Shown in pieces: positions 1 to 64,000 of a stretch of 64,000 nt of DNA. This DNA comes from an uncultured Candidatus Saccharibacteria bacterium. Its GTDB lineage: Bacteria > Patescibacteriota > Minisyncoccia > Phycocordibacterales > CAIZLB01. The notes under the pieces were generated by a model that saw only the letters and a program-made list of their open reading frames with translations, was not told the origin of the DNA and searched no databases. The stretch is taken from contig CAZVIP010000003.1 in assembly GCA_964627085.1 (NCBI GenBank), forward strand, positions 19,689-83,688. The letters are read 5' to 3'. The position numbers were made by a program, and so were the translations under genes. How positions within the stretch are numbered: position 1 is the first letter of the stretch; every line of letters begins with the position of its first letter.

Positions 1-686
1 CTACTGACAGCATCAACGAAGGGTTCTATCTCTATCCCATCATGACCACCATCAGGGTCATCTCCACAGAGCAAGACACGCTGGACAGTGCCGCGGTAAT
101 CCTGCAGTTTAGAGACAAGACAATCTGGATCATCACCAATTTGCGAGAGTGCCTCGCGATTTACTTGCAAGACAAACTCAGGCAACTTCCCTTGCACCCT
201 CTCTTTTACATCTTGGATACTCGCCGGTGTCGGCCACTCAGTATTAAGTTGCAACATGTCGAGGTTGGGGCCAGCAAGTTCCATTGCTTTTGCAATTTCC
301 TTAGCAGAAATTTTGTATTCTGTATAGTTGAAGATGAGACACCGACGGAGATGAATTTCAAACTCCCTCGGATACAGTCTCGTAAACATCTTTTGAACAC
401 ATTCCTGACTCGGATAGCGACCACCAGCTGGTTCCTCAGCGACGGTCTCAGGGCCGCAATTAATGCCGACAACAAACTTACTTCGCGAGCCATGTTTGCG
501 CTCACTGTAATATTGCCTGACGGCATCCTGCATCTGGCTTGTGCAAGTGAGGCCAGCAACATAAATTACCGGGCTTGGCTTTTTAGACTTTTCTGGACTC
601 ATGACTTTGTTTCTTTCTATTTTGGTTTTGGGCTTCAGCGTTCTGCTTGGTCCAATTTTGGATTGTGTATTGGTTTTGGTCGGCAT
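1..686 (-). CDS. Hypothetical protein, N-terminal ~228 aa (C-terminus lies beyond the window start); function not recognised
   Basis: I translated the minus strand by hand. There is an ATG at 684-686 and the frame stays open down to position 1 (MPTKTNTQSKIGPS...VIYVAGLTCTSQ...FVVGINCGPETVAEEPAGG...). The annotated + ORF 42..707 is its shadow and does not read like a protein. Confidence 0.45.
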   Translation of the reverse strand, partial: MPTKTNTQSKIGPSRTLKPKTKIERNKVMSPEKSKKPSPVIYVAGLTCTSQMQDAVRQYYSERKHGSRSKFVVGINCGPETVAEEPAGGRYPSQECVQKMFTRLYPREFEIHLRRCLIFNYTEYKISAKEIAKAMELAGPNLDMLQLNTEWPTPASIQDVKERVQGKLPEFVLQVNREALSQIGDDPDCLVSKLQDYRGTVQRVLLCGDDPDGGHDGIEIEPFVDAVS

Positions 687-952
687 CACGGTATTGTTTT
701 GCCTTAGAACTTATTCTCTGGATTAAAGAGTACCCCCTATCCATAACTTGTCAATTGTGTTGTTGTCCAAACTGACAGTGATTCTATTCAGGCAAAATTG
801 ATACCAACCACACTTTCTTTTATGCTTTGACAAAGCCTAAATACAGTGCTATAATATACAAGCACCCCGTTTCGACATACCGTCGACAGGAAGACGTGCA
901 CTGAACCCGCCAATGCATAAAAACTACACGCAAAGGCAAACCCACACAGAAA

Positions 953-1741
953 ATGAAGCTCATTCAAATTGGAACCCTCCTCGGAGTGCTCCTCTGCAAT
1001 ACCACCACAATCACTGCTGCCGATGACTCAAAAGTCCCGGTAGCTGAAGTCCAACACATCGATTCGGTGTCCACTACCGGCCACTTGTCCTTGTCCAGCA
1101 AATACCTGTCCTTCGGGTCGGGTATCGAGCTGACAGACAAACCCGTCCTGCAAGGTGACATTACCTTGAACTTCAATAAAACCGGTCTCTACGCCCTCGT
1201 CTGGGCATCCACCAGTTTCGATTCCAGTTACAGGAAGAGCAGCTCCGGCAATATCGATTTCGGCAATGAGATCAACTTGGGTGTCGGCTGGTCTGGGCAA
1301 GTGCTCGGACTCGCCACCAATGCAGGTATCACATACTTCGATGAGCCACTGCTTGGCCGAGAGGGTGCGGGAGATATCCTCTATACGCACCTTAAGCTCG
1401 GAAAGGTTCTTGGAGCAGGATACACCCTCTCCGCTTCCTTTGAGAACTACTGGGCATTGCCTGGTAGCTCAGTCGGAGGTGGAAACCTTTACGGTCTTGA
1501 ACTCTCGAACAGCTGGCACCTTGCTAGCAAGCTAACCCTGCTTGCAACCACCGCCCTTGTTTACGATGATGGAGGCTTTGGAGCCGGAAGCGGGCTACTC
1601 ATCCGTGGCGCGACAACCCTGAGCTATCAGCTCACTGATAACCTGTCGATCGACGGTGGCACCAGGTTCTACCTGCCCACCATGTCGGACTATCGCAGCC
1701 CAGACGCAACCTTCTTTATTGGCGCTTCGAAGAAATTCTAG
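953..1741 (+). CDS. Secreted beta-rich protein resembling an outer-membrane beta-barrel
   Basis: It has an N-terminal signal-like segment (MKLIQIGTLLGVLLCNTTTITAAD). Amphipathic alternating strands recur (LYALVWAST, INLGVGWSG, YTLSASFENYWAL, LTLLATTALVY, LSIDGGTRFYLP). The protein ends ...GASKKF with a C-terminal Phe. The segment is GC-rich. Confidence 0.5.
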   Translation: MKLIQIGTLLGVLLCNTTTITAADDSKVPVAEVQHIDSVSTTGHLSLSSKYLSFGSGIELTDKPVLQGDITLNFNKTGLYALVWASTSFDSSYRKSSSGNIDFGNEINLGVGWSGQVLGLATNAGITYFDEPLLGREGAGDILYTHLKLGKVLGAGYTLSASFENYWALPGSSVGGGNLYGLELSNSWHLASKLTLLATTALVYDDGGFGAGSGLLIRGATTLSYQLTDNLSIDGGTRFYLPTMSDYRSPDATFFIGASKKF

Positions 1742-2046
1742 CCGACAGACAAGAAGGTGTCTTGCGCAACAAGACACAACATCGCACGGCGCGCCCAGAT
1801 GGGCGCGCCGTTTTCAATTTTTAAATATTTGACAAAATATGATTACTGTATTACTTTATTGGAAAGTTCTTTGGAAACACGTGCGTTTACAGCCTTAAAT
1901 ACTGGAAAGATACATAAGAGCTTTTACCCTTTTTTCCGTTTTTTATTATTTATTATTTCGAATATTTAAGGCTGTAAACCACATTCAATATGGATAGTGG
2001 TAGAAATTCAGCACCACAACAAAAACACTAGAAAGAAACCGGGCTC

Positions 2047-2868
2047 ATGCCTCCGAAAACCAAACAACAGAGACTATCTTCAACTGGCATCCTCTTTCGC
2101 ATAAGCGATACGAACCCAGTGAAAAATGATCCGATCATGCAAGTCGCCTTCGGCGAGACGGTGCTCGGGACACTTACCCCTGATTGCCAAAAATACTGGG
2201 CACGGATCACTGTCGTCGGAACAAAAATCGATGAAATGACACAACGGGTCAATGACCTAACCCAGGAATTCGGGACCGCAAATGAAAAAAGTATCCTTAT
2301 CAACGGCACCACTTTGCCCGTTGAGACCGCAGTTGCCTTCCGGGCAACCCTGGCTATCATCATCGCCTGTGCGAACAAACACTTGGTGGAGTTCCGGACT
2401 CTCTGGAACTTCTTCCACACACTCGTTGAAATCGATTTCCTCGAACTGGAGGATTGTGTTCGCAATGGAAAACAATATGGTATCCGCACCGGGTATAAGG
2501 TTATTGTCCGAGACGACGATTTGCGAGGAGATGCCGACAACGCTTTTAAGCGTTTTCACAGAGCGGTGGAGCTCGCAAGAGGGCTGTTTCGTGGAGTCAA
2601 CTGTCTCGCACTTCAAACATGTGACAGAGATGCTGCAAATCACTACATTGGTATGCTTTTCTTCAAGAAAGACGATGAAGGAGGTGAGGGAGACAACAAC
2701 CCTCCTGCCCAACTCGAAGATGGCAATACCGAAGGTGGTGCAAAAGCCCCGCAGTCAACTGAGTCCTCTGCGAGCAATTCGGTAACGGCCAAGCCACTGA
2801 AGGCCAAGAAAGCGGCGAAGAAGAAGCGTGCCAAAAAGAAATCAGCACGCAAAACCACCCTCGACTAA
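2047..2868 (+). CDS. Hypothetical protein with a lysine-rich C-terminal tail
   Basis: The 273-aa ORF ends ...KPLKAKKAAKKKRAKKKSARKTTLD. A hairpin plus T-run follows it. Confidence 0.45.
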   Translation: MPPKTKQQRLSSTGILFRISDTNPVKNDPIMQVAFGETVLGTLTPDCQKYWARITVVGTKIDEMTQRVNDLTQEFGTANEKSILINGTTLPVETAVAFRATLAIIIACANKHLVEFRTLWNFFHTLVEIDFLELEDCVRNGKQYGIRTGYKVIVRDDDLRGDADNAFKRFHRAVELARGLFRGVNCLALQTCDRDAANHYIGMLFFKKDDEGGEGDNNPPAQLEDGNTEGGAKAPQSTESSASNSVTAKPLKAKKAAKKKRAKKKSARKTTLD

Positions 2869-2898
2869 ACCCACCAATCAACCACTAACCATATTGAA

Positions 2899-2939
2899 GA
2901 CCGCCCCTTTGCATTCGTGCGAAGTGGCGGTTTTCTTTT
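2899..2939 (+). terminator. Intrinsic terminator (accgcc...ggcggt stem followed by TTTTCTTTT)
   Basis: Hairpin followed by a T-run, immediately after the stop of the 2047..2868 gene. Confidence 0.5.
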
Positions 2940-3034
2940 GATTCCCCTTTGATTACATAGGTACAAAACTTGAAACAAAGCCGTATTCAGGTCAATAGCT
3001 TGACGTGGGGTCATAAAAAATGTTATAGAAAAGT

Positions 3035-3880
3035 GTGGATGAAGAATTCTCTTTATCCAATATTGCACTGCGAAGAGCTCCTATACTCAAATCAGGCAAT
3101 ATCAGTACAACAATCAAAGACACAGAAATGACCGTAACTCAGTTAGACAAGACAAATTTGCGTAGCGCACTCAATCGCTTCGCGAATGCAACCTCGCTGT
3201 TAATTCAGCAATTAGTTCTTTTGTTCGCAATCAGCTTGGGACTTTATTCCCTTTCCGTAGGCACATTGTATGCAGGAGAAGACCATGTCCATGAGGCAAC
3301 CTCAGTCGCGAGAACCGTGGCAAAGATTGCACCAGAGACCATTCCTACAGCCCATGATCGGATCGAAAAGGAAACAAATTCCCAATCCACGCCCGTTAAA
3401 GTTAAATCACCCGAGACAATTTTTGCTCGGAGCACAAGCTATAACAAAGACGAAAAAAAGTCAGACGAAGACACTCGTGCTGACAAAACCTCAACTGAGG
3501 TTGATATTTTCGATTTGAAAGAGCTTGGCTTGGGCACCGTCGCAGTCGATCCAAAAGTAATCCCATACGGGAGTGCAATCATTGCACCAGATAACACTAT
3601 CTGTATCGCAGTCGACACCGGTGGAGATGTCAAAAAAAGAAGGGCCTCAAAAGAACGCGCCGAAGCAATCGGACTTCGCCCATCGAGCAAAGAATACCGA
3701 GCACCAGTGCTCGACTTCTACAGCTATAAGCAAATGGGTAAAGAATGGGATAATTTCAGATTTATTCGCTATGAGGGCAAAACTCCTTTTCAGGAGCTAA
3801 CTTCGAGCGAGAAAAATGAATATCTCGAAACATTGTCCAAAATACTTGGTCTCAATTCCCTGCTCGCTAGCTCAAGCTAG
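3035..3880 (+). CDS. 3D-domain (MltA/YuiC-like) cell-wall-associated protein
   Basis: The C-terminal region LGTVAVDPKVIPYGSAIIAPDNTICIAVDTGGDVKKRR matches the 3D (Asp-rich) domain signature. A TM-like segment (LLIQQLVLLFAISLGLYSL) lies upstream. Confidence 0.6.
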   Translation: MDEEFSLSNIALRRAPILKSGNISTTIKDTEMTVTQLDKTNLRSALNRFANATSLLIQQLVLLFAISLGLYSLSVGTLYAGEDHVHEATSVARTVAKIAPETIPTAHDRIEKETNSQSTPVKVKSPETIFARSTSYNKDEKKSDEDTRADKTSTEVDIFDLKELGLGTVAVDPKVIPYGSAIIAPDNTICIAVDTGGDVKKRRASKERAEAIGLRPSSKEYRAPVLDFYSYKQMGKEWDNFRFIRYEGKTPFQELTSSEKNEYLETLSKILGLNSLLASSS

Positions 3881-3912
3881 TTGCATTAGGAAAAAGCAAG
3901 TGAAGTAAAAAA

Positions 3913-3950
3913 CATGTCTGTGTGGTGCCCCTTGGGCGCCACACAGATTT
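3913..3950. terminator. Bidirectional intrinsic terminator between convergent genes
   Basis: The hairpin tctgtgtggtgcccc/gggcgccacacaga is flanked by an A-run upstream and a T-run downstream. It coincides with the switch from GC-rich to AT-rich sequence. Confidence 0.55.
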
Positions 3951-3956
3951 TTTATT

Positions 3957-5213
3957 TTATTTTTTTACGATATACGCATCAATGACTTCATTGTCTACAT
4001 TTTTAAAATAACAGAGAGCTGTGTCTTTTTTACCTTCATAATTAAATGCACAAAACATTGATCCGTATTTTGCACCTTGGCTTGATGTATACACAGTAGA
4101 CCACCACGGACTTGTATATGTCTGCGGTCTGATACTCTTGCCACCTAGACCTGATACCGTAACAAATGATTTGCCTTTTTCTAGGTGTATTTCATCAACA
4201 AGACTTGAACCAGAAACACCAGCGGGATCTGACGCTGACCCTAAGCGAACCATATTTTTTGGAGATATAATTTGCTTTTCAAAACTATCCATCAAATAAG
4301 TTCGTGAATATGAATGTTCATGTCCGGTGACAATAGGAAAACCAAGGGCTCGACAAGCTTCATATGTTTGCCAGCCTGCCTCGTCAGGTTTGCTTCCAGC
4401 CTGCATAAGATGTTGATTTTTGTGCCAAACACAGAAGTTCCATGTTGCTGACAAATCTTTCATTGAAGACGCTGAAGATGTAATATAGTTTGCAAAATTC
4501 TCTTTGGTCTCTTTGATTGAATCAATACCTGGTGCCGTAATGTACATATGTAAATCACGGAACGTGCACGTTGATTTAATCGCTGTTTCCCCCGTACATT
4601 TGACTGATGGTGTATTTTTTTGATGGGAAGAAATTAACTGACTATACCCTTTCCATTCTTTTTCATCATGATTTCCAATAACTGCAATGAGTGGAAAATC
4701 TTTTCCAAGGACATTTGTGAACATGCTATACCATAAATTTGGATTATCAATATAATCATAATCCCCGAGCAGAGCGAGCGCATCTGCATTTTCATTTTTG
4801 ATGAGTTTAAGTACATCTGTGGTATTTGTATCAGCACCTTGGTCACCGACAAAAGCTACAATATATGTACTTTTGTTCATTGCTTTGATTTTAGCCGCGT
4901 CGATACTTAGATTTGAAATTGTTTTTTCTTTGTCAGGGCTAATTGAGGCCTGATTTGATGTATCTACAGCAACTTGAGTGTCATCGTCCGTCGCAGGATT
5001 ATTGACTTGTCCTTCATTCATACCCTGGCTTGTACCGAGACCACTATTTGCGCCGGTTTGCTTATCATATAAATCTTTTTGTTTTGTAGAGCGGTCGATA
5101 ATACTATCGAATTCTTTTGAGCTCTTTTGCGTATACCAATATACACCTCCGAGTGCACCTGCGATGAGGAGCAAAATAATCATCATTGCGATTACCGTTT
5201 TTTGCATGTTCAT
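3957..5213 (-). CDS. Membrane-anchored calcineurin-like metallophosphoesterase
   Basis: The motifs VGDQGAD, LLGDYDY, GNHDE and VTGHEHSY are present. I placed the start at the internal Met (MNMQKTV + TM helix), because the longer ORF to 5336 overlaps tsaD. Confidence 0.7.
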   Translation of the reverse strand: MNMQKTVIAMMIILLLIAGALGGVYWYTQKSSKEFDSIIDRSTKQKDLYDKQTGANSGLGTSQGMNEGQVNNPATDDDTQVAVDTSNQASISPDKEKTISNLSIDAAKIKAMNKSTYIVAFVGDQGADTNTTDVLKLIKNENADALALLGDYDYIDNPNLWYSMFTNVLGKDFPLIAVIGNHDEKEWKGYSQLISSHQKNTPSVKCTGETAIKSTCTFRDLHMYITAPGIDSIKETKENFANYITSSASSMKDLSATWNFCVWHKNQHLMQAGSKPDEAGWQTYEACRALGFPIVTGHEHSYSRTYLMDSFEKQIISPKNMVRLGSASDPAGVSGSSLVDEIHLEKGKSFVTVSGLGGKSIRPQTYTSPWWSTVYTSSQGAKYGSMFCAFNYEGKKDTALCYFKNVDNEVIDAYIVKK

Positions 5214-5246
5214 GTTATATATAGTATCACCAAAATAGATAATTTT

Positions 5247-6764
5247 ATGGATAAAAACCCACATATCCCTGTGCATACACAAACGCAAAGCTCTACACAA
5301 AACCCTGTACCGGGCACTGTACAAAATTCTGTGCATGGCCCTGTGCCAGGCATCTCGACATGCCCGAGGATTATTGCCATCGAAACCAGTTGTGATGAAA
5401 CTGCTATTTCATATATGTGTGGGCTCTCAGCGCTTTCTCATAGAGTGAATTCTCAGGCGGCACTTCACGCTGAGTTTGGGGGTGTTTTTCCTAATCTTGC
5501 AAAAAGAGAACATACAGAAAATCTAACCCCACTTCTTCGTCTTGTCCTTAGGGATGTATATCCGAACTTCCAGCCCGTAGAAATAGAGGAAACAGAAAAG
5601 AATCTAGCGATATTGGAATTGGAGAAAAAAGAATCTGACCACGGAAATATATCAGAATCAAAATCACAAACAATCAAAGAAATACTTGTACGCGAAGGAA
5701 ATCTCGGAGACAACCTAATCTCTTTTATCAATTCAATTTCTGTTGAAATTTTTGAAGAAATAAAAAGGACAACAGACGCTATCGCTGTGACTTATGGACC
5801 AGGGCTTGAGCCAGCGCTATGGGTAGGAATATCTTTTGCAAAAGCGCTCGCCGTCATTTTTGACAAACCTCTTTACCCCATCAACCACATGGAGGGACAT
5901 ATTGCTTCGGTGATTGCTGATAATTCTATGAATACAGATATTGCGACCAGTGTGGCCGCAGAAAACACAATCAAATTCCCCGCTATTGCACTTTTGATAT
6001 CTGGCGGACATACCGAGCTGGTGCAAATTAATTCATGGCATGACTATCATATACTTGGTCAAACTGTAGATGATGCCGTCGGCGAAGCATATGACAAAAC
6101 AGCCCGAATACTCGGACTTCCATATCCTGGCGGACCTGAAATTTCAAAACTCGCTGATATATTCCGTGCGAATATACAAAATACACAGAGCACAGATAAG
6201 CAAAGTAATGCCGTGCAATCAGAGACGCAAACAGAAAAGATGTTCACGCTCCCTCGCCCAATGCTCCATACAAAAGATTTTAATTTCTCTTTTTCTGGAT
6301 TAAAGACGGCAGTGCTCTATGCAGTACGTGACAAAGTGGCGGAGAAAAATACTGCTGATGTCGAAACCTCAGACGCAATAAATGCAGATAAAAAAACAAC
6401 ATTAGCTGAAGTGGAAAAAAGCGCACTCGCTTTTGAATTTGAGTCAGCGGTCATTGATGTGCTCGCACATAAAACAAAGAAAGCTATTGAATCTGTCGGC
6501 GCACAAAGTCTACTTATCGGAGGAGGCGTTATTTCAAACACAGCGATACGCGCGGCGTTTAGCGAGCTATGCGAATCGATGGATGTTGGGCTCTTTCTCC
6601 CTGAAAAAGATCTTGCGACTGATAATGCAACAATGATTGGACTAGTAGCCGTACTCCAATATATGGATGGTAAAAAAGGTCTCATGCCACAATCTGAAAA
6701 TGAAAAAGAATATGCTGAATTTTTGGCACTCAAAGCATGTGGTAATTTGGGTTTTGATTTATAG
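5247..6764 (+). CDS. tsaD: tRNA N6-adenosine threonylcarbamoyltransferase TsaD (Kae1/YgjD family) with large insertions
   Basis: The sequence RIIAIETSCDETAIS is followed by YGPGLEPALWVGISFAKALA, HMEGHI and SGGVISNTAIR. The start is uncertain: ATG 5247 or GTG 5343. The track ORF starts at TTG 5127. Confidence 0.75.
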   Translation: MDKNPHIPVHTQTQSSTQNPVPGTVQNSVHGPVPGISTCPRIIAIETSCDETAISYMCGLSALSHRVNSQAALHAEFGGVFPNLAKREHTENLTPLLRLVLRDVYPNFQPVEIEETEKNLAILELEKKESDHGNISESKSQTIKEILVREGNLGDNLISFINSISVEIFEEIKRTTDAIAVTYGPGLEPALWVGISFAKALAVIFDKPLYPINHMEGHIASVIADNSMNTDIATSVAAENTIKFPAIALLISGGHTELVQINSWHDYHILGQTVDDAVGEAYDKTARILGLPYPGGPEISKLADIFRANIQNTQSTDKQSNAVQSETQTEKMFTLPRPMLHTKDFNFSFSGLKTAVLYAVRDKVAEKNTADVETSDAINADKKTTLAEVEKSALAFEFESAVIDVLAHKTKKAIESVGAQSLLIGGGVISNTAIRAAFSELCESMDVGLFLPEKDLATDNATMIGLVAVLQYMDGKKGLMPQSENEKEYAEFLALKACGNLGFDL

Positions 6765-6805
6765 GTGGCGGGCTAAATAATTTTTATAAAAAACAATCCA
6801 TACAA

Positions 6806-6840
6806 AAACCCTCAGTTACGAGAGTTTTCGTATTGAGGGT
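6806..6840 (-). terminator. Intrinsic terminator for the small minus-strand gene
   Basis: On the minus strand, the hairpin accctca...tgagggt is followed by TTTTTGTATGG. Confidence 0.5.
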
Positions 6841-6876
6841 GTAGACATTAAACAACACATTCCTCTGGCTTAAAAA

Positions 6877-7104
6877 TCAGATAAAGATAACTCTCTCTTC
6901 CGTGCCGTCTTCGGATCTGATAATTAGCTGCTTTTTCTGGAGCGACGCCTTCAAAACAAAGTTTCTGAGGCTCAATCCTCTTCCGACCTCCTCGATCCTG
7001 CTCCTTGAGTCACCGATCTTGAGATTCTCATTGAGCAATCTATCGTCATGTGGGTTCAGGTCTAAATTTAACCGTTTTTTTGGTTTTTTTACTTCGCTTG
7101 CCAT
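6877..7104 (-). CDS. Small hypothetical basic protein (75 aa)
   Basis: A terminator lies downstream on the same strand. I recognise no family. Confidence 0.35.
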   Translation of the reverse strand: MASEVKKPKKRLNLDLNPHDDRLLNENLKIGDSRSRIEEVGRGLSLRNFVLKASLQKKQLIIRSEDGTEERVIFI

Positions 7105-7430
7105 AACATCTATTTGGGTTTGTGGTTTTATTTTTATTTAACAGAGCTATATTTCATTGATTAAAGTAACATATATTTACCATCTGTCAACAGATAAGCG
7201 CGCGCACTCAAAATTTCTGCCATGCCACACAAATTCTTTCTGTGGAAGCAATGAACCTCTACGAACTAATTACCCTTCAAAAACCCATAAAAATCTGGTA
7301 AAATGGCGAAATAATAGGAGAAGAAAAGCAGAGATAGGCAGCACCGTAACCACATACACAGCAACCCAATCCCTACCCTGCGCAAAACCACAACCAATTA
7401 CCACCCATAATCACCCTTAATTTTTAATCA

Positions 7431-9959
7431 ATGTCCGAAAACACACAACCAACAAGACAGCCAAATATACCTGAAAAATTCCTGAAGCCATATGATCCCA
7501 TTGAGACTGAGGCTCGAATCCAAAAACTAGAACAGGCTACACCTGATACATCTATCTACAATCCGGATGTTTTGTTGAATATGGGTATTTCTGACAAGGG
7601 TGATATGGATAGCTCTAACTCTTTTTCTATAATACTTCCCCCACCGAATGTAACCGGCACACTTCACCTCGGTCACGGTCTCATGCTCACTATCCAGGAC
7701 ATTCTAGTGCGTAAAGCTCGCATGCAAGGCAAAGATACACTCTGGATACCTGGGACAGATCATGCAGCAATCGCCACACAGTCAGTAGTTGAAAAAGAAA
7801 TTTCAAAAAAAGAAGGTAAATCTCGCTATGATATTGGTCGCGAAGAAATGCTCAAACGCATCGGTGAATTTGCCACAAAAAGTCATGACACAATTGTCTC
7901 TCAAACAAGACGTATGGGTGTGTCTCTTGATTGGTCTCGAGAAGCTTTTACACTCGATGACAAAAGAAATCATGCAGTACGAACAATGTTCAAGAAAATG
8001 TTTGACGATGGACTTATCTATCGTGGATTTCGAATTGTAAACTGGGATCCAAAAGGCCAGACAACGATCGCCGACGATGAACTTGTATACAAAGAAGAAA
8101 AATCAAAATTCTATTATTTCAAGTACGGACCATTTACTATTGCGACAGCAAGACCAGAAACAAAATTCGGTGACAAATATGTGGTTATGCATCCTGATGA
8201 CGCACGTTATTCTGCATATACTCATGGACAAAAAATTACAGTCGAATGGATTAATGGTGAAATAGAAGCCACTATTATCAAAGACGATAGTATCGATATG
8301 GAATTCGGTACTGGTGTTATGACAATTACTCCATGGCATTCTGCTGTGGACTTTGCTCTTGCAGAAAAATACAGTCTCGACAAAGAACAAATTATCGATA
8401 GATACGGCAAGCTACTTCCTGTTGCTGGTGAATTTGCTGGAATGAAAATTGCAGAAGCCCGAGAAAAAATTGTAGAAAAACTACAAAGCAAAGGTCTCGT
8501 AGAAAAAATCGAAGAAAACTATATTCACAATATTGCAACTGCAGAGCGAACAGGTGGGACAATTGAACCCCAGGTCATGAATCAATGGTTCGTTGCAGTA
8601 AACAAAGAATTCACTATTCCCTATTCTGAAATCGCAGGCATTTCAAGTGGTTCAAAAACAACACTCAAAGAAATTATGCGCAAAGCTGTTGATGGCGGAC
8701 AAATTGAAATCCTTCCTGAACATTTCAACAAAACATATTTCCACTGGATCGATAACCTCAATGACTGGTGTATTTCAAGACAGATTTGGTATGGTCACCG
8801 TATTCCTGTTTGGTACCGCAGTTTGAGTGGGCAGATTTTGGAAAAAAGCGGCGAACTCCACCCTTCAAATCCAGACCTCGAGATTTATTGTGGTATTACG
8901 GACCCAAATACGAATCCGACTACTGACCAAATGGCATCTGGGGGCAATACAGCAGATACATCTATGACAAATAGCAACCCTGGACCATGGATACAAGATG
9001 AAGACACGCTCGATACATGGTTCTCTTCTGCGCTTTGGACTTTCTCTACGCAGGGATGGCCAAGTGCTGATGCATGGGACAAAATAACTCACAAAGCAAA
9101 AGCAGGTTCAGACCTTGCGAGATTCCATCCCACAAATGTGCTTGTGACTGGATATGAAATTCTTTTCTTCTGGGTTGCACGTATGGTTCTCATGACAGGA
9201 TATGAACTTGGTACTATTCCATTCAAAACTGTATATCTCACAGGTACAGTTCGCGATAGCCAGGGACGAAAAATGTCAAAATCACTCGGTAATGGTGGTG
9301 ACCCAATCGAAATGTCTGACAAATATGGCGCAGATGCACTTCGTATGTTCTATGCCATGAGTACAACTCCTGGTACTGATACCAGAATCTATGAAGACAA
9401 AATTAAAGGTTATAAACATTTCTGTAATAAGCTTTGGAATATTACTCGCTTTATCCTAAGTGCCATTGATGAAAATGAGCATGCCCGTGGTATCTCTTTT
9501 GACAAAAAATTCACTGCATGGACAGAGCTCGATAGCGTCCATATCAATGAATGGAATGAAACAAAGAAGAAAATCTCTGACCACCTCGACCGATATCGCA
9601 TCCACCTCGCAGCAGAAGAACTCTATGGTTATGCATGGCATACATTTGCGGACAAGATTTTGGAGGAAAGTAAACCAATACTCAAATCTGACTTTGCCAA
9701 AGTACGTGGTGATATTGACTCTACTGCTGACACAATAATTGAGCAAGATCAAAACGATCAAGCCGATATCACAGAACAAAAAGTATCTGCGATTTCACGC
9801 GCACAAATGCTTCTCACCATCCTTCGAGAACTTCTTCTCACTGCACATCCATTTATTCCGCATGTGACACAAGAAATTTGGTCACTCCTTCCACAAGAAA
9901 TCAGAGAAGATGCAATAACTCATGGTATGATAGCTATTGAGAAATGGCCGCTTCAATAA
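7431..9959 (+). CDS. valS: Valine--tRNA ligase
   Basis: The class I HIGH-type motif PPPNVTGTLHLGHG, the KMSKSLGN motif and WISRQ/WDTWFSS blocks are present. At 842 aa it is typical of ValRS. Confidence 0.9.
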   Translation: MSENTQPTRQPNIPEKFLKPYDPIETEARIQKLEQATPDTSIYNPDVLLNMGISDKGDMDSSNSFSIILPPPNVTGTLHLGHGLMLTIQDILVRKARMQGKDTLWIPGTDHAAIATQSVVEKEISKKEGKSRYDIGREEMLKRIGEFATKSHDTIVSQTRRMGVSLDWSREAFTLDDKRNHAVRTMFKKMFDDGLIYRGFRIVNWDPKGQTTIADDELVYKEEKSKFYYFKYGPFTIATARPETKFGDKYVVMHPDDARYSAYTHGQKITVEWINGEIEATIIKDDSIDMEFGTGVMTITPWHSAVDFALAEKYSLDKEQIIDRYGKLLPVAGEFAGMKIAEAREKIVEKLQSKGLVEKIEENYIHNIATAERTGGTIEPQVMNQWFVAVNKEFTIPYSEIAGISSGSKTTLKEIMRKAVDGGQIEILPEHFNKTYFHWIDNLNDWCISRQIWYGHRIPVWYRSLSGQILEKSGELHPSNPDLEIYCGITDPNTNPTTDQMASGGNTADTSMTNSNPGPWIQDEDTLDTWFSSALWTFSTQGWPSADAWDKITHKAKAGSDLARFHPTNVLVTGYEILFFWVARMVLMTGYELGTIPFKTVYLTGTVRDSQGRKMSKSLGNGGDPIEMSDKYGADALRMFYAMSTTPGTDTRIYEDKIKGYKHFCNKLWNITRFILSAIDENEHARGISFDKKFTAWTELDSVHINEWNETKKKISDHLDRYRIHLAAEELYGYAWHTFADKILEESKPILKSDFAKVRGDIDSTADTIIEQDQNDQADITEQKVSAISRAQMLLTILRELLLTAHPFIPHVTQEIWSLLPQEIREDAITHGMIAIEKWPLQ

Positions 9960-10705
9960 TTGGGCTTACCCAATCACCACTCTTTGTCATAGAAATGTTT
10001 ACATACGCCTTGCTTGGCGGTGTTTTGCCGGCACTTCTATGGATGTGGTTTTGGATGCATGAAAACTATAAGCACGATGAGCCGAAATGGATTATTGCCC
10101 TCACTTTTATTTGTGGGATGTGCGCAGTTTTTCTTGTCTATCCAGTACAAAAATTATTTCCAGACGTTGATTTTGGTTCAAGCGAACCTGGTGGTGCAAT
10201 TGGTGGACTTTCTGGACTATTTACTATTTCAGGATGGGCATTTGTGGAAGAGCTCTTTAAGTATGGAGCTGCATTTTTCTGTGCCCTTAATGTCAAAAAT
10301 GTATTCAATGAGCCAATTGATGCTTTTATCTACCTTATGACCGCTGCGCTTGGTTTTACGGCCCTAGAGAACACTTTTTACCTTCTTGCCCCACTACTCC
10401 AAGGCGACACTGTCGGAAGTATCATGACAGGTAACCTACGGTTTATGGGTGCGAGTTTGCTTCACGTCGTGGCATCAGGATCGCTTGCTATCTGTCTTGG
10501 ATTCTCTTTCTACAAATCAAAATTTGTTAAATTCCTATATTTCTTGGTTGGAATCACTATCGCTACAATAATCCATACATTATTTAATTACTTTATTATT
10601 ATCACTACCGAAGGGAGCACTTTCCTTATTTTCTCATTCGTCTGGCTCACAACTATTATTTTGATAATCACGCTCGATAGAGTGAAGACAATCAAGAAGT
10701 TCTAA
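9944..10705 (+). CDS. PrsW-family intramembrane metalloprotease
   Basis: Multi-TM protein with FVEELFKYG, GFTALENTFY and LLHVVASGS motifs. It overlaps the valS 3' end by 16 nt. Confidence 0.7.
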   Translation: MAASIIGLTQSPLFVIEMFTYALLGGVLPALLWMWFWMHENYKHDEPKWIIALTFICGMCAVFLVYPVQKLFPDVDFGSSEPGGAIGGLSGLFTISGWAFVEELFKYGAAFFCALNVKNVFNEPIDAFIYLMTAALGFTALENTFYLLAPLLQGDTVGSIMTGNLRFMGASLLHVVASGSLAICLGFSFYKSKFVKFLYFLVGITIATIIHTLFNYFIIITTEGSTFLIFSFVWLTTIILIITLDRVKTIKKF

Positions 10706-10863
10706 ACAGCAACATCTGCGCAATTTCAGGAATTCAGCAAATTCATCTTCGCACCTACCTGTCTGCAAAGTTCTAAACAGTTAAACCGAATCAAAACTGT
10801 TTATACTTAAAAAATTTGTTATAATAAAAACAATATTAAGAGCAAGGCAATTAATTTACTTAT

Positions 10864-11388
10864 ATGAACTTTAAAAAGAAACGATCATTTTTGGATAGAC
10901 TAACTGGCCGTGATCAGTACGATGACGAAAATACTGAATTATATGAAGTTGAAGAAGATGAAATTTTGATTGAAAAACCTCGTGAACGTGGCTCAATCAA
11001 AAATAAGGGCATGTTCGAAGAAGAAAATCGATCAAAGTGGATGGAAGAAGAAGTCGATGAAGGCGAACTCTCTATCGATATGTATCAGACAGCAAGCGCG
11101 GTTGTCATCAAGACAATGATCCCTGGTGTCAAAAAAGAAGATCTCGATATTGCCCTCTCGCGTGACTCACTCACAATCAAAGGCAAGAGAATGGAGGACG
11201 GCAGAATCGCTGATCAGGATTATTTCTTCCGTGAATTGTACTGGGGCTCTTTCTCAAGAAAAGTTGACTTACCACATGAAGTAGATATCGAGCAAGCAGA
11301 CGCTGTAGAAAAAGACGGCATGCTCACACTCACCCTCCCACGCATCGATAAAGGCAGACAGACTAAATTGAAGATTAAGTCGGTATAA
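10864..11388 (+). CDS. Hsp20/alpha-crystallin family small heat-shock protein
   Basis: An alpha-crystallin domain is present (GELSIDMYQT...DIALSRDSLTIKGKR...GSFSRKVDLPHEVD...DGMLTLTLP). Confidence 0.8.
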   Translation: MNFKKKRSFLDRLTGRDQYDDENTELYEVEEDEILIEKPRERGSIKNKGMFEEENRSKWMEEEVDEGELSIDMYQTASAVVIKTMIPGVKKEDLDIALSRDSLTIKGKRMEDGRIADQDYFFRELYWGSFSRKVDLPHEVDIEQADAVEKDGMLTLTLPRIDKGRQTKLKIKSV

Positions 11389-11453
11389 TTTGCTTTCTAT
11401 TTTATAGCGAGGTCACACCTACATGGCAATCTATCACTAGCAACATACGAACA

Positions 11454-11492
11454 ATGGCCCGCCTGTTTTGCAGGCGGGCCATTTTGTATTTG
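11454..11492 (+). terminator. Intrinsic terminator (perfect 12-bp stem atggcccgcctg/caggcgggccat + TTTTGTATTT)
   Basis: Directly visible hairpin and T-run after the Hsp20 gene. Confidence 0.7.
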
Positions 11493-11522
11493 ATTTGTTT
11501 CGATTATTGGTTGTAAGAAACC

Positions 11523-12149
11523 CTATTCCTCGGCCCAGACCGAAAGAAGCGGTGTGATTCTTGCGACTGTTTCGATGATAGGACCTTCGAGTGAGATGTT
11601 TCTGATCTGGCCTGCATAATAAAGACTTGATACCAGATAAGGAAAACCCATCATGATCTCGGCGATGCGTGCCGCTCTTTCCCAAGCATGATTCAATTTT
11701 TCACCCTTGAGGTATTCTGGAACACCACCCTCCGAGCCGTGATACACGTTCGCAGGAAAGACATCGTGATACTGCCCGAAAGGTGGATAAAGCAAAGGTG
11801 AGGACGAATAAACACCAGCTGGAAAGACATCCACTATTGCCCCGTCCCGAAGCTCCAGCCAAGAATGTTCGATGAATCCACCATAATTAATCCTGTGTAT
11901 CGCATCATCATAACCAATGCTGTAATGACTAGACCCTGCAATATATCCATCGACGACAGTGACCTTATCACCAAACATAATCTTAATTGCACGCACCATC
12001 GAGTGACAATTCGGCATGACAACCTCACGTTGCGGGTGTGGCAACCTCTCATGGACATTAACAGCAAACCTTACAACGTTATCCATGAGATCATAGACCA
12101 GTGCATCGTGTGTTGTGACACGGCCTAAGGCTTCAGTTGTTGTATACAT
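11523..12149 (-). CDS. Hypothetical protein (208 aa), GC-rich relative to flanks
   Basis: Clean ORF with no recognised family. It contains an NCHS motif, Y/G-rich segments and a possible Cys/His active site. Confidence 0.5.
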   Translation of the reverse strand: MYTTTEALGRVTTHDALVYDLMDNVVRFAVNVHERLPHPQREVVMPNCHSMVRAIKIMFGDKVTVVDGYIAGSSHYSIGYDDAIHRINYGGFIEHSWLELRDGAIVDVFPAGVYSSSPLLYPPFGQYHDVFPANVYHGSEGGVPEYLKGEKLNHAWERAARIAEIMMGFPYLVSSLYYAGQIRNISLEGPIIETVARITPLLSVWAEE

Positions 12150-12254
12150 TCTGTATATCCCCTTTCTATTTAGTTAAATTTTGAACAAAACATGTGTGAA
12201 GAATTCTTTCTCCAACAACATGACCAAAAATACAATACAATATGTATGTAAAAA

Positions 12255-12295
12255 TAGCAATAAACCCCCACCCGCCTGACGGCGAGTAGGGGTTC
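12255..12295 (-). terminator. Intrinsic terminator downstream of fbaA
   Basis: Minus strand: CCCCTACTCGCC GTCA GGCGGGTGGGG followed by a T-rich run. Confidence 0.5.
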
Positions 12296-12356
12296 GATTT
12301 TGTATTATTGTGAGGCAGCGCTATGTGCTTTCCGCACAGACTTGATCAAATCTACT

Positions 12357-13460
12357 TTAACCAAAGAGTGTATTGACGTCTGTGCTCTTCAGTGCAGCAA
12401 ATGCCTCAACGATGCGGTCAGTCATACCAAGCTCGCCTGCCGAAAGAAGCTTCCGTGGGTCGTATTTGCTCTTGTTTGGCTTATCATCGCCCTCAGGGTT
12501 TCCAATTTGGGTCTGGAGATATGCAGTGTTTGCTTCCACATATTTCACAACCTGACGGGTCCATGCGAATTGTGTGTCGGTGTCGATATTCATCTTCACT
12601 ACACCATATTCGATTGCTTCATGAATCTCTTCGAGAGTTGACCCAGATCCACCATGAAAGACGAAATCAATCGGGCGACTATCCAAAGAAATACCAAGCT
12701 CTTCAGCCGCATGCTTTTGACATGCGGCCAGAATTTCTGGTTTCAACTTCACATTACCTGGCTGATACACACCGTGCACGTTGCCAAAAGCCGCTGCGAT
12801 AGTGAAATAGTCATAGCCCGTCTGAGCAAGAGTGTTATAGAGCGCAAAGACGTCTTCAGGACTGGTATATAGCTTGTCTGCTGAAAGACCAGAGTTGTCC
12901 TTGCCGTCTTCTTCACCACCAGTTGGACCAACTTCGACTTCGAGATACTGTTCGTTTCCGTGCAGAATCCGACTCCAGATGTCGGCTGTTTCGAGAATTT
13001 CTTTCAGAGGTTCAGTTGATAGGTCAAGCATGTGGCTTGAAAATGCCATTTGATCACCAGACAACAAGACGATGTCTCGATTACTCCTGTTTGCAAGAAG
13101 CGAAAGTGTCGGAAGATCTACGCGCTCAGCATGATCGGTGTGTAGAATAACTGACACACCGTATGCAAGTGAGAGGTTCCGAACCGTTTCAGCAAGAACT
13201 ATTCCGCCAACTTGGCGCCGACGATGTTTGTCTTCAACAACACCCTTCAGTTGAGGCCCCGCAAAATACTCGAGACCTCCCATTGATACCTGGATAATGA
13301 TTGGCGAATTGACTTTTGCAGCAGCCGCGAGCGCAGCCGTCACACCGGTGCTGTTGACCACATTGATTGCTGGTAATGCGCATTTCACTTTTTTAAGCCC
13401 CTTAAATAAACGCTTAATTTCTGGACCAGTTAGAATCCCTGGCTTGAGTTTTTTATTCAT
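12357..13460 (-). CDS. fbaA: Class II fructose-bisphosphate aldolase
   Basis: The motifs ILHTDHA, GGEEDG and FTIAAAFGNVHGVY, together with ~360 aa length, match class IIA FBA. It is GC-rich relative to its neighbours. Confidence 0.85.
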   Translation of the reverse strand: MNKKLKPGILTGPEIKRLFKGLKKVKCALPAINVVNSTGVTAALAAAAKVNSPIIIQVSMGGLEYFAGPQLKGVVEDKHRRRQVGGIVLAETVRNLSLAYGVSVILHTDHAERVDLPTLSLLANRSNRDIVLLSGDQMAFSSHMLDLSTEPLKEILETADIWSRILHGNEQYLEVEVGPTGGEEDGKDNSGLSADKLYTSPEDVFALYNTLAQTGYDYFTIAAAFGNVHGVYQPGNVKLKPEILAACQKHAAEELGISLDSRPIDFVFHGGSGSTLEEIHEAIEYGVVKMNIDTDTQFAWTRQVVKYVEANTAYLQTQIGNPEGDDKPNKSKYDPRKLLSAGELGMTDRIVEAFAALKSTDVNTLFG

Positions 13461-13639
13461 AACGAACTATTGTTTGGGCATTGCCCGGTTTGTGTTTTGT
13501 CTTTACTTCATTTGCATAGGCAAAGATCAGTAATTTACTGTTTCATCCATAGGTTAGGGTCCCGAGATTACTTTAGACTGCTTGGACAAGCAGAAACTTA
13601 CGTCCTCGGATATTGTACTTATCTATGTTATTTTGTAAA

Positions 13640-13670
13640 CAAAAACCCACCATTTGATTGGCGGGTTTTT
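13640..13670 (-). terminator. Terminator downstream of tRNA-Phe
   Basis: Minus strand: AACCCGCC...GGTGGGTT followed by TTTGTTTAC. Confidence 0.45.
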
Positions 13671-13694
13671 GTTTATCTACATTGTTTCTTTTTT

Positions 13695-13767
13695 GTGCCG
13701 AGAGCCGGGCTCGAACCGGCGACCCCATCCTCTTCAGGGATATGCTCTACCAACTGAGCTACCTCGG
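13695..13767 (-). tRNA. tRNA-Phe (GAA)
   Basis: The reverse complement folds as a canonical cloverleaf: GCCGAGG / TAGCTCAGTTGGTAGAGCA / anticodon loop CTGAAGA / GGTTCGAGCCCGGC / TCTCGGC-A. CCA is not encoded. Confidence 0.9.
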
Positions 13768-13807
13768 CAAGTGAGGATATATGGAGATCTCTTTTTACAA
13801 AAAGACT

Positions 13808-14092
13808 CTACTTAATCATACTTCTGAGCAAATCAATTGATGATTCACTCTGCCCTACTCCTGACCCACCAATACTGGTATATGTCTGGAGCAGAACTTC
13901 GAGAAATGGTTGTATATAGTAAAATGCACCGAGAGAAAAGCCGATGATTACAACCCATTTGATAACGCTAATCGCAGACGATAAACGTACACGGCGATAC
14001 ACGCTCTGGATCATTTCATGATCTTTTTCGATGATTTCACGTACTTCTTGAAGTTCCTTTTGAAGGGCTTGGATTTCTTGATCCATGGACAT
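13808..14092 (-). CDS. Small protein with an N-terminal coiled coil and a C-terminal TM helix
   Basis: MSMDQEIQALQKELQEVREIIEK...VIIGFSLGAFYYI. It is possibly co-transcribed with the two genes upstream. Confidence 0.45.
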   Translation of the reverse strand: MSMDQEIQALQKELQEVREIIEKDHEMIQSVYRRVRLSSAISVIKWVVIIGFSLGAFYYIQPFLEVLLQTYTSIGGSGVGQSESSIDLLRSMIK

Positions 14093-14155
14093 ATGCTAGC
14101 ACAAAAAACTAGAGAAATCAAAAACTATACACTTAAAAAATATCCCTATTCCTAG

Positions 14156-14461
14156 CTATTCTTCCTTCTCAACCTCCTCGCCCACCTGACCCTCTACAGT
14201 GGTCAACACTTGGTCCATACTGTGCACATCGCTCCCAAGCCCGCCTACAGCCTTCATAAGAGGTACTGCAAACTGCCCCGCGGCTATGGCATGTCCTTCG
14301 AGAGTGCCATCATTAAGTAATTCATCGAGCCGGGCTTCAAGTGCCGCTGCATCAGCCTCTAGATTGGTCACAGCAGGTGCTTCAACCTGTGTATCAACTT
14401 TCACAGCATCACCCTCTGCTCTTGGCTGACTGATATCTAATTGATTTGGATTTTCACTCAT
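14156..14461 (-). CDS. Small acidic hypothetical protein (101 aa)
   Basis: Ala/Glu/Asp-rich ORF lying between the large coiled-coil gene and the small membrane-protein gene. Confidence 0.4.
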   Translation of the reverse strand: MSENPNQLDISQPRAEGDAVKVDTQVEAPAVTNLEADAAALEARLDELLNDGTLEGHAIAAGQFAVPLMKAVGGLGSDVHSMDQVLTTVEGQVGEEVEKEE

Positions 14462-14526
14462 GATTGTAATGTAATTATTATTTATATGATCTGTCTCTTT
14501 ATCCCAATTTTTGAGAAAAGAGTTTC

Positions 14527-16455
14527 CTACGCCGCACTCTCAACGTTCTCCTGCGCACTCAGCGCCTGCCTTGAAAGATATGCAAAGACATCATCCGCTA
14601 AAGCATCGAACTGCTTCGGTTTTAACTTTACAGACTTCTGCAATTGTGGATTTGCAAGATAGTAATTTCTGACGAGTGCAGTAAACTGCGCTTTATTTGC
14701 AGTTGTACCAGCCCTTCTATTTGAATCAAGAACAACTTTGCTAAACATATGTTCAGGATATACTTGTATTTTCGTGCCGTGAATTTTATTCCAAGCACTG
14801 GCCCATTCATCAAAACTAAATGCATCCTTTCGTTCATAACCCAGATCTGCATTTTCAATTTCAAGGAAACCATCAGAATTAACGTCACTATCTTCAAATG
14901 ACAAGTCACGCCCCATCATAAATGCCGCTTCAGGTTCAGTTTGTTTACCTGTTACAGCATTTTTTGTCTCAGCAAATGACTCACCTCGCAAGAGACCCTC
15001 TGGTACACCTTCTTCTGCAAAGCCAGTGTATGAGGCTTTTTTGATATCCCATTTCTGTAGTACTGTGCCGACTTTAATTAATTTTGCTTCAGCATCGACA
15101 AGTTGTCCGGCTCGTGCCGTGAGCTCTTTTCTCGATCTCATTATTCTATCCTCAGCCTGCTTAATTTTCTGCTTGAAGGTTTCTTTTAGATATGGATTAT
15201 TGAGTGCATCAGCTTTGATTTTTTCAAGACGTGCAGATTCACCCTGAAGACTGAGTCTCCATTCATGTATCTCGCGACTAAGGGCATCTTTCGTGGATGT
15301 CAATTCCTCAAATTTTTGTTTTTGCGGAGCTGTTCTTTCGTCAACTATTTGTGAAAACTCTTCGGCAATTAATTTTTTCTTATTTTCATGATTCAAAGCC
15401 TGTGCCTCATGAGTTTTTGCTTCGAGTTCTTTTGTATCACGTGCTTCGATTTCTTTTGCTAGTTTTGCCTGGAGTGCCTGATACCTTTTTTGAATATTTA
15501 CCAAATCTTTAGGAGAAATTTCACCCTCATATGCACGCACTTTATCAAGTTCTGCAATCTGTGATTTCACTTCATTTACACGACTTTCTGCTTGGACAAA
15601 TTCACCGCGCGCTTTTTCAAATTTTTTGGCGTGTCTATTAGCAAAAAAACCTTCTTTCATGGTCTTGCCATATGTGAGGATTCTATTTTTTTGAAAGACC
15701 GCAAAACTACCAACACCTTCGGCTGCTTTTTCAAAAGGTTTTGCAACGGCACTAAGAGCTTTCTTTGCTCCAGATTTTAGAGCACCTTCAGCTTCGTCTT
15801 CCTCACCCTCTGCATCATTTGCAACCTTGATTTCAGCAAAAGGTAAATCTGGTTTTGGCATTGATTCACCGTCTCGTGGATGAACCACTCCGAGCAGAGC
15901 ATTTTCGCGCTTGAGGTTCATTTTGATATCACGGTTGAGTTCATCCAAATTTGGCGGAACATACAATTCTGTCGGAACAGCATTATTTCTAGCTCTTTCA
16001 TCTGGATTTATCAATTGTGCAAAAGGACTATTTTCATAACCCGGTGGTGGTGGAGGCATTCGCATCTGTGACGGCTTTGGACTTCTGTCGGCTTGCTGAT
16101 CAGCGATACTCCTAAGCAGCGCTTCCTGATTTGCAATTCTTCGTTTTGTTTCATCTGAACTTGCCTGGCGCTCTCGCTCTTCCTCTTCTTCACTTGCAAT
16201 TCTTTCCCAACTACTTACAAGTGCAGGATCATTTGAACCCGGTAGATTTACTCTTTGTTCAGGACCTCTAGCGTTGCCTATATTTGCCGACCTACTCCTA
16301 AGTTCTACTGTCGGAGCAGCTGAGGGTGTATCTACACTAACCTCCGCATTGGACCTTCTAGGATAAGGTACATCCGGTGCTTTTGGTGCATCAGGTCTTG
16401 TTCTCGTTGCTTCCCCTGGAATAGTAACCGACATTGATTGTGGACCCTCTTTCAT
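14527..16455 (-). CDS. Large proline-rich / coiled-coil protein (642 aa), function unknown
   Basis: The N-terminus carries PPPPPGY and acidic stretches. The central region has long heptad-like segments (KELEAKTHEAQALNHENKKKLIAEEF...). The C-terminus is globular. Confidence 0.55.
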   Translation of the reverse strand: MKEGPQSMSVTIPGEATRTRPDAPKAPDVPYPRRSNAEVSVDTPSAAPTVELRSRSANIGNARGPEQRVNLPGSNDPALVSSWERIASEEEEERERQASSDETKRRIANQEALLRSIADQQADRSPKPSQMRMPPPPPGYENSPFAQLINPDERARNNAVPTELYVPPNLDELNRDIKMNLKRENALLGVVHPRDGESMPKPDLPFAEIKVANDAEGEEDEAEGALKSGAKKALSAVAKPFEKAAEGVGSFAVFQKNRILTYGKTMKEGFFANRHAKKFEKARGEFVQAESRVNEVKSQIAELDKVRAYEGEISPKDLVNIQKRYQALQAKLAKEIEARDTKELEAKTHEAQALNHENKKKLIAEEFSQIVDERTAPQKQKFEELTSTKDALSREIHEWRLSLQGESARLEKIKADALNNPYLKETFKQKIKQAEDRIMRSRKELTARAGQLVDAEAKLIKVGTVLQKWDIKKASYTGFAEEGVPEGLLRGESFAETKNAVTGKQTEPEAAFMMGRDLSFEDSDVNSDGFLEIENADLGYERKDAFSFDEWASAWNKIHGTKIQVYPEHMFSKVVLDSNRRAGTTANKAQFTALVRNYYLANPQLQKSVKLKPKQFDALADDVFAYLSRQALSAQENVESAA

Positions 16456-16537
16456 CTTGATAAGTATTTAAATAATATGTTAATTCAATATAAAAATTAT
16501 AACATATTAAAACCATCGTATCGCATATCTATCAAAT

Positions 16538-17545
16538 CTAGATAGCACGTTTCCATCTCGCAACAATCCCACAAGGGAGCAATCGTTGAGGCAAATCACC
16601 TTGTACTCTCTCTTGAATAAGTAATTCCCCGTTTTCTATTTCACCCCCAAACTTTTGAGCGAGTATACCAAGATTGTTTGCATAGGCCACAGATGAATAA
16701 CCTGATGCATATCCATTGAGAATAAAAAATAACGGTTCAGAAGTAAGTAGTTCATAGCACAATTCGAGAAGCGGAACTAAATCGCGCTCAATTTTCCAGA
16801 CCTCACCTTTTGCACCACGCCCGAATACAGGCGGATCCATAATAATGGCATCATATTTGTTTCCGCGACGGATTTCTTTTTTGACAAAGTTAACCGCATC
16901 TTCAAGCATCCATCTAATTGCATTTTCAGGAAGACCTGTTGCGAGCATATTTTCTTTTGCCCAAGTGATTGCACCACGTGAAGCATCCACATGTGTGACA
17001 TCTGCCCCAGCCTTTGCAGCAACAACACTTGCCCCACCTGTATATCCAAATAAGTTCAAGACTTTTGGTCTTTGGTTTGTTTCATCAGCCATTACCCCAT
17101 TTCCTTTTAGAGCGTTTTTAGCTTTGGTTACTTCTATGCATTTTTTAATCAAATCTTCACTCCATGACCAGTTTGCAAGTTGTTCTGGAAAGATAGCCGT
17201 ATGCTTAAAAGGTGTCAGTCTTGCATACAATTTTATCGAACCAAGAGAAATACAAGCACCGAGAGTCTTGTCGTCTGTGTATTCGAGCTTACCTTTTGCA
17301 GAGTCAGCAACATGCCATTTTCCTCTGTCTTCTCCGTCATTGTCTGCAAATTTTTCCGCGGCTGATCCGGGTGCAGGAGCTTTTTTGAAAGTGGCATCTG
17401 CTTTGTCCCATTCTGCTTGTATGCATCTTTTTTTCCAGATAGCTTGTGGGTCTGGGCGCGCAACAACCACTTTTCCATATCGCTCAAGTTTCATCTCATC
17501 ACCAGAGTCGATGAGTTCGTATTCAGGCTGTGGTTCAATAATCAT
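16538..17545 (-). CDS. Class I SAM-dependent rRNA methyltransferase (RlmI/RlmK-like)
   Basis: SAM-binding motifs LNLFGYTGGASV...VTHVDAS and IIMDPPVFGRG are present. A PUA-like N-terminus is also present. Confidence 0.7.
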   Translation of the reverse strand: MIIEPQPEYELIDSGDEMKLERYGKVVVARPDPQAIWKKRCIQAEWDKADATFKKAPAPGSAAEKFADNDGEDRGKWHVADSAKGKLEYTDDKTLGACISLGSIKLYARLTPFKHTAIFPEQLANWSWSEDLIKKCIEVTKAKNALKGNGVMADETNQRPKVLNLFGYTGGASVVAAKAGADVTHVDASRGAITWAKENMLATGLPENAIRWMLEDAVNFVKKEIRRGNKYDAIIMDPPVFGRGAKGEVWKIERDLVPLLELCYELLTSEPLFFILNGYASGYSSVAYANNLGILAQKFGGEIENGELLIQERVQGDLPQRLLPCGIVARWKRAI

Positions 17546-17554
17546 ATAAATATA

Positions 17555-19066
17555 TTACTTCAATTCCTTCATTATGTCTTCCAAATCTTTGTGGCGCACA
17601 TCGATTCCCTGTCCGTTCATCACGAGAAAATAATCCGGTTCGAATTCTTCAATAAATTCATAATCATGAGTGACAAGTAGGATGGAAACCTTTGATTGTT
17701 TACATGCACTCAAAAATATTTCCCAAGTGACTTCATCGAGATTGTTTGTCGGTTCATCGAAAATAATGCATTCCGCTTTTTTTCCAAAGACAAGAGCAAA
17801 ACGTACACGCATACGCTCTCCTCCTGATAGATATTTGATTTTTGTGTCTGCTTTTTGCTTATCAAAACGCATCATACCGAGAACTGCACGCGCCTCAGTC
17901 TCAAGTAAATTCAAATCATGCATAGCAATCTGCATCGGTGTTTGCTCTGGATCAAATTTTGCATGCTGGTCAAAATAACTAAATTTCATTCCTTCAATCC
18001 ATCTCACCTCACCTTCAGTTGGTGCATGCTCTCCAGTTAGACATTTGAGAAATGTTGATTTACCTGAGCCATTTCTTCCCAGGAGAACAATATGCTGACC
18101 AGAACGAATTTCGAAATGAACACCGTGGAGCATGTCACCTTTGGCACCTTCATATCTAAATGCCATATCAGTTGCTCGACAGATAAGCTTGCCATCATGG
18201 CTAATTGAGCCATTTGCGCCCTTGATTTTTATTTTTGATTGCTTGATATCAGGTCTGCCTTCATCTTTGTGCGAGCCTTTTAGCTCGGCAAGTTCTGCTT
18301 TTTTTCTTTGGTATAAAGCGACACCACCACCGCGAAATGCTTTTTTACCCAAAATTCTCACAGCTGCTTCCAGTTGCTTGATTCGTTTGGTCTCCGCATC
18401 GTAACTTCTCTGCATCCCTCCGATTCGCTCAAGCCGCGCATCAATATAATCTTGATAGTCACCCTCTGAGATATGCATTGTACCTCCATGTAATTCCCCA
18501 ATCTTTGAAGCGATAGAGTCTATGATTTTTCTATCATGTGAAATAAAGATAACCCCACCATTATATTCCTGGAGCAAATCAATAAGCGCCACACGACTGA
18601 CGATGTCGATATGGTTTTCAGGTTCATCCAGTAGGATAAAATCTGGATTGAGTGCGAGACCTGTACTTAATACTAAAATCTTCTGCTGTCCTCCGGAGAG
18701 TGCCCCGCACTTTTTTTCCTCAATTCTTGTGACGGAAAGACCAAGTCTTGAGGCGAATTGGTAGACCTTCCCTTTGAGTGCGTCACCGCATTTTTCTTTT
18801 ATATATTCTGATACTGTATGCTGATTAAAATTTGCATCGAATTCCTGAGGGATATATGCTGCGCGAATATGACCCTGATGCTGTACAAGTCCATTCTCAG
18901 GCTCTAGTTGACCAGCGATAATTTTAAGAAGTGTAGATTTTCCGGCACCGTTTTCACCAATAACACAAAGGCGCTCGTCCTGATCGCATTTAATTGAGAC
19001 ATTGGAGAATATGACTCTTTCTCCAACATTGTATGAAATATTTTTAAGTGTAATTGATTTTGACAT
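17555..19066 (-). CDS. ABC-F family ATPase (tandem ABC domains, no TMD)
   Basis: Two Walker A motifs (GENGAGKST; GRNGSGKST) and two signature motifs (LSGGQQ; LSGGERMR) are present, separated by a linker. Confidence 0.85.
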   Translation of the reverse strand: MSKSITLKNISYNVGERVIFSNVSIKCDQDERLCVIGENGAGKSTLLKIIAGQLEPENGLVQHQGHIRAAYIPQEFDANFNQHTVSEYIKEKCGDALKGKVYQFASRLGLSVTRIEEKKCGALSGGQQKILVLSTGLALNPDFILLDEPENHIDIVSRVALIDLLQEYNGGVIFISHDRKIIDSIASKIGELHGGTMHISEGDYQDYIDARLERIGGMQRSYDAETKRIKQLEAAVRILGKKAFRGGGVALYQRKKAELAELKGSHKDEGRPDIKQSKIKIKGANGSISHDGKLICRATDMAFRYEGAKGDMLHGVHFEIRSGQHIVLLGRNGSGKSTFLKCLTGEHAPTEGEVRWIEGMKFSYFDQHAKFDPEQTPMQIAMHDLNLLETEARAVLGMMRFDKQKADTKIKYLSGGERMRVRFALVFGKKAECIIFDEPTNNLDEVTWEIFLSACKQSKVSILLVTHDYEFIEEFEPDYFLVMNGQGIDVRHKDLEDIMKELK

Positions 19067-19316
19067 ATATATGGTGTTTGGCAGAATTTCTCATCTGACC
19101 AAATAATAACTGAGTATACACGAAAATGGCGATTTGTTTACCTTTTATTGTCGCAGGGTTAATCACGGTGTGGCGCTTTGAAGTTATTCACTTTTGGATT
19201 GTGGATATGTGTATTGCTAATTTAGCCATGAAATTAGGCGTTATTTGAGATTATATTTATCAGAATTTAATACTAGTCAAGATAGACTGCGGGTATTAAT
19301 AAATTTTATACTTCAT

Positions 19317-19649
19317 ATGACAATCATCAAAACCATGACAAAAAGAGCTAAGCCAACAGAATATGTTACAAAGTCAGAATTCAAGTCTGCTATGCTAAAT
19401 ATTGATAATAAATTTACTTCCATGGAAGACCGCATCGATAAAATCGATGCAAAATTCGATACCTTCAGAGATGAGTTTTTCGCATATGTCCGTGAAATTA
19501 TGGATGAACAGCGAGCACATTATGAGGAAACACATAAGCGCGAAATCGGTGCTCTGCAGGAACATATTGATCACAAGTTTGTAGTATTGATGGAGCACCC
19601 TGTTTTTACCGATTATCAAAAATCAGCAGAGGCGAGGATGGGTGTATGA
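19317..19649 (+). CDS. Small hypothetical coiled-coil protein
   Basis: ORF beginning MTIIKTMTKRAKPTEY... I recognise no family. Confidence 0.4.
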   Translation: MTIIKTMTKRAKPTEYVTKSEFKSAMLNIDNKFTSMEDRIDKIDAKFDTFRDEFFAYVREIMDEQRAHYEETHKREIGALQEHIDHKFVVLMEHPVFTDYQKSAEARMGV

Positions 19650-19987
19650 GTATAGAGGAGGGTGTGTAAGAGAGTGTGCGACCACAGATGATTTTCGACC
19701 CTCAGCAGGAATCTCGCCTTACAGGCGCTGTACAGGTTTCGTATCGTGCTCGCTACGCTCCGCGCGATATACTCAACCTTTTCGATTCCTGCACGCAAAG
19801 CATTCAAATGCTTTGCTCTCGGGCACAAATGAAAAAACGCCTTGCGGCACCCTTAATCTGTGGTCACGAGTGATTTCCTCGTCGACACTCGGAAATTCTC
19901 GCGAAGCCTCACGGCACGAATCTGCTAATCGCCCACCTCGCATGTCTCATCTGCTGATGAGACATGGCTCCGGCCGGCCCCAGTCGC

Positions 19988-20017
19988 AAAAAATCCCAAC
20001 ACAGGTTGGGATTTTTT
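19988..20017. terminator. Symmetric hairpin terminator (AAAAAATCCCAAC...GTTGGGATTTTTT) just 3' of tRNA-Arg
   Basis: Perfect stem with an A-run on one side and a T-run on the other. Confidence 0.6.
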
Positions 20018-20020
20018 CGC

Positions 20021-20095
20021 TGGTGCCCTCGGCAGGAATCGAACCTACAATTACCCCTTAGGACGGGGCAGTTATATCCATTTAACTACGGGGGC
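20021..20095 (-). tRNA. tRNA-Arg (CCT), CCA encoded
   Basis: Reverse complement: GCCCCCG TA GTTA AATGGATA TAAC ... anticodon loop GTCCTAA ... GTAGGTTCGATTCCTGC CGAGGGC ACCA. There is one C-A mismatch in the acceptor stem. Confidence 0.8.
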
Positions 20096-20196
20096 GAATA
20101 TAAATATTGACACCAATCAACTAAGATAATGGCAATCAAGAACAGAAATCAGGTCAAACAATATCCACAAAACAAATCTATCATACATGGGCTCAA

Positions 20197-20254
20197 ATAA
20201 AAATACCTTGTACCGAGCACATGGGTATGTACAGCAGATACAAGGTATTTTTAT
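20197..20254 (-). terminator. Terminator downstream of the FKBP gene
   Basis: 12-bp stem aaataccttgta/tacaaggtattt, with a T-run on the minus strand. Confidence 0.5.
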
Positions 20255-20269
20255 ATCTTTATATCAAAA

Positions 20270-20815
20270 TTATTTTCTTTCGATATTTACAACTTCTACA
20301 TCAAAGATGAGAGTTGCGTTTGGAGGAATAACGACTGCACCTGTTCGTGGATCAGTGATACCCTCTGCACCATAACCATCCTGCGGTGCGATAGTGAGAG
20401 TCTTCTTGTCACCAACTTTTGTGCCAAGGAGCCCCTTGTCCCAACCAGCAATTACCATGCCGGCACCGAGCTGAAATGTGAAAGGTTGGCCTCGTGGAAT
20501 AGAACTATCGAATACCTTGCCGTCAGTTAGCTTACCTGTGTAATTTACAGTGATAACATCACCGTTTTTTGCGACAAGTGCAGCAGCGCCGTTTGCCACA
20601 GCACTGTCTGCTGAATTTCCTGTATTTGTTGTATCCATATTTTGATTATTTTTTGATTCAGATAGATTATTAATATTTGAAACATTCGCTTCGTCTGACA
20701 CACTAGATGAAATCATGTCTGCCCTCTTTGCAGAAATTGTATACAGACCGATTCCGAGAAGCACCAACACCAAGATTGGTACTATATGTTTTTTATCCAT
20801 AATGATATGCAACAA
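20270..20815 (-). CDS. FKBP-type peptidyl-prolyl cis-trans isomerase, membrane-anchored or secreted
   Basis: FKBP domain present (DGKVFDSS...QPFTFQLGAGMVIAGWDKGLLGTKVGDKKTLTI...GAVVIPPNATLIFDVE). The N-terminus has a TM helix. Confidence 0.75.
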   Translation of the reverse strand: MLHIIMDKKHIVPILVLVLLGIGLYTISAKRADMISSSVSDEANVSNINNLSESKNNQNMDTTNTGNSADSAVANGAAALVAKNGDVITVNYTGKLTDGKVFDSSIPRGQPFTFQLGAGMVIAGWDKGLLGTKVGDKKTLTIAPQDGYGAEGITDPRTGAVVIPPNATLIFDVEVVNIERK

Positions 20816-20858
20816 TTATATTAATAAATGAGTAACAAAACCCACACTGTACGGATAA

Positions 20859-21131
20859 TTATTTAGATTCAGCCTCAGTATTCGCTGACGCAGAAGCTGG
20901 AGTACTTGCAAGAATACCTGCAATTGTAGATTCATCGAATCCGACAACAACCTGTCCATTGATATCAATTACAGGAACTCCCATTTGACCTGATTTTTCA
21001 ACCATTTCTTTTCGCTTCTCTAAATCTGATGCCACATTGTATTCTTCATAAGAAACATTGTGTTCGTGGAAATAATCTTTTGCCATATTGCAGTACATGC
21101 AAGATGGAGTGCTATAAATTTTTACTGTCAT
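20859..21131 (-). CDS. Glutaredoxin-like protein
   Basis: Thioredoxin-fold motif VKIYSTPSCMYCNMAK...GVPVIDING. Confidence 0.65.
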   Translation of the reverse strand: MTVKIYSTPSCMYCNMAKDYFHEHNVSYEEYNVASDLEKRKEMVEKSGQMGVPVIDINGQVVVGFDESTIAGILASTPASASANTEAESK

Positions 21132-21187
21132 AATACAGATATTATAACACCAAGATATGAAATTTTTACAAAGAAAAACTCAAATAC

Positions 21188-21991
21188 TTATTCAAGCAAC
21201 AATAAACCGGCCATGGCAACCACACCAAGCAAAATAACTATAATATGCTTTACAAAATCACTCCTATGATTCTTGCGAAGTTCAGGTATTAAATCTGCGC
21301 CAGCAATGTATAGAAAACCTCCAGCGGCCGCAGCCAAGAAATATGGCAAATAAACCTCTAGCAAGGCAGTGTGCTGATTAAGCAAGAGGACCAAAACATA
21401 ACCAACACAAGCAAATAATGCGGAGACGAAATTGAAGAAGATTGCCTTTTTCTTTGACCAACCAACATACAAAAGCAAACCCATATCACCTATTTCTTGA
21501 GGTATTTCATGTAGCACAATCGCAATTGTTGTCGCGATACCAATCTCAGTTCCAAGCACAAAGCCAAGAGCGATAATTACACCATCGAGCAAATTATGGA
21601 TACTATCAGCAACTGTCACCAAGCCCCCGATATGCTTTCCATGATCATGATCACCCTCTTCGTCCCCATGCGAATGATGCCAATGTAGGCCGTGCTCCAA
21701 TATTAAAAACAGAAAGAAACCAACTAATACCCAACCACCGACAATCGAACTGTTTACCCCCTCAGAAAATGCTTCTGGCAATAAATGTAAAAAAGCGTCA
21801 CCCATCAGCGCACCCACCGAAATACTCACAAGATATGGCAAAAACCTCTTTAACCTATCTTTTGAAAGCACAAATGTTAAAGCACCGAAAAAAGAAACCA
21901 GGCTCACGAGTAGTACAGCCATAAAACCCACAGCCATGTCACTAGCCATAAATGAACTAAAACTTTGATAGATATTTTGCATTGTATTCAT
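21188..21991 (-). CDS. zupT: ZIP-family zinc transporter
   Basis: ZIP signature HEIPQEIGD; multi-TM protein with a His-rich loop (HWHHSHGDEEGDHDHGKH). Confidence 0.8.
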   Translation of the reverse strand: MNTMQNIYQSFSSFMASDMAVGFMAVLLVSLVSFFGALTFVLSKDRLKRFLPYLVSISVGALMGDAFLHLLPEAFSEGVNSSIVGGWVLVGFFLFLILEHGLHWHHSHGDEEGDHDHGKHIGGLVTVADSIHNLLDGVIIALGFVLGTEIGIATTIAIVLHEIPQEIGDMGLLLYVGWSKKKAIFFNFVSALFACVGYVLVLLLNQHTALLEVYLPYFLAAAAGGFLYIAGADLIPELRKNHRSDFVKHIIVILLGVVAMAGLLLLE

Positions 21992-21993
21992 AA

Positions 21994-23277
21994 TTAATGT
22001 CTATGTACGTGCATGTGTGAGTGATGGATATGTACATGAGCCGTTTCATCGCCCTCATGGCCCGTTCCTGTATTCGTATGAGCAGGCAACCTACCTCTAA
22101 GCATCCAGATGGAAAGAATCGTAGTAATCGGAACCGTAAGTACAAGCCCGATACTACCTATCAATGTCCTGATTACCTCAGTAGATATATCTTCTCGATT
22201 TATTATAGCCCCAATACTTGAATTACCAGCAGTATAAAAAAGCAATAATAGAGGTAAAGAGGCCCCGACATATGCAAGTGCAAGATTATTCACAAGCGCA
22301 CCTATATGCTCTCTACCAATTCTAATTGATCGTTCAAAAATCTTTCTTATGTGTAGATGCGGAGCAGATCGTAGTAATTCTTCCACGATAATCGCCTGAC
22401 CAATAGCAATATCATAGAGTATACCCAAAAGACCGATCATTATCCCCCCTAGCAGCAATCCCCTCAAATCAATATTTCCACCCATATTAAAATTTAGATA
22501 AACAACCTCCTCAGATGATAGGCCAGTGAGTCGCAAAACATATACAGCATGCAAAGTGAGTAAGCCTGTGCAAACAACAGTTACAATCATCCCAATCACA
22601 GCAGATGATGTTGTGCGATTAAATCCATGTGTCACATATGAACCAAGGATAATAATTATCCCGGAAACAAACACAGAAAGCAGGAGCGGTGACACACCCG
22701 CCACGAGCTGTGGTAAATATAGGTAAAAAATAACAAATATACTTGCAAACAAACTTAGAAGCCCTCTCACACCTTGCATACCACCAAAAAATACCGTGAG
22801 AAAAATAAAAATAACTAAGTAGAAAACCAGCCAATTAAGGCGATAAACCTCTGTTGAGGCATATGTGATTTTCCCATCGTATGTCTTGGTGACTTGAACA
22901 TAAAACACATCACCGCTTTTAGTTTTTAGATGATCATCGAGAATAAGAATATCTTTTTCCTTGTCTGGACCCTCTAATAATCTTGCTTTCACAGTCCTAA
23001 GCACCTGTTTTGTGTCAGTCCCAGGTATTGGCAAAAGGTTTTCTGATTCAATGCTCAATACTTTTGCTTTATATACATACACCTCATCAATTCGCATCGT
23101 TGGCCCTTGAGTGTCTTGGTTGACGGATACCTGACCACCAACACCTGCTTCATTTACTTTTTCTACAGTCTTTTTTTCTCCAGTCAAAGTAAAAAAAACA
23201 TAAAGCACAGCGAATAACGCCACACATACCAGAACCCATTTTTTCCTATTTTTCGAGCCGGTGAACTGAAAACTCAT
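21994..23277 (-). CDS. YibE/F-family membrane protein with His-rich C-terminal tail
   Basis: Polytopic membrane protein. The C-terminus reads HEGDETAHVHIHHSHMHVHRH. Confidence 0.7.
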   Translation of the reverse strand: MSFQFTGSKNRKKWVLVCVALFAVLYVFFTLTGEKKTVEKVNEAGVGGQVSVNQDTQGPTMRIDEVYVYKAKVLSIESENLLPIPGTDTKQVLRTVKARLLEGPDKEKDILILDDHLKTKSGDVFYVQVTKTYDGKITYASTEVYRLNWLVFYLVIFIFLTVFFGGMQGVRGLLSLFASIFVIFYLYLPQLVAGVSPLLLSVFVSGIIIILGSYVTHGFNRTTSSAVIGMIVTVVCTGLLTLHAVYVLRLTGLSSEEVVYLNFNMGGNIDLRGLLLGGIMIGLLGILYDIAIGQAIIVEELLRSAPHLHIRKIFERSIRIGREHIGALVNNLALAYVGASLPLLLLFYTAGNSSIGAIINREDISTEVIRTLIGSIGLVLTVPITTILSIWMLRGRLPAHTNTGTGHEGDETAHVHIHHSHMHVHRH

Positions 23278-23278
23278 A

Positions 23279-23956
23279 TTATTTCTTTATTTTCTTATCA
23301 CCTAATTTCTTTGTCTTCAACAGTTTTTTTGTGTGAGCTGCATTTTTTACGCCAGCAATAATCTTTGTGCTGACTTTATTCTTTGTGCCAGTTTTCTTCA
23401 CCCCAGATTTTGTGAGTGCCGGACCAGTACAACCATTGCATGTACCGAAAAACTCAAGTGAATGACCATCTACAGATCTAAAATTTGGCACATGCGCAAT
23501 CAACTTTTCAATTGCAGATTCAATCTGTGTACTCTCAACATGTTCTGCAAAACCACAATTTTTGCACACCACATGGTGACAGCAGTGGTCATGTTCAACT
23601 GCACCGACTATTTCATAGCGAACAACACCGTCATTGAAATGGACTTCTTTTGCCAAATTAACCTTCACAAACTGGTCGACGATTCGGTAGACCGTTGCTC
23701 TGTCTGGCGATGTTTTGCCAAGTTCTTTAATTATTGATTCAACAGTGATAGGTGTTTCTGTGAGGAAAAGAGTTTCAAGGACACCGATACGACCCTGCGT
23801 ACTCTTAAGGCCTGCCGCTTTGAGAAGAGCTGACAGATCATTTGCTCCGGTGCCATGAGTGACACTATCGACACTCTTGGTTTTTGATTTCGCTGATTTT
23901 GCCGATTTCGTTGATTTTCCAGATCTAGGTGTTGTTTGTGGTGTTTTTTTGGCCAT
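23279..23956 (-). CDS. Fur-family metalloregulator (Zur-like?) with lysine-rich N- and C-terminal extensions
   Basis: The winged-helix region TQGRIGVLETL...ITVESIIKELG...ATVYRIVDQFVKVNL is followed by HDHCCHHVVCKNCG...CNGC. I placed the start at the internal ATG 23956 (MAKKTPQ...). Confidence 0.75.
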   Translation of the reverse strand: MAKKTPQTTPRSGKSTKSAKSAKSKTKSVDSVTHGTGANDLSALLKAAGLKSTQGRIGVLETLFLTETPITVESIIKELGKTSPDRATVYRIVDQFVKVNLAKEVHFNDGVVRYEIVGAVEHDHCCHHVVCKNCGFAEHVESTQIESAIEKLIAHVPNFRSVDGHSLEFFGTCNGCTGPALTKSGVKKTGTKNKVSTKIIAGVKNAAHTKKLLKTKKLGDKKIKK

Positions 23957-24405
23957 GTTTTTGGTAGTAGGATGTTGGTATATTTGGATAATTGATAGAA
24001 AAACAATACCACACTTACTCAATATCTCAAATGCGATTATGTACCAATTGCAAATGCATATCAAATGCGACAGGCTTGCATTAACTAAACCTCTATGCTA
24101 TCCTACCAAATGAAGCAAAGCCTATGCTTCACTGCACAAATCAAACTGACTCAGAGGCAGAGTCAATTCTCGGGTTAGAAAGGCCCAGAAGACATCATGA
24201 ACACCAAGTGGCCCGCATGGGCACTCAAAGGCATCAGCCTCCTCCGCCCCGGTCGGCGCACTGCACTCCAAAAGGGGTGCAATTGCCCAGCCGGGCGCTG
24301 CCGCTGCTAGCGCCTAAGGTTTCTGTGATCGACGCTCCGCTTAACCACAGCTGAGCTAGATCCAGGAATCCTGGCACGACCATGTGTCGTAGCCAAAAAT
24401 ACGCA

Positions 24406-24458
24406 GACCGTTCGCAACAGAACCCTCGTGGTTCAAACGTTGCGGACGGTCTTTTTTT
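24406..24458 (+). terminator. Strong intrinsic terminator at the end of a GC-rich noncoding island
   Basis: 13-bp stem gaccgttcgcaac/gttgcggacggtc followed by TTTTTTT. Confidence 0.65.
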
Positions 24459-24572
24459 AACTTTTCTATATTTTAATTTTACATATTTCATCGAATCCTC
24501 GCGAAATACCTCACGAGATTGAATTTAACAGTAGAATACCAAGCCGACAGCAAAATTTGCTATACTGTATAT

Positions 24573-25052
24573 ATGGAAAAAAGCGAACAACAAATCGTCC
24601 AAGGTGCGCAGAGCTTTCGAGATAAGATCGGGAGCAAGGCATTATATATAGGACTCATTCAAGCTATAGTGGCATTTTTGGGAAGTATGACATTTAGCGA
24701 CATTCTCATGTACAAGCCCTGTACACTTTGCTGGTATCAGAGAATTACCATGTTCCCTCTTGCGATATTACTCATTGTCGGAATTGTACGCAGAGACAAA
24801 GGGGTGCATACATATGTCCTCCCGCTCGCAATCATTGGATGGGTGATTTCTCTTTATCATAATTTACTGTATTACAAAATAATTCCTGACACACTCGCTC
24901 CGTGTTCACTCGGTGTATCATGCACAACAAAATATGTAGAATATTTTGGTTTTGTTACAATTCCTCTTCTTGCATTTGTAGCCTTTTCAGTCATCATTAT
25001 GGCTATGTGCGAGCATATGCGTTTTATCAAAACACAGGCAAATACGCAGTAG
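24573..25052 (+). CDS. Disulfide bond formation protein (DsbB/BdbC family)
   Basis: The KPCTLCWYQR motif typical of BdbC is present in a 4-TM protein, along with a second Cys pair (CSLGVSC). I placed the start at MEKSEQQ (24573). Confidence 0.7.
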   Translation: MEKSEQQIVQGAQSFRDKIGSKALYIGLIQAIVAFLGSMTFSDILMYKPCTLCWYQRITMFPLAILLIVGIVRRDKGVHTYVLPLAIIGWVISLYHNLLYYKIIPDTLAPCSLGVSCTTKYVEYFGFVTIPLLAFVAFSVIIMAMCEHMRFIKTQANTQ

Positions 25053-25118
25053 AATATGCAGTATAGTACGCAATCAAATTTGCAAACAGCTAACAATTAA
25101 ACATAATAAATAAATTAT

Positions 25119-25784
25119 ATGAATTCAGAAGTTAAAGTTGTATCTATCATAGTCATCCTTACTATCCTCGTCATCATTGGCGGACTATCTCTCACAAGCG
25201 GAAAATCAAATTCAAATAGCACACAAAACGATATCAAAATTGATCCGGCATTTCTCACAAGTAGCACCAGTCCAAGACAAGGGCCTGAAAATAGTAAAGT
25301 CCAAATTGTTGAATTTGCTGACTTTGCCTGCCCTGCCTGCGGTATGCTTGCACCAAACCTCAAGGCAGCCCTTGCTGACTACAAAGACTCAGTCTCATAT
25401 AGCATGCGTATTATTCCAATCCACAACAAGACATCACTCGACTCTGCTGTTGCGGCCTTCGCAGCTGGTGAACAAGGAAAGTTTTTTGAGATGGGAGATA
25501 TCTTATTTGCAAAACAAAGTGAATGGGTAGCCAAACATACACCTGACCTCTTTATCAAATATGCAACTGAACTTGGCCTCGATATCCCAAAATTTACAGC
25601 CACAATTAACTCAAAGGAGTTTATAGACAAAGTCACAGCTCAAATCACTAAAGACAATCAAGATGCAACTTCAATGCAAATCTCTTCTACCCCGACAGTT
25701 ATTGTTAATGGCAAAATCGTCATCATTGGTGTCCAAACCACAGAGACACTCAAGAAGATTGTCAAGGATGAGCTCGCGAAATAA
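25119..25784 (+). CDS. DsbA/BdbD-family thiol:disulfide oxidoreductase (membrane-anchored)
   Basis: N-terminal TM helix and the CPAC thioredoxin-fold motif (VEFADFACPACG). Confidence 0.7.
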   Translation: MNSEVKVVSIIVILTILVIIGGLSLTSGKSNSNSTQNDIKIDPAFLTSSTSPRQGPENSKVQIVEFADFACPACGMLAPNLKAALADYKDSVSYSMRIIPIHNKTSLDSAVAAFAAGEQGKFFEMGDILFAKQSEWVAKHTPDLFIKYATELGLDIPKFTATINSKEFIDKVTAQITKDNQDATSMQISSTPTVIVNGKIVIIGVQTTETLKKIVKDELAK

Positions 25785-25902
25785 TATTGCTATACTTGCA
25801 ATGTAATTATGTGTGACCGTGCCCATCAACTATTGACCCATATGCGTCAATAGTTTGGACATAGACATACATTTATTTAATTAAATAAACCGTATATATA
25901 TT

Positions 25903-26217
25903 ATGAAAAATTTCGTATCTGAATTCAAAGCATTCGTCGTTAAGGGCAATGCAGTAGAACTCGCAATTGGAGTTGTTATCGGTGCAGCATTTAATCAAGT
26001 CGTTGACTCACTTGTAAAAGATATCATCCTCGGTGCTATCGCTACATTTGCAAACCAACCTGACTTTGCATCATTCTCATATGGCGCAATCAAATGGGGA
26101 TCATTCATCAACTCACTTGTAAACATGCTCATTGTTGGTTTTGCTGTATTCATGACTATCAAGTTCTTGAACAAAATCACAAAGAAAGAGGTTGCAAAAG
26201 TAAACCCAACTGCATAG
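25903..26217 (+). CDS. mscL: Large-conductance mechanosensitive channel
   Basis: MKNFVSEFKAFVVKGNAVELAIGVVIGAAFNQVVDSLVKDIILG is a canonical MscL N-terminus. Confidence 0.85.
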   Translation: MKNFVSEFKAFVVKGNAVELAIGVVIGAAFNQVVDSLVKDIILGAIATFANQPDFASFSYGAIKWGSFINSLVNMLIVGFAVFMTIKFLNKITKKEVAKVNPTA

Positions 26218-26253
26218 TCCTCAAAAAGCTAAGTGGATTAGGTTAAATCAACA

Positions 26254-26292
26254 AAACACCCGAAGGTTTGCCTCCGGGTGTTTTTGTTTTGT
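26254..26292 (+). terminator. Intrinsic terminator after mscL
   Basis: acacccg...cgggtgt stem followed by TTTTTGTTTTG. Confidence 0.6.
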
Positions 26293-26413
26293 GCTAAGTG
26301 TGTGAAGACGGGTGAAAAAGCTTTGTAAATAAGGTTATTTTGCAACTCCCTCCTGCCTGCTTGGTCAATAATTGTTGGTATGCAATGCAAGGGTCATGAT
26401 ACATTACGTGTAT

Positions 26414-26443
26414 TTGACAATAAGGGATATAATATGTTATAAT
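26414..26443 (+). promoter_or_regulatory. Near-consensus sigma70 promoter with extended -10 (TTGACA-18-TGtTATAAT)
   Basis: TTGACA at 26414-26419 and TATAAT at 26438-26443, preceded by TG. Confidence 0.6.
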
Positions 26444-26621
26444 ATTAGCAGAAATTTCTTATACTCTTATGAGTATCTGAGTCCGTTTTCCTTCAATCTC
26501 CTATCCGCCACACGATGTGGTTTATAGGATCTTTGAGGGAAAACGGATAGCTCCTTCACAAGATACTGTTTGCTATCCAAAACAAACTGAATGAAACCGG
26601 GGCACTGCCCCACAAAACTGA

Positions 26622-28094
26622 ATGAAAACTGCTACACTGAAAGTAACACACATCGGCCGAATCACCACAGTCTCTCAAGACTTTGCATACGGCTTTATCA
26701 GCATCGCCACGGTCTCCAAGATCGACGATATCCAACACGGTCTTGCGACCACAGTGGATATCTACATCCATCAAAATGATTGCAGCTCACGACCTCTCAG
26801 GGTCGGCATGCTTGTATCATTTGATGTCACACCTGACCTAACACGGGCGGGTGCGTTCCGAGCAATCGGAGCTGTTGAGGAAATCGAGGCAGAACTCCTC
26901 CCTGAAGGCCAACAGCCGATGGAAGGATTCAACGCTCTCGCGCCCTTTGCTGGGACATCCACGCTTGCACAAGCCGATAACGGTGGCTACATCCCGCCAA
27001 CACAAGCACAGGCACCAAAGATGAAGGCTTCCGACCCGGCAACACTCGCATTGGTTAGTGCAAACAACCCGGCGCCTGGCATCCCACGGGACCACACGGT
27101 CCCGGAAAACGTTGACGAGCTTATGGTATTGTTTCTACAAAACCAATACCCCTCGCTAGTTAGTTTCGGTGCGCACTTTGGTCTGGACTCGGATGAAACT
27201 GAGTTCAATGAGCAAGTATCAGCAGCGACAGAAGAACTGAGAGGACTCGGCATGGATACCCAAGTCGGAATCCTCGAGAACGAGGCAGCTCACTTCTTGT
27301 CATTCCGCAAGGCCTTGGTCATTATGAAGCGCGAAAAACTCATCCGGAAAGACGCCATCATCCCGATGGAGTTCTTACCAGACTTCTTCGCAGCAGTTCC
27401 AGTTTGGTTCCATTTCGGAAGTGATGAGGAGCACAGGTTGGCAACTAACGGCGATCAGCGTGGGGCCTTGCTGGTTCCACCAAGAATCAGAGCATTCTGC
27501 AGCATTTTCCCCAACCAAAACTGGGTAGACATGCTATTGATGTTCAATCGCCGTCCAAGAACACACCAGATGTATGCAGGAGATCAAATCCCACTAAGCG
27601 TCCTTCGTCGTGTTCGGGAGATGCTCCCACATTTTGATCACGTGGTCATCATGACCCCTTATCACGATGTGGCAGGAAGGGATTGGCAGAGGCTTAGCAC
27701 CCTCCGTAATCCTGACCCATACATCATTGGAGTCAAGGTAGGGGTTCCATACTTCTTCATTCTCGCCAGGTTCAGCGACAGCGGGACATTCCCTGCTCAT
27801 CACGAACTAATTGCAGACACAATGAAATTCTTGGACAACAACAAGGACAAGTTGAGAGGTTTCAACTCAACACCAGGTCTCGAGTGGCTCGGATACGACC
27901 CTATCAATCCCAGCCGGACAGTAGGGGACATTTCTTCCATGAATGGCATGGGTGTTGGTCGGGCAAACTCCCTCGGTGATCATCTCATCAAAACAGCCGA
28001 AGAAGCTCTCCTTGCTTTCGAGCAAGGAAAACTCTTCGATTGGCTCCGGGGAGCAAAGCTTGAACCAGTGACTGAAACAGCTTCGGCAAAATAA
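26622..28094 (+). CDS. Hypothetical 490-aa protein: cold-shock-domain-like N-terminus fused to a large domain of unknown function
   Basis: The N-terminus (LKVTHIGRITTVSQDFAYGFISI...TVDIYIHQNDC...VGMLVSFDV) follows the CspA pattern (KGxVKWFNxxKGFGFI...VFVHxSAI...VxFxV). The gene is GC-rich, with its own promoter, long leader and terminator. Confidence 0.6.
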   Translation: MKTATLKVTHIGRITTVSQDFAYGFISIATVSKIDDIQHGLATTVDIYIHQNDCSSRPLRVGMLVSFDVTPDLTRAGAFRAIGAVEEIEAELLPEGQQPMEGFNALAPFAGTSTLAQADNGGYIPPTQAQAPKMKASDPATLALVSANNPAPGIPRDHTVPENVDELMVLFLQNQYPSLVSFGAHFGLDSDETEFNEQVSAATEELRGLGMDTQVGILENEAAHFLSFRKALVIMKREKLIRKDAIIPMEFLPDFFAAVPVWFHFGSDEEHRLATNGDQRGALLVPPRIRAFCSIFPNQNWVDMLLMFNRRPRTHQMYAGDQIPLSVLRRVREMLPHFDHVVIMTPYHDVAGRDWQRLSTLRNPDPYIIGVKVGVPYFFILARFSDSGTFPAHHELIADTMKFLDNNKDKLRGFNSTPGLEWLGYDPINPSRTVGDISSMNGMGVGRANSLGDHLIKTAEEALLAFEQGKLFDWLRGAKLEPVTETASAK

Positions 28095-28185
28095 GTCCTG
28101 GCGAGGGCCGTCTCGAGATGCAGACAGTATCAATACGAAAGGTGAGTAGACTCACACGCATGAGATGAGCGTTCAACATATTCTC

Positions 28186-28220
28186 AGCCTCAGACCATTC
28201 CGGTCTGAGGCTTTTCTATT
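28186..28220 (+). terminator. Intrinsic terminator (agcctcagacc/ggtctgaggct + TTTCTATT)
   Basis: 11-bp stem directly after the 26622..28094 gene. Confidence 0.65.
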
Positions 28221-28296
28221 GCATAGGTTTTATGTATCGAAAAAGAGAAATAATCTGTGAGAAAATTTTACCTGTGCTCAAGCCAGAACTTCAAGA

Positions 28297-30300
28297 TTAA
28301 GGCTCAATCTTATCAGGCTCAAGGACGAGTACGTCTTCGGTTTTTTCTATCTCTTTCATTGTATCTGTCATTGCGCCATCTGTAGTTGCACTATGTTTTG
28401 TATCAGTGTCTTGTGTTGCACCCTCGGATTCAGTGGTGACAACAGTGCTCTTTGCATCGACATTTCCGGTGGAGATATTGGACTCGCTCGTAGCTGTAGT
28501 TGTATCACCAGCAGAATTGGTGACGGCGCGACCAGAAGCATCAGACACAGATGCAGACAAAGACGCAGGCACAGCACCAGCGGTCGCGAATTGTGGACGA
28601 CTGGTTTTGCCAAAGATTGTAGCGAAAGGAATTTTCTTGTGGAGTGTTTCGGAGACTTCTTCGAGCTCTTTGCTGCCCAGCGCCTTGAGTACAAAAATAC
28701 CTACGATAATTCCAATACAACCAGCGACAAAGCCGTGAAGGAAAACACCTCGTAGTGTTGTGAGGTCAAATACTCCGTCAAAAATATTGAGCGCTACATA
28801 TGCGAAAAATCCTCCGATGACACCAGCGCCAAGTGAGCCAATCCATACTCTCCATGTTTCGCGAAGCAGAAGGCCGTGACTGAAATCTTTTTCAAATTTA
28901 ACCCAGAATGCGAGTGTGTTTACAATTGTTCCGAGTGTGTATCCGAGCGGTAGCATCAAAATTTCGATACCTGCAATTCCCTCTACTCTAAATAATCTTG
29001 CAAAAAAGTTTCCAAACTCCGGACTCACACGATAAAGCCAGATAAATGCGAGCGGTGATCCAATTGTGAGCACTGATGAAAGTAAATTGATAACAAGTGG
29101 TTTTCTTGTCTCACCTGCTGCATAGTATGCGCGTATAAATAATAATTCGAGAGACTGTCCAACAAGTGATATGACAAAGAGCGCAAGACATGCTGCGGTC
29201 AATCTCGTATTATCCCAATTGAAGTTTCCAGAACCGAGAACAGTTCGTACAATTTGTGCGCGGAGGACTATGAACAAAGCTGAAATCGGAACGGACCAAA
29301 AGATAACATGTCGCATCGCATTGACGATTTGATTCATGAACTTATCTCGCTCCCCTTTTGCAAAATATGCACTGAGTGTTGGAAATGCCGCGAGCGCATA
29401 ACTAACACCAACAATACCAAGTGGTACTGATTGTATATTAAAAGAAAAACTCAAAATAGAGATTGACCCGATGGTGAGTGTTGATGCGAGTGCTGTTAAA
29501 AATACAAGTTCAAGCATTGATGCTGAAAGCGTCAATGTTCGTGGAACTGAAAGTGCAAATACTTCACGCACGATTTTCCAGTCGATATTGCGTGGGAGGC
29601 GGAGGCGCGGGAGGAGGCGCTCTTTTTTAATAAAAGGAATTTGAATACTGAAATGTAAAATACCTCCGAGCACAACACCCCACACCACACCTGAAATGCC
29701 GAGAAATGGCCGTATAAAGAATATACCGAAGATAATGGCCACATTGTATACAATTGGTGAAATTGCATATAACACAAATCTTTTGCGAAGCTGTGTCAGT
29801 GATCCTAGAATGTTTGAAAGCCCTAAACAGATTGGCTGCAAGAGCAGAATTCGAGACAGAAATACAACTTGATCGATCACATGTTGATTATCAGCAAAAC
29901 CTTTGAAGACATTTTTTGTTAACCATGGCATGAGCATGTAGAAAATCGCAGAGAGCACAATCATCATGATTCCAAATGTATTGAAAATTGAATCAAGGAG
30001 ATTGCGGACTTTTTCATGTCCTTTTTCTGAATCACTCTCACTACTTTCTGCGCGATTAATAAATGGGATAATAACTGAGATTGAAACAAGTGACGCAGCA
30101 GTTGCAAAAATTACATCCGGAATTCGAAAGGCAGCATAATAGATATCAAGTGTTTGACCAGCTCCAAAAAAATGTGCCAAAGCTCTGTCACGCACAAGCC
30201 CCAAGAGTTGGGCGAGTAATGTAAAAAATCCAATCAAAAATGCCGCCTGATGGACGCCAATAATTTCACGGTTAAATAGTTTGAGGATTTTGGATACCAT
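28297..30300 (-). CDS. murJ: Lipid II flippase MurJ (MviN) with Ser/Thr-rich C-terminal extension
   Basis: About 14 TM helices. MviN-like start MVSKILKLFNREIIGVHQAAFLIGFFTLLAQLLGLVRDR...FFGAG. Confidence 0.85.
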   Translation of the reverse strand: MVSKILKLFNREIIGVHQAAFLIGFFTLLAQLLGLVRDRALAHFFGAGQTLDIYYAAFRIPDVIFATAASLVSISVIIPFINRAESSESDSEKGHEKVRNLLDSIFNTFGIMMIVLSAIFYMLMPWLTKNVFKGFADNQHVIDQVVFLSRILLLQPICLGLSNILGSLTQLRKRFVLYAISPIVYNVAIIFGIFFIRPFLGISGVVWGVVLGGILHFSIQIPFIKKERLLPRLRLPRNIDWKIVREVFALSVPRTLTLSASMLELVFLTALASTLTIGSISILSFSFNIQSVPLGIVGVSYALAAFPTLSAYFAKGERDKFMNQIVNAMRHVIFWSVPISALFIVLRAQIVRTVLGSGNFNWDNTRLTAACLALFVISLVGQSLELLFIRAYYAAGETRKPLVINLLSSVLTIGSPLAFIWLYRVSPEFGNFFARLFRVEGIAGIEILMLPLGYTLGTIVNTLAFWVKFEKDFSHGLLLRETWRVWIGSLGAGVIGGFFAYVALNIFDGVFDLTTLRGVFLHGFVAGCIGIIVGIFVLKALGSKELEEVSETLHKKIPFATIFGKTSRPQFATAGAVPASLSASVSDASGRAVTNSAGDTTTATSESNISTGNVDAKSTVVTTESEGATQDTDTKHSATTDGAMTDTMKEIEKTEDVLVLEPDKIEP

Positions 30301-30424
30301 TTATTGGCTTATAATAACATGATTTTGGCGATTTTATAATTATTTGAGGATTATTTTTGTGGTTTTGTGCACACTAGATTTAATCCGTATTTTATGATAT
30401 AATATACATGTATCAGATAATCGC

Positions 30425-30895
30425 CCGACTGTGGATGTGCATTGCTTTATTGCAAAAAATCCACGGAGGGAGGAAAGTCCGAACACAGCCTTTGTGATGA
30501 TTTATGTAGCGAGCAGCAACTTTGCAACATATTGAACAAAGGAGAAAGGTAGCAGGTAATACCTGTCTGTCCCCTTTTCACTCTGATTATCATTTGAGCA
30601 AGGCAACTTCTCAAACAATCAAAGTGCACTGGGCAAACAAGAGGTGCGAGCAGTGACGCCTGGAGCGAAAGCAAGAGGTATCTCTTTATCCAAAAACATA
30701 TAGCAATATATACAAAGTAGATTTAGAGATAAATCCCTATGGCGACATAGAGAGTGAAACGGCAAAATCCTTACCCCTGTGCAAGTCCGTGCCTGAAGCA
30801 GCCTTGGATTACCACGTGTATGTCCAATGCCGCCTTGTGGAGTGACGCAAAGAATTGCATGGCGATATGCAATCAAGATGAATGATTGTCGCCTT
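30425..30895 (+). ncRNA. rnpB: RNase P RNA (candidate); ends approximate
   Basis: The universal P4 5'-strand motif GGAGGGAGGAAAGTCCGAACACAG is at ~30466-30489. A P3-like hairpin (gtggat...atccac) precedes it. GTGACGCCTGGAG and GAGCAAGGCAAC blocks resemble conserved RNase P segments. There is no credible ORF here and the region is GC-rich. I could not verify the P4 3' strand. Confidence 0.55.
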
Positions 30896-30971
30896 TTTCA
30901 GATTTGTCTTCATCGCAAGATCTAGATTATTTTTTTGAGAAAGAGTACAGAATTCGGCTTATAGATACAAC

Positions 30972-31014
30972 AAAACACCAACTCAGAAATGGGGTGGTGT
31001 TTTGTTTTTTGTTT
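30972..31014 (+). terminator. Intrinsic terminator (aacacca/tggtgtt + TTTGTTTTTTGTTTT)
   Basis: Hairpin plus long T-run downstream of the rnpB candidate. Confidence 0.55.
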
Positions 31015-31222
31015 TATGATTTATGGTAATAAATAATTTCCGCAATTCGCAAAATGCGCGATCACCCCACCCCTATCGCCCAATATTGCCTTTTGCATAT
31101 TTTGGAATACTATATACACGGAAAATTCCATTCACGAGGTTTGGGTTAGTGTCAGGCAAAATACTTTGTCCCCTACTCACCTCAATCAGCACAACACGGC
31201 GAGAGCCAAACCACAATTGAAT

Positions 31223-32086
31223 ATGAAACCGCACACTATTAACCCAAAACTCCGCTATGCATGCATTGCTCGTGCAGAAATTGCTGCGAACCTAGCTCAA
31301 AAGAAAACTCGAACCAGCAGAGAAAATGCATGGAAAAACATCTGCCGCGACATTCGTCGAGGGCGCTCGACATTCGGAGACCCACAAAACCCTCTGCTCG
31401 ACAAGCTCATCTTGTCTCTTGGGCAGAGCGTTTTGCACAAACCTGACTTACTTGGAAGCATAGTAGAGAGGGCCAAAAGAAATATTACCGCCCTGCAAGA
31501 AGCTGGCAACACCGTGGTCTTCGTCGTCGAATATGAAGAAAAAGGTGCGAGGCTCGCATATATCGGGCCGTACGGAGGTGAAAGTCTCGGAAATCTTATG
31601 CCCAGCAATCCAGGAACACGCTCAGAGTTTCTTATATTTGCTGGTATCACTTCCGGTGATGCGAATGCTGTTGAAACCTTTGTCGATAGCATCTTGCCCC
31701 GAAAACCAAAAAGTGCCGCGGAGTTGATGGCAATTCCGGGTAGCCCTGAACCAGCAGTCGAACTACCATTTCAAAAATTCGTCATGGTGGACACAGGCAA
31801 ATTCATGTGCACAGATTCAGATGGACTATCTCCAGTGCAGGATGGGCCATGCCTAGTGGATCCAGAGCATGCTGAACAGTTGCGTCCAGCCCTGCTAGGC
31901 CTCGGATTACGTGATTTCGAAGTGTATATCTGGGGAAGCTGCTTATGCTGGGACGACTTATCCAAAAACGACCAGAACGGCTTAGTTATCAAAAACGTGC
32001 AGTCTGAACGGCTCCAGCAACGCCTCGGAGATATCCGCCTTGCATTACAGAGCCTCGGTTGGGGTCTGGAAACTGCCCCAGCATAA
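31223..32086 (+). CDS. Hypothetical protein (GC-rich orphan)
   Basis: Clean ORF from ATG 31223 (MKPHTINPK...). I recognise no family. It is followed by a strong bidirectional terminator. Confidence 0.5.
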   Translation: MKPHTINPKLRYACIARAEIAANLAQKKTRTSRENAWKNICRDIRRGRSTFGDPQNPLLDKLILSLGQSVLHKPDLLGSIVERAKRNITALQEAGNTVVFVVEYEEKGARLAYIGPYGGESLGNLMPSNPGTRSEFLIFAGITSGDANAVETFVDSILPRKPKSAAELMAIPGSPEPAVELPFQKFVMVDTGKFMCTDSDGLSPVQDGPCLVDPEHAEQLRPALLGLGLRDFEVYIWGSCLCWDDLSKNDQNGLVIKNVQSERLQQRLGDIRLALQSLGWGLETAPA

Positions 32087-32106
32087 AGTAATTTGTGCAC
32101 AAAAAA

Positions 32107-32149
32107 TCAAAAAGGGCTCCGCATTTTGTTGCGGGGCCCTCTTTTTTTA
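32107..32149. terminator. Bidirectional intrinsic terminator (agggctccgc/gcggggccct flanked by A- and T-runs)
   Basis: Lies between the convergent genes 31223..32086(+) and 32191..34623(-). Confidence 0.7.
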
Positions 32150-32190
32150 TACTTTATATTTTTTCAAACCACATTAACTAGACCCTCAAA

Positions 32191-34623
32191 CTACTTCTGC
32201 TCTGTCTGAACAACGATATCGTCGATTGTACATACACCGCCGGCACATGCGAGCTCAGCTTTGACATCAGTCTGGTCTTGTCTTTCGTAGATGACGATTT
32301 TTGAGAAGTCTACATTTTCCCATCGCTTTGAGAGTTCTTCATATGTTTCTTTTGTGCAAGTCTCATACGGAGCTAGCTGATAGACATGATTTGATCTTGG
32401 GAGGAAAGAGAGTCCACCAGCATATTCCCAGTTCTTGTAAATCCAGTTTGCAACTTCGAGCCATTCATCATCACCGATAGAAACAGTTACTGAAGGATTG
32501 TGCTCTGTATAATTTAATTTTACATTTTTCCAGAATTCGAGCTGATCGATAGCTGTGAGGTCATCCTTGAAGATTGAATTCTTTGGAGCCTTTGCTGGGA
32601 AATCAATTACATATGTAGTTGCATTATCAGCGTTCTGCCCTACTTCTGGATGATATGGCACCTGCTGATCTTTGAGCATTTTGAAAAGTGCATCAGTAGA
32701 TGAGATACGAACTCGTCTGATGTAATATTCTGAATGTCTTGCATGCATACCAGATGAACAATCCACTGTCTGAGAAAGGTTTCCTGATGGCTTCACCGTT
32801 GTGATAGCAGCTGATGCGTTGATACCGAATCTTTTAGCATACAATTTATTGACCCTGATTGCTTCTTCGCGGAGAGCTCGGAGTACTTCAGGCTTTCGAG
32901 CATTTGGTGAATCCCACATACCTGTGATAGATACTCCAAGGAGGGCTTCTTCTTCACAGTTCTTTTTCCATTCTGGAGAAAGATACATGAAATCTGTAAA
33001 TGTCGCTTGGTATGTACCGATAATTGTTGCGATGCGGATTTTTCTCTTGAGTGATTCGAGTGTGTCTTCGTGACGAGCAACTACTTCTGTGAGGTTACAG
33101 AATTGTTTTGGTCGAAGGATAATTTCTCCACAAGGGTTTGTACCGAACTTATCCATAAATCCTTCTGAGATTTTTAGTCGTCTCTCTGGAAGCTGAACAG
33201 AAAGTCCGCCTCGGTTGAAGATCCCTCTTTCTCCTGAACCTGATTTCATAAGGGCTACCCATTCCTCCATAAACTGTTCGAGTGAAGGTTTCTGAGTGTA
33301 TACCGCAGAGTTATTTGCGAGAGCTCGCTGTGGCTCTGACATCCAGAACTGACCCTTCTTTGAGTCTCGGATACCTCCATCATTGAGATCAGAAAGTGAG
33401 ATAAGAGCTGTTCGTCTTACACCACCTGAAACAACACCCATACCGATCTGACAAATAATATCGTGCACATCGAGGTTTGAAAGGTGCTGACCTTGTCTTG
33501 AGAGAATCTTTGCGCGTGTGAAATCGTGGATTTGTTTGAGTGGGTCTGGACCTGAACTCTTTCCTCCTGTTGTCTTGAGGCGTGCTCCTGCTGGTCTTAG
33601 TTTTGAATAATCAAATCGTACATCGATACCGTTGAAAAGTTGCTCCATACCATATGACATAGAATCTGACCATCCCTCTCGACTATCTTCGATGACATAG
33701 TCCACAACTTTACCAGTCTGATTTTTGATCTGTGGCAAAGCCTGTGCACTGTAACTTTCAGCAGAAAAACCTACACCTGTACCTGACATAGAAAGGAACA
33801 TGATTTCTGCAAAATCCTGGAATGACTGAGGTGCGGTAAATGAACAGTTGTATGCACATGCATGGTTGCGTCTTGCTGCAGGACCAGCGAATTGCAAAAG
33901 TCTCATTGATGGCATTGCTTCATGTTTGAAAATACCCTCTCGAACTTCTGAATATTCTTTTTCTGTAAGCTTATTGCCGAGATTTTCTCGCATGAAATCA
34001 ACATATCTTGCAACTGTCTCTGTCCAAGTTTCGCGTCGGCCCTCTTCTTCAATCCATCTTGAATATGTTCGATAGTAAATAAATTCTCCGAGTGAGTTTC
34101 GGAATGCTTTTTTACTTTCTTCGGCAAGTGCTCGAACTTTTTCTGGGACCTCAATACTTCGCTCTCGAAGCTTGGCATGTTCTGCTCGGTATAGAATGTA
34201 TGCCTTTGCAGTTTTTGCATATTCACCCAAGATGAGTGCTTGCTCGATTTCATCTTGTATACCCTCTACTGTTGGAATAAAATTTTTGTATTTCTTAGAA
34301 ATTCGTACAAGGTCAGCATATACATTGTTTGCGACAATTTCTGCCTCTCGAAGTGAACCCTCACCTGTTGAAAGCATTGCTTTGTAGATTGCATTTACTG
34401 CGCGGTCGAGATCAAAGTCGACAATCATACCATTTCGTTTCACTACTTTTTTAATCAAAAAGTTTTTCTTCTTTTCAACTTTTGAAGCGTGATCGATAGT
34501 GCTTGAGACAGTCTGTGTTTCTGGTTTTTCTGAAACCTTAGTCTGTGGAGCCTTTTTTGCTACTACAGTTTTTTTGATTTCAACTTTGTTTTTGTCGCTT
34601 TTTTTATTGTTTGATCGAGCCAT
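32191..34623 (-). CDS. Class II (adenosylcobalamin-type) ribonucleotide reductase with N-terminal ATP-cone
   Basis: ATP-cone (VVKRNGMIVDFDLDRAVNAIYKAM). The catalytic NPCGEI loop (KFGTNPCGEIIL) and the C-terminal Cys pair (CAGGVC) are present. About 810 aa. Confidence 0.8.
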   Translation of the reverse strand: MARSNNKKSDKNKVEIKKTVVAKKAPQTKVSEKPETQTVSSTIDHASKVEKKKNFLIKKVVKRNGMIVDFDLDRAVNAIYKAMLSTGEGSLREAEIVANNVYADLVRISKKYKNFIPTVEGIQDEIEQALILGEYAKTAKAYILYRAEHAKLRERSIEVPEKVRALAEESKKAFRNSLGEFIYYRTYSRWIEEEGRRETWTETVARYVDFMRENLGNKLTEKEYSEVREGIFKHEAMPSMRLLQFAGPAARRNHACAYNCSFTAPQSFQDFAEIMFLSMSGTGVGFSAESYSAQALPQIKNQTGKVVDYVIEDSREGWSDSMSYGMEQLFNGIDVRFDYSKLRPAGARLKTTGGKSSGPDPLKQIHDFTRAKILSRQGQHLSNLDVHDIICQIGMGVVSGGVRRTALISLSDLNDGGIRDSKKGQFWMSEPQRALANNSAVYTQKPSLEQFMEEWVALMKSGSGERGIFNRGGLSVQLPERRLKISEGFMDKFGTNPCGEIILRPKQFCNLTEVVARHEDTLESLKRKIRIATIIGTYQATFTDFMYLSPEWKKNCEEEALLGVSITGMWDSPNARKPEVLRALREEAIRVNKLYAKRFGINASAAITTVKPSGNLSQTVDCSSGMHARHSEYYIRRVRISSTDALFKMLKDQQVPYHPEVGQNADNATTYVIDFPAKAPKNSIFKDDLTAIDQLEFWKNVKLNYTEHNPSVTVSIGDDEWLEVANWIYKNWEYAGGLSFLPRSNHVYQLAPYETCTKETYEELSKRWENVDFSKIVIYERQDQTDVKAELACAGGVCTIDDIVVQTEQK

Positions 34624-34891
34624 GGATTTGTACGGATTTTCTAATTAAATAATATTTCAACAAAGTATCGAGGGACTCCTAGAGAGCGCATGGGTATATA
34701 TGCGCTAACTGGGTAGAGATAGATGCTTTGTATGCACATAATTTTACTCTCTTTCTCGGAAAAGGGGCTGTGGATATCCTCAAATTTTGCTCAAATAAAG
34801 TGTCATGAAATACCTAGCCGAGGTTGTAAATATCAGTGTTCTAGGAGGGCTTAAATTTTAGGTGAAAAGAGACTCTTTATCCAAAATTATT

Positions 34892-35479
34892 TTATTTTGA
34901 AAATATCTTCGGGATATCACTCAGTAAATCACCGACTTTTAGGTTATTTTCAGCAGCGGCCCCAGCAGGGATCTCGATAACATATCGAGAAAGTTCAGGT
35001 GCCTGATATGTTGTTGGATATGAATCAGGCCTTGCTCCAGAGACTATATATGTGACCTTGCCTGCGGAATTAACCCAGATCATATCGATATCAAATGACA
35101 TATCTTTCATCCAAAATGGATAGTAGTTGTCTTTTTGGAAGGCAAATATCATTCCATTGTTTTTCTCAAGACCTGTGCGGTAGCTAAGGCCGAGCTCTTG
35201 CAGTTCGTGTGAATCTGCAATCTGCATATCAAACTGACTGTCACCTAGAGCAAACCTTGTCTTTTTGTACTGACTTTGGAAGTAGCCCGATTTAACTTTT
35301 TCTTCAGTAGTGAGACTGTTTGCAGGAAGCGCCACTGAGCGAGTGTCCTCAGTTATATATGTATGCAAGGCAATTCTCACGGCACGATAAGTTATATAAC
35401 AGACTGACACAAAAAGAATGAAACAAAGCGTCATTAGCATGACTCTTCTTTTATATATATTTTCCTTATTTTTCATCAC
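34892..35479 (-). CDS. DUF192-domain protein (membrane-anchored)
   Basis: GLSYRTGLEKNNGMIFAF...YPFWMKDMSFDIDMIWVNSAGKV matches the DUF192/COG1430 pattern. Confidence 0.65.
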   Translation of the reverse strand: MMKNKENIYKRRVMLMTLCFILFVSVCYITYRAVRIALHTYITEDTRSVALPANSLTTEEKVKSGYFQSQYKKTRFALGDSQFDMQIADSHELQELGLSYRTGLEKNNGMIFAFQKDNYYPFWMKDMSFDIDMIWVNSAGKVTYIVSGARPDSYPTTYQAPELSRYVIEIPAGAAAENNLKVGDLLSDIPKIFSK

Positions 35480-35500
35480 TTAGTAGATTAGTTTGAAGGA

Positions 35501-36106
35501 TTACTTCACTAGTGAACGACCGATTTGTTCTACTTTTTTGAGAAAAGCTTCTTTGTCCCCTTCAGATCTCCAGGTCTTTTTGTCGAGCACTTTGAATGCA
35601 CGAGTTTTCATTCCACAGTAGCCGATGATTGCGAATTGCCAGATTAGGCGAAACGGCTGAGCCATGAGTGTGTATAAAAACATCGATCCATCACATGTGA
35701 TAAAGACTGATGCAGTCTTCCCTTTGAGGAGCCCAACTAATTTTCCATTCACATACTGAAAGGCAAAATGTGCAGAAATATTTTGATCAAGGAAGTTCTT
35801 CATAATCGCCGGTGCACCGAGCCACCAAAGCGGATGAATAAATACAAGTTCATCTGCCGAAGATATTTTTGCCTGGATTGCAGTTCGGGCCGCATCCGGT
35901 GCAATGTCTCGAGGTGTTTCAAAAGTAAGGAAGGGTTGTTTCAAATCTGTTTTGTAAAGGTCAAGTATTTCTGCAGTACCCCCAGCACTCTCAAGCCCCA
36001 GCTTATACCTCTCTGCAATCTTATGTGTAAATCCAAGAGAGCTCGGATGAGCAGTGATGATAAGGGCGTGCTTTGTTTTCTTGATTTCAGTGTTTGTATT
36101 TTCCAT
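35501..36106 (-). CDS. Flavodoxin-like fold NAD(P)H-dependent oxidoreductase (FMN reductase / NQO-like)
   Basis: ALIITAHPSSLGFTHKIAERY... and ADELVFIHPLWWLGAPAIMKNFLDQ are typical Flavodoxin_2 family blocks. Confidence 0.65.
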   Translation of the reverse strand: MENTNTEIKKTKHALIITAHPSSLGFTHKIAERYKLGLESAGGTAEILDLYKTDLKQPFLTFETPRDIAPDAARTAIQAKISSADELVFIHPLWWLGAPAIMKNFLDQNISAHFAFQYVNGKLVGLLKGKTASVFITCDGSMFLYTLMAQPFRLIWQFAIIGYCGMKTRAFKVLDKKTWRSEGDKEAFLKKVEQIGRSLVK

Positions 36107-36123
36107 ATTGTTAGATTATACAT

Positions 36124-36168
36124 GAAAAAACACCCCACATACATTAGCGTGTGGAGTGTTTTTCTTTT
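36124..36168. terminator. Hairpin terminator downstream of the aquaporin gene
   Basis: acaccccaca/tgtggagtgt stem with an A-run and T-run on opposite sides. Confidence 0.5.
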
Positions 36169-36248
36169 AGCTTATTTATGCGCACCGAGACATAAAGTCA
36201 TAAATGCTATGCAAATAAACCTAACTAACAAGTACTCGTCTTTGAAGA

Positions 36249-36893
36249 TTAAGCCTTGAAATTTCGCTTGACGTCTCGTGCAATTGATTTTGCATCTTCA
36301 CCCAAAGTGACAAAGAGCCACATACCAATAACTGATCCAACGATTGGACCAATAACTGTAGCCCAAGATGTCAGACTAAGACCAAATGCAACCGCCGGGT
36401 TAAGCACTGCAGAGTCACCACTGTTACCAAGGAGTAGCATTGATGCAACAAGACCGAGGAAAAGTGAAAGACCAACAACAAATCCAGATGCAGCTGATTC
36501 AACCTTCTTGAAAGCAACACTAGCCACACCGTATGAGAAGATAATCATACCCAAGACTTCTGCAAGGAATAGTTTCCATGACCAAACAGATTCTACGGCT
36601 GTAGGAGATGCGATCTTTGAATAATACAAAACACCAACAGCAACTGATGCACCGGCAAGCTGAGCGACGATATAGTAAAGCGCTCGAAGTGGTGTGATTT
36701 TGTTTACTGAAAGCGCACCGAGAGTGATAGCTGGGTTAATATGTGCACCGCTCACATGTCCAAAACCATACACAACGTACATAAGTACGAATGCAGCCAT
36801 AACAGCTCCAATCCATGGACCAAGGGTAGCACCCATGATGAGGACGAGAGTAAGTAAACATGTTCCGATCGCTTCTGCAATATAAGATTTCAT
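36249..36893 (-). CDS. Aquaporin / MIP-family channel
   Basis: Two NPA boxes (HINPAIT; NPAVAFG) and six TM helices. Confidence 0.85.
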   Translation of the reverse strand: MKSYIAEAIGTCLLTLVLIMGATLGPWIGAVMAAFVLMYVVYGFGHVSGAHINPAITLGALSVNKITPLRALYYIVAQLAGASVAVGVLYYSKIASPTAVESVWSWKLFLAEVLGMIIFSYGVASVAFKKVESAASGFVVGLSLFLGLVASMLLLGNSGDSAVLNPAVAFGLSLTSWATVIGPIVGSVIGMWLFVTLGEDAKSIARDVKRNFKA

Positions 36894-36934
36894 AGATTAA
36901 ATTGTTATCAAAAAGATATAAATAATGGTAATGG

Positions 36935-37282
36935 CTAAAGTATAGCACCTTTTTTGGCTTGTTTTAATAAATATACACTCTTGCCAAGACTGTTTTTGTG
37001 TTTTTCAAATATGACACCTTCTGTTTGTAGGAGCTCAATCTTTTTGGCGATGTCTCTTTTCCCTATAAATGTATACTCTCCCACCTCACCATTTGTCCGA
37101 ATAATGCGGTGGCATGGGATGATAATTGGCTTCTTATTTTTTCCGACAATTGTCGCAATGGCGCGGATTGCTCCAGGAAACCCTGTTCGCTTAGCCAGTT
37201 CACGATATGAAATAACCGAGCCCCTGCTGACTTTTTTTATTTCTGCATATATTTGTTCGGGGTCGATTTTTGTTTTAGTCAT
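36935..37282 (-). CDS. MGMT-family (O6-alkylguanine-DNA alkyltransferase DNA-binding domain) protein
   Basis: PCHRII active-site-type motif (IIIPCHRIIRTNGEVGEY). I placed the start at ATG 37282; the track ORF begins at an upstream TTG. Confidence 0.7.
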   Translation of the reverse strand: MTKTKIDPEQIYAEIKKVSRGSVISYRELAKRTGFPGAIRAIATIVGKNKKPIIIPCHRIIRTNGEVGEYTFIGKRDIAKKIELLQTEGVIFEKHKNSLGKSVYLLKQAKKGAIL

Positions 37283-37410
37283 TTTTTTGTTGTTTCTGTT
37301 GTTTTGTTTTTTTGCAAATCTATTTTTTTTGCGTATCAATGCCGTCGCAAATCACATATTCCCCATTTTATTTTAAATGCTAGAATAGCGCCATAGACGA
37401 AAAACACCAG

Positions 37411-37457
37411 GTGTCTCATGTGTCTTGTGTGTCTTGTGTACCTTGTGTGTCTTGTGT
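37411..37457. repeat. 9-bp tandem repeat (GTGTCTTGT-like, about 5 units) in a divergent promoter region
   Basis: Directly visible: gtgtctcat gtgtcttgt gtgtcttgt gtaccttgt gtgtcttgt gtaaac. Confidence 0.6.
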
Positions 37458-37515
37458 AAACTTTTTTTAGACAAGAAAATCAATGAGATAGGATCAAAAT
37501 AAAGAAATTACCAAC

Positions 37516-38208
37516 ATGCTCGAAACCCACATTAAATCTATAGAAAATTCCTGGAAAAAGATTTTTGATGAATTCTTTATGACGAATTCAGGTTTAGATA
37601 TTTTGAAAAATTTTGATAAAGAGATGGCCGTCGCACCCGAATCCACCCATCCAGCAAAAGAGTTTATTTTTCACGCCTTTAACCTCTGTCCTTTGCAAAA
37701 GACGAAAGTCATTATTCTCGGACAAGATCCATATCACGGCGAAGACCAAGCCATAGGTTTATCTTTTGCCGTACCCAATCACACAAAAATTCCGCCATCA
37801 CTTCAAAATATATTTAAAGAAATTGAAAATGATTTGCAGGTTGAGGTAGATAAAAAGAATGGCGACCTTTCTCGATGGGCAAACCAAGGTGTGCTTCTGC
37901 TAAATAGTGTTCTCTCAGTTCGCGGTGGATTACCTGGATCACATTCACATATTGGATGGGAACATTTTACAGATTACATAATCAAATATCTGAGCGATCA
38001 CACATCAGGGCTCGTCTTTTTGCTCTGGGGAAATTTTGCTAAAAAGAAAAAGTCGTTAATTGATGAGACAAAACATCTTGTACTAGAATCCGCGCACCCT
38101 TCACCACTATCCGCACATGGCAAAGAAGGTTTTTTCGGTAACCACCATTTTTCAAAGGCAAATAACTATTTGAAAGACATTGGTGCGAGTGAGATTGACT
38201 GGAAATAA
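37516..38208 (+). CDS. ung: Uracil-DNA glycosylase (family 1)
   Basis: Motifs GQDPYHG, LLLNSVLSV and HPSPLSA are present. Confidence 0.9.
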   Translation: MLETHIKSIENSWKKIFDEFFMTNSGLDILKNFDKEMAVAPESTHPAKEFIFHAFNLCPLQKTKVIILGQDPYHGEDQAIGLSFAVPNHTKIPPSLQNIFKEIENDLQVEVDKKNGDLSRWANQGVLLLNSVLSVRGGLPGSHSHIGWEHFTDYIIKYLSDHTSGLVFLLWGNFAKKKKSLIDETKHLVLESAHPSPLSAHGKEGFFGNHHFSKANNYLKDIGASEIDWK

Positions 38209-38287
38209 TCTGTGAGGATGAAACTAAGCAACTATATTTTTTTTGAATAGACTCAGACTTATTAATTCATACATGAATGCTATCAAA

Positions 38288-38722
38288 TTACTTTTCTGTC
38301 TTATGGTGTTTTTTCATCTCCCTGCATGAGTTCTTTATCACAGCCTTAAGTACCATGAGATCAACATCCTCAATGCTTTTTATTGCTAAGCATGATTTTC
38401 CAGATAACTTGTACTTACCTAACTTTTCAATATCTTGTCTATACATTTCCCAGCCCATCATGTTGTAAAGTGTAAAACCACCAGATGAGACAGCAAATCC
38501 TGTTATGAGATATGTGTGCTCACCACCCTTACTATCTAAATAATGATATTTCCCAAAACCAAAAATCTTATTCCACATCACACAGGATGAGCCTGAAGCT
38601 TTTGAGTGCAGATCAACCAAAACCGATGCTTCGTTTTGCAATTTCTCTTTCCCTTTAAAGTTATTTTTTATATATTTTTCAGAGCTAATTGCTGTCGGCT
38701 GAGTTTTATTAGTATATGACAT
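38288..38722 (-). CDS. YdhG/DUF1801-like small protein (tentative)
   Basis: About 140 aa, with a central GFAVSSGGFTLY block. The assignment is from memory of the family and is weak. Confidence 0.4.
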   Translation of the reverse strand: MSYTNKTQPTAISSEKYIKNNFKGKEKLQNEASVLVDLHSKASGSSCVMWNKIFGFGKYHYLDSKGGEHTYLITGFAVSSGGFTLYNMMGWEMYRQDIEKLGKYKLSGKSCLAIKSIEDVDLMVLKAVIKNSCREMKKHHKTEK

Positions 38723-38783
38723 GTGTGGATTGTATCTTGATTAATTTACCGAAGATATAATATAAAAGATTGATTACAATTTA

Positions 38784-39239
38784 TTAATTCTTCTCAGCCA
38801 CCTCCTTTAGTTTTTCGAGAGCCTTAGGCCATGTAGCAACAAAATATTCATAATATTCATCGGTTGCATCCATGTCTAATGTAAACAAAGTTGATCCATC
38901 TCTTTCTTCAAAGGTGTAGTTCTCATAACTTGGTGCCCATTTTTTAACCTCTTCACTTGTTGTGTCTTCGATACTATTACTTACATAACCATTATGTTTA
39001 ATTGAAATATATTTAAATTGAATATTATCTGCTATCTCACTAACCATACCTCCTTCACCATTAGACTTTGGGTCTAGACCAAGAAAAAGAATCTTAGAAC
39101 CCTTGTTCCAATCACCTTTAAAATAAGAACCTGGACAAAAAGCCGATGTCCATTCCCTGTACTTATTTTCATCAGTGACAGCATCCCAAACTTTTTCTAC
39201 GCTAGCATTAATCCTTATGCTTAAATTTATTTTTTTCAT
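38784..39239 (-). CDS. SRPBCC / AHSA1-domain protein
   Basis: N-terminal VEKVWDAVTDENKYREW motif and ~150 aa length. Confidence 0.65.
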   Translation of the reverse strand: MKKINLSIRINASVEKVWDAVTDENKYREWTSAFCPGSYFKGDWNKGSKILFLGLDPKSNGEGGMVSEIADNIQFKYISIKHNGYVSNSIEDTTSEEVKKWAPSYENYTFEERDGSTLFTLDMDATDEYYEYFVATWPKALEKLKEVAEKN

Positions 39240-39279
39240 ATTATTTTATTATGTTTATTTTGATTATTACTGAACGACT

Positions 39280-39678
39280 TTAATTTTTACTTTTGCGCTT
39301 ATCAGTACTTATACCCAACACCTCTGCAATCTTCTCCATTTTTTTACCCCTTGCAAGATCGTCAACAAGTTTATCTAAGTACCGCACCTTTTTGGTCAAT
39401 CGGTTATCGATCTCCTCAATCCTATAACCACATATCGACCCGGTTATATTTTTTGCATTTGGATTTAAATTGGCCTCTTCAAAAAAGCCCTTAAATGTAA
39501 TCTTTTGATCAATTAATTCACCTACTCTTTTTTTATTAAAACCAGTCAACCACTCAATCACCTGACACAACTCTTCCTTTGTTCTACCCTTCTTTTCAAC
39601 CTTTTCCACATAGCACGGATAAACAGAGGCAAAAACCATCTTAGCCATTCTATCGTTATGTTCCTTTGTAATTTTCAT
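39280..39678 (-). CDS. DUF2200-family protein
   Basis: MAKMVFASVYPCYVEKVEKKGRTKEE...WLTGF...YLDKLVDDLARGKKMEKI matches the DUF2200 family pattern I remember. Confidence 0.55.
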   Translation of the reverse strand: MKITKEHNDRMAKMVFASVYPCYVEKVEKKGRTKEELCQVIEWLTGFNKKRVGELIDQKITFKGFFEEANLNPNAKNITGSICGYRIEEIDNRLTKKVRYLDKLVDDLARGKKMEKIAEVLGISTDKRKSKN

Positions 39679-39785
39679 ATCTTACTTTTACCCAGTATTG
39701 TATCTGGATTATAGAGTTATTATGTAATAATTTTCTCATATTCCACGAAAACTTGTCTACAAAACTATTTTATCATTTTATTTTG

Positions 39786-39872
39786 CGGAGAGAGGGAGAT
39801 TCGAACTCCCGGTACCCTTTCGAATACGCCACCTTTCCAAGGTGGTACATTAGACCGCTCTGCCATCTCTCC
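39786..39872 (-). tRNA. tRNA-Ser (GGA), long variable arm
   Basis: Reverse complement: GGAGAGA TGGCAGAGCGGTCTAATGTA CCACC TTGGAAA GGTGG + long variable arm + GGGAGTTCGAATCTCCC TCTCTCC G. CCA is not encoded. Confidence 0.85.
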
Positions 39873-40037
39873 AATATATTTGATTTCACCCCTGTTTTGT
39901 TGCGCAGGCAAATATTCGTACATCTGCATTTTATACACCAAAACACATTAAGTTTATATCACATTTTTCTATAATTTTACTAAAGGAAAAATTAATGTTT
40001 ATTTGATACTCTTTTTCCATAAATTTAATGTGGCCTA

Positions 40038-42290
40038 TTGTATATTCTGCATATGCGATCTGGAGCAGAGAAAAATACTGTAAATCAAAAAGACAGAAGC
40101 ATATATGCGTTCGGTCATCCCGGGTGTATTTGTTCTGCAACACCGAGAGCGAATGTAGATAAGCCAATTTTTATTTCTGCACTTGAATCACTTTCACACC
40201 TCAGAACACTTGCGTATAGAAAGTTTGGATTAGGGCATGATTGTGAGAGTTATCTGGTAAGCGTTAATCACATGCGAAACTGTTGCCTATTTTTATCGCA
40301 GATATCAGCTGACGGGACCATAAATTATTACAATCGAAATTCTCAATTTTCTGAGTTGTATCCAGATGATATCGACGACACATTCACCTGTCTTCATATT
40401 TTAAATACATATCCAGACAGCAACCTTTTACCACCCCGTACAGGTGGTTATATACACCCAGAACTTATCGCTCGGACAATTGAGGGTTTGGATAAGATCA
40501 GGTGTAGACCATCAGATATACTAGGAGATACTGGATCTTGCCCGACCACAGATGATGGTATCTTATTTAATACTTGGTATAGCCACCTACCCCAATTCAA
40601 ATCAATTGACATTACAGCCCAAACTTCAGTAATTGCATTTTTTGATAGTGTAGGTTTTGACTGCACAAGACTTAAAGACATAGTCAACGAAGCTTTCATC
40701 CAGAGAATTCAATACGCAACATATTTTGAAGATACACTCTGCCAATTTTCTGAATTCTATCAATCACCTTTTTTGCCTATATATTTATTTAGTAGATCAA
40801 AACTAAGTGGTGATCAGCTAGAGTGTTTTGTCACATCAACATCAGCGCTATTACAGAAAAGTTTTTTCAGGCAGAACAATATTTCTTGTCACGCTTCAAG
40901 CGTGGGAAGCTGGACCAAAATAGACACACTTCTCCTTGTGTGTGCAATAAATTATCAATTACATAGCTTTCTTTCATCAAACAATACAGACCCGGACGTA
41001 CTATTAGGTGCGGGGTGTAATCAGAGCACTCGCCTTATTTATGAAATACATAAAATCAAACATATACTCAAGTATTTTGCAGGACAAAATCAAAGCAAAA
41101 TTTCATATTTAAAAGGATTGAATCCTACCAGATACCCGCTCTATATTGAGAGACAATCCGTGGAAGTAACAACATATGCACATAGCGAAACTTTTATAAA
41201 GAATATTGCAAGAGAAGCAATACTTGGGTCAAGACAAATTCTTTCTAAGTACAACAAGTCGAGTCACCTTGTGGACATTTCCACCCCGAGCTACACCTAC
41301 AAGGATCTAAACTCAATTACTCTCACCGATATTTGCACGGATGAAATACATCTTTGTCTTTTTGAATATATTGAAAAGTTTACCGCAGATGAAAAAACAT
41401 ATATTCAATCTTTAATCAGTGACCTCACAAATTCAACTGACTTTCAGATTGCAAAAGACATCTTTAATTCCAAATTTAGTCAGGTTATCACTTGTGCAAA
41501 TAAAATCGGGGGAGAAGCAGGAAGGCATATTTTTTATTTATATTCTGGAGTTTCAGAGTGGGTCACATATAGACCAGTACATCTATTATCAAATCATTTA
41601 CTCGGGATTATTGGTTTTTATCTATATGACAAAATAATCGACAAAGAGTTAAGTGTTACATATCTCCCTATATCAAAATATTGCATTCAAGTATTTGAAG
41701 AATGGCTTTGCGATATTTTCTTGTTAATTAATACAGACATGAAACTGTCCATATCTCACATACTCTATCTCATGAATATTTCATACCTTGAAGAAGTGCA
41801 AGGTAGACCAATTCCGATCAAAAATATTCACCACAAGTCTATTTGTAGCTCTATTCTGGCACTTATCGTATACCCAAAATACGCAAATCAAACCATCTCA
41901 TATTTTGAACACCTACAATGCGCAAGACAAATCTGTGATGATCACAAAGACTTTGACTCAGATTTCAAGACTGGAAAATCAACATCGATGACTCATTTCT
42001 TGCGAAATGTAAAAAACCAAAACAAAGAAAAAATAACAAGACAAAACAGCGACAATCTCATCCTTGGGCCAATACCAAAATTAGACGAAGAGAAAGTTTA
42101 CACTTACCTTACGAACAAGTGCGCCAAGACCATAGAATGTGTAGCGTACACACAAGACATAAAACTTAGACACATCTACACAAAGTACATAGAAAATCTT
42201 TGTGAAAAAATAGACAAAACAAAAATGGAGCAGAAAATACTTTCTAAACTACGAGATACCGCAGGGACACAGGGCACTCTCCCGCCTTAA
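40038..42290 (+). CDS. Large (750 aa) Cys-rich hypothetical protein with two Asp-rich DDxxD-type motifs (possible isoprenoid-synthase-like fold)
   Basis: DDIDDTF is near the N-terminus. QICDDHKDFDSDFKTGKST near residue ~640 resembles the second Asp-rich motif of trans-prenyl/terpene synthases. There are many Cys residues. The gene has the AT-rich host-like composition. Confidence 0.6.
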   Translation: MYILHMRSGAEKNTVNQKDRSIYAFGHPGCICSATPRANVDKPIFISALESLSHLRTLAYRKFGLGHDCESYLVSVNHMRNCCLFLSQISADGTINYYNRNSQFSELYPDDIDDTFTCLHILNTYPDSNLLPPRTGGYIHPELIARTIEGLDKIRCRPSDILGDTGSCPTTDDGILFNTWYSHLPQFKSIDITAQTSVIAFFDSVGFDCTRLKDIVNEAFIQRIQYATYFEDTLCQFSEFYQSPFLPIYLFSRSKLSGDQLECFVTSTSALLQKSFFRQNNISCHASSVGSWTKIDTLLLVCAINYQLHSFLSSNNTDPDVLLGAGCNQSTRLIYEIHKIKHILKYFAGQNQSKISYLKGLNPTRYPLYIERQSVEVTTYAHSETFIKNIAREAILGSRQILSKYNKSSHLVDISTPSYTYKDLNSITLTDICTDEIHLCLFEYIEKFTADEKTYIQSLISDLTNSTDFQIAKDIFNSKFSQVITCANKIGGEAGRHIFYLYSGVSEWVTYRPVHLLSNHLLGIIGFYLYDKIIDKELSVTYLPISKYCIQVFEEWLCDIFLLINTDMKLSISHILYLMNISYLEEVQGRPIPIKNIHHKSICSSILALIVYPKYANQTISYFEHLQCARQICDDHKDFDSDFKTGKSTSMTHFLRNVKNQNKEKITRQNSDNLILGPIPKLDEEKVYTYLTNKCAKTIECVAYTQDIKLRHIYTKYIENLCEKIDKTKMEQKILSKLRDTAGTQGTLPP

Positions 42291-42953
42291 TTATCTCCCA
42301 CTAAACGCCTCTGCGAGTGGCTTGCCATTCAAGAATACCGCAACAGTAGATGGTGCGTATACAGCATCAAGTGTTTTTTGGATCTGTGCGACAACTCGTG
42401 GACCATCACACACCCCGCCGATTTTTGGTGTGCCAACTAGTCTAACTTCGTACTGACCTGGAATATCTTTGATGGTCTTGATTGTAATTTTTGATCCAGC
42501 AAGAACATTGTATGGCTGTGTTGCTTTTGATGGATTCAATTTCTCTAGACCTTCAAACACTGTATTGTCAAAAAGCTGTCCAAGAACATATGTTGTTGCA
42601 TCTGCTTTTGTTGTTGCAAAAAGATCACCTACTGGAATTTCATACGCAACAACAGCGTCGCCACAACCAATACTCTGCGGATCAGTTGTATTACTTCCAA
42701 ACTTTTCTAAATCAATATAGTAAAGACTTGCTTTTGAAAGAGGTGCATCGAATACTTTTGCAGGATCTGGAACATCTTGCATTACAGCCTTATCAACATA
42801 CTGTTTCGGGTTAGAATCTGATGATCTGATAAGGAACACGAATGCGAAGATCGCCATTATTCCAACAACAAAAGCGGTAGTAAAAATCCTTCTATTTGAT
42901 GTAGGGATTTTTGAGATTGGATTCTGATTTGAATTTGGGTTTTGATTTGTCAT
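42291..42953 (-). CDS. Membrane-anchored GerMN-like domain protein (tentative)
   Basis: N-terminal TM helix. The C-terminal domain carries LDAVYAPSTVAVFLNGKPL, similar to GerMN/Gmad2-type domains. Confidence 0.45.
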   Translation of the reverse strand: MTNQNPNSNQNPISKIPTSNRRIFTTAFVVGIMAIFAFVFLIRSSDSNPKQYVDKAVMQDVPDPAKVFDAPLSKASLYYIDLEKFGSNTTDPQSIGCGDAVVAYEIPVGDLFATTKADATTYVLGQLFDNTVFEGLEKLNPSKATQPYNVLAGSKITIKTIKDIPGQYEVRLVGTPKIGGVCDGPRVVAQIQKTLDAVYAPSTVAVFLNGKPLAEAFSGR

Positions 42954-43136
42954 TGTTTAAGTTTTAGGCTTTTGTCTAAATTGTGTAAAGCTTTATATTA
43001 CCCCTATATTTTACTATTTTTATTGATTTTACTCAAACATGCAGGATGCTCAGCAATCCGTAGACATTCTCCAAACCCCATTCAGACATAGTTACCTGAT
43101 AAGCCCTTGGCAGACTTCGGGATTGTTGCACAGGAA

Positions 43137-44042
43137 CTATTTTACACTTGATCTAAGCATTGCGATCCTCTCCTCTGCCGGTGGATGTGTCATAAAAAGG
43201 GCGTGAATACCTTTACCAGCAAGACCACCAAATGGATTTGAAATATAAAGGTGTGCAGTCGCGTCTCGTGCCGTCTCCATCGGCTCAGCATGTGTTGATA
43301 TTTTCTCAAGTGCCTTTGCGAGCCCTTCTGGATTTCTTGTTAAAAGAGCAGCGCTTGCATCTGCAAGAAACTCACGTTTGCGTGAAATAGCAAGGCGAAT
43401 CAATAAACCCGCAAGCGGCGCAAGTAAGATGAGTATAAAACCTATAATTATAGAGACACCACCCCTATTATCCTGACCATCCCTCGCACCAAAACCACCA
43501 AATAGCGCAGAGCGCAAAAAGATATCAGATGCAATAGAAAGAAACCCTGCAAGGACAACTGCAATTGTTGAGATTAAAATATCCTTATTTCCGATATGAG
43601 ATAGCTCATGTGCAAGTACACCCTCTAATTCTGATCTATCTAATATTCGAAGGAGTCCTGTAGTCACCGCAATTGCACTATGATTTTTATTTCTACCAGT
43701 TGCGAAAGCATTCGGCACCTGATCTTGGACCAGATACAAACGTGGCACAGGAAGGCCTGCGGTAATACACAAGTTCTCAACCATTCTACGGAGCTCAATA
43801 TATTCAGGGTCTTGTGGACCAATTTCCACTGCCTTTGCCATTTTGAGAGCAACAGTATCAGAATACCAATAGCTAAAAAAGTTCAATACCACACTAAAGA
43901 CTACCGCCCCATATAATATCGATCGGCTATTGAAATAAAAACTCAAAAACCAACCAACAGCAATAATAAGCGAAAACAGGAAGACCATGAGAAACAGTGT
44001 CTTTGTATTATTAGATTCCTGGTGTGTGTATAGTGTTGCCAT
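43137..44042 (-). CDS. htpX: Protease HtpX (M48 zinc metalloprotease)
   Basis: HELSHI zinc motif, TM helices and an HtpX-like N-terminus are present. Confidence 0.85.
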   Translation of the reverse strand: MATLYTHQESNNTKTLFLMVFLFSLIIAVGWFLSFYFNSRSILYGAVVFSVVLNFFSYWYSDTVALKMAKAVEIGPQDPEYIELRRMVENLCITAGLPVPRLYLVQDQVPNAFATGRNKNHSAIAVTTGLLRILDRSELEGVLAHELSHIGNKDILISTIAVVLAGFLSIASDIFLRSALFGGFGARDGQDNRGGVSIIIGFILILLAPLAGLLIRLAISRKREFLADASAALLTRNPEGLAKALEKISTHAEPMETARDATAHLYISNPFGGLAGKGIHALFMTHPPAEERIAMLRSSVK

Positions 44043-44072
44043 AAATACGCAATTATTAACTCTGGTTACTTG

Positions 44073-44642
44073 CTAGAATTTTACCTCCACTGGATTTTGC
44101 ACTGCAGTTTTTTCAGCTTCTGGAATTTCAAAAAATGACATTTTGGTGAAATGAAACATGCCAGCAATGACATTAGATGGAAATGTGTCGATTGAAATAT
44201 TTAATTCACGAACATTACTATTGTAAAAACGTCGTGCTGCCTGAATTTTGTTTTCGGTATCAGATAATTCACGCTGCAATTCCAAGAAGTTTTGATTTGC
44301 CTTGAGATCAGGATATGCCTCAGAGAGTGCAAAGATAGATTTGAGTGACTGACTAATACTGTCTTCTTTTTTGGCACGGTCTTCGATTGATGCATGTTCA
44401 TCGATGGCGTTTATTGCCTGATTTCTCGCCGAGACCACAGCATCAAGTGTGCTTGCCTCATGGGTCGCATAACCTTTAACAGTATTCACGAGGTTTGGAA
44501 TAAGATCGTATCTGCGCTTGAGTTGGATATCAATATCGGCCCATGCCTCTTTTGCCCTATTGATATTCTTAATAAACCCATTATAAAGACCGATAAAACC
44601 CAGAACGAAAGCCAAGACGATGATTGTAACAATAATTAACAT
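44073..44642 (-). CDS. lemA: LemA-family protein
   Basis: N-terminal TM helix plus the LemA pattern (NxxxKEAWADIDIQLKRRYDLIPNLV...). It is paired with htpX in the classic arrangement. Confidence 0.8.
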   Translation of the reverse strand: MLIIVTIIVLAFVLGFIGLYNGFIKNINRAKEAWADIDIQLKRRYDLIPNLVNTVKGYATHEASTLDAVVSARNQAINAIDEHASIEDRAKKEDSISQSLKSIFALSEAYPDLKANQNFLELQRELSDTENKIQAARRFYNSNVRELNISIDTFPSNVIAGMFHFTKMSFFEIPEAEKTAVQNPVEVKF

Positions 44643-44829
44643 ATGACTATAATTATACCCCTACTAAATAATGTGTATACCCCGAAGAGTATAGCGGTGT
44701 TTTGTGGGGCAATATATGCACCGCCACCTTTTAACCTACAAAATGTCAGTTTGCACATATTAATACGCACAAAATTCCATTAAATTTCACATAATCAACC
44801 ACCAGTTGGTTATGATTTACCAGGCTCGA

Positions 44830-45813
44830 TTATTTGTCTGAGGCCGTATCTTTGCTCTCACTTTCACTATGAGCCGCTGTGATTTCCTCCGCTGTATGAG
44901 TCTTTCGAACATCTTTAATCATAAGCAGGATAAAGAGCACCTCAAGCGGAACGATAACAAAATTTGAACCAATAAATGGAATCAGGAATGCAACGAGACC
45001 AATGACAGTGGCAAATGTTCTTGAATAGAGACCAATTGAGTATGCAGTTTTGAATGGCTGTGGTTTTTTGAGTAATCTGAAGATAAGCCAAGCTGCGAAA
45101 CCATAGAGCAATGATGCGAAGAGTGCACCAATATAGAGTGTTGCGAGCAAGAAGAAAAAGGCAATGAACGGCAAGAAGCGAGCAAAGTCTTTTATCCATG
45201 CTGTTTTTTCCAGTAACCACTTTTCATCAATGACAAGGTCGAGATCCTTCATGTCTTTGAATTGCGTAATAGTAATTCTACCTGTATCCCCTTTGAAAAT
45301 AATACCGTCTGCAGTCACAAGTACGAATGTATCTTTTTTCTCAAGATCTGCAGGTGTTGTAGAAGCAGTCACATCAAGGACGAGCAAATTCTTTATACCA
45401 AGCACACTTACAGGTACAGCAGATGCGATAGTCGATGTTGATGTGATGCCTGGGTTAGCTTGCCCCTCGTTTGTGCTAATGACCTGATTTGTTGTATCAA
45501 CAATTGACTGTTTGATACGCACACTTCTTTCATCTTGTGGCAAAGGCACGACAATTGGATTTGAGTTTGTTTCCAACCTACCGTCTTTGACTAAGACTTC
45601 TGCACCTTTTGGTAAAATATTTTGTGCGAGATTATCAATTGCTGGTAAAACCTGTGCGATATTTATTGATAATAATATTGTGAGAAAGAGCGCTGCAATA
45701 ATTTGTAATTTAAAAACAAAACCGAAGCCTATCTTTTTTTCACCTCGAATTACACTGAGGTAAAAATCCTTTTTGGTGAGCGAATTAATTAGTGTGTGGA
45801 AAAATTTCATCAT
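44830..45813 (-). CDS. DUF1189-family membrane protein
   Basis: The N-terminus MMKFFHTLINSLTKKDFYLSVIRGEKKIGFGFVF... resembles the DUF1189 start. C-terminal TM helices are present. Confidence 0.55.
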   Translation of the reverse strand: MMKFFHTLINSLTKKDFYLSVIRGEKKIGFGFVFKLQIIAALFLTILLSINIAQVLPAIDNLAQNILPKGAEVLVKDGRLETNSNPIVVPLPQDERSVRIKQSIVDTTNQVISTNEGQANPGITSTSTIASAVPVSVLGIKNLLVLDVTASTTPADLEKKDTFVLVTADGIIFKGDTGRITITQFKDMKDLDLVIDEKWLLEKTAWIKDFARFLPFIAFFFLLATLYIGALFASLLYGFAAWLIFRLLKKPQPFKTAYSIGLYSRTFATVIGLVAFLIPFIGSNFVIVPLEVLFILLMIKDVRKTHTAEEITAAHSESESKDTASDK

Positions 45814-45842
45814 TTGCCTATTTTAACATACTATTAAAGGAT

Positions 45843-47114
45843 ATGAGTAGAAAACCAGTACTAGCAATATGTCTTGTCGGCCTTTTATCAGTAGGCGCGC
45901 TTAGTGCACTTTGTATTTCCAAGGCAGTCTTTTCGGCACAGGAAATGACCGGGACAAGTTCTGCTCTCGCACCAGACATACAAGATAGCAACCTTCTCTC
46001 ACCTACACCTTCTGCCTCTTCCACTTTTTCACTTCTATTTTTTGGAGACATGATGTTCGATAGAGGTGTGCGCACACAAATCAAGAAAATCGGCGAAGAT
46101 ACTGTTTTCAAAGACTTTACCAAGAAACTCGCGAGTCAATATGATCTCACTATCGCGAACCTCGAAGGACCTGTCACAAACTCAAAATCAAAGTTGGTAA
46201 ATTCTGCAGGTAAAGCAATCCCTGGTTTTACATTTACATTTCCAACATCAACCGCAACTCTTTTGCGAGATAGCGGTGTCGACATAGTGAGTCTCGCAAA
46301 TAATCATACTCAGAATTTTGGACAAAGCGGTCTCAAGGAAACCGCCTTATGGCTTGATAAAGCTAATGTGAATTTTTTTGGTAATCCGACAAATACAAAT
46401 CTAGTGAATATAAATTCCGCGAGTGTGAATTCTACGAGCACAAATTCCGTGGGTGCAAACACAAACCTCACTGGCACCAACTCCGGGATTAATTCAATTT
46501 CAAAAAGGCAGTGTTATAACCAAGACGCAATTTGTATCACATTTATCGGTTGGCATGAATTTGCATATCAAAACAATGCTGAAGTCATCAAAGAAATCAA
46601 ACGAGCCAAAAACGAAATTACTGACATCACTGGTAAACACAGACAATCAGATCTTATCATTGTCCTGCCACATTGGGGTATTGAATATAAAAACAATCCA
46701 AGCAAAAACCAAATCACCCTCGCCTATACCTGGATTGATGCAGGTGCTGATATGGTCGTCGGATCACACCCTCATGTCATACAACCCATTGAAATGTATA
46801 AAGATAAATTGATTTTTTATTCACTTGGAAATTATATATTTGATCAATATTTTTCTTTTGATACCACTCACGGTCTCGCTGTTGGCCTGACATATTCTTT
46901 GAATCCTTTGGAGAAAAACCCAGATGGACAACCCGTAGCACGTATAAAACTAAACTCAATCAAATTAATTCCAATCGAAATTACTGGTACAAAATTGCAG
47001 GAAATATCTGAGACAAATAAAAACACTATGCTAAAGAAATTGGAAAATATTTCGTCCTCTTTCCTCCCAAAAAACAAACTCGAACAGATAAAGAGTGGTG
47101 AAATCGGTTTTTAG
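45843..47114 (+). CDS. CapA / PGA_cap family (poly-gamma-glutamate synthesis-type metallophosphatase) protein
   Basis: Signal/TM start. The blocks LLFFGDMMFDRGV, ANLEGPVT, IVSLANNHTQNFG, HWGIEY and GADMVVGSHPHVIQP match CapA. Confidence 0.7.
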   Translation: MSRKPVLAICLVGLLSVGALSALCISKAVFSAQEMTGTSSALAPDIQDSNLLSPTPSASSTFSLLFFGDMMFDRGVRTQIKKIGEDTVFKDFTKKLASQYDLTIANLEGPVTNSKSKLVNSAGKAIPGFTFTFPTSTATLLRDSGVDIVSLANNHTQNFGQSGLKETALWLDKANVNFFGNPTNTNLVNINSASVNSTSTNSVGANTNLTGTNSGINSISKRQCYNQDAICITFIGWHEFAYQNNAEVIKEIKRAKNEITDITGKHRQSDLIIVLPHWGIEYKNNPSKNQITLAYTWIDAGADMVVGSHPHVIQPIEMYKDKLIFYSLGNYIFDQYFSFDTTHGLAVGLTYSLNPLEKNPDGQPVARIKLNSIKLIPIEITGTKLQEISETNKNTMLKKLENISSSFLPKNKLEQIKSGEIGF

Positions 47115-47126
47115 TTTTAGTTTTAA

Positions 47127-47834
47127 TTATTCAATCGAAAAAGAGCGCAATGCCTTGTCAGCATTACCAATAAATGTTTGCACATCACGATCGGTATCAG
47201 CAATTGGACCCGTACTTGAAATAAAAGCAGAAAAAGCATAATAGATTTTTGTGCCGGCTCGATAAAAATAGATACGTCCTTTTGCCACCATTTCTGAATT
47301 TGAATAACCATCATAATCGACAATGAACCCAGCGAGTGCATGCGGATATGATAATTTTTGAGTTTTTGTGTTTTTGATTTCTATATCTTTTTGACTCAAA
47401 GCCTTGAGCGCAACAGACACTGCTGTATCTTCAGAATATGATTCAATCTCCTCTTCGGTACTACCCAGCGATGTGAATGTATCTTTTGCAATTGCGATAT
47501 ACCCCACTCGTGCAGGACTATCGGCAGAACCACCGACAGTACCACTTGCAATATATTCAGATGAAAACACTGGAACAAAGCTTGGAATATTTTTTGGATC
47601 AACCATTGTCCAAGATTTTGGATATGAAAAACTAATATTATTTTTGATATCGATAAATGTTGCATCCTCACCCTTTTTTGTCTCCGTAATCTGAACTGCT
47701 TGGGTATTAAATAGTTTTGGGCTCTTTACTATTTGAATAGTGAAAAAGAGCGCAGCCACAATCACAATAATCACCACACCAATGAGCAATGTTTTCATAC
47801 TGAATATGATACTGCGGATTTTTGTTATTGTCAT
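47127..47834 (-). CDS. Membrane-anchored hypothetical protein
   Basis: TM helix followed by a ~200-aa extracytoplasmic domain of no recognised family. Confidence 0.5.
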   Translation of the reverse strand: MTITKIRSIIFSMKTLLIGVVIIVIVAALFFTIQIVKSPKLFNTQAVQITETKKGEDATFIDIKNNISFSYPKSWTMVDPKNIPSFVPVFSSEYIASGTVGGSADSPARVGYIAIAKDTFTSLGSTEEEIESYSEDTAVSVALKALSQKDIEIKNTKTQKLSYPHALAGFIVDYDGYSNSEMVAKGRIYFYRAGTKIYYAFSAFISSTGPIADTDRDVQTFIGNADKALRSFSIE

Positions 47835-47892
47835 ATTTTTTCAATCCACTTTCAAAATACAGTGGAAAAAATATAATAGAAATTAGAGATAA

Positions 47893-47947
47893 GAAAAAGG
47901 TCCGCCGATCATGCAATTACACATGATGGCGGACCCTCGTTTTTTTG
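47893..47947. terminator. Hairpin terminator downstream of purC (bidirectional character)
   Basis: ggtccgcc(g)atcatg...catgatggcggacc stem with flanking A-run and T-run. Confidence 0.6.
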
Positions 47948-47993
47948 GCGATTTCTTAACATTTTTCAGCTACTCGCCTACATTGCACAGAGT

Positions 47994-49055
47994 CTAAGCC
48001 TGGTAACCAAAAGGATTCAAACCTTGTGCCAGGGATGCTCCGTAACCATAGACCTCAAGAATTTGCCGATGTAGTTCAGGGCTATTTGGGTCACCTGTCC
48101 ATTTACGAAACAGGTCCTTATCGAGCCTTCCGGCGCCAGACAATTGTTTAAGGCGCAGAGAATCTAGATCAACACAATCACCAACCTTGAGCCAGTTTGT
48201 AGGAATTGAAATACTGGCTAGCTCCGGAGACCAAATTCCAGCGCGTCCGCATTCGATCTTGAAGTCGATGAGGTTCATACCTTGGCTCGCAAACAGTTTT
48301 TTCAGTGAACGGAAAGCACTGAAGGTTATATCCCGTAACTTGCCCACAAATTCTGCAAAATGTTCAGGGTGCTCAATTGGCTGATAACCAAGGAAAGCAC
48401 CTTCTGCACCCATTGGTTTTTGAGGGTCATAAAGGAGACCATGATTGCCAACAGCGTCGAACCTGAGCATAGGATCATGCCTTGCATCATCCTTAATGAA
48501 GATTTCGAATGGGTATGGGTTGAGTTCCCGCCCTTCTTCTACACCTGGATTACGACGAAGGTATGAACCAAACGCTAACGCTCGCATCACGAGCTCGTAT
48601 TTCTCCATCTCCGCCAAATTCATCAGATAGACATCACCTCTCGCGGCAATACCACGCACTGAAACATCAACAGTGAGACTTGGTGACGCGTCTGGAACAG
48701 AAGCTTGACGCTTTCCGAGGACAATGCCCAGGTGCTCATGTTCCAAAACCTCATCCTTATCCACGAAATGTGTTGGGACATTATCGCGCTCCAGATGTCT
48801 GAATAGTGCGACTGTAGTTGTGGTTTTCAAGCAGCCGAGTCCAGTGATGACAGTGCTTTTTGCGCCGTCACCAGCGGTCAAAGTGTCTTTGGTCTGGACA
48901 AGAACAAGGCTTTTACCTTCGATGATTGGTTTACCGTCTGGACCTACAAATTTATAGACCCTTTTGGTTTTTCCTTCGATGAGGAGTGGAAATGGAAGTG
49001 CTGGTTCATCAGAACCTGTGGCCGCCGAAGCGGAAGTTACTGTGTTATCACTCAT
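47994..49055 (-). CDS. purC: Phosphoribosylaminoimidazole-succinocarboxamide synthase (SAICAR synthetase)
   Basis: LIEGKTKRVY, TAGDGAK, ELNPYPFEIFIKDDARHDPML and LIDFKIECG align with conserved PurC blocks. The gene is GC-rich relative to its flanks. Confidence 0.75.
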   Translation of the reverse strand: MSDNTVTSASAATGSDEPALPFPLLIEGKTKRVYKFVGPDGKPIIEGKSLVLVQTKDTLTAGDGAKSTVITGLGCLKTTTTVALFRHLERDNVPTHFVDKDEVLEHEHLGIVLGKRQASVPDASPSLTVDVSVRGIAARGDVYLMNLAEMEKYELVMRALAFGSYLRRNPGVEEGRELNPYPFEIFIKDDARHDPMLRFDAVGNHGLLYDPQKPMGAEGAFLGYQPIEHPEHFAEFVGKLRDITFSAFRSLKKLFASQGMNLIDFKIECGRAGIWSPELASISIPTNWLKVGDCVDLDSLRLKQLSGAGRLDKDLFRKWTGDPNSPELHRQILEVYGYGASLAQGLNPFGYQA

Positions 49056-49344
49056 AATTTAGAATGCCATGTTATGGCTTGTTTTTGGTTGTATTTGCTG
49101 ATTTCGACCCAATTATTACCGGTTTGGCAATAAAAGGTCTTTTTTTGTGGAATTTGGGTTACCCCGAGAATTTGCAGGAAACTTTTTGAATTTGATATCT
49201 CAAAGATCTGCAACTGGGAGGAATAGTACAGATAAGCCACGTCTTGGGCAAGCTTTGCCTATAAATAACCCTATTTCACATAAATATTAACAGATATACA
49301 CGTCCTATATTGCAAAAAAAACTGAATATGCTAATCTAATACCG

Positions 49345-49575
49345 ATGGATATTATCTCTACACTCCCAGTGATTCAGATCATACTTGCTGTACTCCTTAC
49401 AGTGAGCGTACTACTTCAGCAGTCAGATGCTGGGGCTGGTGGCGCATTTGGTGGCAGCGATTCTGTTTCAACCTGGAAGACACGCAGAGGCTTCGAAAAG
49501 TTTTTATTTTTCTTTACGATTGTTGTCGCAATACTATTTGTTGCTTCAGCTATCGTTGCGCTTCGAATTGGTTAA
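49345..49575 (+). CDS. secG: Preprotein translocase subunit SecG
   Basis: LLQQSDAGAGGAFGGS between two TM helices; 76 aa. Confidence 0.8.
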   Translation: MDIISTLPVIQIILAVLLTVSVLLQQSDAGAGGAFGGSDSVSTWKTRRGFEKFLFFFTIVVAILFVASAIVALRIG

Positions 49576-49797
49576 TTAAATTGGTTGGTTTTTAGATTTG
49601 GAAAAAAGACAGATATTCTTATCTCACGGTGTTACCCACGCCAGTATTCCAAAAAACCTCTATATATATACAGAATATACAGTTTGATTGTCCCCCTGCT
49701 CTCTTTTGCACTAAATGTATACCAAAAGATTACGTACAGTTCAGTAGAAAAGAAATAATATCTCTCGCTCTATTTATTTACGTATTATTTTCGTCTC

Positions 49798-51588
49798 GTG
49801 AACACATTCAAATCATTTAGACCTAGTGAAAAACTCGCTGTACTCATTACAGCAGGAATCTTTCTCCTCAGTGCATTTGCAGTATACAAAACCGCACAAT
49901 ACACATATGGTTCAGAAACCCCAAAAAATGGTGGCTCTCTCACAGAGGGTGTTATTGGGTATGCGAGATTTATTAACCCACTCCTCGCCTCAACTGATGC
50001 GGACAAAGATTTAACTACGCTCATCTACTCTGGGCTCCTCAAAGTAAATGATAAAGGAGAACTTGCACCGGATCTCGCTGAATCATGGAGCATATCTCCT
50101 GATGGCCTTACGTATACAGTAAACATCAAACCATCAGCAACTTTTCACGATGGTGAACCAGTCACAGCAGATGATATTGAATTCACAATACAAAAAGCTA
50201 TTAACCCAGCAGTCAAAAGCACACAAGCATCAAACTGGACTGGTATTGCGGTGACAAAAGTAAATCCATACCAACTTACGTTCACACTCAAAAAACCATA
50301 TTCACCTTTTGCAGAGAACCTTACACTTGGCATACTTCCAAAACATATTTGGGAATCTGTAAGTGATGAAGCTTTTGATGTTAGTACGTATAACAAAGAA
50401 CCAATTGGATCAGGTCCATATAAAATCAAAAAGACAAAGCAAGATCGAAGTGGTCTTTATGAATATTATGAACTCACTCCTTTTTCAGGATATACACTCG
50501 GTGCGCCATTTATTGAAAAATTCTCTCTCAAATTTTATAAAAATGAAGATGATTTAATTTCTGCATTCAAGGATAATGACATTGATTTGATTGGCGGTCT
50601 TTCACCAGAATATGCATCATCAAGTCTAAGTAATGCCAAAATGATTAATAGCGCAACTCTTCCAAGAACTTTTGCCCTATTCTTCAATCAAAACGTAGAC
50701 CCTGTACTTATCAATAAAGAAGTGCGCAAGGCTCTCGATATCAGTGTTGATAGAAATCAGTTGATTTCACTTGTACTTAAAAATTACGGAGTACCGAGCA
50801 ATTCCCCTCTTCCAACATACTTACACAACCTTGCAATACAAGCCTTTGCATCTTCAAGTGCATCTGCCGCCATCGCAGGTTCTGCGACAAGTACAACAGA
50901 AAAAATGCTTGGGCAAAATCAGGATACAACCACAAACATTGATACTGCGAGAAAATTACTGGAATCAAATGGCTGGAAATTAAATACAAACATCGAAGGA
51001 CTTGGCCTCCCTACTGATGCAATAGGTGTATACGAAAAAGTAAATGCCAAAAATGAAAAACTTACTTTTTCATTTACAATTACTACAGCAAATTCACCAG
51101 AGCTCAAACAAGTTGCAGAAGCTTTGCGAACACAATGGGCAAAGATTGGGGCAAATGTCAAAATAGAAATATACGAAAATAGCGATTTAACACAAAAAAT
51201 TATTCGCCCAAGAAAGTACAGTGCGCTTTTGTTTGGACAAGAGACTGACAGAGACATGGATTTATATCCGTTCTGGCATTCATCACAGCGTGTTGACCCA
51301 GGGCTGAATATTGCGCTTTATGCAAATATCAAAGCTGACGAAGCACTTGAAAACACACGTGCCACAAACGATATTCAGAAGCAATTTTCTGCGAGAGTTC
51401 AATTTGAGAAAGAGATACAAAATGACATACCAGCAATCTTCCTCTTTTCTCCAGAATATATTTATGCATCCAACATACAAATCAAGAATATGAACATCGA
51501 CACCATCACAGAGTCAAGAGAAAGATTAAGCAATATAAACTCATGGTATCTAAAGACAAAATTTATATGGAAAAAATCGAACAATTAA
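49798..51588 (+). CDS. ABC transporter substrate-binding protein, family 5 (peptide/nickel type)
   Basis: N-terminal anchor and ~600 aa. SBP_bac_5-like blocks are present (LTEGVIGYARFINPL..., ESWSISPDGLTYTVNIKP..., DGEPVTADDIEFT). Confidence 0.75.
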   Translation: MNTFKSFRPSEKLAVLITAGIFLLSAFAVYKTAQYTYGSETPKNGGSLTEGVIGYARFINPLLASTDADKDLTTLIYSGLLKVNDKGELAPDLAESWSISPDGLTYTVNIKPSATFHDGEPVTADDIEFTIQKAINPAVKSTQASNWTGIAVTKVNPYQLTFTLKKPYSPFAENLTLGILPKHIWESVSDEAFDVSTYNKEPIGSGPYKIKKTKQDRSGLYEYYELTPFSGYTLGAPFIEKFSLKFYKNEDDLISAFKDNDIDLIGGLSPEYASSSLSNAKMINSATLPRTFALFFNQNVDPVLINKEVRKALDISVDRNQLISLVLKNYGVPSNSPLPTYLHNLAIQAFASSSASAAIAGSATSTTEKMLGQNQDTTTNIDTARKLLESNGWKLNTNIEGLGLPTDAIGVYEKVNAKNEKLTFSFTITTANSPELKQVAEALRTQWAKIGANVKIEIYENSDLTQKIIRPRKYSALLFGQETDRDMDLYPFWHSSQRVDPGLNIALYANIKADEALENTRATNDIQKQFSARVQFEKEIQNDIPAIFLFSPEYIYASNIQIKNMNIDTITESRERLSNINSWYLKTKFIWKKSNN

Positions 51589-51660
51589 TTATACGAAAAG
51601 CAAACAATATAGACACGAAAAAATTTTTACAAACAAATTAACAATAGTAACAAAAACATT

Positions 51661-54117
51661 ATGAATTACAGAAACACAAACAATGCTCCATACGGTCAAA
51701 GAGACTCTCGCCCACAACAAGGCGGATATGGAAATAATTATGGACCACGAGGTGGTTCGGCACAAAGACCTGCCCCAAGACAAGGTGGCTATAACCCTGC
51801 TGGACCAAGACAAGATTCGAGACAAGGATACGGTGCGAGAAATAATGCACCTTCAAGACCATATTCGAATCAAGGTGGTAATCAAGGTGGCGGATATGAC
51901 AATGCAAGACCTTATAACAACCAGAGACCTATGCATGGCACAGGAACAGTACGAAGAGAAACAGGTAAAGCTGATGCGGTTACCGAATTTAAACAACTCG
52001 TCAACCAAGCACTTCAAGCTGAGGGTAAGAGTCTTGAATCAATTTCAGGAAGTCAGACAAATAATTTTTCAGGACAAACTAATCAAACAAATATGAAATC
52101 AAATCAAAATTTTACAAACTCTCCTTTTCCAAGCTCAAGCGAGGATGAATCGCTCGGCGAACGATTTGATCATGACGATGTTATGAGTGATGACCAAGTC
52201 ATCCCACTAGAAATCGACAATGCAGACGAAGGTTACGCTGATACAACTCAGGGTGATTTTGAAAGTGATGCAGATGCAAACATGGCAACAAGCAGTCAGC
52301 CGGCAGGTGCACAGAAACGTGGCGGACAAGGTGGCGGTAAAAGTTCAAAGAACCGCATGCGCCCTCGCCCACTCGGTATCCCAAAGAAACACACAGCCAT
52401 CCAGCAAAGTAATCCAAATATTCCAATCCCTCCAGTTCCAGCCGGATCAATTCGAATTATTCCACTTGGTGGAGTAGAAGAAATCGGTATGAATATGACA
52501 GTCATTGAAATTGGAAATGACATCATCGTTATTGATGCCGGATTTAAATTCAAGGATTCTGATACACCAGGAATCGACTATATCCTTCCAAACACAAAAT
52601 ATCTTGAGGAAAGAAAGGATAGAATTCGAGCCATGATTGTCACTCACGGTCACCTCGACCACATCGGTGCTCTCCCATTTATCATGGACAGAATCGGTAC
52701 ACCACCAATCTATACACGAAACCTTACTTCCCTCATGCTCAAGAAGCGTCAGGCAGAATTCCCACACACGAAGCCTTTTGAATATCGTGTCATGGAAGGT
52801 AATGAAAGAGTAAAAATCGGTGAATTGTCAGTACAATTTTTCGGTGTAAGTCACAGTATTCCAGACTCACTTGGTATCGCCATTGAGACACCTCATGGCT
52901 ATGTCATGACTCCTGGAGACTTCAAACTCGATCACCGAGAAGGCGTTGTCTGCGAAGACGAAGAAAGAAACTATTCTATCTTTAATGGTAAGAACGTGCT
53001 CTGTTTTATTGGTGAATCAACAAACATCGAGAACCCAGGCTTTTCTACACCTGACTATATCGTTAATGAAAACCTTGAAGAAATTGTAAAAAATTCTACA
53101 GGAAGACTCATCATGGGTATGTTCTCTTCTCACGTAAACCGAATCGCACACGTTATTCACGCATGTGAAAAGCTTGGTAAAAAAGTGATCATTGAAGGAC
53201 GTAGTATGAAAAACAATGTCGACATTACTATTCAGGCTGGTATTTTGAAAGTAGCAAAAAGCACATTCATCAACCCACAAGACATTGAACAGTATGCGCC
53301 CGACAGGATTGTTATCATTGCCACAGGTGCGCAGGGTGAAGAATTCGCTTTCCTCATGCGTATTTCAAATAATCAGTACAAGCACTTCAAGCTTACTGAG
53401 CGAGACACAGTTGTACTCTCTTCTTCTATTGTCCCAGGAAATGAAAAAGCGGTACAAAAACTCAAGGACAGTATTGCAAGACAAGGCGCAAGACTTATGC
53501 ACTACCGAAGTTCAGATGTATATATCCACTCAACTGGTCACGGTAACCGTGGTGAAATTGAATGGCTACACCGAAAATTGCGAGCGAAGTTCTTCGTCCC
53601 AATTCACGGTAACCACTACATGCTCAAGCTTCATGCAGAGCTCGCACACCAACTCGGTATTCCAAAAGAAAATATCATCATCCCTGATGACGGTACTATC
53701 ATGGAAATCGATACCACTGGTGAGAAGTTCACAAGACTTGCTGTAAAAGCACCTGACAACACTGTCATGGTTGACGGATTCACTATCGGTGATATCCAAG
53801 ATGTTGTTATCCGCGATAGACAAATTCTTTCACAAGACGGAATCTATGTTGTCGTAGGTATCATCAACGCAAACACGGGACGACTCAAAAAATCTCCAGA
53901 TATTATTTCTCGAGGATCTGTCTACTTGCGAGAATCACAAGAACTCCTCCGCGAGATTCGATTCTTGGTCAAGAACACAGTTGAACAAGTGACACGTGAT
54001 CAGCACCCAGTAAACATTGATTATGTTAAAGACGTCGTCTCAGATGTGCTCGGACGATTCATCTTCCAGCAAACAGCTAAGCGACCGATTATTATCCCGG
54101 TGATGATATGTGTATAA
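51661..54117 (+). CDS. rnj: Ribonuclease J with ~250-aa low-complexity (RGG/GY/Q/N-rich) N-terminal extension
   Basis: The metallo-beta-lactamase motif THGHLDHIGALP, the beta-CASP region and the C-terminal domain follow an N-terminus made of QGGYGNNYGPRGG repeats. Confidence 0.85.
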   Translation: MNYRNTNNAPYGQRDSRPQQGGYGNNYGPRGGSAQRPAPRQGGYNPAGPRQDSRQGYGARNNAPSRPYSNQGGNQGGGYDNARPYNNQRPMHGTGTVRRETGKADAVTEFKQLVNQALQAEGKSLESISGSQTNNFSGQTNQTNMKSNQNFTNSPFPSSSEDESLGERFDHDDVMSDDQVIPLEIDNADEGYADTTQGDFESDADANMATSSQPAGAQKRGGQGGGKSSKNRMRPRPLGIPKKHTAIQQSNPNIPIPPVPAGSIRIIPLGGVEEIGMNMTVIEIGNDIIVIDAGFKFKDSDTPGIDYILPNTKYLEERKDRIRAMIVTHGHLDHIGALPFIMDRIGTPPIYTRNLTSLMLKKRQAEFPHTKPFEYRVMEGNERVKIGELSVQFFGVSHSIPDSLGIAIETPHGYVMTPGDFKLDHREGVVCEDEERNYSIFNGKNVLCFIGESTNIENPGFSTPDYIVNENLEEIVKNSTGRLIMGMFSSHVNRIAHVIHACEKLGKKVIIEGRSMKNNVDITIQAGILKVAKSTFINPQDIEQYAPDRIVIIATGAQGEEFAFLMRISNNQYKHFKLTERDTVVLSSSIVPGNEKAVQKLKDSIARQGARLMHYRSSDVYIHSTGHGNRGEIEWLHRKLRAKFFVPIHGNHYMLKLHAELAHQLGIPKENIIIPDDGTIMEIDTTGEKFTRLAVKAPDNTVMVDGFTIGDIQDVVIRDRQILSQDGIYVVVGIINANTGRLKKSPDIISRGSVYLRESQELLREIRFLVKNTVEQVTRDQHPVNIDYVKDVVSDVLGRFIFQQTAKRPIIIPVMICV

Positions 54118-54121
54118 CATT

Positions 54122-54183
54122 TTATAAAAATATATTGACCTCCGGTGCAAAATCCGCAAAGTCGCTCAATATATTTTTATAAA
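54122..54183. repeat. Perfect 17-bp inverted repeat (ttataaaaatatattga / tcaatatatttttataa) flanking a 28-bp GC-richer spacer
   Basis: Directly visible, immediately after the rnj stop codon. Confidence 0.6.
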
Positions 54184-54202
54184 ATGAAAGAAGTGAAACA
54201 AG

Positions 54203-54245
54203 AAAGCGCCCTGCGGAATTGATTCCGCAGGGCGCTTTCTTGGTT
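54203..54245 (+). terminator. Perfect 17-bp stem hairpin (gaaagcgccctgcggaa/ttccgcagggcgctttc), probable rnj terminator
   Basis: Directly visible; the downstream T-run is short (CTTTCTTGG). Confidence 0.6.
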
Positions 54246-54287
54246 AGGTTCATGCCCAGATTCCAGATATGAACCGTTGTGGATATA

Positions 54288-54316
54288 TTGACAAAACACA
54301 ATAAAAGGAGTATAAT
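54288..54316 (+). promoter_or_regulatory. Perfect consensus sigma70 promoter TTGACA-17-TATAAT
   Basis: TTGACA at 54288-54293, 17-nt spacer, TATAAT at 54311-54316. It lies ~260 nt upstream of the 54579 start codon. Confidence 0.65.
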
Positions 54317-54578
54317 ATTAGGCGTATAAGTACCTTGAAATTACAGCTTACTCAAGATATTTCTTTTGGGATTTTTGCAAATACACCCGCAAAAGATACT
54401 GACTATCTACCCCCTCACCCCTATCGTTACAGCCATATAGAGCCATATTACAGACCTGACAATATTGTCAGCAAGTGAACATGACATGATATGGAAATAT
54501 GTGACTGTAACGATAAACCTGTGTGGGCTAAGTTTTCAGTAAACAACGGCCGTAATGAGCCTTACCCAAAATTAAATC

Positions 54579-55823
54579 ATGAAATTAGGACAAATCCTCG
54601 CCAGACTATTCGCTTCGGAAGTTAAACCACAATCCATGGACCAACCGGAGATTCCAGAAAATGGAACCTTCGACCAATACTTGGGTATCTGGAACGCGAC
54701 AAACTGGCGCCATAAACAGAGGAATGAACTTGCGGTCAAACTCGCAGAGTCAGTTACAACGACTGATGAAGCAGCAAGATTCCCAACAGAAATCCTTGCC
54801 AACACCAACGGCGCACGTGAAATTGTCTATAAATTTGAGATTGATCACATCGATGACTTCGATACTCTTCTCAAAATTCATAGGAACTACTCTGAGCCAT
54901 CCCAAAGGCGTGAACTTGCCGGTGAAAAACTTACACCAATGCTCAATACAGCAAAGCGCTGCATTGCATATTGGTCAGGTGCCCACTGTCAAGGGGCTGT
55001 CTCATTAGATACGTGTGAAGAGTTGGTAAAGTTGTGTGCAACCACCGACGATTTTCGTTTATTAAATTGGAACATTAGCACCGAAAAAACCCAAGACGCA
55101 AAATTATTAGAAAACGCCATGATGCTTAAATGGACGAGGGCTGTTGAAAGTGAATTAGTATCGGCAGATACCACACAAGCTCTACACACCCTTGCAAGAA
55201 ACGCACCTCATATTGAAGATCTTCAAAGGAAGATCCATGCAAAATGGTGTGAAGTTGCCTTGAAAGAGGTTCAGGCCTTAATCGGAAAAAAGCGCAACAT
55301 TTTTTTGCTTAGACATCTGATCAAGTTTCTGAGGTCTTGCCCTTATGAATCTGAGGCTCGAGTAACAATTTATGGTGAAATCAATAACTTGATTGACCCC
55401 TTCATAACAAAGATCCAGTCACTCGACAGGCTCAAACGTTTGAAGAAGAGAATTGACGAGCCATCAGAAACCTTTACAAAGTTTCTGGCGCAGTGGAATA
55501 AACTTTCGCTAATTGAAGTGGAAAAAGCAACCACAATTGCGCAAGTAAAGATGGCTTATGACAGAGGTGATGCCGGTGCAAAAGAGGTGGCTATTAAGAA
55601 GATGCTACAGTTAGCGAGACACCCCGTCGACCTAACAGGTGTCTTTGACTCTGATCAAAACCAACCCGCATGCTGGAAATCAGCTTGCTGGTGGCGTCGT
55701 CTTGACCTTGCCAAAACCTCAACAGACCTAAACACCTTGTATGCCGAACTCGTGTCTTACGAGGAAGGCTACAAGGAAAAGCTTGACGCTATTACGCAAA
55801 AACGCCTAGACATGTTGTCATGA
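54579..55823 (+). CDS. Hypothetical 414-aa protein (predicted all-helical), first gene of a two-gene operon
   Basis: Clean ORF of moderately higher GC with no recognised motif. Confidence 0.55.
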   Translation: MKLGQILARLFASEVKPQSMDQPEIPENGTFDQYLGIWNATNWRHKQRNELAVKLAESVTTTDEAARFPTEILANTNGAREIVYKFEIDHIDDFDTLLKIHRNYSEPSQRRELAGEKLTPMLNTAKRCIAYWSGAHCQGAVSLDTCEELVKLCATTDDFRLLNWNISTEKTQDAKLLENAMMLKWTRAVESELVSADTTQALHTLARNAPHIEDLQRKIHAKWCEVALKEVQALIGKKRNIFLLRHLIKFLRSCPYESEARVTIYGEINNLIDPFITKIQSLDRLKRLKKRIDEPSETFTKFLAQWNKLSLIEVEKATTIAQVKMAYDRGDAGAKEVAIKKMLQLARHPVDLTGVFDSDQNQPACWKSACWWRRLDLAKTSTDLNTLYAELVSYEEGYKEKLDAITQKRLDMLS

Positions 55824-56176
55824 ACCAACCCAAAAAATCCCTCACTATCACCCATGACTGCGACCCGATAACGGAAGCTGATGTGTGGATGCTTGAGGAA
55901 CTAGGACGGGCGATAATCAGCTGTCATACAGCACTGTCGCTTGGACGAGAAGTTCGCTTTGTCCCTGATGGTTTAAAGGAGCTGCTTACAGGTGATACGC
56001 GCAAGCGTATTGCCGGAGAAGTTTCAGGTTGCAAACGCACCACTGCGTTTATCACCTACACAGGTCTTGGGGTTCAAGCTGTAATTCAGTTCAAAAAGGA
56101 AAAAACTATTGTGAAAGAAATTGCGATTTGTTTCGCACATGAAGCACAGCAGTTGCAAATCCTTTGGGGACTTTAG
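55820..56176 (+). CDS. Hypothetical 118-aa protein, translationally coupled (ATGA overlap) to the upstream gene
   Basis: 4-nt start/stop overlap. A terminator lies downstream. Confidence 0.5.
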   Translation: MNQPKKSLTITHDCDPITEADVWMLEELGRAIISCHTALSLGREVRFVPDGLKELLTGDTRKRIAGEVSGCKRTTAFITYTGLGVQAVIQFKKEKTIVKEIAICFAHEAQQLQILWGL

Positions 56177-56232
56177 AAAGAAATTTCCGGTACCGATACG
56201 TAAATCGGTAGGATGAAAATCCGAAACCACCC

Positions 56233-56276
56233 GTCTTGGCGTTGTCCAAGGGGTGGTTTTTAAATTTAGGTATTTT
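56233..56276 (+). terminator. Intrinsic terminator after the two-gene operon
   Basis: aaaccacccgtcttgg...ccaaggggtggttt followed by TTTTTAAATTT. Confidence 0.55.
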
Positions 56277-56368
56277 TGATGTACGAAAAAATCATACCCT
56301 AAATACTGTATACTTATAGCTATATCAGTATTAATTATCGCTATAGATTAGCCATTCCACCAATTCTT

Positions 56369-57598
56369 ATGGACCGATTTTATTCCAAGACAAATAAATT
56401 AAATACTGTGCTTTTGATTTTTGTTGCTGTACTTATTCTTTCTTTTCACTTTTTCTTCATCTATTTTGTGAACTCGACATATGTCACAGCCTTTGTCGGA
56501 GAAAAAGCTGTGAGTCTTATATATGCCATTGGAGCGATATTGAATATCTCTTTATTCCTGATGATTCCCCGAATGCTGCGGAAGAAAGGGATTATCTCGC
56601 TGACACTCACCTTCACATTTATTGAGGCCTTTTCGCTTATATTCCTCGCCTTCCCCTTGCATCCTGTGATTGCTATCTTGGCTTTTTTGCTTCATATGAG
56701 TGTAGCCAGTGCACTTATCTACTGCATGGATATTATTCTTGAAAAATACACTAAGCCAGAAGAGGCCGGATCTATGCGTGGAACATTTTTGACCATGTGG
56801 AATATCCCTCCGATTGTTACTCCATTTATTGCAGGTGCCATACTCGGTAGCGACGGAAATAATCTTATTTCTGCAATGAATAATGATGTAATTAACTCAC
56901 TCTATACATCAGGATTCTGGAAAATATATATTATCTCTGCCGTATTTCTTATTCCATTTATTGTTATCCTCAAAACGACATTTCCGAATTTCAAGGATGC
57001 TGAATACTCAACAATGAACATTAGACATGCGTTCAAGTCTTTTTATAAAAATTCGAATATTTTTGATGTCTTTGCGGATAGAATTTTGCTCAATTTATAC
57101 TTTGCTTGGAATGTTGTATTTCTACCTATTTATCTTCACGATTATATTCATTTCACCTGGAATCAAGTTGGTATTATTTTGAGTGTCATGTTACTTCCTT
57201 TTGTGTTGCTACAGAGAACTATTGGTAGAATTGAAGATCAAACTCATCAGGAGAAAAGCCTCCTCATTTTTGGCTTTTTGATTATGGCGGTTGGGACAAT
57301 TATTCAACCACTCCTAAGTACACCTAACCTCATCGCTTGGTGTGCATTACTTTTTATGACACATATCGGGGCTGCCTTTGTTGAAGTATCGAGTGAGAGC
57401 TATTTCTTCAGGCATGTGAAGCCTGAGAATTCGAACTATATCAGCCTTTTCCGCATGACACGAACTATACCTTATTTCATTATGCCGATACTAATTCCGC
57501 TTATACTGTGGTTCTTGCCATTTGGATATATGTTCTTTGTCCTTGGTGTAATTATGCTTCTTGGTGTGAGATATGCATTCTTGATTCGAGGCAACTAA
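56369..57598 (+). CDS. MFS-type transporter (about 12 TM)
   Basis: Polytopic hydrophobic protein of 409 aa. An MFS-like loop with basic residues (PRMLRKKG) follows TM2. Confidence 0.6.
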   Translation: MDRFYSKTNKLNTVLLIFVAVLILSFHFFFIYFVNSTYVTAFVGEKAVSLIYAIGAILNISLFLMIPRMLRKKGIISLTLTFTFIEAFSLIFLAFPLHPVIAILAFLLHMSVASALIYCMDIILEKYTKPEEAGSMRGTFLTMWNIPPIVTPFIAGAILGSDGNNLISAMNNDVINSLYTSGFWKIYIISAVFLIPFIVILKTTFPNFKDAEYSTMNIRHAFKSFYKNSNIFDVFADRILLNLYFAWNVVFLPIYLHDYIHFTWNQVGIILSVMLLPFVLLQRTIGRIEDQTHQEKSLLIFGFLIMAVGTIIQPLLSTPNLIAWCALLFMTHIGAAFVEVSSESYFFRHVKPENSNYISLFRMTRTIPYFIMPILIPLILWFLPFGYMFFVLGVIMLLGVRYAFLIRGN

Positions 57599-57618
57599 AT
57601 TAATAATACCCAGTCTAT

Positions 57619-58638
57619 TTAGTTGCCCTTTGCAGAGCCTGCAAGGCCTGCACATGAGTTAAATGAACGAACCTGTTCATTGTATGTTTTGATCTCATCC
57701 TTGAGTCCTCCGAGCCTTGTATTGTAATCTATAACCATATCATTGTATTTTTCTACACTGACACGATAATTATCCACTGTAGCACCGACTGGATTTGTAC
57801 CATCGATTTGTGATTTAAGTTTATTGAGCTCCGCCTCTCGTACAGCAAGCTCTGTTGTGTGAGAATCTATTTTTGCCTTAAGGTCAGCGCTAGGTCCACT
57901 ACATGAAGAAAGAGGCTTTGCAAAATGCTGAATGGCAATCCATTGCTCTTTGCCATTATATTGACCTCTACCTACAGCCACACCCATTTCCTGGAATCTT
58001 GAATCGAGAATATTAGCTCTGTGACCAGGACTATTCATCCACGCAGTTACCACCTGCACATCACCACCAAAGTTTCCTAGGGCCAAATTCTCCCCCACTA
58101 CAATATATTCATAGCCCATTTTGCGGACAACATCTGACACATTTACGCCTGTTGGCGATATGTGCTCAAAGTATTGATTGGTGAACATGTCCTGCAATTT
58201 TGCTTCAGCTGATTTATTTAAATTTGAATTAAGCCTAAGTGCACCCACACTTTTGGCACTGCGCTCTTTGTTTGTTTGATTTAAAACACCCTGGATAGTG
58301 AGACCAGAATTATCCGCGGAGAGTGTATTGTCTTTTGAGACAAGGACAGGCTTACTTCCCGCAGTGACCTCAGGAATTATATTCTGCGATGAAGCCGTAC
58401 TGGTTGATGAACCAGATACTGAATTTTGTCCGGTCGCGTAATTATTATGCAAATAATCTGGCAAGGTTTTACCAGACGAACTTGCACTGTCTACACCCTT
58501 AAAATAGTTTACAATCGGGCTGATATAGTGAGTATTAACCACTGCGAGATTCTCATTGAGATGCTGGATTGGGCCACGCAATACAAAAAGACCCATAAAA
58601 AATACCAATATAATTATGACTGGTCTCCAGATCATCAT
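57619..58638 (-). CDS. CAP (SCP/PR-1-like) domain protein, membrane-anchored, with C-terminal coiled coil
   Basis: CAP signature VVTAWMNSPGHRANIL. N-terminal TM helix present. Confidence 0.7.
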   Translation of the reverse strand: MMIWRPVIIILVFFMGLFVLRGPIQHLNENLAVVNTHYISPIVNYFKGVDSASSSGKTLPDYLHNNYATGQNSVSGSSTSTASSQNIIPEVTAGSKPVLVSKDNTLSADNSGLTIQGVLNQTNKERSAKSVGALRLNSNLNKSAEAKLQDMFTNQYFEHISPTGVNVSDVVRKMGYEYIVVGENLALGNFGGDVQVVTAWMNSPGHRANILDSRFQEMGVAVGRGQYNGKEQWIAIQHFAKPLSSCSGPSADLKAKIDSHTTELAVREAELNKLKSQIDGTNPVGATVDNYRVSVEKYNDMVIDYNTRLGGLKDEIKTYNEQVRSFNSCAGLAGSAKGN

Positions 58639-58653
58639 ATATCTAGAATTGTA

Positions 58654-59535
58654 TCAGGAATTGATTAATTTTGCCTCTATACACATGAACATCGGTATTT
58701 CCTTTCGGGCCGTATCTTCGGCCTCTTTTCGGGGTCCGGCTTCTGTCTTTTTATGTGAGCACCATTCCTCTAGTTTTGTTATCGCAAAACCGTGTTTTGA
58801 TAGTAATTTTACAAATAATTGAAGAGGCCTGTGAAATGACAAAGTGATGTTTTTTCTGTTTCCAGTATACCCAGGAGTCATATCAATCTGAATTGTCGCC
58901 TCTTGCATATATTTTGAAACTGTCCGGTTTTGGACATTTTTCATTGCATCATATGACCAATCAGAATGTTGTGGAACCCTGAAGCTTGGATGATTAATAA
59001 CAAAAATAAATGAACCATTCTTTTTGAGCATTCGTGCACATTCGCCGATGGTTTGGTCGAGTTCTTTTATATTTTGAAGAGCAAGTACACATACAATCGC
59101 GTCCTGTGTCTTTGGATAAATCATTGAGACATTACTTGCAGGCGCAACGTGAAATTGTGGCAAGAAATCAACTTGAGCTATGCGTGCAACTTCTTTTTTT
59201 TGCTTTGCAAAAGCGATAAGCTCAGAGGCGATATCTACACCTGAGACTGTATATCCGAGCATTGAGATAAGGTATGAAAAATACCCTTGCCCACATGCAA
59301 GATCAAGAACTGCTCCACCGCGTGGTACCGCGGCTGAAATAATTCTATTTAGGTTTGGCCACACAACTTTTGCTTGATACGTGTCAGCGTCTCCTAGATA
59401 TTCGTCATACCATTTCGCAACAGAACCCCAAGATGTCTCTTTGGATTTTACCTTGGAATTTATTTTTGAATTTGGAACAGACTTATGCGCTGATTCTCGC
59501 ATTGGTTTATGCTCAGATTTTGGTTCAGGTTTCAT
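58654..59535 (-). CDS. Class I SAM-dependent methyltransferase
   Basis: Motif I VLDLACGQGYFS; motif post-I VSGVDIASE. Confidence 0.7.
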   Translation of the reverse strand: MKPEPKSEHKPMRESAHKSVPNSKINSKVKSKETSWGSVAKWYDEYLGDADTYQAKVVWPNLNRIISAAVPRGGAVLDLACGQGYFSYLISMLGYTVSGVDIASELIAFAKQKKEVARIAQVDFLPQFHVAPASNVSMIYPKTQDAIVCVLALQNIKELDQTIGECARMLKKNGSFIFVINHPSFRVPQHSDWSYDAMKNVQNRTVSKYMQEATIQIDMTPGYTGNRKNITLSFHRPLQLFVKLLSKHGFAITKLEEWCSHKKTEAGPRKEAEDTARKEIPMFMCIEAKLINS

Positions 59536-59546
59536 TCAGGATTTAA

Positions 59547-60155
59547 CTAAGCTTTTTTCATACCCTTTGCCTTCTGTGTTGTTGATGCTTTTGCGGCAGT
59601 AGTAGCAGAACTTTTTGCTACTTCTTTTTTGACAGCTTTAGCGACGTTTACAAGAGTGCCAACCACTGCCTGTGTCTTTGAAACGGCTTTGTTGGCTGCT
59701 TTTTTTCCATTTACTGTCAATTCCTTTTTTGCAGAATTCCAGTGAGATTTTAATTCTTTTGAAAAATGTGCGATGTCTGCAGCATCAATATGTGAAAGCT
59801 TCTCGTATTTGGCTGTAACTGCGTCTACAACACTGTGATATGCACCTTCGTTTACTTCCTTGAGCTTTTCTACTTTTTCGAGTATTTCACCTTTGGCTTT
59901 GAGTGCCCAACCTTTTACAGACTTAATCTTTTTCTGCGCATTTTTATTGTGATAAAGAAAATATCCGCCAATCGCAGCGGCTGCAGCGATACCACCGATA
60001 ACAGAGGCTACCGCAGCATTTGAAGTTTTACTTTTTGCTGGAGCTGATTTAGTTGATCCTGATTTCGACGGTGCTGATTTTACTGAATCTGATTTTGAAG
60101 TTTTGTTTGTTTTTTGAGTCATAAATATATTTATAAATATAAATTGTACGAGCAA
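59547..60155 (-). CDS. Hypothetical Lys/Ala/Ser-rich protein with one TM helix
   Basis: Low-complexity basic protein with no family assignment. Confidence 0.4.
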   Translation of the reverse strand: MLVQFIFINIFMTQKTNKTSKSDSVKSAPSKSGSTKSAPAKSKTSNAAVASVIGGIAAAAAIGGYFLYHNKNAQKKIKSVKGWALKAKGEILEKVEKLKEVNEGAYHSVVDAVTAKYEKLSHIDAADIAHFSKELKSHWNSAKKELTVNGKKAANKAVSKTQAVVGTLVNVAKAVKKEVAKSSATTAAKASTTQKAKGMKKA

Positions 60156-60223
60156 TTACATTACTTATAATGAAATATACCCGTGGGTTATTTGTTTATA
60201 TCTTACCCTTCAATTATACCCTA

Positions 60224-60664
60224 TTATTCATTTTCAGTCTCAAAAGAATCGTCTTCGAGGTTTTCATCATCCATGTCTCGAGAAGCCTCCCTGTTTGTGT
60301 CTCTACCTGTCTTTGCTGACCTTGTTTTTCGAGATGCATCTTTCTTATGTGGTGATTTGGCAGTCTTTGACTGTGTAGACTTACCTTGCTTCTTTAGGCT
60401 CTGCCCTATAATACTTGTCACAAAACCGAGTGCACTTCCAAACACCCCTGGTGCTTTTGCGGCTTTTTCTCTGAATGCAGCTCTGATTTCTGCCATATCA
60501 TCAGCAATAATATCACTGCCGTTTCTTATTCTTTTGGCGATGTATTCGATATGTCTGGCGGCTTTAATAAAATAAAAAAGAATTAAAAGAGAAACAAGCG
60601 TAATACAAATAACTGCAATAGAGGTAATAAAGAAGAATATGTCAGATTTTAAAATTGATTCCAT
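60224..60664 (-). CDS. Hypothetical membrane protein with charged C-terminal tail
   Basis: N-terminal TM helix; Ser/Lys/Asp-rich tail. Confidence 0.4.
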   Translation of the reverse strand: MESILKSDIFFFITSIAVICITLVSLLILFYFIKAARHIEYIAKRIRNGSDIIADDMAEIRAAFREKAAKAPGVFGSALGFVTSIIGQSLKKQGKSTQSKTAKSPHKKDASRKTRSAKTGRDTNREASRDMDDENLEDDSFETENE

Positions 60665-60699
60665 AAATATATATTAAATAATAATTGGCATATTTTAAT

Positions 60700-61566
60700 C
60701 TAAGCCTTGTTCTGAGTTGTTTTACTTTGAGCCGATTTTTCCTGCACTACCCTAATTTTAGATCGATCAGAATTTGCCTGAGCGCCCGAATGTTCATAAC
60801 CAAACATATGTCCAAAAATTGAGCCTGCGCTAGATGGCAATTCCCCGTGACGATTCGGAGCTGGATGCCCCTTGACGGTGAGCAAGACAATAAATAGTGT
60901 AAGTAGCACGAAGTGAATCGCAAATAGCAAAGTGCCCCCAAAAGCACCAAATGGCGACACAAATGCAAATAGATACATGAAGGCAATCCACCCAGGCAGA
61001 TCGAGGTTATGAAGCCTTCTTACAATAAGAGAAAGGACAATGATAGTCACCGGAGCAAACATAAATGGCACACACATCAGCCATATACCGTATGAATCCT
61101 GCTCGACAAAAGCCAAAACTTGATTATAGAAATGAGGGAACAGTATCTGGACCCATGTGACCATTATCGAGAAGAAAACAAAACCAAGCCCGAAAAAGAA
61201 CAAAACCCCCATCAAAAAATCCTTTCTTCTTAGTCTTCCCTTAAAAAGACCCTTGTGAGTGATTTCAGCTGTAACGATCTGTGATGCTTCAGCAAAATCC
61301 TGTGTATCTAACCCTGGATTATTGACAACTTTTGTTTCAATCTTTTTTGACAAAGGAGGCAAAAAATCATTCTGTGCGGCTTCACGCTGATGTGTTGGCA
61401 TCTCTTCGTCTAGGAGGTACTTCACCGCTCTCTTGACTTCTGCTACAGCAAAACCAGCGCGTGAAAGCATATCTTCAATCTGTTTTGGAGTATTCCCATG
61501 ATCAAGCTTTTGCTTAATTAGATGGAGCATTCCTTTGTCGAAATCTTTATTGATTATTTTTGTCAT
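60700..61566 (-). CDS. DUF805-family membrane protein with N-terminal soluble domain
   Basis: The block GRLRRKDFLMGVLFF resembles the DUF805 (YhaH-like) signature. I placed the start at MTKIINKDF. Confidence 0.55.
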   Translation of the reverse strand: MTKIINKDFDKGMLHLIKQKLDHGNTPKQIEDMLSRAGFAVAEVKRAVKYLLDEEMPTHQREAAQNDFLPPLSKKIETKVVNNPGLDTQDFAEASQIVTAEITHKGLFKGRLRRKDFLMGVLFFFGLGFVFFSIMVTWVQILFPHFYNQVLAFVEQDSYGIWLMCVPFMFAPVTIIVLSLIVRRLHNLDLPGWIAFMYLFAFVSPFGAFGGTLLFAIHFVLLTLFIVLLTVKGHPAPNRHGELPSSAGSIFGHMFGYEHSGAQANSDRSKIRVVQEKSAQSKTTQNKA

Positions 61567-61716
61567 TATATACCCACTAACTATACAACAAATTTTCATT
61601 TTAAAAAACCACACCTAAGAAATCGGTGAACTGATAGACTTTTTTTCACACAGGAGTAAACTACGAATAGATTCGCAGCTCTTTGCTAATCACCAAAACT
61701 CAACCAGAGATTCAAA

Positions 61717-61953
61717 ATGAACACATATCACAGAGGGGTTATTAAATACTACTGGTTAATACCACTCATCCTGGCCATTGTAGGTATCCCGACCTACATA
61801 TTTTGGACCAACATTGTCTCAGCTATCAAGCATTTCCTGAGTGCAAACTGGGGTTTGATACTTGTAATCACCATCCTGCTCATCATTCATTTCACCATCA
61901 GACTTATGGGTAACTTAAAACCTGGCGGGACGTGGAGGGACAGACATCAATGA
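61717..61953 (+). CDS. Small two-TM hypothetical protein
   Basis: 78-aa hydrophobic ORF. Confidence 0.35.
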   Translation: MNTYHRGVIKYYWLIPLILAIVGIPTYIFWTNIVSAIKHFLSANWGLILVITILLIIHFTIRLMGNLKPGGTWRDRHQ

Positions 61954-62009
61954 CGCACCGATTGCGTCATGACACATGTTTGGTGGCATACAACCAGGGT
62001 CAGCCGATA

Positions 62010-62070
62010 CAAAAAAAAACCGGAATCAACATTGACGATAAGTCAGTCGAGATTCCGGTTTTCGCTTTTC
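62010..62070. terminator. Bidirectional terminator (aaccggaatc...gattccggtt with A- and T-runs)
   Basis: Directly visible between convergent genes. Confidence 0.6.
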
Positions 62071-62094
62071 TTAAATTTTTATCTGGAGAGCTTT

Positions 62095-62421
62095 TTAAAA
62101 TTCTGCGTCGATGGCCTTGAGATCAGCTTCATTGTCCCCAGAACTTATCGCATCTATTTCAGCGTACAAAGGATCACTTGCAAGATTTGCGTCAATATCC
62201 GTAACTGCAGTTCCAGATGCATTTTGTTCATACATTTTTACAACATTCGCCGGACCAATATCCGCACGCTTAGGATATACAAATACAATCCAGGCGGCCA
62301 CTGCAAGCATAACTATAACTAAGATAACAAGAAGTGAAACAAGTCGTGCGCTAGAATGAGGGGCTTCATTTAGCGTTTGCGAATCATTTTTCTTTACACC
62401 ACTTTCGATAATTGGATCCAT
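62095..62421 (-). CDS. Hypothetical single-TM protein
   Basis: 108-aa ORF with a central TM helix. Confidence 0.4.
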   Translation of the reverse strand: MDPIIESGVKKNDSQTLNEAPHSSARLVSLLVILVIVMLAVAAWIVFVYPKRADIGPANVVKMYEQNASGTAVTDIDANLASDPLYAEIDAISSGDNEADLKAIDAEF

Positions 62422-62476
62422 ATAATTTATTTATGTTTATTTTTTTGATAAAGAGATACACACCTATAGTGATAAA

Positions 62477-63223
62477 TTATTGTACCAATGGTGTTGTTGT
62501 TCCAACTGGTGCATTGTCTTCATTCTTTACAATTACCCGGAGAACATTCTTATATGCAGTTGTCGTTGATTTGACACTATCCTCACCTTTCTTTGCCAAA
62601 TCTCTAAAGACAGCACTCGCAGTAGATGTAGAAGTCTCAGAGGCAGCAGATTGTTTGATTGCAGCAATGGTTGTTTTTGTGGAAGCAAATGAATCACGAG
62701 CTGTTACCAAGAGAGCAGTCGCCTGTATAGTATCTTTTCCGGCAGTAGATAATTTAGCGATTCTGGCCTCAATATTTGAATCGAGCTTTGCAAGCCTGTC
62801 GATTCGGTTGTCAAAGCGTGTCGCAATAGCAGTCATCCGCTTAGAAACCCTTTCGCTTGCCTTTTGTTCGAGTTTCTTTGTTTTAAATTCTTTGTTTTCA
62901 TCTTTCTTTGCTTTGATATCGGCCCTGAGCTTTTCAACTTTAGACTTTACTTCTTCGCGCTCCTTCTCGATATTTGCTCTAATGTTGTCTTTTGTAGATG
63001 AAGCAATCTTATTGGATTTCAATGTAGAACTAGCAGTACGAAGATCGTGAATTCTCTCCTTTCTTTCTTCTCGCAAATCTTTGATATCACCTCGAATATC
63101 CTTTATTTCATTTCTGATTTCACCTCTCTCAGCTTGTGCAACCTGAACAGATCCCAGCGCAAGGAGCATAAAGCAAAATGAAGAAACAATCGCTATTTTC
63201 TTGGGGGTATTTTTAAACATCAT
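62477..63223 (-). CDS. Secreted coiled-coil protein (signal peptide + charged heptad repeats)
   Basis: Signal-like N-terminus followed by a long K/E/R-rich coiled coil. Confidence 0.5.
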   Translation of the reverse strand: MMFKNTPKKIAIVSSFCFMLLALGSVQVAQAERGEIRNEIKDIRGDIKDLREERKERIHDLRTASSTLKSNKIASSTKDNIRANIEKEREEVKSKVEKLRADIKAKKDENKEFKTKKLEQKASERVSKRMTAIATRFDNRIDRLAKLDSNIEARIAKLSTAGKDTIQATALLVTARDSFASTKTTIAAIKQSAASETSTSTASAVFRDLAKKGEDSVKSTTTAYKNVLRVIVKNEDNAPVGTTTPLVQ

Positions 63224-63276
63224 AAATATATAACAGAATTACAAACCGGTATTAATACCTAAATTATACCCCCAAA

Positions 63277-63735
63277 CTATTTCTTGGACAATTCAACTAT
63301 GTGCGCGAAATCTAGCGCAGAAACAGGCTGTATAGAGAGCCTCATGCCCTTTTTGGCTACAAGCATATTCGCAAGCGATGGATCAATCTTCATCTCTGCT
63401 AGAGTGACCACTCTCTTGAGTTTCTTCTCGAACTTCATATCAACCAATATCCACTCAATCTTTTTATTTGATTCAAAATATTCGCTCTTAATATCATCCG
63501 CTGTCTTGTCCTTGTAAGGAAGACTGTCTACACGTGCAATACCTGCAACACCTGTATGTTCAGGTTTTGTATTTGAATGATAAAAGAGACAAAGGTCACC
63601 AATTTTCATTTCATCACGCATAAAGTTTCGCGCTTGATAATTGCGAACACCGCTCCATGGCGTCACATCATCTGCTTGCAAATGATCAATTGAATATGTA
63701 TTCGGTTCTGATTTAATAAGCCAATATTTTTTCAT
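63277..63735 (-). CDS. EVE (PUA-like) domain protein
   Basis: MKKYWLIKSEPNTYSIDHL...WSGVRNYQARNFMRDEMKIGD matches the EVE-domain N-terminus. Confidence 0.75.
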   Translation of the reverse strand: MKKYWLIKSEPNTYSIDHLQADDVTPWSGVRNYQARNFMRDEMKIGDLCLFYHSNTKPEHTGVAGIARVDSLPYKDKTADDIKSEYFESNKKIEWILVDMKFEKKLKRVVTLAEMKIDPSLANMLVAKKGMRLSIQPVSALDFAHIVELSKK

Positions 63736-63810
63736 AGTCTAGAGATATTTGGGATTTCAGAATAATCATCACTTCTTGGACTCTTAGCCTCTTGTATCCG
63801 CTAGAGCTTG

Positions 63811-64000
63811 CGAATAACTGCCCGCACAACAGCTCGGATATCGAGCTCATAGTCCGGATAGATTGGCTTGAATAATTTATTTGCAGGCTCAAGATAGACT
63901 TGGCCTTTTTTGTCCTTTTTGTAGAACTTCATAGTCCAGCCACCATCAACTAGCGCAATGACAATGTCACCAATTTTTGGATTATCATTTCTCTCGACGA
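63811..64000 (-). CDS. LexA-like / S24 peptidase, C-terminal fragment (gene continues beyond window end)
   Basis: Hand translation of the minus strand gives ...GDIVIALVDGGWTMKFYKKDKKGQVYLEPANKLFKPIYPDYELDIRAVVRAVIRKL*. This is typical of the S24 C-terminal beta domain. Confidence 0.55.

What the first reader, a model, noticed from the sequence alone, without database searches (positions are those of the whole stretch)
26414..28220. Self-contained GC-rich cassette: consensus promoter, ~170-nt structured leader with duplicated start-site decoy, and a CSD-like fusion protein of unknown function
A near-consensus extended -10 promoter (26414-26443) drives a leader containing a 65-nt extended hairpin (26483-26547). 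Two copies of the 15-nt element acaaa(a)ctgaATGAAA follow (26582-26596 and 26612-26627). The first copy opens a short out-of-frame uORF (26591..26779). The second supplies the real start of a 490-aa protein. Its N-terminus follows the cold-shock-domain pattern, and cspA-type mRNAs are known for long thermosensing 5'-UTRs. The remaining ~400 aa have no recognisable motif. The cassette ends with a strong terminator and is compositionally foreign to its flanks. The combination of an RNA-binding CSD fused to a large unknown domain, with a possible RNA-thermometer or uORF control, is not something I recognise as described.
Basis: partly seen in the sequence, partly recalled or inferred. Interest (0 to 1): 0.7.

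Follow-up and report, generated by a model that had tools for sequence, protein, structure and literature searches.

The report
Conserved leader RNA before CSD-fusion gene
A single-gene unit found across many Patescibacteria (ultra-small uncultured bacteria) joins a strong promoter, a previously undescribed conserved folded leader RNA of about 100 nt, and a protein that fuses a cold-shock RNA-binding domain to a large domain with no known relative; the leader most likely controls the protein's own production.

Summary

The main result is new. The leader hairpin is part of a ~100-nt, four-helix RNA motif. A covariance model finds it once per locus, directly upstream of the homologous gene, in 47 loci from many Patescibacteria lineages. 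It finds no other plus-strand copy in the sequence searched. Covariation is strong: 94% of cells paired and 27 of 28 pairs with compensatory changes. The motif is not in Rfam.

- The "duplicated start decoy" and uORF come from a 31-nt insertion seen only in this lineage.
- The high GC is a family-wide third-codon-position trait, not foreign DNA.
- Equilibrium folding gives no thermometer behaviour.

Best model, inferred rather than shown: a protein-binding translational operator, probably bound by the gene's own CSD. It resembles csp mRNA switches but is not homologous to them. Neither the C-domain function nor the regulatory signal is known.

The parts
26414..26443 (+). Sigma-70-type promoter: -35 TTGACA (26414-26419), 18-nt spacer, TG (26435-26436), -10 TATAAT (26438-26443)
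   Evidence: 12 of 12 matches with TG. In one search the top-scoring promoter-like site scores 11-12 of 12 in 12 of the 19 homologous loci with a full 260-nt upstream stretch, and lies upstream of the leader motif where one is present.
26461..26476 (+). Small 5'-proximal hairpin (AUACUC-UUAU-GAGUAU). It is an extra element in this lineage, lying between the inferred transcription start and the conserved motif.
   Evidence: MFE structures. In several relatives with a clear promoter (L004, L005, L006, L010) the motif starts about 12-16 nt after the -10 hexamer.
26485..26591 (+). Conserved leader RNA motif (covariance-model hit, 94 bits). P1 is 26486-26496 with 26533-26543 and extends to 26483/26546 here. 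P2 is 26499-26504 with 26524-26529. P3 is 26508-26512 with 26516-26520. P4 is 26545-26551 with 26572-26578. The tail follows P4.
   Evidence: one plus-strand hit per locus in 44 loci, plus 3 more. 94.3% of cells paired against 75% shuffled; 27 of 28 pairs with compensatory changes. No Rfam match.
26552..26571 (+). P4 loop, 20 nt (CUCCUUCACAAGAUACUGUUUG region): a conserved, pyrimidine-rich, unstructured loop. It carries the first copy of the CUG(A/U)CUG-type heptamer, degenerate here as CUGUUUG.
   Evidence: conservation; loops fold no better than shuffles, mean z +0.23; the heptamer is about 140-fold enriched in leaders.
26584..26596 (+). Tail element, copy 1 (AAACUGAAUGAAA). It is the ancestral position of the conserved ACUGACUGA tail and of the start codon. 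Its AUG (26591) is now out of frame.
   Evidence: The covariance model aligns it to the consensus tail. Compare L004 CUGACUGAAAUG as the start and L006 CUGACUGAAUG-UAG.
26597..26613 (+). Lineage-specific GC hairpin inserted between the two tail copies
   Evidence: unique in the window. Absent from all other leaders.
26615..26627 (+). Tail element, copy 2. It supplies the in-frame start codon at 26622.
   Evidence: The N-terminus MKTATLKVTHIGRI aligns with family N-termini.
26591..26779 (+). Out-of-frame 62-codon ORF opened by copy 1. It is not conserved and is most likely a by-product of the 31-nt insertion.
   Evidence: No equivalent in the other leaders examined.
26646..26882 (+). Cold-shock domain (residues ~9-87): five beta-strands, with RNP1-like YGFI and RNP2-like IYIH
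26883..26975 (+). Low-confidence linker (residues ~88-118); variable in the family
   Evidence: pLDDT below 50 for residues 90-118.
26976..28094 (+). C-terminal alpha/beta domain (residues 119-490) of unknown function, plus the stop codon. Conserved motifs: PVW, NRRxR, TPYHD, DPY, RFSDSGxFP, LFDWLRG.
28186..28221 (+). Intrinsic terminator (11-bp stem, 7 GC pairs, then a T-run)
   Evidence: I10.

Best explanation
The finding is one copy of a single-gene unit conserved across many Patescibacteria lineages. Its order is: near-consensus sigma-70 promoter, a ~100-nt structured leader RNA, a protein made of a cold-shock domain (CSD) plus a ~370-aa domain with no known relative, and an intrinsic terminator.

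Shown:
- The leader is a conserved RNA structure. It has a long three-tier hairpin (P1-P2-P3), immediately followed by a hairpin P4.
- The 20-26-nt P4 loop is conserved, pyrimidine-rich and unstructured (UUCCUUyA...GAU.CUGACUG).
- A single-stranded tail repeats the CUGACUG heptamer and runs straight into the ribosome-binding site and start codon.
- Every convincing match (plus strand, 24-103 bits) lies directly upstream of this gene family.

Inferred: the leader is a cis-acting operator that sets how much of the protein is made, at the level of translation initiation or mRNA stability. No intrinsic terminator follows any helix, so transcription attenuation is unlikely.

The most likely effector is the gene's own product. 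The CSD would bind the single-stranded pyrimidine-rich loop, the pyrimidine-rich 5' strand of P1, and/or the CUGACUG repeats next to the start codon. Binding would occlude the start site or re-pair the leader. Negative autoregulation of this kind is known for other RNA-binding proteins and is proposed for Csp proteins on csp leaders.

The strong promoter and the family-wide excess of GC at third codon positions suggest a highly expressed gene.

In this window's lineage a 31-nt insertion (an 18-nt hairpin-containing segment plus a second copy of the 13-nt tail) put the ancestral AUG out of frame and created a new in-frame AUG. That is a local accident, not part of the conserved design. The biochemical role of the C-terminal domain is unknown. 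Its fusion to a CSD suggests it acts on RNA or single-stranded nucleic acid.
For: Protein family:
- 66 close and 197 representative homologues. Those that carry a source name are Patescibacteria, and none has a Pfam hit.
- Aromatic RNP-type residues are conserved: F25 and H50 in at least 90% of sequences.

Leader:
- Sequence and structure are conserved in loci from Nomurabacteria, Kaiserbacteria, Moranbacteria, Uhrbacteria, Doudnabacteria and Paceibacterota MAGs.
- Model R1 gives exactly one plus-strand hit per locus in 44 of 77 sources (610 kb), always just 5' of the gene, and none elsewhere. The only other matches are weak minus-strand echoes of the same hairpin.
- L080-L082 add 3 more hits.
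- Covariation: 94.3% of cells paired against 75.0% shuffled and 40-58% slid; 27 of 28 pairs have compensatory changes; 204 double-change cells against 52 expected.
- P4 stems differ completely between lineages while staying complementary: GGATAG/CTATCC, GGGCGG/CCGCCC, GCGGAC/GTCCGC, TGGGTAA/TTACCCA.
- The P4 loop is unstructured.
- The CTG[AT]CTG heptamer occurs at 0.96 per 100 nt in leaders against 0.0067 elsewhere.
- The P1 3' strand is complementary to the P4-loop 5' part: own-sequence duplex -9.1 kcal/mol against -7.1 for permuted partners, 0 of 5000 permutations as low.

Context:
- The canonical leader matched in all but 7 of the more than 50 CSD-containing loci with enough upstream DNA, and in none of about 10 loci where the CSD is missing.
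- The gene is monocistronic and its neighbours are not conserved.
- GC3 is above the neighbourhood median in 30 of 32 loci.

Precedent: S. aureus cspB/cspC 5'UTRs use a long hairpin and alternative pairings, and CspA is proposed to bind a U-rich loop there (PMC8034633).
Against: - No binding or expression data exist. Autoregulation is inference from architecture and from CSD-leader co-occurrence. That co-occurrence is confounded by phylogeny, because the CSD-less members are mostly distant.
- The column-wise test of the alternative P1'/loop pairing is weak: 81.6% paired against 80.2% shuffled, and the covariation score is reached by 12 of 500 shuffles.
- Loop-to-tail pairing is no better than with shuffled tails (-5.2 against -5.0 kcal/mol) and shows no covariation.
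- Opening P1 costs about 14 kcal/mol in the window sequence, so a switch would need a factor or a kinetic route.
- The covariation alignment was fitted to the model, which inflates the pairing figures somewhat.
- Seven CSD-containing loci (L012, L022, L029, L030, L031, L035, L053) lack a clear hit.
Confidence: 0.42

Rival explanations
1. Temperature-responsive switch of the csp type. The leader adopts mutually exclusive conformations. A long hairpin holds an anti-RBS-like strand (UUCCUU, CUCCU); when it opens, that strand pairs with the start region. Temperature, possibly helped by Csp-type proteins, selects between the two, so the CSD-fusion protein is made mainly in the cold or mainly in the warm.
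For: - The gene encodes a CSD.
- The core motif is ~100 nt. The distance from the -10 hexamer to the start codon is usually 105-190 nt, overlapping the 110-160 nt of known csp thermoswitches.
- A long hairpin contains anti-SD-like CUCCU and UUCCUU on its 5' strand.
- That strand pairs with the tail/RBS slightly better than with shuffled tails: -9.6 against -8.3 kcal/mol, better in 24 of 35 sequences.
- The alternative P1 3' strand / P4-loop pairing is supported by the energy permutation test.
Against: - Equilibrium folding from 5 to 55 C leaves P1 closed (unpaired fraction 0.00-0.04). The start region goes only from 0.66 to 0.79 unpaired.
- The alternative conformer is 14 kcal/mol less stable.
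- There is no covariation between the 5' strand and the tail.
- No match to any Rfam family at gathering score across the window, or at E <= 10 across the leader.
Confidence: 0.18
2. Constitutive stability or processing element. The 5'-terminal long hairpin protects a very highly expressed mRNA from 5'-end-dependent decay, or is an RNase III processing site. The conserved loop and tail serve ribosome recruitment, as a translational enhancer or standby site, with no feedback.
For: - Where a clear promoter is found, the motif often starts about 12-16 nt after the -10 hexamer (L004, L005, L006, L010), so close to the mRNA 5' end.
- P1-P3 form a ~25-bp near-continuous duplex.
- The promoter is near-consensus and GC3 is elevated, which fits high expression.
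- No terminator or clear sequestering helix was found.
- The window genome encodes RNase J.
Against: - A mere stabiliser needs no conserved 20-26-nt single-stranded loop sequence, no repeated heptamers and no second conserved helix. Conservation at this level across very divergent lineages is typical of a specific recognition site.
- Every convincing match lies before this one gene family.
Confidence: 0.2
3. Metabolite- or ion-sensing riboswitch. The P1 3' strand, P4 and its loop form a pseudoknotted pocket that binds a small ligand related to the unknown enzymatic function of the C-terminal domain.
For: - Strong covariation and a gene-specific location.
- The order P1-3', P4-5', loop, P4-3' permits an H-type pseudoknot with loop lengths that fit (reasoned).
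- Conserved unpaired nucleotides.
Against: - There is no multi-helix junction or internal-loop core of the kind aptamers usually show. The conserved nucleotides are mainly in one open loop and a linear tail.
- Pseudoknot covariation is weak.
- The motif regulates a single family that itself encodes an RNA-binding domain, which favours a protein effector.
Confidence: 0.1
4. Recently acquired foreign or mobile cassette, as the reader suggested on compositional grounds.
For: ORF GC is 0.51 against 0.41 for the window, and it is the highest-GC long ORF in the window. Neighbours differ between lineages.
Against: - The excess is at third codon positions (GC3 0.54 against a median of 0.34). Positions 1+2 differ by only +0.02 on average across loci.
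- The excess recurs in 30 of 32 loci while tracking each host's GC.
- The neighbours examined are housekeeping genes, with no recognisable mobile-element or defence genes beside the unit, and the repeat scan of 26300-28300 found no terminal repeats.
- No relative in viral contigs, and no PHROG or PADLOC hit.
Confidence: 0.04

Closest known systems
csp mRNA 5'UTR thermoswitches: S. aureus cspB/cspC (PMC8034633), and E. coli cspA and L. monocytogenes csp leaders as cited there
   Same: A leader of about 100-190 nt precedes a gene that encodes a cold-shock domain. A long hairpin holds a pyrimidine-rich, anti-RBS-like strand, and alternative pairings are possible. A Csp protein is proposed to bind a U-rich single-stranded loop of the leader.
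   Different: - No sequence or Rfam-model similarity.
- A different helix layout: P1-P3 plus P4 with a large conserved loop and CUGACUG repeats.
- No predicted temperature response.
- The regulated protein is a 450-530-aa fusion, not a ~70-aa Csp.
- The motif is conserved across many candidate phyla, not within one genus.
Autoregulatory leaders of RNA-binding proteins, such as ribosomal-protein operators and the pnp and rnc leaders processed by RNase III (from general knowledge, not tested here)
   Same: A structured 5' leader is specific to one gene whose product binds RNA, sits next to the start site, and has no terminator.
   Different: No homology to any curated leader family in Rfam. Protein binding is not shown here.
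Cold-shock domain proteins (CspA/CspB, Y-box proteins, Lin28, Unr; Pfam CSD)
   Same: Residues ~9-87 adopt the five-stranded CSD barrel with conserved aromatic residues at the RNP1 and RNP2 positions.
   Different: - Sequence is too divergent for the Pfam CSD model; PDB profile hits reach only E ~ 1.
- It carries a ~10-residue insertion between strands 2 and 3.
- It is fused to a large unrelated domain.
Multidomain bacterial CSD proteins such as RNase R/RNase II (CSD-CSD-RNB-S1)
   Same: An N-terminal CSD could guide a larger C-terminal module to single-stranded RNA.

Membership tests
Cold-shock domain (CSD, OB-fold) | Five-stranded antiparallel beta-barrel superposable on solved CSDs | tested here: met
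Cold-shock domain (CSD, OB-fold) | RNP1 (K/R-G-F/Y-G-F-I) and RNP2 (V-F-V-H) aromatic nucleic-acid-binding motifs | tested here: met
   Family consensus is GYGFIGI and DIFxHQ. F25 and H50 are present in at least 90% of 55 sequences. The window has YGFI and IYIH. HMMER aligns them to the RNP motifs of Lin28 and YB-1.
Cold-shock domain (CSD, OB-fold) | Significant match to the curated sequence model (Pfam CSD) | tested here: not met
   No Pfam hit even at E <= 10. PDB profile hits are all cold-shock or Y-box domain proteins but only at E 0.7-2. E. coli CspA by tblastn reaches E = 0.005 on one family member.
Cold-shock domain (CSD, OB-fold) | Binds single-stranded RNA or DNA | not testable with these tools
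   Needs biochemistry.
csp-type RNA thermoswitch / cspA thermosensor | Long 5'UTR (110-160 nt) upstream of a CSD gene | tested here: met
   About 172 nt here. The -10 hexamer to start-codon distance is usually 105-190 nt in relatives. Reference range from PMC8034633.
csp-type RNA thermoswitch / cspA thermosensor | Mutually exclusive alternative conformations, one of which sequesters the RBS | tested here: inconclusive
   The P1-3'/P4-loop alternative is supported by the energy permutation test (0 of 5000) but not by the column-wise covariation test. No supported helix covers the RBS.
csp-type RNA thermoswitch / cspA thermosensor | Temperature-dependent change of structure or RBS accessibility | tested here: not met
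   Partition-function folding at 5-55 C: P1 unpaired fraction 0.00-0.04, start region 0.66-0.79. This covers equilibrium only; kinetic folding was not tested.
csp-type RNA thermoswitch / cspA thermosensor | Homology to a described leader family in Rfam | tested here: not met
   No Rfam family at gathering score in the window. Only noise (miRNA models, below 22 bits) at E <= 10 on 26380-26700.
Riboswitch | Conserved ligand-binding core (junction or pseudoknot) with covariation, coupled to an expression platform | tested here: inconclusive
   The helices covary strongly. The only candidate tertiary pairing has weak covariation. No terminator or RBS-sequestering helix was found. Ligand binding cannot be tested here.
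uORF / leader-peptide control | An upstream ORF conserved in position among homologous leaders | tested here: not met
   The 26591 ORF exists only in this lineage among the loci examined. The other leaders lack the duplication.
Horizontally acquired or mobile cassette | Composition foreign to the host, mobility genes or repeats, patchy distribution | tested here: not met
   The GC excess is at third positions, is family-wide and scales with host GC. The neighbours examined are housekeeping genes and the repeat scan found no terminal repeats. No viral relatives.
Anti-phage defence system | Match to known defence proteins or a defence-island neighbourhood | tested here: not met
   No PADLOC hit. 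Neighbours are housekeeping genes: Fur, DsbA/B, MscL, MurJ, SecDF, PolA, FtsH, RecG, sigma-70, DnaG.

The most novel reading that the evidence does not exclude
The leader is a new class of cis-regulatory RNA, specific to Patescibacteria. Through it a CSD-guided enzyme of a previously unseen fold senses its own level or its RNA substrate load. The unit would then be a widely conserved, highly expressed, self-regulating RNA-metabolism module of these reduced genomes, with no counterpart in cultivated bacteria.
Probability: 0.3. Interest if true: 0.8.

Novelty: new variant of a known kind. Interest (0 to 1): 0.62.

Why it matters
Patescibacteria make up a large share of bacterial diversity, yet almost nothing is known about how they regulate genes, and a large share of their proteins have no assigned function. 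This unit offers two concrete handles.

- A well-supported new structured RNA: 37 distinct sequences and 27 of 28 covarying pairs. It is small enough for in vitro probing and binding assays.
- A widespread, apparently highly expressed protein family whose 370-aa domain models confidently yet matches no solved structure.

If the CSD binds its own leader, this would be a conserved post-transcriptional feedback loop in this group. It would also give a route to the RNA specificity, and hence the function, of the unknown domain.

Tried and rejected
- Family searches for the protein. Pfam, PADLOC, NCBIfam and PHROGs gave nothing for the window protein or for distant members.
- Profile search seeded with 69 distant members. 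It stayed inside the same unnamed family: 104 hits, no Pfam.
- PDB profile searches. Only CSD chains at E ~ 1, nothing for the C-domain.
- P4-loop to tail/RBS pseudoknot. Rejected: no better than shuffled or permuted partners.
- A small hairpin inside the P4 loop. Rejected: loops are no more structured than shuffles.
- Melting-type thermometer. Rejected for equilibrium folding.
- Attenuator. By inspection of the leader sequences, no helix is followed by a U-run.
- Mobile hairpin element. The 17-nt hairpin and the 13-nt repeat occur nowhere else in the window.
- Conserved gene neighbourhood. None.
- MAFFT alignments of the leaders put the P4 3' strand out of register. P4 was therefore modelled from a 5-sequence seed and all leaders were re-aligned with the covariance model.
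Full report
OBSERVATION.
- The promoter is TTGACA-18 nt-TG-TATAAT at 26414-26443, 12 of 12 matches.
- The terminator is an 11-bp stem at 28186-28212 followed by a T-run.
- The 191-nt stretch 26450-26640 folds at -60.7 kcal/mol against -34.8 +/- 3.9 for dinucleotide shuffles (z = -6.7). A three-tier hairpin spanning 26481-26548 dominates it.
- An exact 13-nt repeat, AAACTGAATGAAA, lies at 26584 and 26615. The copies flank a GC hairpin at 26597-26613.
- The first repeat's ATG (26591) opens an out-of-frame 62-codon ORF. The second (26622) opens the 490-aa ORF.
- ORF GC is 0.51 in a window of 0.41.

THE PROTEIN. The 490-aa product belongs to a family of 66 close homologues and 197 clusters at 50% identity. 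Those with a source name are from Patescibacteria metagenome-assembled genomes. They are nearly all called "hypothetical"; one source calls a member "cold shock CspA family protein". None carries a Pfam domain. Pfam, PADLOC, NCBIfam and PHROGs find nothing for the window protein or for distant members.

An AlphaFold2 model built on a 55-sequence alignment is confident (pLDDT 85.7). It shows a five-stranded N-terminal barrel (residues 10-86), a disordered linker (90-118) and a large alpha/beta domain.

THE LEADER IS A CONSERVED RNA MOTIF. I lined up the 260 nt upstream of the gene in loci fetched from GTDB genomes and JGI metagenomes. The same layout appears in many lineages:
- a near-consensus promoter;
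- UUUUCCUUCAG-(n)CUCCUG, a variable hairpin, then yAGGAUCyCUGAAGGAAA. These form P1, P2 and P3;
- a second hairpin, P4, whose stem sequence differs between lineages;
- a conserved P4 loop, UUCCUUyA..GAU.CUGACUG;
- a tail, A(A)CUGACUGA, that runs into GGAGG (where the lineage uses a Shine-Dalgarno sequence) and the start codon.

A covariance model built from five sequences found exactly one plus-strand hit per locus in 44 of 77 sources (610 kb, both strands). Each hit lies immediately upstream of the gene. Nothing else matched except weak minus-strand echoes of the hairpin. Three loci fetched later also have it. The window copy is 26485-26591 (94 bits) and is the only one in the 64 kb.

On the model-based alignment of 37 distinct sequences:
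- 94.3% of cells form standard pairs, against 75.0% after shuffling and 40-58% with partners slid by 1-3 columns;
- 27 of 28 pairs have compensatory changes;
- 204 cells carry a double change, against 52 expected.
This alignment is fitted to the model, which favours it somewhat. However, an independent MAFFT/RNAalifold run already gave P1-P3 with 14 of 15 pairs compensated. A model-free stem search recovered P4 with unrelated but complementary stem sequences in different lineages.

Rfam 15 has no matching family, either at gathering thresholds or at E <= 10.

WHAT THE MOTIF LOOKS BUILT FOR.
- The P4 loop (20-26 nt in most sequences) folds no better than its shuffles (mean z +0.23). It is therefore presented single-stranded.
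- The heptamer CTG[AT]CTG occurs at 0.96 per 100 nt in leaders against 0.0067 elsewhere. It is usually found once in the loop and once or twice in the tail.
- By inspection, no helix is followed by a U-run, so transcription attenuation is unlikely.
- The 5' part of the loop resembles the P1 5' strand and can pair with the P1 3' strand. Own-sequence duplexes average -9.1 kcal/mol against -7.1 for permuted partners (0 of 5000 permutations as low) and -4.0 for shuffled loops.
- The strict column-wise test of that pairing is weak: 81.6% paired against 80.2% shuffled, and the score is reached by 12 of 500 shuffles. I treat this alternative pairing as possible, not established.
- Pairing of the loop with the tail/RBS is no better than chance.
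- Pairing of the anti-SD-like 5' strand with the tail is only slightly better than with shuffled tails.
- Equilibrium folding from 5 to 55 C leaves P1 closed and the start region about equally open. The conformer with P1 open is 14 kcal/mol less stable.

THE "DECOY START". In relatives, the tail ACUGACUGA is followed at once by the start. L004 has CUGACUGAAAUG. L006 has CUGACUGAAUG-UAG followed by a GUG. The covariance model aligns the window's first repeat copy to that tail.

The window lineage has therefore gained 31 nt: an 18-nt segment containing the GC hairpin, plus a second copy of the 13-nt tail. Because 31 is not a multiple of three, the old AUG is now out of frame and the new copy supplies the working AUG. 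The same sequence is present in contigs from three other samples, and nothing like it occurs in other lineages.

The window genome is essentially without Shine-Dalgarno sequences: 4 of 53 ORFs have an SD-like motif. The missing SD is thus the local norm. The GC hairpin may favour the second AUG, but this is untested. The uORF is best read as a by-product of the insertion.

CONTEXT AND COMPOSITION. Neighbours differ in every lineage examined, and nearly all recognisable ones are housekeeping genes:
- Fur, DsbB, DsbA and MscL upstream and MurJ downstream in the window;
- SecDF and PolA;
- UvrD, sigma-70 and DnaG;
- FtsH and RecG.
The gene always stands alone with its own promoter region. No relative exists in 2.9 million viral contigs.

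The GC excess is synonymous. In the window GC3 is 0.54 against a median of 0.34. GC3 exceeds the neighbourhood median in 30 of 32 homologous loci (mean +0.13) and is the local maximum in 25. Positions 1+2 differ by only +0.02. This argues against foreign origin. Together with the consensus promoter, it suggests codon selection in a highly expressed gene; that is inference.

MECHANISM. What is shown: a conserved, covarying, gene-specific leader at the 5' end of the mRNA, with single-stranded conserved elements that abut the start site.

What I infer as most likely (about 0.4): it is a protein-binding operator through which the CSD-bearing product limits its own synthesis. The product would bind the pyrimidine-rich loop, the P1 5' strand and the CUGACUG repeats. 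Three points support this:
- the canonical leader matched in all but 7 of the more than 50 CSD-containing loci with enough upstream DNA, and in none of about 10 CSD-less loci. Phylogeny confounds this comparison;
- CSDs generally prefer single-stranded RNA (general knowledge);
- in S. aureus, cspB/cspC leaders use a long hairpin and CspA is proposed to bind a U-rich loop (PMC8034633).

Rivals are a csp-like thermoswitch working kinetically (0.18), a constitutive 5' stabiliser, RNase III site or translational enhancer (0.20), a small-molecule riboswitch (0.10) and a foreign cassette (0.04).

COMPARISON WITH KNOWN SYSTEMS. The unit works most like csp leaders and other autoregulatory leaders of RNA-binding proteins, but it is not a member of any described RNA family. 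The N-terminal domain is a structural member of the CSD superfamily that fails the curated sequence model. The C-terminal domain belongs to no described family or solved fold.

VERDICT. The interesting object is the conserved leader motif plus the orphan fusion protein. It is not the duplicated start, the uORF or the GC content. It is a new variant of a known kind of system, a regulated CSD gene with a structured leader, with a real chance of being something more distinctive. Interest 0.62.

Noticed in passing
window 24118-24462 (+): A GC-rich (~0.50) intergenic stretch between the Fur-like gene and dsbB. It folds at -140 kcal/mol (z = -6.3) and ends in a long terminator hairpin plus T7. No Rfam family matches even at E <= 10. 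It is a candidate unannotated ~340-nt structured RNA.
   Followed up: partly
whole window, e.g. starts at 36106(-), 44642(-), 24573(+): The genome is essentially free of Shine-Dalgarno sequences: 4 of 53 long ORFs have an SD-like motif. Several ORFs have a TATAAT-like box only a few nt before the ATG, which suggests many leaderless or very short-leader mRNAs. That makes the 172-nt leader of this gene stand out.
   Followed up: partly
window 26622-28091 and 32 homologous loci (L004-L082): The family has a systematic excess of GC at third codon positions over neighbouring genes (30 of 32 loci, mean +0.13; local maximum in 25 of 32), with almost no difference at positions 1+2. The cause is unknown; it could be expression-linked codon bias or selection on the mRNA.
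   Followed up: partly
L008 4873-4950; L012 about 4930-4997: Two divergent leaders replace the CUGACUG repeats with repeats of ACUAUCU/CUACUAUCU. In L008 these copy the P4 3' strand (AACUAUC), which hints at a lineage-specific alternative pairing with the P4 5' strand.
   Followed up: no
L023 4902-6062, L038 4455-5642, L039 4422-5744: Stand-alone versions of the C-terminal domain without a CSD and without the leader motif. Some sit in MAGs labelled Woesearchaeota and Actinomycetes; those labels may be binning errors. A subfamily (P0046, P0058, P0064) carries a ~45-aa insertion after the long helix.
   Followed up: partly
L080 5001-5078: The public gene call for P0004 starts inside the leader motif (covariance-model hit 4969-5069; CSD begins near 5094). 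Some database entries of this family are therefore probably N-terminally over-extended.
   Followed up: no
window 31037-32083 (+): This has the second-highest GC of the long ORFs in the window (0.49, GC3 0.48) and also has no Pfam match.
   Followed up: no

Follow-up and report, generated by a model that had tools for sequence, protein, structure and literature searches.

One unannotated gene in the window (the 64,000-nucleotide stretch of DNA analysed here, from a tiny-genome bacterium of the Saccharibacteria) encodes what we propose, with moderate confidence, to be a soluble two-domain terpene-synthase-like enzyme, with a class II cyclase (beta) domain at the N-terminus and a class I isoprenoid-synthase (alpha) domain at the C-terminus. 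Catalysis by this protein is predicted from residue conservation and from a structural model. A first-pass annotation of the DNA had proposed a terpene- or prenyl-synthase-like protein; the general class is upheld by profile-profile alignment (hhalign) and by structural searching (Foldseek), but the roles given to the individual motifs were misassigned.

The open reading frame is real and intact. It comprises 750 amino acids when counted from the TTG at 40038, as in the open reading frame list (40038-42290, plus strand) and the first-pass annotation, and 745 when counted from the ATG at 40053, which is the start used in public gene calls. The ATG is the more likely start, and no further in-frame start codon lies between it and the conserved region; we use the 745-residue numbering unless stated otherwise. 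A protein 100% identical to that of the window (P0001, 745 aa) is present on 25 contigs, and these contigs, each with the identical intact reading frame, stem from independent samples. Because a tRNA-Ser(GGA) gene on the minus strand borders one side and a convergent gene for a 220-aa protein, also on the minus strand, borders the other, 40038-42290 is a single-gene unit, much as first described. The GerMN-like label given to the convergent neighbour also holds in a weak form: the Germane/GerMN matches of two of its homologues are sub-threshold (E 8e-4 and 8e-3). Scanning the gene's surroundings for promoters and terminators gave signal no better than chance, and an Rfam search returned three tRNAs and no other RNA.

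Table 1. Features of the gene and its immediate locus, in window coordinates (residues in 745-aa numbering).
Feature	Coordinates	Strand	Basis or remark
tRNA-Ser(GGA), upstream limit of the single-gene unit	39785..39872	-	
CDS of the putative beta-alpha terpene-synthase-like protein, 745 aa	40053..42290	+	Public gene calls; open reading frame list has TTG 40038
Predicted single alpha/alpha-barrel domain, class II terpene cyclase beta-type, about residues 31-405	40143..41267	+	Profile, Foldseek, relatives' matches
Predicted class II general-acid motif D105-D-I-D-D-T110	40365..40382	+	AsDMS alignment; 99-100% conserved in 318 members; pLDDT 94
TTDDG segment, lineage-specific insertion	40545..40559	+	Gap in P0002 and P0003; pLDDT 58-68
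W175, invariant; aligned with diphosphate-contacting AsDMS Y373	40575..40577	+	Alignment, conservation
Y236 (in SEFY), aligned with AsDMS Y427, hydrogen-bond partner of the general acid	40758..40760	+	99% Tyr
Predicted class I isoprenoid-synthase (alpha) domain, all-helical, about residues 424-739	41322..42269	+	Foldseek, hhalign, P0057 Pfam match
First Asp-rich motif D526-K-I-I-D530, FARM equivalent	41628..41642	+	D526, D530 invariant; family consensus YDDIxD
K595-S596, aligned with KT motif of trans-prenyl synthases	41835..41840	+	K/R 99%, S 99%
Second Asp-rich block Q626-ICDDHKDFDSDFKTGKS-T644: SARM (FQxxDDxxD) and following DxxxGKxT	41928..41984	+	Q626, D629, D633, D637 invariant
220-aa protein, convergent; N-terminal membrane anchor, weak GerMN similarity	42291..42953	-	

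The protein had been called an orphan, a label that we reject on the basis of several hundred relatives. An exhaustive search with a profile built from the three closest sequences yielded 654 cluster representatives at E<=1e-3, most of them 600-680 aa long and matched across both domains. The named relatives among these are Patescibacteria, and some carry the NCBI name 'terpene cyclase/mutase family protein'; we found no description of the family in the literature on terpene synthases and cyclases in Saccharibacteria, Patescibacteria, Parcubacteria or the Candidate Phyla Radiation (CPR). Direct sequence searches of Pfam, NCBIfam and the PDB with the window protein gave nothing useful: the Pfam HMM search that the first-pass annotation had suggested produced no match, and the sole PDB match, an oxaloacetate decarboxylase (E 0.041), we took for noise. 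A profile of the three Saccharibacteria sequences alone reached the drimenol synthase AsDMS only at E 0.063 and the IPPS profile at E 0.0013. With no direct match and such weak scores, the domain assignments that follow are transitive, via distant relatives. Sequence comparison marks the window protein as a very divergent, fast-evolving Saccharibacteria member of its family, with 24-31% identity within Saccharibacteria compared with 31-54% for the neighbouring gene.

Several residues stand out against this divergence. D106, D108, T110, D526, D530, Q626, D629, D633 and D637 are 99-100% conserved in 318 members. The first-pass annotation had placed DDIDDTF near the N-terminus and QICDDHKDFDSDFKTGK near the C-terminus, had pointed to a TTDDG segment, and had counted two DDxxD-type motifs. 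We confirm all three segments, DDIDDTF at residue 110, TTDDG at 170 and QICDDHKDFDSDFKTGK at 631 (750-aa numbering). Exactly two DDxxD motifs are present, against a chance expectation of about 0.16 at 6% Asp (Poisson P about 0.01), and we regard the conservation of the residues listed above as stronger evidence than this count; DDIDDTF, however, is predicted to be a class II DxDDT general-acid motif and not a metal-binding DDxxD. The reported cysteine number, about 25, is also accurate (25, or 3.3%). At about 3.3-3.4%, this content is the family maximum, but the family median is 1.2% and only 2 cysteines are common with the two closest relatives; cysteine-richness is a quirk of the window protein alone, and we rejected it as a functional feature.

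Both domains are visible in an AF2 model of the window protein (pLDDT 82.9, pTM 0.85); single-sequence AlphaFold gave an unusable model (pLDDT 31). The N-terminal domain is predicted to be a class II terpene cyclase domain made of one barrel, in which D108, D106 and Y236 are retained, and cyclisation activity is predicted for it. A profile of 66 family sequences matched drimenol synthase (9mhs/9m7d) in its cyclase domain with E 2.6e-18, and the best Foldseek matches of the AF2 model are likewise AsDMS chains (9m7f/9mhs; E 2e-4), with C3d-type toroids also among the matches. Relatives match SQHop_cyclase_C (11 of the 66) and TIGR squalene_cyclas. When aligned residue for residue, PDDIDDT (PDDxDDT in the family) falls on PDDLDTT of AsDMS and SxYY on RYY, such that D106 (100% conserved in the 318 members) corresponds to AsDMS D331 and D108 (99%) to the AsDMS general acid D333. 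In AsDMS, D331, D333 and Y427 are essential by mutagenesis (PMC12365925). Y235 and W175 align with diphosphate-contacting Tyr residues of AsDMS, and 59% of members have Arg or Lys at position 173; the 318 members do not conserve the Arg residues with which the AsDMS beta domain binds diphosphate. The single barrel, of about 370 residues, stands directly ahead of the alpha domain and there is no gamma domain. No member searched matched a HAD domain, the region beyond the barrel being the C-terminal helical domain.

Since DDIDDTF corresponds to the class II DxDDT motif, the class II signature is not TTDDG, which had been likened to the DxDD of class II cyclases. The TTDDG segment is an unconserved, lineage-specific insertion, gapped in the closest homologues (P0002 and P0003) and modelled at a pLDDT of about 58-68, and we rejected it as a class II motif.

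The C-terminal domain is predicted, from profiles and the model together, to have a class I isoprenoid-synthase fold and to be a remote homologue of trans-prenyl diphosphate synthases. The first-pass annotation had called for structure prediction and Foldseek, and these were informative: one domain of the AlphaFold model (pLDDT 83) matches polyprenyl synthases, with dozens of trans-prenyl synthases (octaprenyl, farnesyl, decaprenyl and GGPP synthases) returned at probability 1.0 and a target-normalised TM of about 0.5. An hhalign comparison of the C-domain profile with an IPPS profile gave E 9.3e-6 in local and 1.1e-8 in global mode with all four motifs in register, compared with E 0.2-0.6 for three controls. 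This deeper profile-profile run supersedes an earlier one in which a 24-sequence C-domain profile was compared with E. coli IspB alone and only the SARM aligned (E 0.0079, probability 5%). A C-domain-only HMM found only noise in the PDB and Pfam, and Pfam polyprenyl_synt (PF00348) does not match the window protein, the best of 24 C-domains scoring E 0.11. For Terpene_syn_C_2/Terpene_synth_C, the window protein gives no match above the gathering score and 3 of 66 members match at E<=0.01; one relative, P0057, exceeds the Terpene_syn_C_2 gathering score (25.9 bits vs 23.7) over residues 402-542, which cover both Asp motifs.

In trans-prenyl synthases, the FARM, KT, SARM and DxxxGKxT motifs hold Mg2+ and the allylic diphosphate. 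The first-pass annotation was right to compare QICDDHKDFDSDFKTGK with a second Asp-rich motif: ARQ(I/L)xDDxxD is in register with the FQxxDDxxD of IspB/IPPS by hhalign. Its D629-D-x-x-D633-x-x-x-D637 pattern is spaced i, i+4, i+8 like an NSE/DTE motif, but aligns better with the prenyl-synthase SARM plus DxxxGK. The columns equivalent to the IPP-binding GKRxR (upstream of FARM) and RRG (after FARM) contain no conserved Lys or Arg in the 318 members. The alpha domain thus keeps the putative allylic-diphosphate/Mg2+ motifs and lacks the basic IPP-binding residues. Helix 508-529 (pLDDT 96) ends in the first Asp-rich motif, and helix 608-632 (pLDDT 97) runs into the second block; because the Asp motifs lie at the ends of long helices (pLDDT 94-97) and not in disordered loops, and because an isoprenoid-synthase fold is predicted, neither disorder nor a missing fold speaks against the terpene/prenyl-synthase proposal.

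These observations also bear on whether the motifs might be accidents in a helical protein that is decaying or has nothing to do with isoprenoids. The absence of direct database matches for the window sequence, its very fast evolution within Saccharibacteria and its odd composition (3.4% Cys) would all be expected of such a protein, but the reading frame is intact and identical across independent samples, every family-invariant residue is kept, and the confident two-domain model has folds that both match isoprenoid enzymes. This reading is already disfavoured, and we consider it highly improbable.

The resemblance of the alpha domain to chain-elongating enzymes raises a different possibility, that it elongates DMAPP with IPP and the beta domain cyclises the product. 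The same order of activities is found within one chain of the fungal prenyltransferase and class II copalyl diphosphate synthase PvCPS (PMC12393454), and both proteins fuse a prenyl-synthase-fold alpha domain to a class II cyclase. The alpha domain of the present family is nearest, in fold and in profile, to chain-elongating trans-prenyl synthases and not to cyclases, and equivalents of the FARM, KT, SARM and GKxT motifs are all there. PvCPS, however, has beta-gamma domains, and its GGPP synthase is complete and active, whereas here the GKRxR and RRG equivalents are missing and no member matches polyprenyl_synt. Furthermore, a bona fide, canonical trans-polyprenyl synthase is encoded separately at the +1 position in about 20% of loci (16 by phmmer against IspB, 20 by clustering; 10 of the 16 are on the same strand, with gaps mostly of -4 to -8), so an elongating alpha domain would be redundant. 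We therefore consider chain elongation by this protein quite unlikely.

We favour a beta-alpha enzyme that uses a product made elsewhere. A separate polyprenyl synthase, such as the one that about a fifth of relatives encode beside the gene, would make a linear all-trans prenyl diphosphate; the beta domain would cyclise it by protonation; and the alpha domain would then bind the diphosphate via Mg2+ and ionise or remove it to yield a cyclic terpene. The reverse order, with the alpha domain acting first, is equally compatible with the data. By analogy, we infer a two-step logic like that of drimenol synthase (cyclase and phosphatase) or abietadiene synthase (class II and class I). Several features count against this proposal. 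Within the clade of the window protein, the first motif has Lys in place of its middle Asp and a 98%-conserved Gly (598) has become Cys, and the AsDMS diphosphate-binding Arg residues are not conserved. Substrate supply also counts against it, because the 64-kb window contains no trans-prenyl synthase or other polyprenyl synthase and no UppS (and no histidine kinase or response regulator), and surveys of Saccharimonadia report only C10-C20 elongation and no C5 pathway (PMC9166423).

The unconserved Arg residues would suit an enzyme of meroterpenoid type, in which class I chemistry precedes class II: the alpha domain would prenylate a non-IPP acceptor, or just ionise the chain, and the beta domain would then cyclise a diphosphate-free substrate in the manner of MstE or sporulenol synthase. 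Substrate binding by AsDMS is itself described as similar to that of MstE (PMC12365925), and an alpha domain without an IPP site that keeps its allylic-diphosphate site points the same way. Yet we found no candidate for a conserved acceptor-forming gene nearby, and the basic residue at position 173 in most members, together with W175 and Y235, recalls diphosphate contacts in AsDMS. We assign this possibility a low probability.

The genomic context of distant relatives is dominated by signalling genes. A histidine kinase gene lies at the -1 position on the same strand in 56 of the 63 loci with enough upstream sequence (median gap -4), and a response regulator gene lies upstream in 44 of those 56. 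The kinase is a multi-pass membrane protein whose membrane-spanning segments are its only possible input region. Across most of the family, a co-transcribed membrane histidine kinase and OmpR-type regulator probably control expression. This linkage is lost in the clade of the window protein, where no kinase gene adjoins it; in the Saccharibacteria clade, a convergent gene for a GerMN-like membrane protein touches or overlaps the gene's 3' end in each of the eight distinct loci examined (8/8). The first-pass annotation had missed both the family-wide link to a two-component system and the two-domain beta-alpha architecture. One locus also contains BacA and an ABC transporter.

Tight coupling to the kinase gene would also be compatible with a regulatory role. 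The protein could bind a polyprenyl (di)phosphate, for example from the cell-wall lipid carrier pool, and signal to the membrane histidine kinase, and the Saccharibacteria copy would then be a remnant of the module. Translational coupling of this kind is common for kinase accessory proteins, and both the restriction of the kinase's input to membrane-spanning segments and the locus with BacA and a transporter are in keeping with such a role. On the other hand, the general acid, the Asp and Tyr that partner it and all the putative metal-binding Asp residues stay 99-100% conserved even though the sequences are very divergent, which exceeds what ligand binding alone would need, and the clade of the window protein retains the catalytic residues although the kinase is not adjacent. 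We consider a purely regulatory function unlikely.

The proposed beta-alpha enzyme can be set against characterised systems. Like the HAD-TCbeta drimenol synthase (AsDMS, PDB 9mhs/9m7d/9m7f) and fungal AstC, it has a single-barrel class II beta domain without gamma; the PDDxD(D/T)T acid motif and its partner Tyr recur in both, the sequence homology is detectable with the family profile (E 2.6e-18), and the domain is fused to a second domain predicted to act on the diphosphate end. The second domain of those enzymes is an N-terminal HAD phosphatase, with a DDxxE-type motif in the drimenol/drimenyl synthases, whereas a class I isoprenoid-synthase fold takes its place here, at the C-terminus, reversing the order, and the AsDMS diphosphate-binding Arg residues are not a family feature. 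Bifunctional diterpene synthases (plant abietadiene synthase and the bacterial tridomain DCS; PMC12164552) also carry a DxDD-type motif and an Asp-rich metal site on one chain, class II N-terminal and class I C-terminal, and Foldseek aligned taxadiene synthase over 715 columns (E 0.025). These enzymes, however, are alpha-beta-gamma proteins in which gamma is inserted in beta and the class II site lies between the two, at their interface, whereas this family has no gamma domain and an alpha domain nearer to prenyl synthases than to cyclases. The trans-isoprenyl diphosphate synthases (IspA, IspB, GGPPS; PF00348) have the same fold and the FARM, KT, FQxxDDxxD and DxxxGKxT motifs in the same order; they differ from this family in possessing GKRxR and RRG, a longer post-SARM loop and a Pfam match, and in not being fused to a cyclase domain. 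Finally, plant alpha-beta class I terpene synthases have the same beta-then-alpha order, but their beta domain is catalytically silent and without DxDD, whereas the class II residues are invariant here.

The pairing of a proton-driven cyclase domain with a metal-dependent isoprenoid-synthase domain does not appear in published listings of terpene cyclase types. Should the family prove active, it would add an architecture that current terpene-cyclase summaries omit, an alpha-beta didomain with class II machinery in beta, and would place terpene cyclisation in the CPR, where no squalene-hopene cyclase has been found (PMC7306690) and where the origin of membranes has been termed enigmatic (PMC9166423). 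More speculatively, and in our view improbably, Patescibacteria (reported to be without squalene-hopene cyclase and fatty-acid synthesis) might possess a lineage-wide and so far overlooked beta-alpha class II/class I terpene synthase under an intramembrane-sensing histidine kinase, forming a membrane/envelope-homeostasis module that makes a cyclic isoprenoid lipid as a hopanoid surrogate, with the Saccharibacteria version rewired to the GerMN-like envelope protein. The membrane histidine kinase that almost always shares an operon with the gene offers a way to test whether envelope sensing is tied to isoprenoid chemistry. For annotation, several hundred 'hypothetical proteins' become a defined family with predicted catalytic residues.

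The ORF list confirms the 750-aa reading frame that the first-pass annotation described (40038-42290, + strand, TTG start). An ATG at 40053, five codons downstream of the TTG, is the start of an identical public protein (P0001, 745 aa) that occurs on 25 contigs; reading the gene's sequence revealed no other in-frame start codon ahead of the conserved part, and we number residues on the 745-aa form (adding five recovers the earlier numbering). Because a tRNA-Ser(GGA) gene lies on one side and a convergent gene on the other, this terpene-synthase-like gene is a single-gene transcription unit. The 180-bp leader between the tRNA-Ser and the gene matches no Rfam family and contains a putative mini-ORF of four codons (ATG TTT ATT TGA) with AAAGGA ahead of it. 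Over the gene and its upstream neighbours (38000-42000), GC content falls to 34-36%, compared with ~40-47% elsewhere in the window; horizontal acquisition or relaxed constraint may account for this.

Searches of Pfam, NCBIfam and the PDB with the window protein gave no meaningful match, even at E<=10, and a word-indexed search found two relatives only (28-31% identity). When a profile built from these three sequences was searched exhaustively with HMMER, 654 cluster representatives matched at E<=1e-3, of which 276 also passed E<=1e-10, and thus the protein is not the orphan it had been taken for. The representatives are nearly all 600-680 aa and usually contain two matching stretches, one N-terminal and one C-terminal. 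Where relatives have a named source, it is a MAG of Candidatus Parcubacteria, Levybacteria, Pacebacteria or the 'Patescibacteria group'; their label is 'hypothetical protein' and, in occasional cases, 'terpene cyclase/mutase family protein'. One close relative is from an uncultured Candidatus Saccharibacteria MAG in which the downstream gene order is that of the window, which suggests a Saccharibacteria origin for the window as well. Some relatives (P0172, P0184, P0193 and others) carry the precomputed Pfam accession PF28380.1, so a domain within this family may already be defined in a recent Pfam release. At one metagenomic locus (L031) the family gene is broken into two adjacent ORFs, reflecting either a frameshift/pseudogene or an assembly error.

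The aspartate motifs quoted in the first-pass annotation are present. At 6% Asp, ~0.16 DDxxD motifs would be expected and two occur, which is not very remarkable; conservation is the stronger test of these motifs. Among 318 aligned, non-identical family members, P104, D106, D108, T110, W175, D186, Y236, D526, D530, Q626, D629, D633 and D637 are 99-100% conserved and K/R595-S596 is conserved at 99%. The TTDDG segment, by comparison, is not a conserved motif and belongs to an insertion missing from its nearest homologues. The 25 cysteines are real, but cysteine richness is not a family trait: 3.4% is the family maximum and the median is 1.2%.

A profile of 66 family sequences matched, at E 2.6e-18 and over profile positions 35-312, the TC-beta (class II cyclase) domain of the Aquimarina spongiae drimenol synthase AsDMS (PDB 9mhs, 9mlo, 9m7d); it matched the fungal AstC weakly. 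Sub-threshold or borderline matches among the relatives were to SQHop_cyclase_C (11 of 66), TED_complement, Prenyltrans and TIGR01787 squalene_cyclas. The profile alignment places the family's PYPDDxDDT opposite FPDDLDTT of AsDMS, and SxYY opposite RYY. In AsDMS, D331, D333 and Y427 are indispensable: D333 donates the proton, and Y427 forms a hydrogen bond with D333. Y373 of that enzyme contacts the diphosphate (PMC12365925, whose numbering is that of the PDB chain plus 10; D323 in a 2026 preprint is D333, confirming this offset). The counterparts of D331, D333, Y427 and Y373 are D106, D108, Y236 and W175, all invariant in the family. An AlphaFold model of the window protein, predicted with the alignment as input (pLDDT 82.9, pTM 0.85), has drimenol synthase chains as its best Foldseek matches in the PDB, and DDIDDT sits at a helix start (pLDDT 94). 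The alignment, the residue conservation and the model together identify DDIDDT as the class II DxDDT acid motif. We reject its reading as a metal-binding DDxxD, as it is in register with the AsDMS acid motif and the counterparts of D331 and D333 are invariant.

Below AsDMS, the Foldseek matches are mostly trans-prenyl diphosphate synthases (octaprenyl, farnesyl, decaprenyl, solanesyl and geranylgeranyl; probability ~1.0, target-normalised TM ~0.5), and taxadiene synthase aligned over 715 columns. Sequence profiles of the C-terminal domain on its own found no matches in the PDB or Pfam. One relative (P0057) scores above the Pfam gathering cutoff for Terpene_syn_C_2, in a match at residues 402-542 that starts at its first Asp motif and runs past the second. 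A 318-sequence profile of this domain was also set against a second profile in hhalign, built from E. coli IspB and 11 neighbouring polyprenyl synthases; the two aligned at E 9.3e-6 locally (169 columns) and 1.1e-8 globally (266 columns), versus E 0.2-0.6 for three control comparisons. The family's YDDIxD (YDKIID in the window protein) falls opposite the first Asp-rich motif, HDDxxD; KS opposite KT; ARQLxDDxHD (ARQICDDHKD) opposite the second Asp-rich motif, FQxxDDxxD; and DLxxGxxT (DFKTGKST) opposite DxxEGKxT, a register that makes chemical sense. The model places each Asp motif at the C-terminal end of a long helix (pLDDT 96-97). The hhalign register, the Foldseek matches and this placement bear out the earlier reading of QICDDHKDFDSDFKTGK as resembling the second Asp-rich motif. 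At the counterparts of GKRxR and RRG, the motifs that bind IPP, no basic residue is conserved in the 318-member alignment. The C-terminal domain looks like a class I module derived from prenyl synthases and, from the established roles of its motifs, would bind an allylic diphosphate and ionise it, though not elongate it.

In all eight distinct Saccharibacteria-clade loci examined (the window with L001-L006 counting as one), the family gene is followed by a convergent gene for a membrane-anchored protein of 206-233 aa, which abuts or overlaps its stop codon. This partner is 31-54% identical between loci, versus 24-31% for the terpene-synthase-like protein, and has an N-terminal membrane anchor and conserved cysteine motifs, GCGD and GGxCDxPR. 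Its Germane (GerMN) matches are weak only, and no solved homologue was found. Farther downstream is a variable block of M48 peptidase (HtpX-like), LemA, DUF1189/Yip1-like membrane protein and PGA_cap genes, into which PMSR/SelR is inserted in some genomes. Two-component genes occur near the family gene, not adjacent to it, in L014, L097 and L099; a search of the 64-kb window turned up neither kinase nor regulator genes, and no gene for a polyprenyl synthase or UppS.

Coordinates of the terpene-synthase-like gene's neighbours and of family loci
Feature	Locus	Coordinates	Strand	Remark
tRNA-Ser(GGA)	window	39785-39872	-	boundary on one side
Mini-ORF	window	39995-40006		putative
Convergent partner gene	window	42291-42953	-	220 aa; starts where the family gene stops (ORF list)
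Partner gene	L007	2277-2897
Partner gene	L008	3396-4073
Partner gene	L009	11856-12521
Partner gene	L014	10093-10722
Partner gene	L097	8288-8965
Partner gene	L098	7883-8536
Partner gene	L099	7995-8696
M48/LemA/DUF1189/PGA_cap block	window	43137-47114		also L009, L014, L097-L099; conserved in Saccharibacteria
Regulator-kinase-family gene operon	L010	7654-11932
Regulator-kinase-family gene operon	L011	7662-11944
Regulator-kinase-family gene operon	L013	5565-10052
Regulator-kinase-family gene operon	L017-L096			56/63 loci
Downstream polyprenyl synthase	L035	1934-2968		example
Downstream polyprenyl synthase	L027	5102-6133		example
Downstream polyprenyl synthase	L046	7919-8953		example
Downstream polyprenyl synthase	L063	7892-8926		example
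Downstream polyprenyl synthase	L077	7944-8990		example
Split family gene	L031	4193-6181		two adjacent ORFs

The gene context of distant relatives (80 metagenome loci and four from exact look-ups) differs from that of the Saccharibacteria clade and is very consistent. Of the 63 loci with at least 1.5 kb of upstream sequence, 56 have a histidine kinase gene directly upstream on the same strand (median gap -4); the kinase is ~450 aa long and has several membrane segments near its N-terminus, and an OmpR-type regulator precedes it in 44 of the 56. In Parcubacteria/Microgenomates-type relatives the order is OmpR-type response regulator, multi-pass membrane histidine kinase and, third, the family gene, whose start typically shares 4 bases with the kinase stop. 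This operon would fit an accessory of the kinase that senses polyprenyl-phosphate, a role that the invariant acid triad does not fit. Directly downstream, a trans-polyprenyl synthase with canonical HDDxxDxxxxRRG and FQxQDDxLD motifs was identified in 16 loci when phmmer against IspB was the measure (the strand is shared in 10 of these), or in 20 when clustering was. Such genes, in ~20% of distant loci, reach E 4e-32 against E. coli IspB and often overlap the family gene by 4-8 bases. Because the IPP site is missing and a separate polyprenyl synthase is encoded next door, we disfavour a prenyltransferase-cyclase like the fungal PvCPS; a meroterpenoid-type enzyme in which the class I step comes first is a further alternative.

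The closest characterised relatives, the HAD-TC-beta drimenol synthases, share the beta domain, but their partner domain is different and the order opposite; closest in logic are the bifunctional class II/class I diterpene synthases (alpha-beta-gamma) and PvCPS. One recent overview of type II cyclases covers MstE, DMS and plant rearrangements only, and our literature search found no published description of the present family. Within it the window protein is extreme and carries no annotation, and its domain and motif assignments are transitive, by way of distant relatives.

Our data demonstrate the two domains of the family, their folds and homologies, and retention of catalytic-type residues. 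We infer that the family protein is an enzyme with two functions: its beta domain would protonate a prenyl chain and thereby cyclise it, and its alpha domain would handle the diphosphate through Mg2+. Published surveys of CPR bacteria describe, in most classes, elongation only to C10-C20; they also describe absence of fatty-acid synthesis (PMC9166423), a patchy MVA pathway (PMC6107057) and absence of squalene-hopene cyclase (PMC7306690), and from these surveys substrate supply for the putative cyclase is plausible.

What the first reader, a model, noticed from the sequence alone, without database searches (positions are those of the whole stretch)
54122..56276. Orphan two-gene operon with perfect consensus promoter, ~260-nt structured leader and 4-nt translational coupling, preceded by paired perfect hairpins
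Two perfect 17-bp palindromic structures in tandem lie after rnj: the IR 54122-54183 and the hairpin 54203-54240. A textbook TTGACA-17-TATAAT promoter follows. The promoter does not lead straight into a gene but into ~260 nt of leader. The leader carries a perfect 16-bp palindrome CTGACAATATTGTCAG (54448-54463). That palindrome is nested inside a 10-bp inverted repeat atcgttacag...ctgtaacgat separated by ~80 nt. Then come a 414-aa gene and an overlapping 118-aa gene (ATGA overlap) with no recognisable domains, closed by a terminator. This level of regulatory investment in an unknown large/small protein pair, plausibly riboswitch- or repressor-controlled, marks it as a discrete functional module. 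It is possibly a toxin-immunity or sensor-effector pair.
Basis: partly seen in the sequence, partly recalled or inferred. Interest (0 to 1): 0.7.

Follow-up and report, generated by a model that had tools for sequence, protein, structure and literature searches.

The report
Strain-variable orphan gene islet with conserved leader
This is a small, self-contained block of two genes of unknown function, inserted between two housekeeping genes of an uncultured ultra-small (CPR/Paceibacteria) bacterium; its genes get swapped between strains, so it is not a fixed toxin-immunity pair, and its most interesting part is a long structured leader that is conserved with the only distant relative known.

Summary
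The sequence features are real; a few coordinates are slightly off. The host is a Patescibacteria/Paceibacteria genome. About 60 related species keep the order SBP5-rnj-MFS-CAP, and in the nearest ones rnj abuts MFS. Window 54118-56368 is therefore a lineage-specific ~2.25-kb insert at a junction where other species carry unrelated inserts.

The two proteins match no Pfam, NCBIfam, PHROG, PADLOC or PDB entry. An exhaustive search found one full-length relative of the 414-aa protein (P0003, 34% identity). Weaker hits share a ~38-aa helical repeat.

The two genes are not an obligate pair:
- P0003 stands alone, with no 118-aa partner.
- In a sister strain (L002) the promoter, leader and 118-aa gene are kept at 95-97.5% identity. 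The 414-aa ORF is replaced, from codon 3 to the ATGA overlap, by two unrelated genes.

The leader is under selection. Window and P0003 share promoter spacing and a 46-column block before the ATG (37/42 aligned bases identical, against 46% in the CDS). They also share a 10-bp basal stem with two compensatory changes. The perfect palindrome is not conserved, and there is no Rfam match.

My reading is a moron-like accessory islet carrying a new candidate cis-regulatory leader. The toxin-immunity idea is not supported. Interest is moderate.

The parts
54118..54186 (.). AT-rich perfect 21-bp inverted repeat with a 27-nt loop, starting right after the rnj stop codon. Most likely the native rnj terminator-type hairpin, with a degraded apex in this strain.
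   Evidence: unique in the window, 0 expected by chance. Related species have long A/T-armed hairpins with a GC core at this position. L002 keeps the right arm, and the 10 nt before it are the reverse complement of the window's left-loop bases. That implies a longer perfect hairpin, or an inverted loop, in L002.
54196..54245 (.). GC-rich 20-24-bp hairpin flanked by an A-run and a T-run: a bidirectional intrinsic terminator at the left border of the islet.
   Evidence: L002 keeps the hairpin with two compensatory pair changes (GCGCCCTGCGG/CCGCAGGGCGC versus GCTCCCCGCGG/CCGCGGGGAGC). There it also closes a convergent 140-aa gene.
54288..54316 (+). Sigma-70 consensus promoter TTGACA-17-TATAAT.
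   Evidence: Both hexamers are unchanged in L002; two substitutions fall in the spacer. In L084 a TTGACT-17-CATACT lies at the same distance (35 nt) from the conserved CGTAwA block (read directly).
54323..54578 (+). ~256-nt 5' leader. The transcription start is inferred, not mapped. Conserved blocks: CGTATAAGTACCTTGAAA (54323-54340), AAAGATAC (54392-54399), the long hairpin and the 3' block.
   Evidence: Fold z = -5.5, L002 z = -4.7, L084 z = -3.9. Homology to the L084 upstream region. No Rfam match.
54422..54515 (+). Long leader hairpin. The basal 10-bp stem is ATCGTTACAG / CTGTAACGAT; the tip is the palindrome CTGACAATATTGTCAG (54456-54471).
   Evidence: I2. L084 has TTCGTCACAG / CTGTGACGAA at the homologous place: 8 invariant pairs plus 2 pairs changed on both sides. 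The inner part differs in length and sequence. The palindrome centre is mutated in L002.
54537..54584 (+). Conserved 3' leader block plus start codon: CAGTAAACAAC GGCCGTAATGAGCC TTACCC AAAATTAAATC ATGAAA.
   Evidence: 37 of 42 aligned bases are identical to L084. Local score 37 against 18.8 +/- 2.5 in 1000 shuffles. CDS nucleotide identity is only 45.9%, with a best 45-nt window of 71%. nhmmer finds the block nowhere else in 1.4 Mb of related loci.
54579..55823 (+). 414-aa all-alpha ORFan (p414). It has one canonical copy of a ~38-aa helical repeat (residues ~300-335) and further weak, non-significant matches to it. No signal peptide is evident.
   Evidence: The start at 54579 is supported in two ways: P0003's internal Met10 (MKILKTLAAW...) aligns with the window's Met1, and L002 uses the same ATG.
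55820..56176 (+). 118-aa alpha/beta ORFan (p118), translationally coupled through an ATGA overlap.
   Evidence: 97.5% nucleotide identity in L002 and L003, where it is coupled by the same ATGA to an unrelated 203-aa membrane protein.
56224..56261 (+). Intrinsic terminator of the islet: AAACCACCC...GGGTGGTTT plus a T-run.
   Evidence: (I17).

Best explanation
The locus is a lineage-specific, recombinationally mosaic accessory islet of about 2.25 kb (54118-56368). It sits in the rnj-MFS intergenic junction of a Paceibacteria (CPR) chromosome, a junction that takes insertions in other species too.

It works as a self-contained, moron-like transcription unit:
1. A consensus sigma-70 promoter fires into a ~256-nt structured 5' UTR.
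2. The 5' UTR is followed by a cytoplasmic alpha-helical repeat protein (p414).
3. A small alpha/beta protein (p118) is translated by ATGA coupling.
4. An intrinsic terminator closes the unit.

The two upstream 'perfect hairpins' are terminators that insulate the unit. One is rnj's own; the other is a bidirectional one at the islet's edge.

The leader is a cis-acting element that belongs to the p414 gene family. Its promoter spacing, 5' block, basal hairpin stem and a ~46-nt single-stranded block abutting the SD-less start codon are all kept under purifying selection. I infer that it controls mRNA fate or translation initiation after transcription, by binding a trans factor. That factor may be p414 itself. 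Coupling then passes the control on to whatever ORF follows.

The two genes are not a dedicated pair. Modules are exchanged at exact ORF boundaries between strains.

Shown: the insertion, the mosaicism, the orphan status, the leader conservation and the compensatory changes. Inferred: transcription from the promoter, RNA-level function of the leader, and any biochemical role of the proteins.
For: Insertion and hotspot:
- The order SBP5-rnj-MFS-CAP-methyltransferase is conserved in about 60 Paceibacteria loci.
- In the nearest species rnj and MFS are 11-160 nt apart.
- About 13 other species carry unrelated 0.5-2.7-kb inserts at the same junction.

Mosaicism:
- L002 keeps the promoter and leader (95% identity, window 54280-54584) and p118 plus MFS.
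- The p414 ORF is replaced exactly by two unrelated ORFs of 169 and 203 aa, and there is an extra 140-aa gene upstream.
- The same right-hand junction is seen in a second sample, L003.

Recent exchange:
- Window and L002 differ at 0-4 positions per 100 nt across p118, the intergenic region and the first ~150 nt of MFS.
- Deeper in MFS this rises to 10-11 per 100 nt, where 46 codons differ synonymously and 6 non-synonymously.

Orphan status.

Leader constraint:
- The 3' block is 37/42 identical, against 45.9% for the CDS and 33% at third codon positions.
- The 10-bp stem has 2 compensatory changes.
- The structure z-scores are -5.5, -4.7 and -3.9.
- The promoter sits at a conserved distance from the 5' block.

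Atypical for the genome: genes here lack SD sequences, and several have -10-like boxes within about 10 nt of the ATG.

Mobility of the leader-plus-gene unit: in L084 the 1.6-kb promoter-leader-gene-terminator segment is bracketed by a 27-nt, 93%-identical direct repeat that duplicates the 5' end of ychF.
Against: - Only two independent lineages, plus one 95% sister allele, carry the leader. Covariation therefore rests on two pairs.
- No transcript data exist. The conserved 3' block could instead be a DNA-level site (an operator or internal promoter). (C/G)AAAAT lies 6-7 nt before the ATG in both lineages, which fits a leaderless-type -10 box.
- The composition of the islet is only mildly deviant (GC3 z of about 0.9).
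- No flanking direct repeats or recombinase are found in the window.
- p118 shows no clear sign of purifying selection (5 non-synonymous against 4 synonymous codon changes), so its status as a functional protein rests on ORF integrity and conserved coupling.
- Protein function remains unassigned. Structure models are low-confidence (pLDDT 54 and 59).
Confidence: 0.6

Rival explanations
1. Toxin-immunity or toxin-antitoxin pair. p414 would be a toxin or effector and p118 its cognate neutraliser, autoregulated through the palindrome.
For: Two overlapping genes of unequal size in a variable, horizontally exchanged islet, under a strong promoter. Orphan immunity genes next to swapped toxin cassettes are known from polymorphic-toxin loci (general knowledge), and L002 superficially resembles that arrangement.
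Against: - No toxin, immunity or defence domain is found in Pfam, NCBIfam or PADLOC.
- p414 is a helical repeat protein.
- Its only full-length homologue has no partner gene.
- p118 is kept nearly unchanged while the upstream gene is replaced by unrelated proteins. This is the opposite of cognate co-variation.
- The palindrome is 140 nt downstream of the promoter and is not conserved.
Confidence: 0.07
2. The leader is a metabolite-sensing riboswitch or another classical attenuator controlling the operon.
For: The 5' UTR is long and highly structured, with conserved unpaired blocks and a covarying stem. Long leaders are unusual in this genome.
Against: - No Rfam family reaches threshold, and the weak hits all fall on the terminator hairpins rather than the leader.
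- No terminator-like hairpin lies within the leader on the + strand.
- The start region is unpaired in all MFE folds.
- The downstream genes are not metabolic.
- Only two lineages are known.
Confidence: 0.1
3. The hairpin-bearing leader is a DNA-level recombination or docking site. This would be a cassette platform like an integron attC/attI or a small mobilisable element, and it would explain the exact ORF swaps and the 27-nt duplication in L084.
For: The p414 ORF is replaced exactly between the conserved leader and p118. A 27-nt direct repeat brackets the leader-plus-gene unit in L084. The junction is a hotspot.
Against: - No integrase or transposase lies within or next to the islet.
- The stem sequences do not fit the attC core sites RYYYAAC / GTTRRRY (read directly).
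- The swap junction lies at the start codon, 64 nt downstream of the hairpin.
- No direct repeats flank the window's islet.
- The divergence gradient fits ordinary homologous recombination in the flanks.
Confidence: 0.1
4. Largely non-functional DNA. The islet would be a decaying remnant of foreign DNA, and p118 (and perhaps p414) would not be functional proteins.
For: There are no homologues for p118. Its dN/dS cannot be told apart from neutral with only 9 differences. The genome carries several other high-GC ORFs with no Pfam match.
Against: - p414 is conserved over its full length at 34% identity although synonymous sites are saturated.
- The leader blocks are under strong constraint.
- The p118 ORF and its ATGA coupling are intact in two alleles with different upstream genes.
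- The window allele is 100% identical in at least 24 contigs from many samples.
Confidence: 0.08

Closest known systems
Phage 'morons' and small genomic islets (autonomous promoter-gene-terminator units inserted between genes that are adjacent in relatives)
   Same: The unit is present or absent between two otherwise adjacent conserved genes. It has its own strong promoter and terminator. Its mosaic boundaries coincide with ORF boundaries, and it carries ORFan cargo.
   Different: It sits in a chromosomal housekeeping context (rnj/MFS), not in a prophage. There are no phage homologues. It carries an unusually long conserved leader.
Genomic islands and HGT regions reported in Patescibacteria (PMC12455944)
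   Same: A CPR genome with horizontally exchanged accessory DNA. That paper reports hundreds of genomic islands, transferred genes and prophages in 125 genomes.
   Different: This one is far smaller than typical IslandViewer-type islands and has no mobility genes. It is defined here by synteny and strain comparison rather than by composition.
Type II toxin-antitoxin and polymorphic toxin-immunity modules
   Same: A two-gene overlapping operon located in variable DNA.
   Different: There are no toxin or antitoxin domains, no conserved pairing and no promoter-overlapping operator. The small gene stays constant while the large gene is swapped.
Autoregulatory 5' leaders bound by the encoded protein (for example ribosomal-protein leaders) and other Rfam cis-regulatory leaders
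   Same: A conserved structured 5' UTR tied to one gene family, with a conserved block next to the start codon and a covarying stem.
   Different: There is no match to any Rfam model. No RNA-binding activity of p414 is known, and only two lineages carry the element.
Unnamed ~38-aa helical repeat family (P0004-P0016; consensus KWNELSLxEVEKATTxEExKxAYxxAPxxSEA)
   Same: p414 and P0003 each contain one clear copy of the unit (independent E-values 1e-9 and 4e-9). Their other matches to it are not significant.
   Different: Typical members are tandem arrays with an N-terminal HTH-like segment, and they have short SD-bearing leaders. p414 lacks the N-terminal segment and the regular array. The family itself has no Pfam, NCBIfam or PDB counterpart.

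Membership tests
Toxin-antitoxin / toxin-immunity pair | Recognisable toxin (or antitoxin/immunity) domain in at least one partner | tested here: not met
   No hits in Pfam, NCBIfam, PADLOC, PHROGs or PDB sequences.
Toxin-antitoxin / toxin-immunity pair | The two genes co-occur (and co-vary) wherever either is found | tested here: not met
   P0003 stands alone in L084 and L085. In L002 and L003, p118 follows unrelated 169-aa and 203-aa genes.
Toxin-antitoxin / toxin-immunity pair | Toxicity of one product, neutralised by the other | not testable with these tools
   Needs expression experiments.
Riboswitch / known cis-regulatory RNA family | Match to a curated covariance model at its gathering score | tested here: not met
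   Rfam 15 at gathering score finds only three tRNAs in the window. The E-value scan of 54050-54700 gives only sub-threshold hits, nearly all on the terminator hairpins.
Riboswitch / known cis-regulatory RNA family | Conserved secondary structure supported by covariation | tested here: inconclusive
   A 10-bp stem has 2 double substitutions and 8 invariant pairs, but across only two lineages.
Riboswitch / known cis-regulatory RNA family | Expression platform (terminator/antiterminator or start-site-sequestering helix) | tested here: not met
   No + strand terminator lies in the leader. The start codon region is unpaired in the MFE folds.
Moron-like islet / genomic islet | Present between genes that are adjacent in relatives | tested here: met
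   rnj and MFS are 11-160 nt apart in L004, L006, L007 and L009 and in most of the ~60 syntenic loci.
Moron-like islet / genomic islet | Own promoter and terminator | tested here: met
   Consensus promoter at 54288-54316 and terminator at 56224-56261. These are predictions, not transcript maps.
Moron-like islet / genomic islet | Residence in a phage or prophage (strict definition of a moron) | tested here: not met
   The flanks are chromosomal housekeeping genes. No phage similarity was found.
Integron cassette / attC | attC hairpin with RYYYAAC / GTTRRRY core sites, and an integron integrase in the neighbourhood | tested here: not met
   The stem arms ATCGTTACAG / CTGTAACGAT and TTCGTCACAG / CTGTGACGAA do not fit the cores (read directly). 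None of the four neighbouring genes scanned (SBP5, RNase J, MFS, CAP) is a recombinase. The rest of the window was not scanned for integrases.
38-aa helical repeat family (P0004-P0016) | Tandem array of WNxLSLxEVExAxT...AYxxAP units | tested here: inconclusive
   One significant unit is found (residues 306-329, independent E-value 1e-9). The other matches are not significant.

The most novel reading that the evidence does not exclude
The structured leader and the helical-repeat protein form a self-regulating RNA-protein module that moves as a unit; in L084 it is bracketed by a 27-nt target duplication. In this species the leader would also serve as an 'expression dock'. Unrelated ORFs would be exchanged precisely at the start codon and read through, by coupling, into a constant small partner (p118). 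That would be a previously undescribed cassette-exchange platform in CPR bacteria.
Probability: 0.07. Interest if true: 0.75.

Novelty: new member of a known kind. Interest (0 to 1): 0.4.

Why it matters
If the reading is right, most of the locus is ordinary: one more small accessory islet of ORFans in a CPR genome.

Two points carry some value:
- It gives a clean, base-resolved example of module exchange at exact ORF boundaries in Patescibacteria. It also shows a recurrent insertion hotspot at rnj-MFS across many species. Both bear on how these streamlined genomes acquire novelty.
- The leader is a candidate new cis-regulatory RNA, in a genome that otherwise has almost no 5' UTRs and no Shine-Dalgarno sequences. 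It could therefore be a handle on post-transcriptional control in CPR bacteria, which is essentially unstudied.

The proteins themselves add two families of unknown function. One is linked to an undescribed 38-aa helical repeat.

Tried and rejected
Domain and family searches, all negative:
- Pfam, NCBIfam, PHROGs, PADLOC and PDB sequence searches of p414 and p118.
- Pfam, PADLOC and PHROGs searches of the three L002 cassette proteins.
- Pfam, NCBIfam, PADLOC and PHROGs searches of P0003, and Pfam, NCBIfam, PHROGs and PDB-profile searches of the repeat family.

RNA searches:
- Rfam at gathering score and at E-value threshold found nothing credible in the leader.

Homologue and locus searches:
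- Word-index homologue searches of p414, p118 and P0003 returned only same-species clusters or the query itself.
- JGI metagenome scans with the p414/P0003 alignment and with a leader DNA pattern found nothing.
- Two viral-contig pattern scans and phage tblastn found nothing.
- nhmmer with the leader 3' block, run over 1.4 Mb of Paceibacteria loci and the window, found no further copies.
- There are no paralogues of either protein, or of the leader, in the window.

Structure:
- Single-sequence AlphaFold models were low-confidence.
- Fold searches gave only generic alpha-solenoid hits for p414 (E > 0.04, TM <= 0.22).
- The afdb50 library was unavailable.

Ideas considered and dropped:
- Flanking direct repeats in the window. 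A 15-nt, 80% match between the rnj 3' end and the MFS 5' end involves coding sequence native to both genes, and an 11-nt match is at chance level. Both were rejected as att-like sites.
- A small ORF in the leader. The 18-codon and 6-codon ORFs are not conserved in L084.
- A pseudogene remnant as the origin of the leader. This was rejected because the blocks are better conserved than the CDS.
- Micro-diversity of the window allele. There is none: four further contigs are 100% identical.
Full report
**Observation.**
- Directly after the rnj stop codon (54117) lies a perfect 21-nt AT-rich inverted repeat, 54118-54138 / 54166-54186, with a 27-nt loop. It is unique in the window.
- Next comes a GC-rich hairpin with 24-nt arms, 54196-54245, flanked by an A-run and a T-run.
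- A 12/12 TTGACA-17-TATAAT promoter follows at 54288-54316.
- The 414-aa ORF starts at 54579 and overlaps a 118-aa ORF (55820-56176) by ATGA.
- A terminator lies at 56224-56261.
- The 16-nt palindrome is at 54456-54471, eight bases right of the stated position. It forms the tip of a 27-nt-arm hairpin (54422-54515) whose base is ATCGTTACAG / CTGTAACGAT.
- The leader folds much better than shuffled sequence (z = -5.5).
- A consensus promoter is not rare in itself. A second 12/12 site lies at 827-855, and at the 1-mismatch setting used 18 of 100 shuffles give two or more matches.

**Host and genomic context.** RNase J relatives place the window in Patescibacteria/Paceibacteria. The nearest GTDB representatives have 85-88% RNase J identity.
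- About 60 fetched loci keep the order SBP5-rnj-MFS-CAP-methyltransferase.
- In the nearest species rnj is followed by MFS after only 11-160 nt. That gap usually holds one long A/T-armed terminator hairpin and a promoter.
- Window 54118-56368 is therefore a ~2.25-kb lineage-specific insertion.
- About 13 other species carry unrelated 0.5-2.7-kb inserts at the same junction. These encode secreted, membrane or orphan ORFs, so the junction is a recurrent insertion hotspot.
- The first hairpin looks like rnj's own terminator with a damaged apex. In sister allele L002, the bases before the right arm are the reverse complement of the window's left-loop bases.
- The second hairpin is a bidirectional terminator. 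L002 keeps it with two compensatory pair changes, and there it also ends a convergent 140-aa gene.

**The proteins.** Neither protein matches Pfam, NCBIfam, PHROGs, PADLOC or any PDB sequence.
- Among 5.8 billion clustered proteins, each has only its own species cluster. The window allele is 100% identical in at least 24 contigs from many samples and in one NCBI genome.
- An exhaustive phmmer search of 1.8 billion representatives found one full-length relative of p414: P0003, 410 aa, 34% identity, E = 2e-40. A dozen weaker hits share a ~38-aa helical repeat, KWNELSLxEVEKATTxEExKxAYxxAPxxSEA.
- That repeat family has no Pfam, NCBIfam or PDB counterpart.
- p414 carries one clear unit of the repeat (residues ~306-329). 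Its other matches are not significant. It is predicted to be all-helical.
- p118 is predicted to be beta-alpha-alpha-alpha-beta-beta-beta, with pTM 0.55 and low confidence.
- Fold searches gave nothing significant.

**The pair is not a pair.**
- P0003 sits alone between ychF and a membrane ORF in L084 and L085. After its TGA, which again lies within an ATGA, only a three-codon ORF follows.
- L002 and L003 come from a lineage about 90-95% identical in DNA. In L002 the promoter and leader (window 54280-54584) are kept at 95% identity. p118 is kept at 97.5% in both loci.
- Everything from the third codon of the first ORF to the ATGA is replaced. The replacement is two unrelated genes: a 169-aa soluble protein and a 203-aa protein with two hydrophobic helices. 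BLASTP finds no similarity to p414.
- L002 also has an extra 140-aa gene, on the minus strand, upstream of the promoter.
- Window and L002 differ at 0-4 positions per 100 nt through p118, the intergenic region and the first ~150 nt of MFS. Deeper in MFS the figure climbs to 10-11 per 100 nt, almost all synonymous.
- The shared parts of the islet were therefore exchanged more recently than the core genome diverged. This fits homologous recombination in the flanks.

**The leader.** This is the part that holds up best. The region upstream of P0003 is homologous to the window's leader, even though the coding regions are only 45.9% identical in codon-aligned DNA (33% at third positions). The shared features are:
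- a -35/-10 pair (TTGACT-17-CATACT) at the same 35-nt distance from a 5' block, CGTAwA..ACCTTGAAA;
- the short block AAAGATAC;
- a long hairpin on a 10-bp basal stem. It reads TTCGTCACAG / CTGTGACGAA in L084 and ATCGTTACAG / CTGTAACGAT in the window. Eight pairs are invariant and two are changed on both sides, while the inner parts differ in length and sequence;
- a 46-column block that ends at the start codon, CAGyAAACAAC(A)GGCCrTArTGAGCC...AAAATT(G)AAATCATGAAA. Here 37 of 42 aligned bases are identical. The local score is 37 against 18.8 +/- 2.5 in shuffles, and the best 45-nt window anywhere in the CDS reaches only 71%.

The perfect palindrome is not conserved. Its centre is mutated in L002 and it is absent from L084, so it is a hairpin tip and not an operator.

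In L002, where the leader no longer precedes a p414-type gene, the sub-block AAACAAC has become AACCCAT. This hints that the sub-block is tied to the p414 family.

No Rfam family matches. No terminator lies inside the leader, and the start region is unpaired in all folds.

The genome as a whole lacks Shine-Dalgarno sequences, and several genes have -10-like boxes within about 10 nt of the ATG. A 256-nt leader is therefore exceptional here.

I found no further copies of the leader: not in 1.4 Mb of related loci, not in JGI metagenomes and not in viral contigs.

**Mobility.** In L084 the 1.6-kb promoter-leader-gene-terminator unit is bracketed by a 27-nt, 93%-identical direct repeat that duplicates the first 24 nt of ychF. 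This is the signature of an insertion. No recombinase is present there or in the window's islet, and no comparable repeat flanks the window's islet.

**Interpretation.**
- The best-supported reading is a moron-like accessory islet at an insertion hotspot, with modules that recombine at ORF boundaries.
- Its promoter-leader is a conserved cis-acting element of the p414 gene family. It most likely acts after transcription, on mRNA stability or processing or on SD-independent initiation, through a trans-acting binder that could be p414 itself. Translational coupling would extend that control to the downstream ORF.
- The RNA-level function, the transcription start and every protein function are inferences.
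- Rival readings and my confidence in each: toxin-immunity pair 0.07, riboswitch 0.1, DNA-level cassette platform 0.1, non-functional DNA 0.08.

**Novelty and score.**
- Small ORFan islets and horizontal exchange are known in Patescibacteria (PMC12455944). I therefore file the locus as a new member of a known kind.
- What raises it above background is the conserved leader in a nearly leaderless genome, together with the base-exact cassette swap.
- What limits it is that only two lineages are known and there is no functional handle on the proteins.
- Interest: 0.4.

Noticed in passing
window 827-855 (+) and ORF 953-1741: This is the second perfect TTGACA-17-TATAAT promoter in the window. It lies ~98 nt upstream of a 262-aa ORF with the highest GC in the window (0.536) and no Pfam match. 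Its leader is unrelated to the one studied here.
   Followed up: partly
window 42-707, 2047-2868, 26622-28094, 31166-32086: Four further ORFs with raised GC (0.47-0.51 against a mean of 0.42) and no Pfam domain. They are probably other foreign or orphan insertions in the same genome.
   Followed up: partly
whole window (start-codon upstream regions): Almost no gene has a Shine-Dalgarno sequence. Several genes have TATAAT-like boxes within about 10 nt of the ATG, which suggests widespread leaderless or near-leaderless mRNAs in this Paceibacteria genome.
   Followed up: partly
window 51661-52420: RNase J carries a ~250-residue N-terminal low-complexity extension rich in Q, G, N and P, ahead of the metallo-beta-lactamase / beta-CASP core.
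   Followed up: no
L084 1397-1423 and 2999-3025: A 27-nt direct repeat (25/27 identical) duplicates the first 24 nt of ychF. It brackets the 1.6-kb promoter-leader-P0003-terminator unit. This is an insertion signature with no recombinase gene in sight.
   Followed up: partly
L005, L080, L042, L050, L052, L038-L040, L071, L051, L058, L059, L066 (between rnj and MFS): Unrelated 0.5-2.7-kb inserts occupy the same rnj-MFS junction in other Paceibacteria species. They encode secreted or membrane proteins, a methyltransferase, a DUF559-like ORF and orphans.
   Followed up: partly
window 56369-57179 vs L002 2693-3503: There is a sharp divergence gradient inside the MFS gene. About 0-1 differences per 100 nt up to ~56500 rise to 10-11 per 100 nt, nearly all synonymous. 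This indicates a recombination breakpoint within MFS.
   Followed up: yes
window 54139-54165 vs L002 1-13: The 10 nt before the right arm of the first IR in L002 are the reverse complement of the 10 nt after the left arm in the window. Either L002 has a longer perfect palindrome or the loop is inverted between strains. The contig is too short to tell.
   Followed up: partly
P0004-P0016 (loci L086-L088): An undescribed family of tandem ~38-aa helical repeats, with an N-terminal HTH-like 'xxTGIxxxxxxxxLGxP' segment. The genes are scattered singly in CPR-like genomes. The family has no Pfam, NCBIfam or PDB counterpart.
   Followed up: partly
[not shown]
   Followed up: partly
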